From IMG/VR virus record IMGVR_UViG_2671180770_000027: a DNA stretch of 4,395 nucleotides; one strand, given 5' to 3'. This document shows, one piece after another, positions 1 through 4,395 of the stretch. Origin of the DNA: a virus (taxonomy: Duplodnaviria > Heunggongvirae > Uroviricota > Caudoviricetes). The notes below the pieces were generated by a model that was not told where the DNA came from, searched no databases, and worked only from the letters and a program-made list of their open reading frames with translations. The position numbers and the translations under genes are program-made. How positions within the stretch are numbered: the first letter of the stretch is position 1; the number at the start of each line of letters is the position of its first letter.

Positions 1-474
1 GCTCCGGAAGTTAATGCTAAGGCGCTGGCCTGGGGAAAACAGTACGAGAACGACGCCAGAACCCTGTTTGAATTCACTTCCGGCGTGAATATTACTGAAT
101 CCCCGATCATCTATCGCGACGAAAATATGCGCACCGCCTGCTCTCCCGATGGTTTATGCAGTGACGGCAACGGCCTTGAACTGAAATGCCCGTTTACCTC
201 CCGGGATTTCATGAAATTCCGGCTCGGTGGTTTCGAGGCAATAAAATCGGCTTACATGGCCCAGGTGCAGTACAGCATGTGGGTGACGCGAAAAGATGCC
301 TGGTACTTTGCCAACTATGACCCGCGCATGAAGCGTGAAGGCCTGCATTACGTCGTGGTTGAGCGGAATGAAAAGTACATGGCGAGTTTTGACGAGATGG
401 TGCCGGAGTTCATCGAAAAAATGGACGAGGCACTGGCTGAAATTGGTTTTGTATATGGGGAGCAATGGCAATGA
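1..474 (+). CDS. exo: Lambda-type 5'-3' exonuclease (Red-alpha), 3' portion; the start codon lies upstream of the window
   Basis: Frame 1 is open from base 1 to the TGA at 472-474. The translation ([29 protein letters not shown]...[17 protein letters not shown]...GEQWQ) matches the C-terminal ~155 residues of lambda Exo as I recall it, with scattered substitutions (not identical to lambda). The six-frame track lists only the part after the internal Met (85..474). Confidence 0.93.
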
Positions 475-653
475 AGCATCCTCACGATAATATCCGGGTA
501 GGCGCGATCACTTTCGTCTACTCCGTTACAAAGCGAGGCTGGGTATTTCCCGGCCTTTCTGTTATCCGAAATCCGCTGAAAGCCCAGCGGCTGGCTGAGG
601 AGATAAATAATAAACGGGGAGCTGTATGCACAAAGCATCTCCCGTTGAGTTAA
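471..653 (+). CDS. Small conserved lambdoid ORF (lambda orf60a-like, 60 aa); alternative start at 465 gives 62 aa
   Basis: ATG at 471 overlaps the exo stop (caATGA, classic ATGA coupling). The translation [60 protein letters not shown] matches lambda orf60a from memory. A GGGG run at 457-460 could serve as a Shine-Dalgarno (SD) sequence. Confidence 0.8.
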
Positions 654-817
654 GAACGAGTATCGAGATGGCACATAGCCTCGCTCAAATTGGAGTCAGG
701 TTTGTGCCAATACCAGTAGAAACAGACGAAGAATTTCATACGTTAGCCGCATCCCTTTCACAAAAGCTGGAAATGATGGTGGCGAAAGCAGAAGCAGATG
801 AGAGAGACCAGGTATGA
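626..817 (+). CDS. Small conserved lambdoid ORF (lambda orf63-like, 63 aa)
   Basis: ATG at 626 is preceded by GGGGA (616-620) at 5-nt spacing. It overlaps the 3' end of the previous ORF by 28 nt in another frame. The 63-aa product is acidic (…VETDEEF…AKAEADERDQV) and matches lambda orf63 in length and sequence as recalled. Confidence 0.82.
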   Translation: MHKASPVELRTSIEMAHSLAQIGVRFVPIPVETDEEFHTLAASLSQKLEMMVAKAEADERDQV

Positions 818-893
818 CAACCACTGAATGCATTTTTCTGGCAGCGGGCTTCATATTCTGTGTGCTTATGCTTGCCGACATGGGGCTTGTTCA

Positions 894-1109
894 ATGACAC
901 CTCAGCAAGAAAACGCCCTTCGCAGCATTGCCCGTCAGGCTAATTCTGAAATCAAAAAAGCCAGACAGCAGTTTCCGGATAAAAACGTCGATGACATTTG
1001 CCGTAGCGTACTAAAGAAGCACCGCGAAACGGTAACGCTGATGGGATTCACACCGACTCATTTAAGCCTGGCGATCGGCATGTTGAACGGCGTCTTTAAG
1101 GAACGGTGA
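894..1109 (+). CDS. Small lambdoid early-left ORF (orf61-like), 71 aa from the ATG at 894; the six-frame track shows a 93-aa extension from 828
   Basis: The ATG at 894 is preceded by a GGGG run (882-885), while the upstream ATG at 828 has no SD. Position after the orf63-like gene matches lambda orf61 synteny. Sequence identity to lambda orf61 is not confirmed, and the length differs from 61 aa. Confidence 0.6.
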   Translation: MTPQQENALRSIARQANSEIKKARQQFPDKNVDDICRSVLKKHRETVTLMGFTPTHLSLAIGMLNGVFKER

Positions 1110-1207
1110 ACATGAAAAGCAAAATCATCAGGGAGCTACAGGCTCCTTTTTTATTATTCGCATTCACCCTCAAGCGTATTAACCAACAATTCAGGGATTA
1201 ATGAAAG

Positions 1208-1429
1208 ATGGCAGACATAATTGATTCAGCATCAGAAATTGAAGAATTACAGCGCAACACAGCAATAAAAATGCGCCGCCTGAACCACCAGGCTATATCT
1301 GCCACTCATTGTTGTGAGTGTGGCGATCCGATAGATGAACGAAGACGACTGGCCGTTCAGGGTTGTCGGACTTGTGCCAGTTGCCAGCAAGATCTGGAGC
1401 TTATCAGTAAACAGAGAGGTTCGAAGTGA
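1208..1429 (+). CDS. TraR/DksA-family C4 zinc-finger protein (73 aa), probably an RNA polymerase secondary-channel binding regulator
   Basis: The translation contains CxxC-X17-CxxC (CCEC…17 residues…CASC), the spacing diagnostic of the DksA/TraR zinc finger, in a 73-aa protein the same size as F-plasmid TraR. I recall lambda encoding a TraR homologue (Orf73) at this position, but cannot verify it here. Confidence 0.82.
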   Translation: MADIIDSASEIEELQRNTAIKMRRLNHQAISATHCCECGDPIDERRRLAVQGCRTCASCQQDLELISKQRGSK

Positions 1430-1582
1430 GCGAAATTAACTAGAAGCCAAAGATAAAATCATCGCTGAGCAGGAGAAAATCGCTAACGGAGAAAAGACAG
1501 TAAGTCAGTATATGAAAACCGCATGATATCATCAGATAAAAATCGGTCGTAAAGCGAAATATTAATACCAGAACAAACGAGT

Positions 1583-1604
1583 CGAGGTAAATTATATTAC
1601 CTCG
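1583..1604 (-). terminator. Perfect 8-bp inverted repeat (CGAGGTAA-ATTATA-TTACCTCG); possible transcript 3' end for the opposite-strand membrane gene
   Basis: Seen directly: cgaggtaa (1583-1590), loop attata, ttacctcg (1597-1604). It lies about 36 nt downstream of the minus-strand ORF stop (1640-1642). On the minus strand it is followed by ACTCGTTTGTTCT, which is T-rich but not a clean U-tract. Confidence 0.35.
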
Positions 1605-1639
1605 ATAAATTAACTAAAACTTGCCCGCTATATACTATA

Positions 1640-2242
1640 TCATTCAGTATCATCACGCGCGGTCTGTGCATATGTCACTACTGCACCTAATATATTAATT
1701 TTCTTTTCAACATAGATAATATTATCGTACTCATAATTGCCATACGGATAGCAAATGCGAATATTCTCATGTAGATCGGGGTCATCCACCTCAGCTCCAG
1801 AACAACTTTTTGAACTACCGGAAGTATACCGATACGGTGCAACGTAAGACGATGTCTCTCCAGGCAAAAAATAAGTTAGTGTCGTAAGGGGTATAATCAG
1901 AAAAAATCCAGCAAATATGCACATCCCTGCATAAACCTTAAGGTATGCTGACAGACTCTTCCAGCCGCTTTGTTTTACTATCCCCTTCTTAACCCAAAAC
2001 AGAGATAACAGAAAAGCTATTCCCATGCTAAACAGAATGTAATAGTGGGATATACTCTGATTAAGAAACGTGACCCTGTAGATATCTGCCCGCCACCAGA
2101 AGAAAAGGAAAATAAAGATCAGCCCTGAAACTGTCATGCAAATCAAATAAGGATACGAATCTTTTTTCATGTTTAGCGCCCATAAAATTTTTCCTGACCC
2201 GGACAAATTTACCATCCATTTTTTGCGCAGAAAATAGCTCAT
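1640..2242 (-). CDS. Opposite-strand accessory (moron) gene encoding a predicted integral membrane protein with three hydrophobic helices and a ~75-aa C-terminal domain; function unknown
   Basis: A 200-codon ORF on the minus strand inside an AT-rich island. Three hydrophobic segments are visible (YLICMTVSGLIFIFLFFWW; YYILFSMGIAFLLSLFWV; AGMCIFAGFFLIIPLTTLTYFL), with basic residues flanking them. It is the only ORF in the window opposed to the pL operon direction. The start is ambiguous (Met1, Met10 or Met25; none has a strong SD). I do not recognise the family. Confidence 0.7.
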   Translation of the reverse strand: MSYFLRKKWMVNLSGSGKILWALNMKKDSYPYLICMTVSGLIFIFLFFWWRADIYRVTFLNQSISHYYILFSMGIAFLLSLFWVKKGIVKQSGWKSLSAYLKVYAGMCIFAGFFLIIPLTTLTYFLPGETSSYVAPYRYTSGSSKSCSGAEVDDPDLHENIRICYPYGNYEYDNIIYVEKKINILGAVVTYAQTARDDTE

Positions 2243-2484
2243 TACTTACTGCACAATAATACACAAAATTGCGTAAATTTTTTGCATGGATTTTAGCTCT
2301 TTCAGCCGACATTTAAGGGGTAAATAGCATTTCCTAAAAGCAACTGCACCAACCCAACAGAATGGGCTACCGCTTACGTTGAGAGCAAAAAAGTGTATAG
2401 CAGCAATGAACAGCATCCTCACACTGACGAGGATTTCTTTTATCTGAACTCGCTACGGCGGGTTTTGTTTTATGGAGATGATAA

Positions 2485-2652
2485 ATGCACTTCCGAGTCA
2501 CAGGTGAATGGAATGGAGAACCATTCAACAGAGTTATCGAAGCCGAGAACATCAGCGACTGCTATGACCACTGGGTGCTGTGGGCGCAGATAGCACATGC
2601 AGACGTAACCAATATTCGAATTGAAGAACTGAAAGAACACCAAGCCGCCTGA
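2485..2652 (+). CDS. Small 55-aa ORF, a conserved-looking lambdoid early-left small protein (possibly lambda orf55-like)
   Basis: ATG at 2485 is preceded by GGAG (2474-2477) at 7-nt spacing, and the frame is open for 55 codons to the TGA at 2650-2652 (MHFRVTGEWNGEPFNRVIEAENISDCYDHWVLWAQIAHADVTNIRIEELKEHQAA). It is below the 60-aa cutoff of the ORF track. The overlapping 66-aa track ORF (2393..2593) is in another frame and lacks an SD. Confidence 0.65.
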   Translation: MHFRVTGEWNGEPFNRVIEAENISDCYDHWVLWAQIAHADVTNIRIEELKEHQAA

Positions 2653-2665
2653 TGGCGGTTTTTTT
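2645..2665 (+). terminator. Short GC hairpin followed by a T7 run; candidate weak intrinsic terminator or attenuator after the 55-aa ORF
   Basis: ccgcc (2645-2649), loop tgat, ggcgg (2654-2658), then ttttttt (2659-2665). The stem is only 5-6 bp, so strength is doubtful. An N-antiterminated pL transcript would read through. Confidence 0.4.
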
Positions 2666-2679
2666 ATTGGAGACAAGAA

Positions 2680-3024
2680 ATGTCAGATTTGGCTATGAAG
2701 GTTTTGAAATGGCAATCGACTGGCGATGTAGGCATCAGTAGCGCAACTCTTGCCTCAATCGCATGTGGACTGAAAAAGAATATCTATGGTCATAGCTTCG
2801 GTGCTCCACATGACGCAGCCGATTTCCGACGATGCGTTGCACTTGTTGAGCAGATTCCAGAAATCAGAGATTCATTCGACAAGGTTGCAAAGCGCGTTCC
2901 GGCATTCAAAGGAATCCTCAACGAATGGGATTCACTCGTTGCTCTGTTGAAGTCTGAAATGAAGACGTACGGGAACAAAGCACCAGAGACTTACAGAAGA
3001 ATCAGCGAGCTACGCAAGGACTAA
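2680..3024 (+). CDS. Hypothetical protein, 114 aa, function unknown (occupies the pre-xis slot)
   Basis: ATG at 2680 is preceded by GGAG (2671-2674) at 5-nt spacing. It is a clean 114-codon ORF ending in TAA at 3022-3024. The product is soluble with no hydrophobic segments and no motif I recognise. Confidence 0.75.
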   Translation: MSDLAMKVLKWQSTGDVGISSATLASIACGLKKNIYGHSFGAPHDAADFRRCVALVEQIPEIRDSFDKVAKRVPAFKGILNEWDSLVALLKSEMKTYGNKAPETYRRISELRKD

Positions 3025-3080
3025 CCCGCCTCACACTCGATGAGGCCTGTTCATTTCTCAAGATATCCAGACCTACCATC

Positions 3081-3101
3081 GCCGCATCAATGCGGCTTTT
3101 T
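3081..3101 (+). terminator. GC-rich hairpin plus T-run; candidate intrinsic terminator between the 114-aa ORF and xis
   Basis: gccgca (3081-3086), loop tcaa, tgcggc (3091-3096), then ttttt (3097-3101). It has the canonical rho-independent shape and sits immediately before the cII-type site. Confidence 0.5.
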
Positions 3102-3102
3102 C

Positions 3103-3140
3103 TTGCGTGTAATTGCGGAGACTTTGCGATGTACTTGACA
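3103..3140 (+). promoter_or_regulatory. cII-dependent pI-like promoter: TTGC-N6-TTGC activator site (3103-3116), with the inferred -10 and start at or inside the xis start region
   Basis: Direct: TTGCgtgtaaTTGC at 3103-3116, the consensus tetramer repeat bound by lambda CII at pRE, pI and paQ (established knowledge). Its position 13 nt before the xis ATG matches lambda pI, whose transcript begins inside xis so that Int is made without Xis. Confidence 0.7.
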
Positions 3141-3347
3141 CTTCAGGAGTGGAACGCACGCCAGCGACGCCCAAGAAGCCTTGAAACAGTTCGTCGATGG
3201 GTGCGCGAATGCAGGATATTCCCTCCTCCGGTTAAGGATGGAAGAGAGTATCTGTTCCACGAATCAGCGGTAAAGGTTGACTTAAATCGACCAGTAACAG
3301 GTAGCCTTTTGAAGAGGATCAGAAATGGGAAGAAGGCGAAGTCATGA
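3129..3347 (+). CDS. xis: Excisionase Xis (72 aa), lambda-type
   Basis: ATG at 3129 with GGAG at 3117-3120. The translation MYLTLQEWNARQRRPRSLETVRRWVRECRIFPPPVKDGREYLFHESAVKVDLNRPVTGSLLKRIRNGKKAKS matches lambda Xis as recalled. The 3' end overlaps int by 23 nt. The track's longer version from 3090 has no support. Confidence 0.95.
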   Translation: MYLTLQEWNARQRRPRSLETVRRWVRECRIFPPPVKDGREYLFHESAVKVDLNRPVTGSLLKRIRNGKKAKS

Positions 3348-4395
3348 GCGCCGGGATTTACCCCCTAATCTTTATATAAGAAACAATGGATATTACTGCT
3401 ACAGGGACCCAAGGACGGGTAAAGAGTTTGGATTAGGCCGAGACAGGAGGATAGCAATCACTGAAGCTATACAGGCCAACATTGAGTTATTTTCAGGACA
3501 CAAACACAAGCCTCTGACAGCGAGAATCAACAGTGATAATTCTGTTACGTTACATTCATGGCTTGATCGCTACGAAAAAATCCTCGCCAGCAGAGGAATC
3601 AAGCAGAAGACACTTATAAATTACATGAGCAAAATTAAAGCAATAAGGAGGGGTCTGTCTGATGCTCCACTTGAAGACATCACCACAAAAGAAATTGCAG
3701 CAATGCTCAATGGATACATAGACGAGGGCAAGGCGGCGTCAGCCAAGTTAATCAGATCAACACTGAGCGATGCATTCCGAGAGGCAATAGCTGAAGGCCA
3801 TATAACAACAAACCCGGTCGCTGCCACTCGCGCAGCAAAATCAGAGGTAAGGAGATCAAGACTTACGGCTGACGAATACCTGAAAATTTATCAAGCAGCA
3901 GAATCATCACCATGTTGGCTCAGACTTGCAATGGAACTGGCTGTTGTTACCGGGCAACGAGTTGGTGATTTATGCGAAATGAAGTGGTCTGATATCGTAG
4001 ATGGATATCTTTATGTCGAGCAAAGCAAAACAGGCGTAAAAATTGCCATCCCTACAACATTGCATGTTGATGCTCTCGGAATATCAATGAAGGAAACACT
4101 TGATAAATGCAAAGAGATTCTTGGCGGAGAAACCATAATTGCATCTACTCGTCGCGAACCGCTTTCATCCAGCACAGTATCAAGGTATTTTATGCGCGCA
4201 CGAAAAGCATCAGGTCTTTCCTTCGAAGGGGATCCGCCTACCTTTCACGAGTTGCGCAGTTTGTCTGCAAGACTCTATGAGAAGCAGATAAGCGATAAGT
4301 TTGCTCAACATCTTCTCGGGCATAAGTCGGACACCATGGCATCACAGTATCGTGATGACAGAGGCAGGGAGTGGGACAAAATTGAAATCAAATAA
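3325..4395 (+). CDS. int: Tyrosine recombinase / integrase (356 aa), lambda Int-type
   Basis: ATG at 3325 with GAGGA (3313-3317) at 7-nt spacing. The N-terminal arm-binding region (MGRRRSHERRDLPPNLYIRNNGYYCYRDPRTGKEFGLGRDRRIAI) and the C-terminal catalytic region (…HELRSLSARLY…LLGHKSDTMASQYRDDRGREWDKIEIK, containing the R…H-x-x-R…Y signature) match lambda Int as recalled, nearly residue for residue. The stop is TAA at 4393-4395. Confidence 0.97.
   Translation: MGRRRSHERRDLPPNLYIRNNGYYCYRDPRTGKEFGLGRDRRIAITEAIQANIELFSGHKHKPLTARINSDNSVTLHSWLDRYEKILASRGIKQKTLINYMSKIKAIRRGLSDAPLEDITTKEIAAMLNGYIDEGKAASAKLIRSTLSDAFREAIAEGHITTNPVAATRAAKSEVRRSRLTADEYLKIYQAAESSPCWLRLAMELAVVTGQRVGDLCEMKWSDIVDGYLYVEQSKTGVKIAIPTTLHVDALGISMKETLDKCKEILGGETIIASTRREPLSSSTVSRYFMRARKASGLSFEGDPPTFHELRSLSARLYEKQISDKFAQHLLGHKSDTMASQYRDDRGREWDKIEIK

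Follow-up and report, generated by a model that had tools for sequence, protein, structure and literature searches.

Classical lambdoid morons in the sense of Juhala and Hendrix, such as HK97 gp15 and lambda bor and lom, are stretches of extra DNA that are missing from close relatives and have a distinct nucleotide composition. They carry promoter and terminator signals of their own, and are located between or against essential operons. One of these morons, HK97 gp15, reportedly encodes an inner-membrane exclusion protein. P22 SieA, T4 Imm and SieB of the lambda family resemble the protein described here in being small inner-membrane proteins of prophages or phages, and in their proposed site of action, the periplasm/inner-membrane step of genome entry. 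SieA, Imm and SieB are not known to have a periplasmic beta-barrel domain with conserved cysteines.

The closest known system is found in P2-like myovirus prophages. Rousset et al. 2022 (PMC9122126) defined the locus between their portal gene gpQ and replication gene gpA, beside cos, as the old/tin anti-phage hotspot; it also holds non-defence cargo such as partition systems and the cdt toxin. Table S5B of that study, which covers the hotspot in E. coli, lists "System #4", a single protein with three transmembrane (TM) helices, no Pfam and 470 occurrences, in a catalogue entry that gives neither name nor function (PMC9122126). As far as the supplementary tables of the study go, the System #4 family is absent from the cloned constructs.

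We analysed a window of 4,395 nucleotides (the whole stretch of IMG/VR record IMGVR_UViG_2671180770_000027 under study), which corresponds to the exo-to-int end of the pL operon in a lambdoid prophage of the phage 434 type. It carries a gene of the System #4 family (52% identity over 168 aa, E = 5e-57), with the same architecture of three TM helices followed by a C-terminal domain. Unlike System #4, the gene lies in the prophage of a lambdoid siphovirus, where it is antisense to the pL operon. A closer allele, WP_000711113 (~78% identical), is listed as "hypothetical" in Table S5A of Rousset et al. 2022 (PMC9122126).

Results

An AT-rich island in the ea22 slot

The GC content of the window dropped to 37.4% (303/811) at positions 1530-2340, compared with 47.9% in the left flank (1-1529) and 46.0% in the right flank (2341-4395). 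This difference in GC counts corresponded to z ~4.9 in a two-proportion test, and a 200-nt profile revealed an unbroken trough of 0.34-0.41 from ~1400 to 2400. The hand counts behind the original prediction were exact, with 15/60 GC at 1681-1740 and 20/60 at 2101-2160 inside the island, against 30/60 at 3901-3960 and 33/60 at 121-180 outside it. Pairwise blastn against lambda, 434 and mEp332 placed the breakpoints relative to lambda at 1441/1442 and 2414/2415. Together with the GC content, this delimits an AT-rich island at 1442-2414; the bounds of 1530-2340 proposed earlier were near the true ones, if slightly narrow on both sides.

The island replaces ea22 and ea8.5, which agrees with the earlier suggestion that it occupies the slot of non-essential early-left genes of lambda. 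Lambda carries ea22 and ea8.5 in this slot and 434, mEp332 and 2B8 carry the island, although these phages are otherwise ~97% identical. The synteny comparison thus revealed a presence/absence polymorphism among near-identical lambdoid phages. The full island was present only in 434 (2 records), mEp332 and 2B8 (2 records) among the 403 phage records that matched the window, while M60848, an old partial 434 fragment, matched the island end only. A tblastn search of 50,697 phage records with the protein likewise retrieved only 434, mEp332 and 2B8.

At the left edge, the last lambda-collinear stretch is an ea22 stub at 1426-1443 (plus strand), which consists of GTG plus four codons (MSEIN) followed by TAG; lambda homology stops at 1441. 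The N-terminus MSEIN matches both lambda Ea22 and the Ea22-like protein of the P2 hotspot. The stub runs into an out-of-frame internal ead/Ea22-like fragment at 1440-1484 (plus strand), a residue of cassette insertion. At the DNA level this fragment is 77% identical to the Ea22-like gene in P88-like prophages (L027 3503-3460; L020 7713-7756), with a translated match of LEAKDKIIAEQEKIA to LETKDNRIAELEKIA. The right edge is formed by the terminator tL4 of the pL operon at 2415-2443 (plus strand), which is annotated as t-L4 in M60848 and recovered by a terminator scan and by folding; lambda homology restarts at 2415. The ead/Ea22 family is the usual occupant of the same genomic position, and the cassette is bordered by Ea22-like remnants in the window as well as in P2-like prophages. 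In contrast to the soluble Ea22, the island protein is predicted to be membrane-bound; it is encoded on the opposite strand and is unrelated to Ea22. The cassette has destroyed ea22 and is not derived from it.

No IS-like terminal repeats or target duplications were found around the island, and a 10-nt perfect inverted pair (1532-1541 / 2438-2447) was close to chance expectation. A search of Rfam matched no RNA family.

One gene under purifying selection

Plus-strand open reading frames (ORFs) of at least 30 aa were limited to a single one of 30 aa (1755-1847) within the island, which bears out the claim that none reaches 60 aa. No minus-strand gene other than ORF 1640-2242 is present in the window, all remaining annotated genes being on the plus strand, as both the ORF list and the annotation indicated. 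A second minus-strand ORF of 56 aa (2246-2416), annotated for phage 434, does not overturn the single-gene claim, as a natural variant carries a frameshift in it and the P2-like versions do not have it. M60848 contains an old ORF-22+ frame, which was also rejected as a gene.

The coding sequence extends over 1640-2170 (minus strand) and comprises 176 aa plus stop. All homologues begin with MKKxSYP at the position of ATG 2170, and variant L023 has a TAG inside the N-terminal extension upstream of this ATG. By this comparison the true start is ATG 2170, which corrects the 200-aa RefSeq product and the 188-aa product of the phage 434 record to 176 aa.

Sequence comparison further indicated that the gene is under purifying selection, with a dN/dS of 0.05-0.16 over 22-45% protein divergence; in the comparisons with the more distant L020 and L012, the C-terminal domain had the lower values. 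In an alignment of 13 sequences from six genera, 33 columns were invariant. The ORF was kept intact in decayed prophages, namely Sp3 of O157:H7, in which int and bet are pseudogenised, and a KplE1-like remnant with an IS. These copies differed from the window by 5-6 synonymous and 1-2 non-synonymous changes. Intact copies thus occur in defective prophages whose immunity region is gone.

A predicted inner-membrane protein with a periplasmic domain

The protein is predicted to have three membrane helices in an N-in/C-out topology and a C-terminal five-strand beta-barrel of 75 aa in the periplasm. Only the 7-aa N-terminus and a lysine-rich loop of ~17 aa are predicted to be cytoplasmic. In 13 homologues, the N-terminus and loop 2 carried a net positive charge and loop 1 was neutral, in line with the positive-inside rule. 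The AlphaFold2 (AF2) pLDDT was 86.5 for the whole chain and 89.7 for the domain, and loop 1 formed a strand in the model. The hydrophobic helices, the charge pattern and the AF2 model support the earlier call of a membrane protein, and predict an inner-membrane location.

Conservation was strongest in the C-terminal domain, with a mean column identity of 0.72 versus 0.50-0.60 in the TM helices, which are nearly devoid of charged or polar pore-lining residues. The periplasmic motif CSGA.V..P.L...I.IC.P.G.Y was conserved, and exactly two cysteines were present in the C-terminal domain of 13/13 homologues. These two invariant cysteines are probably joined by a disulfide bond, and loop 1 and the 75-aa barrel are predicted to form a conserved periplasmic face.

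The protein matched no family in Pfam or NCBIfam, and the sole match of the 13 family members in Pfam and PHROG was the unannotated phrog_1416, which covers the C-terminal 88 aa only. PADLOC-DB v2 returned 0 families at E <= 1, and a profile search against PDB sequences found nothing. The remote-homology check originally suggested produced a topology and a confident AF2 fold, but no specific structural relative in PDB or BFVD. Among known systems, small beta-barrels of the DUF1093 (YxeA-like) and OB / cold-shock types also come close. No homology to the characterised exclusion families SieA, SieB, Imm, gp15, Cor and Llp was found via Pfam, NCBIfam, annotated PHROG or tblastn, and neither sequence nor fold similarity to known exclusion or defence proteins was detected. 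The classical morons HK97 gp15, lambda bor and lom likewise had no sequence relationship to the island gene. Profile matches in 10 repeats of P0117, a giant protein of 3074 aa, were treated as spurious because these Cys/Gly repeat segments are without the family motif. A literature search for ECs0804, WP_000120056, WP_000711113, WP_000711110, WP_000120065 and NP_308831 found no paper in the library covered.

Predicted expression signals

Signals upstream of the gene were evaluated in an alignment of six diverged upstream regions. A predicted extended -10 promoter element, TGGTAAATT, is located at 2206-2214 (minus strand), with a predicted transcription start at ~2199 (minus strand). The extended -10 pattern alone occurs at chance frequency in the window, and its form TG.TAA.TT was unchanged and equally far from the ATG in copies of lambdoid, E. 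coli P88-like, two Salmonella P2-like and Cedecea origin. A weak -35-like hexamer, TTTTCT, lies 17 bp upstream of the -10 element (2229-2234, minus strand); its TTT was invariant, and it may serve as the -35 element. The putative Shine-Dalgarno sequence is a GGG at 2180-2182 (minus strand), 9-10 nt before ATG 2170, in which two G were invariant.

Downstream of the gene, a terminator scan and RNA folding pointed to a terminator-like hairpin at 1572-1605 (minus strand), with a 9-bp stem (1582-1605) and a U-rich tail, 35 nt past the stop codon. The 76-nt 3' region (1565-1640, minus strand) folded at -17.6 kcal/mol (z = -2.4), and L020 had a weaker hairpin in the homologous place.

Distribution in lambdoid prophages, P2-like prophages and chromosomes

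Of 5426 complete E. coli genomes, 916 contained the island, among them O157:H7 Sakai in its prophage Sp3 (locus ECs_0804). Moreover, a block of ~900 bp was collinear with the portal-to-gpA hotspot of P2-like prophages at 73-77% identity. Homologues that are 52-78% identical were located between gpQ and gpA in P2-like prophages of E. coli and Salmonella; the window copy itself lies outside this hotspot. The cassette common to the P2-like prophages corresponds to 1550-2307 of the window, and in these prophages it takes the place of the 3' end of an Ea22-like gene. Prophage L024 contains both an island-family gene and a sieB gene.

To the right of the cassette gene, a non-coding segment at 2249-2366 (minus strand) is homologous to the backbone flanking the gpQ-gpA hotspot in P88-like (P2-like) phages, with two collinear matches (L027 3123-3065 and 2986-2923) and a local alignment score of 44 versus 15.8 +/- 2.2 in shuffles. 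The window copy hence retains ~120 bp of hotspot-flanking backbone, and matching backbone occurs without the cassette in L027 and P88-like phages. Degenerate 10-bp-phased TTGTGCA repeats at 2249-2280 were considered as a regulator array of the cassette and rejected, as they belong to this backbone, are present without the cassette, and fall outside the minimal cassette. Because the block is collinear with the gpQ-gpA region including its flanks, the cassette must have moved between the lambdoid and P2-like families together with its flanks, as a block that homologous Ea22-like genes carried across.

Phage-borne homologues of the gene likewise had 38-43% GC, within loci of 52-55% GC. In Enterobacter, a syntenic, vertically inherited chromosomal clade was found in at least six species beside a GGDEF sensor and an AI-2E transporter, with host-like GC and no prophage context. 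A Klebsiella copy was also chromosomal. The Enterobacter orthologues were 63-97% identical among species, and the two neighbour genes were 82-86% and 95-97% identical to the reference L008. No toxin or partner gene adjoined the family gene in any of the contexts seen.

Discussion

As far as in-silico analysis goes, our results support the earlier reading of the island as a moron, that is, a self-contained accessory cassette that fills the ea22 slot of the pL operon in antisense orientation. Like the classical morons, it is present or absent among near-identical phages, differs in composition from its surroundings and runs against its operon. It also has a putative promoter element and a predicted terminator hairpin of its own. 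In addition, the cassette recurs in an unrelated phage family. We are highly confident of the anatomy of the island as described here.

The original prediction also raised an exclusion or defence role, for which the island protein is a plausible, if tentative, candidate. This idea is strengthened because homologues reside in the experimentally defined gpQ-gpA hotspot, where one of them is a listed candidate system. It is weakened because a vertically inherited Enterobacter clade with host-like GC exists and no known defence or exclusion family was matched. Since the P2 hotspot also holds non-defence cargo, location alone is weak evidence. The gene is a good candidate for phage exclusion. In a repressed prophage pL would be silent, so that the cassette would have to be transcribed from its own promoter. 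The protein would then insert in the inner membrane, where its periplasmic domain would interfere with genome entry of incoming phages at the periplasm/inner-membrane interface. The lysogen would be protected by superinfection exclusion and the cell would not be killed. Upon induction, antiterminated pL transcription would oppose the gene and damp its expression. A more specific proposal is that the family represents a new type of single-gene, envelope-acting phage exclusion, in which a three-pass anchor with a disulfide-bonded, OB-like periplasmic barrel blocks heterologous phage genome entry, and which is shuttled between the lambdoid exo-xis and P2-like cos-proximal hotspots via Ea22-like genes. 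We regard this proposal as possible but doubtful.

The protein could instead have a lysogenic-conversion or cellular envelope function without any link to phage attack, the gene having been captured from a chromosomal family and carried for the benefit of the host. It could, for example, confer immunity against bacteriocins or against periplasmic toxins of contact-dependent or T6SS origin, or modulate envelope or signalling components; we consider this explanation somewhat unlikely. The single-locus Enterobacter clade outside prophages, like the chromosomal Klebsiella copy, argues for a cellular role that does not necessarily involve phages. The strongly conserved periplasmic motif suggests a constant target rather than a fast-changing phage target, and bacteriocin-immunity proteins are typically small and polytopic in the inner membrane. 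The known non-defence cargo of the P2 hotspot would fit as well. However, the family gene has no adjacent toxin or partner gene, and no immunity family was matched in Pfam or NCBIfam. Furthermore, evolution is faster in the Enterobacter orthologues than in the neighbouring genes, a pattern that is also compatible with an arms race.

Abortive infection, in which the protein would sense infection, depolarise or permeabilise the inner membrane and kill the cell before the phage cycle ends, is distinctly unlikely. In known systems, transmembrane proteins mostly act as suicide effectors (Rousset et al. 2022, PMC9122126), and the gene family is located in a defence hotspot. Yet this is a single gene without a sensor partner, its cytoplasmic parts are so small that they offer nothing obvious for sensing cytoplasmic infection cues, and its conserved surface is periplasmic. 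The near absence of charged or polar pore-lining residues from the TM helices and the lack of a PADLOC match also count against a membrane-permeabilising effector. We give only a slim chance to a role in phage development, as a gene activated by CII during the establishment of lysogeny that stands in for the displaced pro-lysogenic Ea22. Genes of the exo-xis region, which includes the ea22 slot, bias the lysis-lysogeny decision according to two studies (PMC7093339, PMC3824215), and the phage 434 record (OL657226) annotates a CII consensus TTGY-N6-TTGY upstream of the gene, implying CII activation. This site, at 2253-2266 of the window, reads TTGT-N6-TTGT, compared with a TTGC-N6-TTGC that straddles the -35 in CII-dependent lambdoid promoters of the pRE, pI and paQ type. 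However, the consensus occurs at chance level in the window (2 found, one of which is the known pI site, versus 1.13 expected), and we rejected the CII-site reading on this ground. The annotated site also falls within the repeats inherited from the P2-like backbone, where lambda CII is absent. The conserved promoter element lies 40 bp further downstream, and the gene persists in defective prophages missing the immunity region as well as in P2-like phages and chromosomes. Finally, the gene might be a non-functional, decaying passenger ORF of a variable region, as the databases contain many truncated or frameshifted alleles (of 112, 96 and 81 aa) and the phrog_1416 match is confined to part of the protein. 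The low dN/dS, the invariant columns across six genera, the confident AF2 fold, and the conserved positions of the promoter and Shine-Dalgarno sequences make decay very unlikely, with a probability close to negligible.

The cassette is common in complete E. coli genomes, occurs in Sp3 and has related alleles in P2-like prophages of E. coli and Salmonella. Few unexplained cargoes are as frequent as this family in the P2 hotspot, whose anti-phage role has been validated by experiment. The shared flanks, with an Ea22-like fragment on one side and P2 hotspot backbone on the other, document a concrete route for cargo between unrelated temperate phage families, and suggest that the lambdoid exo-xis region be searched for defence cargo. 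If the proposal of a shuttled exclusion family is true, the ea22 slot would correspond in lambdoid phages to the defence hotspot of P2, and the family would be active in about one-sixth of E. coli genomes, O157:H7 included.

Composition and boundaries of the island

The window covers the distal end of a lambdoid pL operon, with the gene order exo C-terminus, orf60a, orf63, orf61, a TraR/DksA zinc-finger gene, the AT-rich island, ORF55, ORF114, xis and int. Phage 434 (OL657226) is 97.7% identical to it over the full length, and phage mEp332 is 99.6% identical in the island region (1500-2480). The four GC counts made by hand for the original prediction were all exact on recount, and the observation of an AT-rich island is confirmed. 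GC content was 37.4% at 1530-2340 versus 47.9% and 46.0% in the flanks (z ~4.9; two-proportion test on base counts), with a single unbroken trough from ~1400 to 2400 in a 200-nt sliding profile. As had been claimed, the island is devoid of long plus-strand ORFs, none exceeding 30 aa.

Island boundaries were determined by pairwise comparison of the window with lambda. Positions 1-1441 are collinear with lambda into the start of ea22, of which five codons are included (GTG 1426 to TAG 1443), 1442-2414 takes the place of lambda ea22 and ea8.5, and collinearity resumes at 2415-2664 with the terminator tL4 and ORF55. In the annotation of M60848, tL4 lies at the right edge of the island. ORF114 (2665-3080) is an additional insertion, and xis-int occupies 3081-4395. 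The ORF114 module, present in phage 434 and missing from lambda and mEp332, is a second mosaic module with terminator-like hairpins on both sides; ORF114 belongs to PHROG_1229 (function unknown) and has a homologue next to torI in a KplE1-like prophage remnant (L023, 8160-8504). Two more terminator-like hairpins with T-runs flank ORF55 on the plus (pL) strand (2446-2465 and 2642-2661), which together with tL4 gives three within ~250 bp on that strand. Over 1400-2700, seven such hairpins were found versus 1.2 expected from shuffled sequences. Just beyond attP, outside the window (L001, the 434 sequence, 5889-5981), phage 434 has an annotated T3SS effector zinc metalloprotease (NleC-like), a further moron of this phage.

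Start codon and predicted expression signals

The mechanical ORF of the minus-strand gene encodes 200 aa (1640-2242) and starts at ATG 2242, as in RefSeq/PGAP; the phage 434 record starts at TTG 2206 (188 aa). Comparative evidence indicates that these public records are probably misannotated and that the true start is probably ATG 2170, giving 176 aa, for three reasons. Homologues from Salmonella, Klebsiella, Enterobacter, Cedecea, Citrobacter and Serratia are all 169-180 aa long and begin with MKKxSYP. The variant in L023 (96.8% identical) has an in-frame TAG inside the 24-codon extension, and PGAP places its start at the 176-aa position. Finally, a conserved, predicted promoter element lies downstream of ATG 2242 and overlaps the first base of TTG 2206, so that a transcript from ~2199 would contain neither codon. 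The 176-aa ORF has dN/dS values of 0.05-0.16 against six homologues at 0.5-41% protein divergence (Nei-Gojobori), which marks it as a real gene under constraint. A second minus-strand ORF annotated in phage 434 (2246-2416) was rejected; it is frameshifted in L023, and the P2-like versions hold no intact counterpart.

We aligned the ~95 bp upstream of the ATG in six copies, namely the lambdoid one, one from a P88-like prophage of E. coli, those of two P2-like prophage lineages of Salmonella, and one from an island in Cedecea; identity to the window protein is only 55-78% for the proteins that they encode. Invariant on the minus strand were a predicted extended -10 element (TG.TAA.TT, 2214-2206), a TTT at the -35-like position (2234-2229; 17-bp spacer) and a GG 9-10 nt upstream of the ATG (part of a GGG triplet in the window). 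The TG.TAA.TT pattern by itself occurs at chance frequency within the window; the evidence for a promoter is its fixed position in diverged sequences, not its frequency. A hairpin with a 9-bp stem and a U-rich tail lies 35 nt past the stop codon on the same strand.

The encoded protein

Neither Pfam, NCBIfam nor PADLOC yielded a family match. The sole PHROG match, phrog_1416 (function unknown), spans only the C-terminal 88 residues. N-terminally truncated alleles (P0131, P0133, P0138 and P0085; 112, 96 and 81 aa) match window ~1640-1975 and retain TM3 plus the C-domain or less; the 112-aa allele occurs on at least 1000 contigs. The existence of these alleles is probably why PHROG_1416 models just 90 residues. 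Only 61 proteins were recovered when 1.8 billion representatives were searched with a profile. The full-length matches that we inspected (~165-200 aa) share the same architecture, the remainder are shorter fragments, and one repeat protein was judged spurious.

In the confident AlphaFold2 model (mean pLDDT 86.5), three long helices are followed by a five-strand barrel at the C-terminus; this domain modelled by itself reached 89.7. Charge counts over 13 homologues predict a cytoplasmic N-terminus and a cytoplasmic, lysine-rich loop 2, with loop 1 and the acidic C-domain on the periplasmic side. The C-domain contains exactly two cysteines in 13/13 homologues, consistent with a periplasmic disulfide. 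The predicted periplasmic parts are the best conserved, and in the more diverged comparisons the C-domain also has the lower dN/dS.

Distribution and chromosomal copies

Among 50,697 phage records, the gene was present only in 434, mEp332 and 2B8. The island was found in 916 of the 5426 complete E. coli genomes, in every case in the chromosome. Examples include an apparently complete lambdoid prophage at the lambda attachment site, the defective prophage Sp3 of O157:H7 Sakai (ECs_0804; int and bet pseudogenised) and a KplE1-like remnant that is itself broken by an IS. In P2-like prophages of Salmonella and E. coli, homologues with 59-78% identity occupy the interval from gpQ (portal) to gpA (replication). 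A scan of species-representative genomes detected the gene only in Enterobacteriaceae. One contig assigned to a MAG of Candidatus Nanosynbacter (JARKOR010000073.1, 3561 bp) carries this E. coli prophage segment, with a 99% identical gene and exo and TraR matches, almost certainly through binning contamination.

Six or more Enterobacter species carry the gene at a single chromosomal locus, beside genes for a GGDEF sensor and for an AI-2E transporter, and its GC content there is host-like. These copies are 63-97% identical between species, and identity to the reference locus L008 is 82-86% for one neighbour gene and 95-97% for the other, which implies that the gene evolves faster than its neighbours. 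A Klebsiella copy is likewise chromosomal; the Cedecea copy is AT-rich and next to an integrase fragment. About 7 kb from the homologue, a gene for a reverse transcriptase (RVT_1) and, after it, an ORF of 197 aa (L008, 1-1238) form a possible defence locus of the retron or DRT type, with no established tie to the gene.

Exchange between lambdoid and P2-like phages

Sequence comparison indicates that 434-type lambdoid and P88-type P2-like phages have a ~900-bp block in common, consisting in the same order of an Ea22-like remnant, the cassette (the gene with its predicted flanking signals) and a flank of the gpQ-gpA hotspot. Window 2307-1550 is 76% identical to the P88-like prophage L020, 1440-1483 matches an Ea22-like gene of the hotspot, and 2249-2366 matches the backbone bordering it (local alignment score 44 versus 15.8 ± 2.2 for shuffles). 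Comparison of two P88-like prophages, with (L026) and without (L027) the cassette, revealed that the 712-bp cassette displaces the last 220 nt of an Ea22-like gene that is intact in L027 (3162-3752); hence, the ead/Ea22 family is common to both phage families. The window retains two ea22 remnants at 1426-1484: the 5' stub, of five codons (MSEIN*), and an internal, out-of-frame piece of another Ea22-like gene, the one that is intact in L027. No IS-like ends of the island were found. We infer that exchange occurred via the Ea22-like genes present in both families.

Phased (A/T)TTGTGCA direct repeats of 10-bp period just upstream (window 2249-2280, minus strand; L027 3065-3123; ~7880-7925 in the Salmonella P2-like prophage L005) are backbone rather than cassette. 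They lie at the hotspot's left border regardless of cargo, both in P88-like prophages and in the P2-like prophages of Salmonella, are kept in prophages without the cassette, and are degenerate in the lambdoid copy; no known binding protein was found for them. Because the lambdoid copy contains P2 backbone sequence, transfer from P2-like to lambdoid phages is tentatively favoured.

Possible function

Rousset et al. (2022) define a hotspot of anti-phage systems between gpQ and gpA, where P2 has old and tin. System #4 in their Table S5B, a lone protein without Pfam match described as "3 TM" (470 occurrences), shares 52% identity with the protein of the window; a closer allele, WP_000711113, is "hypothetical" in Table S5A, and their cloned constructs do not include this family. 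The 434 genome announcement calls the gene "putative membrane protein" and describes morons unlike those of lambda. No mention of its locus tags or accessions was found in the literature searched.

The idea that the island is a moron is supported by replacement of lambda ea22 and ea8.5, foreign GC content and the same block in P2-like prophages. As to its role, the reading that we consider most likely, though tentatively, is that while pL is repressed the cassette would be transcribed from its own predicted promoter, the protein would enter the inner membrane, and its periplasmic domain would hamper genome entry by incoming phages. An envelope or immunity function unrelated to phages, favoured by the chromosomal clade in Enterobacter, is somewhat less probable. 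An abortive-infection effector is unlikely, given the tiny cytoplasmic parts.

Still less probable is a developmental function under CII control; the CII-type site in the 434 record (TTGT-N6-TTGT, 2253-2266) was rejected, as this pattern occurs at chance frequency; the site lies outside the minimal cassette. That the ORF is non-functional is very improbable. The cassette is a prophage moron and uncharacterised candidate defence cargo, and its prevalence and association with the hotspot make it worth testing directly.

What the first reader, a model, noticed from the sequence alone, without database searches (positions are those of the whole stretch)
1640..2242. Architecture and start-site ambiguity of the moron-encoded protein
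The product has three hydrophobic helices with basic flanks (KKDSY before helix 1; KKGIVKQSGWK between helices 2 and 3). They are followed by a ~75-residue hydrophilic C-terminal domain rich in Tyr, Gly and Ser with two Cys (…SKSCSGAEVDDPDLHENIRICYPYGNYEYDNIIYVEKK…), which by the positive-inside rule would be periplasmic. Three in-frame Met codons (codons 1, 10 and 25) could start the protein, and none has a convincing SD. The only promoter-like element I can see upstream on the minus strand is a TATTAT -10-like hexamer (+ strand 2256-2261) without a well-spaced -35. The 83-codon ORF in another frame (2061..2312) overlaps the 5' end and is probably spurious.
Basis: seen in the sequence. Interest (0 to 1): 0.5.

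Follow-up and report, generated by a model that had tools for sequence, protein, structure and literature searches.

The report
Prophage membrane-protein moron, start site resolved
This is a real, widespread but uncharacterised prophage cargo gene for a small inner-membrane protein; comparison with relatives shows that it starts at the third methionine (176 residues, not 200), and the same gene-plus-promoter cassette also sits in the known anti-phage hotspot of P2-like prophages.

Summary
The minus-strand ORF 1640..2242 encodes three hydrophobic helices with basic flanks, followed by a ~77-residue C-terminal domain with two cysteines.

The start-site ambiguity can be resolved. All distant homologues (42-78% identity, 166-189 aa) begin at the equivalent of Met25. 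Eight non-lambdoid loci have an in-frame stop 1-18 codons upstream and no alternative start. The product is therefore most likely 176 aa (ATG at 2170). The database starts (Met1 in RefSeq and mEp332, TTG13 in phage 434) are probably wrong.

The best conserved promoter-like site is TTTTCT-17 nt-TGgTAAATT (2234-2206). It would place Met1 and Met10 upstream of the transcript.

The window is the pL arm of a phage 434/mEp332-like lambdoid. The gene lies in a 946-bp AT-rich replacement (1443-2388), present in 905 of 5426 complete E. coli genomes.

Homologues carrying the same ~125-nt upstream cassette lie between gpQ and gpA of P2-like prophages. This is the old/tin defence hotspot, where Rousset et al. 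2022 list the family as untested "System #4, 3 TM" (470 occurrences).

There is no Pfam, PADLOC or structural relative, and no similarity to P22 SieA.

The function is inferred only. The most likely role is a prophage-expressed exclusion or defence protein acting at the inner membrane. The gene is ordinary in kind but uncharacterised.

The parts
1443..2388 (-). The moron: a 946-bp AT-rich segment that replaces the ea22-like region of related lambdoid phages
   Evidence: Megablast homology with Stx and other lambdoid phages ends at window 1442 and resumes at 2389. GC is 0.34-0.41 inside against 0.46-0.52 outside. The full segment occurs in phages 434, 2B8 and mEp332 and in 905 of 5426 complete E. 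coli genomes.
1640..2170 (-). Most likely true coding sequence: 176 codons plus stop, starting at ATG 2170-2168 (Met25 of the 200-codon ORF)
   Evidence: All distant homologues start at this Met. Eight non-lambdoid loci have an in-frame stop 1-18 codons upstream and no alternative start.
2171..2242 (-). Codons 1-24 of the annotated 200-codon ORF. Most likely non-coding 5' regulatory DNA that holds the promoter, an operator-like palindrome and the 5'UTR
   Evidence: This stretch is conserved as DNA but not as a reading frame. In L013 ATG1 reads TCG and an in-frame TAA precedes Met25; L005 also has an in-frame TAA. Natural E. coli variants carry frameshifts here with the gene body intact (P0021, P0026, P0027). 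Amino-acid variable sites number 7 of 24 here against 21 of 176 in the body (Fisher p=0.05).
2206..2234 (-). Predicted promoter: -35 TTTTCT (2234-2229), 17-nt spacer, extended-10 TG (2214-2213), -10 TAAATT (2211-2206). The predicted TSS is ~2199
   Evidence: My own PWM scan (consensus frequencies taken from memory) ranks this site top within 220 nt upstream in the window, L013, L005, L004 and L018, and second in L010. It sits at the same distance from the ATG in each, -41 to -45. There is no experimental support.
2218..2235 (.). 18-bp near-palindrome ATTTTCTGCGCAAAAAAT overlapping the -35 and the spacer; a possible operator
   Evidence: the repeat finder reports it as I1. It is conserved in L013 (GTTTTCTGCGCAAAAAAC) and partly in L005.
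2248..2277 (-). Three tandem 10-bp repeats (consensus aTTGTGCAnn; degenerate in the window).
   Evidence: Alignment A4. L005 has three clean copies at 10-nt spacing. Copy number varies: 3 in the window, L013 and L005; 2 in L004; 1 in L010; 0 in L018. The TTGY-N6-TTGY pattern is expected 1.1 times per window by chance.
2179..2181 (-). Weak Shine-Dalgarno remnant (GGG), 8 nt before ATG 2170
   Evidence: Homologues carry GGAG at the same position (L010 and L018).
2090..2149 (-). TM helix 1 (residues 8-27 of the 176-aa protein)
   Evidence: Hydropathy. AF2 helix 5-29.
1988..2047 (-). TM helix 2 (residues 42-61)
   Evidence: Hydropathy. AF2 helix 38-61.
1874..1945 (-). TM helix 3 (residues 76-99)
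   Evidence: Hydropathy. AF2 helix 69-101.
1643..1873 (-). C-terminal five-stranded beta domain (residues 100-176), predicted periplasmic. The invariant Cys codons are at 1804-1802 and 1753-1751
1582..1605 (-). Hairpin 35 nt after the stop codon (9-bp stem, followed by CTCGTTTGTT); a weak candidate terminator
   Evidence: Terminator scan. RNA fold z=-2.6. The stem is roughly kept in L013, with one compensatory change and one mismatch.
2246..2416 (-). 56-codon ORF annotated in phage 434 (CPT_434_35) and mEp332; probably not a gene
   Evidence: No PHROG, Pfam, NCBIfam or PADLOC hit. RefSeq PGAP does not call it. It overlaps the repeat region, and its 5' end runs into the tL4 hairpin. No equivalent ORF is present at any of the other loci, where the corresponding frame lacks a start or is cut by a stop.
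2061..2312 (-). 83-codon overlapping ORF; spurious
   Evidence: No family hit. The frame carries stops in L005, L004, L010, L018, L014, L023 and L007.

Best explanation
**Setting.** The window is the pL arm of a phage 434/mEp332-like lambdoid prophage, running exo ... TraR-like gene | moron | ORF55, ORF114, xis, int. On the strand opposite to pL sits a self-contained 946-bp cassette (1443-2388).

**Gene and product.** The gene most likely starts at ATG 2170 (Met25 of the long ORF) and makes a 176-residue inner-membrane protein. The topology runs as follows:
- a short basic N-terminus in the cytoplasm;
- three transmembrane helices;
- a basic cytoplasmic loop between helices 2 and 3;
- a ~77-residue five-stranded beta domain in the periplasm, probably clamped by a disulfide between the two invariant cysteines.

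**Expression.** The 24 upstream 'codons' are regulatory DNA. The cassette carries its own weak -35/extended -10 promoter (2234-2206), overlapped by a palindrome and preceded by 10-bp repeats. It can therefore be expressed from the repressed prophage independently of pL.

**Mobility and function.** The same promoter-plus-gene cassette moves between lambdoid prophages and the gpQ-gpA (old/tin) anti-phage hotspot of P2-like prophages. The most likely function is prophage-encoded protection of the lysogen at the envelope. The protein would use its periplasmic domain to interfere with genome delivery by superinfecting phages, working like P22 SieA or HK97 gp15 without being related to them.

**Shown.** Gene conservation, start-site conservation, domain architecture, cassette mobility and genomic contexts.

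**Inferred.** Topology, disulfide, promoter and TSS, expression in lysogens, and the exclusion function.
For: **Identity of the region.** 98.6-99.6% identity to phages 434, 2B8 and mEp332, with their annotations.

**Start site.**
- A 24-sequence alignment has every distant homologue beginning at Met25.
- The profile search of 1.84 billion representatives returns 61 hits. Nearly all full-length hits (166-189 aa) match from profile position 1 or 2.
- The upstream DNA is conserved, but the frame is closed in 8 loci.
- Frameshifted natural variants keep the gene body intact.

**Architecture.** AF2 pLDDT 87.6 for the whole protein and 88.7 for the C-domain. K/R bias fits N-in/C-out. The Cys pair is invariant.

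**Promoter.** The top-scoring site lies at a conserved position in 5 lineages.

**Context.**
- Homologues P0043, P0048, P0039 and P0054 lie between the portal gene and gpA in P2-like prophages of Salmonella, E. coli and Klebsiella.
- Rousset et al. 2022 (PMC9122126) define that locus as an anti-phage hotspot holding old and tin.
- Their Table S5B lists a protein 52% identical to ours (E=5e-57) as System #4, '3 TM', 470 occurrences.

**Prevalence.** The cassette is present in 905 of 5426 complete E. coli genomes.
Against: - No experiment bears on expression, topology or function.
- No PADLOC, Pfam or NCBIfam hit.
- Rousset et al. note that the P2 hotspot also carries non-defence cargo, such as partition systems and toxins. 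By motif search of their supplements, they did not test System #4.
- The more distant homologues in Enterobacter, Klebsiella sp. R390 and Citrobacter are chromosomal, next to LysR, GGDEF, PTS or sensor-kinase genes, with no phage genes nearby. This hints at a role not tied to phages.
- The predicted promoter has a poor -35 (3 of 6), and the standard scan did not report it.
- The SD before Met25 is weak in this copy.
Confidence: 0.45

Rival explanations
1. The protein is a lysogenic-conversion or envelope factor unrelated to phage exclusion. Examples would be an orphan immunity protein against a membrane-acting bacteriocin or contact-dependent toxin, or a stress or colonisation factor. It would simply ride in prophage cargo slots.
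For: Distant homologues are chromosomal in Enterobacter (between LysR and GGDEF genes), Klebsiella sp. R390 (PTS and LysR genes) and Citrobacter (next to a sensor kinase and tus), with no phage genes nearby. The P2 hotspot also carries non-defence cargo. No defence-database hit. Small 3-TM inner-membrane proteins are typical of bacteriocin immunity (my own knowledge).
Against: The closest clade (at least 52% identity) is found only in prophage accessory slots. Known pore-former immunity proteins lack a ~77-residue periplasmic beta domain (my own knowledge; not tested here).
Confidence: 0.3
2. The protein is an abortive-infection membrane effector that depolarises or permeabilises the inner membrane when a phage infects.
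For: Transmembrane proteins in hotspot systems are often regarded as suicide effectors (Rousset et al. 2022). In Klebsiella the gene neighbours a 790-aa AAA_16 protein and a 279-aa protein.
Against: It is usually a stand-alone gene (L005, L013 and the window itself). It has no sensor partner. A conserved folded periplasmic domain with a Cys pair is not typical of such effectors. The gene sits in 17% of E. coli genomes, apparently carrying its own promoter.
Confidence: 0.1
3. The annotated longer products are real: 200 aa from Met1 (RefSeq, mEp332), or about 188 aa from TTG13 (phage 434), or a form starting at Met10. In that case the lambdoid copy would have a lineage-specific N-terminal extension.
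For: The frame is open for 25 codons upstream of Met25 in the window and in most E. coli copies. Gene callers choose these starts.
Against: No homologue outside the near-identical lambdoid copies has the extension. In L013, the closest P2-type relative (78% protein identity), ATG1 reads TCG and an in-frame TAA follows. Frameshift variants are tolerated here. No SD precedes these starts. Met1 and Met10 lie upstream of, or inside, the best promoter candidate.
Confidence: 0.07
4. The TTGT-N6-TTGT repeats at 2266-2253 are a genuine lambda-type CII site. They would drive a CII-activated minus-strand transcript during establishment of lysogeny. This would act like paQ as an antisense brake on pL-arm transcripts, and would also provide early expression of the membrane protein.
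For: The curators of phage 434 annotated a CII site here. The pattern match is exact. The 10-bp periodicity of the repeats matches CII-site geometry (my own knowledge).
Against: The pattern is expected 1.1 times per window by chance. The repeats are clearest in P2-like prophages, and P2-like phages do not encode a lambda-type CII (my own knowledge; not checked in these loci). Copy number varies from 0 to 3. The spacing to any -10-like hexamer differs from that at pRE and pI (inference).
Confidence: 0.1

Closest known systems
Rousset et al. 2022 (PMC9122126), Table S5B, 'System #4' of the E. coli P2-like prophage hotspot between gpA and gpQ (single protein, no Pfam, '3 TM', 470 occurrences)
   Same: Same protein family: 52% identity over 168 residues, E=5e-57, with the same three TM helices and the same SKSCSGA...ICYPYG block. 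Closer relatives (71-78% identity) sit at the same P2 locus and share ~125 nt of upstream DNA with the window.
   Different: The window copy lies in a lambdoid prophage between the TraR-like gene and ORF55 of the pL arm, not in a P2 hotspot. The family has no name, no assigned function and, as far as the supplements show, no test.
P22 SieA (superinfection exclusion; Leavitt et al. 2024, PMC10883804)
   Same: Similar kind and size: a prophage-expressed protein of 162-164 aa, in the inner membrane, with three predicted TM helices, its own promoter, an uncertain start codon, and encoded on the strand opposite to its neighbours.
   Different: No sequence or profile similarity (hhalign probability 0.1%). 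The conserved SieA motif FxRYPxEAxxFNK is absent. SieA's conserved C-terminal motif is predicted to be cytoplasmic, whereas here the conserved domain is predicted to be periplasmic.
HK97 gp15 moron and T4 Imm/Sp (inner-membrane injection blockers)
   Same: The concept is the same: a small membrane protein made by the resident phage that blocks entry of incoming phage DNA. gp15 is also a classic moron (my own knowledge).
   Different: Not compared by sequence here. The architectures differ: gp15 has one TM helix and Imm has two (my own knowledge).
PHROG 1416 (unknown function)
   Same: Residues 113-200 match the whole 90-position profile, E=7e-51.
   Different: The PHROG covers only the end of TM3 plus the C-domain. 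It was therefore probably built from truncated gene calls or fragments. It carries no annotation.
DUF1093 / YxeA-like and OB/cold-shock-like small beta-barrels (PDB 3npp, 2k5q, 2ytv)

Membership tests
Moron (Juhala/Hendrix sense: an autonomous extra gene in a phage genome) | Present in some phages and absent from close relatives whose flanking genes are conserved | tested here: met
   Homology with Stx and other lambdoid phages stops at 1442 and resumes at 2389.
Moron (Juhala/Hendrix sense: an autonomous extra gene in a phage genome) | Base composition differs from the surrounding genome | tested here: met
   GC 0.34-0.41 inside against 0.46-0.52 in the flanks.
Moron (Juhala/Hendrix sense: an autonomous extra gene in a phage genome) | Own promoter and terminator, expressed from the prophage | tested here: inconclusive
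   A conserved extended -10 promoter candidate lies at 2234-2206, and a weak hairpin at 1605-1582. There are no transcript data.
P2-hotspot 'System #4' (3 TM) family of Rousset et al. 2022 | Sequence homology to the representative protein | tested here: met
   BLASTP 52% identity, E=5e-57.
P2-hotspot 'System #4' (3 TM) family of Rousset et al. 2022 | Located between gpA and gpQ of a P2-like prophage | tested here: not met
   The window copy is in a lambdoid pL arm. Homologues P0039, P0043, P0048 and P0054 do sit at the P2 locus.
P2-hotspot 'System #4' (3 TM) family of Rousset et al. 2022 | Anti-phage activity | not testable with these tools
   The family motif is absent from the paper's table of cloned systems; the search hits only Table S5B.
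P22 SieA superinfection-exclusion family | Sequence or profile similarity, and the motif FxRYPxEAxxFNK | tested here: not met
   hhalign probability 0.1%. The motif (described) is absent from the translated sequence.
P22 SieA superinfection-exclusion family | Inner-membrane protein of about 160-200 aa with three or four TM helices | tested here: met
   Three predicted TM helices in 176 aa. This is a prediction only.
Lambda CII-activated promoter (pRE, pI, paQ type) | TTGC-N6-TTGC straddling the -35, with a poor -10 at a fixed distance and CII dependence | tested here: inconclusive
   TTGT-N6-TTGT is present at 2266-2253, but 1.1 matches per window are expected by chance. The repeats are also conserved in P2-like prophages. 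CII dependence cannot be tested here.
DUF1093 / OB-like beta-barrel fold | Significant structural superposition | tested here: not met
Known anti-phage defence systems (PADLOC-DB v2) | HMM match to any component | tested here: not met
   No hit for the window protein at E<=1, and none for any of the 23 family members at E<=0.1.

The most novel reading that the evidence does not exclude
The family (P2-hotspot 'System #4') would be a new, very common single-gene superinfection-exclusion or defence protein. Its disulfide-bonded periplasmic beta domain would block phage genome delivery across the inner membrane. It would travel as a portable promoter-operator-gene cassette between unrelated temperate phage types (lambdoid and P2-like) and chromosomal islets. 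The cassette's 10-bp TTGTGCA repeats and palindrome would be read by an as yet unidentified, probably host-encoded, regulator.
Probability: 0.3. Interest if true: 0.55.

Novelty: new member of a known kind. Interest (0 to 1): 0.35.

Why it matters
**Annotation.** Public annotations of this gene differ in its start codon: RefSeq WP_000120065-type entries and mEp332 use Met1, while the phage 434 record uses TTG13. Both starts are probably too early. The gene is present in about one in six complete E. coli genomes. The neighbouring 56-codon 'membrane protein' in the 434 and mEp332 records is probably not a gene.

**Biology.** The analysis ties an unexplained gene of the classic phage 434 to the fourth most abundant entry in the Rousset et al. 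table of P2 anti-phage hotspot cargo, which appears never to have been tested. It also shows that gene and promoter move together as one cassette between phage families.

**Experiment.** This gives a cheap and well-defined test. Clone 1443-2388 and challenge it with a phage panel. The result could add a common new exclusion protein, or show that this abundant cargo does something else at the envelope.

Tried and rejected
- **Family scans.** Pfam, NCBIfam and PADLOC scans of the 200-aa and 56-aa products found nothing, apart from a sub-threshold DUF6057 hit at E=0.24.
- **Foldseek.** BFVD gave no hit with E<=0.001. The AFDB50 library was not available.
- **PDB sequence search with the family profile.** Nothing below E=0.2.
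- **Rfam on the whole window.** Nothing relevant.
- **P22 SieA homology.** Rejected; hhalign probability 0.1%.
- **P0124.** This 3074-aa repeat protein appeared in the HMM search. I rejected it as a spurious match of its Cys-containing repeats.
- **Standard promoter scan.** It did not report the conserved site, because the -35 matches only 3 of 6 positions. I therefore used a simple PWM with an extended -10 bonus.
- **Literature.** Searches for the accession numbers, for mEp332 and for phage 434 morons found no functional data. The Vassallo et al. 2022 supplements do not contain the family motif.
- **Cys-Cys distance.** I could not measure it, because model coordinates are not exposed.
Full report
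**1. What the window is**

The 4395-base window is the leftward (pL) arm of a lambdoid prophage, read in the direction of pL transcription. The stretch 1440-2480 is 99.6% identical to phage mEp332 and 98.6-98.7% identical to phages 2B8 and 434.

The annotated records give this gene order: exo, orf60a, orf63, two small ORFs, a TraR/DksA-like zinc-finger gene (window 1208-1429), the minus-strand gene of the finding, ORF55 (2485-2652), ORF114 (2680-3024), xis and int. In E. coli chromosomes the prophage sits at the lambda attachment site next to ybhC.

**2. The observation**

- ORF 1640..2242 (-) has 200 codons.
- In-frame ATGs lie at codons 1, 10 and 25 (window 2242, 2215, 2170), and a TTG at codon 13.
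- Hydropathy shows three hydrophobic blocks.
- AlphaFold2 with a 23-sequence alignment gives three long helices followed by five beta-strands, mean pLDDT 87.6.
- The C-terminal domain modelled alone has pLDDT 88.7.

Across 20 full-length homologues the mean K+R counts are 1.9 in the 7-residue N-terminus, 3.1 in the loop between helices 2 and 3, and 1.3 in loop 1. The positive-inside rule therefore puts the N-terminus and loop 2 in the cytoplasm, and loop 1 and the C-terminal domain in the periplasm.

The two cysteines are invariant in a 24-sequence alignment, within the conserved block CSGA..V..P.L...I.ICYP.G.Y. In the model they sit just before strand 2 and at the end of strand 3 of a beta-hairpin. 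That placement is compatible with a disulfide. I could not measure the distance, because coordinates are not exposed.

**3. The start site**

Read alone, the sequence is ambiguous, and the databases disagree. RefSeq and the mEp332 record use Met1. The curated 434 record uses TTG13. Comparison resolves the question.

- Every homologue below about 80% identity, from Salmonella, Klebsiella, Enterobacter, Cedecea and Citrobacter, is 166-189 aa long and begins at the methionine aligned with Met25, MKKDSYPYL.
- The exhaustive profile search of 1.84 billion representative proteins found only 61 relatives. Nearly all full-length hits match from profile position 1 or 2.
- In eight loci outside the lambdoid lineage, the frame upstream of that ATG is closed by a stop after 1-18 codons, with no alternative start.
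- In L013, the closest P2-type relative (78% protein identity), the DNA upstream is clearly homologous to the window. There ATG1 reads TCG, and an in-frame TAA lies between the Met10 and Met25 positions.
- Among near-identical E. coli copies there are variants with frameshifts inside codons 1-24 and an intact gene body: P0021, P0026 and P0027, seen on dozens of contigs.
- Amino-acid variable sites are denser in codons 1-24 (7 of 24) than in the rest (21 of 176; Fisher p=0.05).
- Before Met25 the window has only GGG (2181-2179). This lies exactly where more distant homologues carry GGAG, 8 nt from the ATG.

I conclude that the product is 176 aa, starting at 2170. I put this at about 0.9 confidence.

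**4. The upstream region**

About 125 nt upstream of ATG 2170 are conserved as DNA between the lambdoid window and P2-like prophages of E. coli and Salmonella. Three elements stand out.

*(i) A promoter-like site.* It reads -35 TTTTCT (2234-2229), a 17-nt spacer, TG (2214-2213), and -10 TAAATT (2211-2206).
- I scored it with a simple sigma-70 weight matrix that includes an extended -10 bonus. The consensus frequencies came from memory, so the scores are only relative.
- It is the best site within 220 nt upstream in the window, L013, L005, L004 and L018, and the second best in L010.
- It always lies 41-45 nt before the ATG.
- It predicts a TSS near 2199 and a ~28-nt leader.
- Met1 would lie upstream of the -35, and the ATG of Met10 supplies the TG of the extended -10.

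*(ii) An 18-bp near-palindrome.* ATTTTCTGCGCAAAAAAT (2235-2218) overlaps the -35 and the spacer. It is kept in L013. It looks like an operator.

*(iii) Three tandem 10-bp repeats.* The consensus is aTTGTGCAnn, at 2277-2248.
- They are clean in L005 and degenerate in the window.
- Copy number varies from 0 to 3 between lineages.

It aligns to CAGTAT and CACTAT in relatives, and it is not among the four best promoter candidates.

The same repeats are what the 434 curators marked as a CII site, TTGY-N6-TTGY. That pattern is expected 1.1 times per window by chance. Its conservation in P2-like prophages argues against a lambda-specific reading; that P2-like phages have no lambda-type CII is my own knowledge, not something checked in these loci.

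None of these elements has experimental support.

Downstream of the gene there is a 9-bp-stem hairpin at 1605-1582 with a poor T tract. It is roughly preserved in L013.

**5. Other ORFs**

The 83-codon ORF (2061-2312) and the 56-codon ORF (2246-2416) have no family hits. The 56-codon ORF is annotated as a membrane protein in the 434 and mEp332 records, but RefSeq does not call it.

The 83-codon frame is interrupted by stops in seven of the eight other loci. It stays open only in L013, which has no start codon at the equivalent position. No equivalent of the 56-codon ORF is present at any of the eight loci. The 56-codon ORF overlaps the repeat region, and its 5' end runs into the tL4 hairpin. 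Both ORFs are best treated as spurious.

**6. It is a moron, and a mobile one**

Homology with Stx and other lambdoid phages ends at 1442 and resumes at 2389. Those phages carry an ea22-like gene at this position. Its first five codons (GTG AGC GAA ATT AAC, 1427-1441) survive in the window and run into a TAG. The inserted or replacing segment is therefore 1443-2388.

GC is 0.34-0.41 there against 0.46-0.52 in the flanks. The segment is present, at 80% coverage or more, in 905 of 5426 complete E. coli genomes.

The closest homologues outside this lineage are P0039 (E. coli, 78%), P0043 (Salmonella, 71%), P0048 (Salmonella) and P0054 (Klebsiella). All lie between the portal gene and the gpA replication gene of P2-like prophages.

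Rousset et al. 2022 (PMC9122126) define this locus as an anti-phage hotspot; in P2 itself it holds old and tin. The family motif does not occur in their table of cloned systems, so the system appears not to have been tested.

More distant homologues (42-56% identity) in Enterobacter, Klebsiella sp. R390 and Citrobacter are chromosomal. They sit next to LysR, GGDEF, PTS or sensor-kinase genes, with no phage genes within 5 kb. The Citrobacter copy still carries the promoter-like element.

**7. What it is not**

- No Pfam, NCBIfam or PADLOC family.
- PHROG 1416 (unknown function) covers only residues 113-200.
- The family profile finds nothing among PDB sequences.
- BFVD gives nothing significant.
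- P22 SieA is the best functional analogy, but it shows no similarity (hhalign probability 0.1%), and its signature motif is absent. SieA is a prophage-expressed inner-membrane protein of 162-164 aa with three TM helices, its own promoter and an uncertain start codon.

**8. Most likely mechanism**

Shown:
- a conserved 176-aa gene with three TM helices and a conserved beta domain;
- a portable promoter-gene cassette;
- residence in accessory slots of two unrelated temperate phage families, one of which is an established defence hotspot.

Inferred:
- the protein is made in the lysogen from its own promoter while pL is repressed;
- it inserts N-in/C-out in the inner membrane;
- it uses the disulfide-stabilised periplasmic domain to interfere with genome delivery by incoming phages, working like SieA or HK97 gp15.

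My confidence in the exclusion or defence function is about 0.4.

The main rival, at about 0.3, is an envelope or immunity function unrelated to phages. The chromosomal homologues favour this, as does the mixed cargo of the P2 hotspot. An abortive-infection effector, a genuine longer product and a CII-driven antisense role are less likely.

**9. Verdict**

The start-site ambiguity is real for a single sequence but is resolved by comparison in favour of Met25. The proposed TATTAT -10 is not supported.

The gene is an ordinary kind of thing, a prophage moron encoding a small membrane protein. It belongs to an abundant family with no name and no assigned function, and public annotations probably place its start codon too early. 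Interest is modest. The value lies in the corrected gene model, the link to the P2 hotspot, and a simple decisive experiment.

Noticed in passing
window 1427-1530 (+): The first five codons of the ea22-like gene of Stx phages (GTG AGC GAA ATT AAC) survive and run into a TAG at 1442-1444. A different frame then reads EAKDKIIAEQEKIANGEKTVSQYMKTA*, which looks like the C-terminal remnant of another gene. A similar stretch also lies downstream of the homologue in the P2-like locus L013, so the mobile cassette may carry this fragment with it.
   Followed up: partly
L017 (JARKOR010000073.1, 3561 bp): A contig binned as a 'Candidatus Nanosynbacter' MAG carries this gene at 99% protein identity. Its 200 nt upstream are identical to the window. 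This is almost certainly E. coli prophage DNA contaminating the bin.
   Followed up: no
window 2680-3024 (+): ORF114 is present here, as in phage 434. It is absent from mEp332 and from the E. coli prophages examined, where ORF55 is followed directly by xis. The window is therefore a mosaic of 434-like and mEp332-like segments.
   Followed up: no
window 2411-2465 (+) and 2642-2661 (+): Plus-strand terminator-like hairpins lie just past the moron: tL4 of the old 434 record at 2411-2441, and a second one at 2446-2465. Another follows ORF55. In total the scan found seven terminator-like sites in 1430-2700, where shuffled sequences give 0.8.
   Followed up: partly
L018 (Citrobacter portucalensis) 5400-8100: The chromosomal homologue sits directly upstream of an RstB-like sensor kinase (followed by tus and fumC), at the position where E. 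coli has rstA (gene order from my own knowledge). No response-regulator ORF is visible there. The cassette may have displaced or disrupted rstA.
   Followed up: partly
L004, L010, L011 4100-4900: In several Salmonella P2-like prophages the homologue is preceded, on the same strand, by two ORFs of 81 (or 123) and 119 aa. The 81-aa and 119-aa ORFs of L004 have no Pfam hit. They are absent from L005 and L013, so they are not obligatory partners.
   Followed up: partly
window 2161-2170 (-), ATGAAAAAAG: A run of six A immediately after the start codon is a frameshift-prone site. Variants P0030 and P0032 read MGAKHEKDSYPYL, using the ATG four codons upstream in another frame. This could be a sequencing error or genuine slippage.
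   Followed up: no
window 2206-2214 (-) and homologous sites: The -10 region (TGGTAAATT here; GTGATAAATT in Salmonella) resembles the H-NS nucleation motif TCGATAAATT, which I recall from memory. Together with the AT-rich composition, this suggests the cassette may be silenced by H-NS.
   Followed up: no
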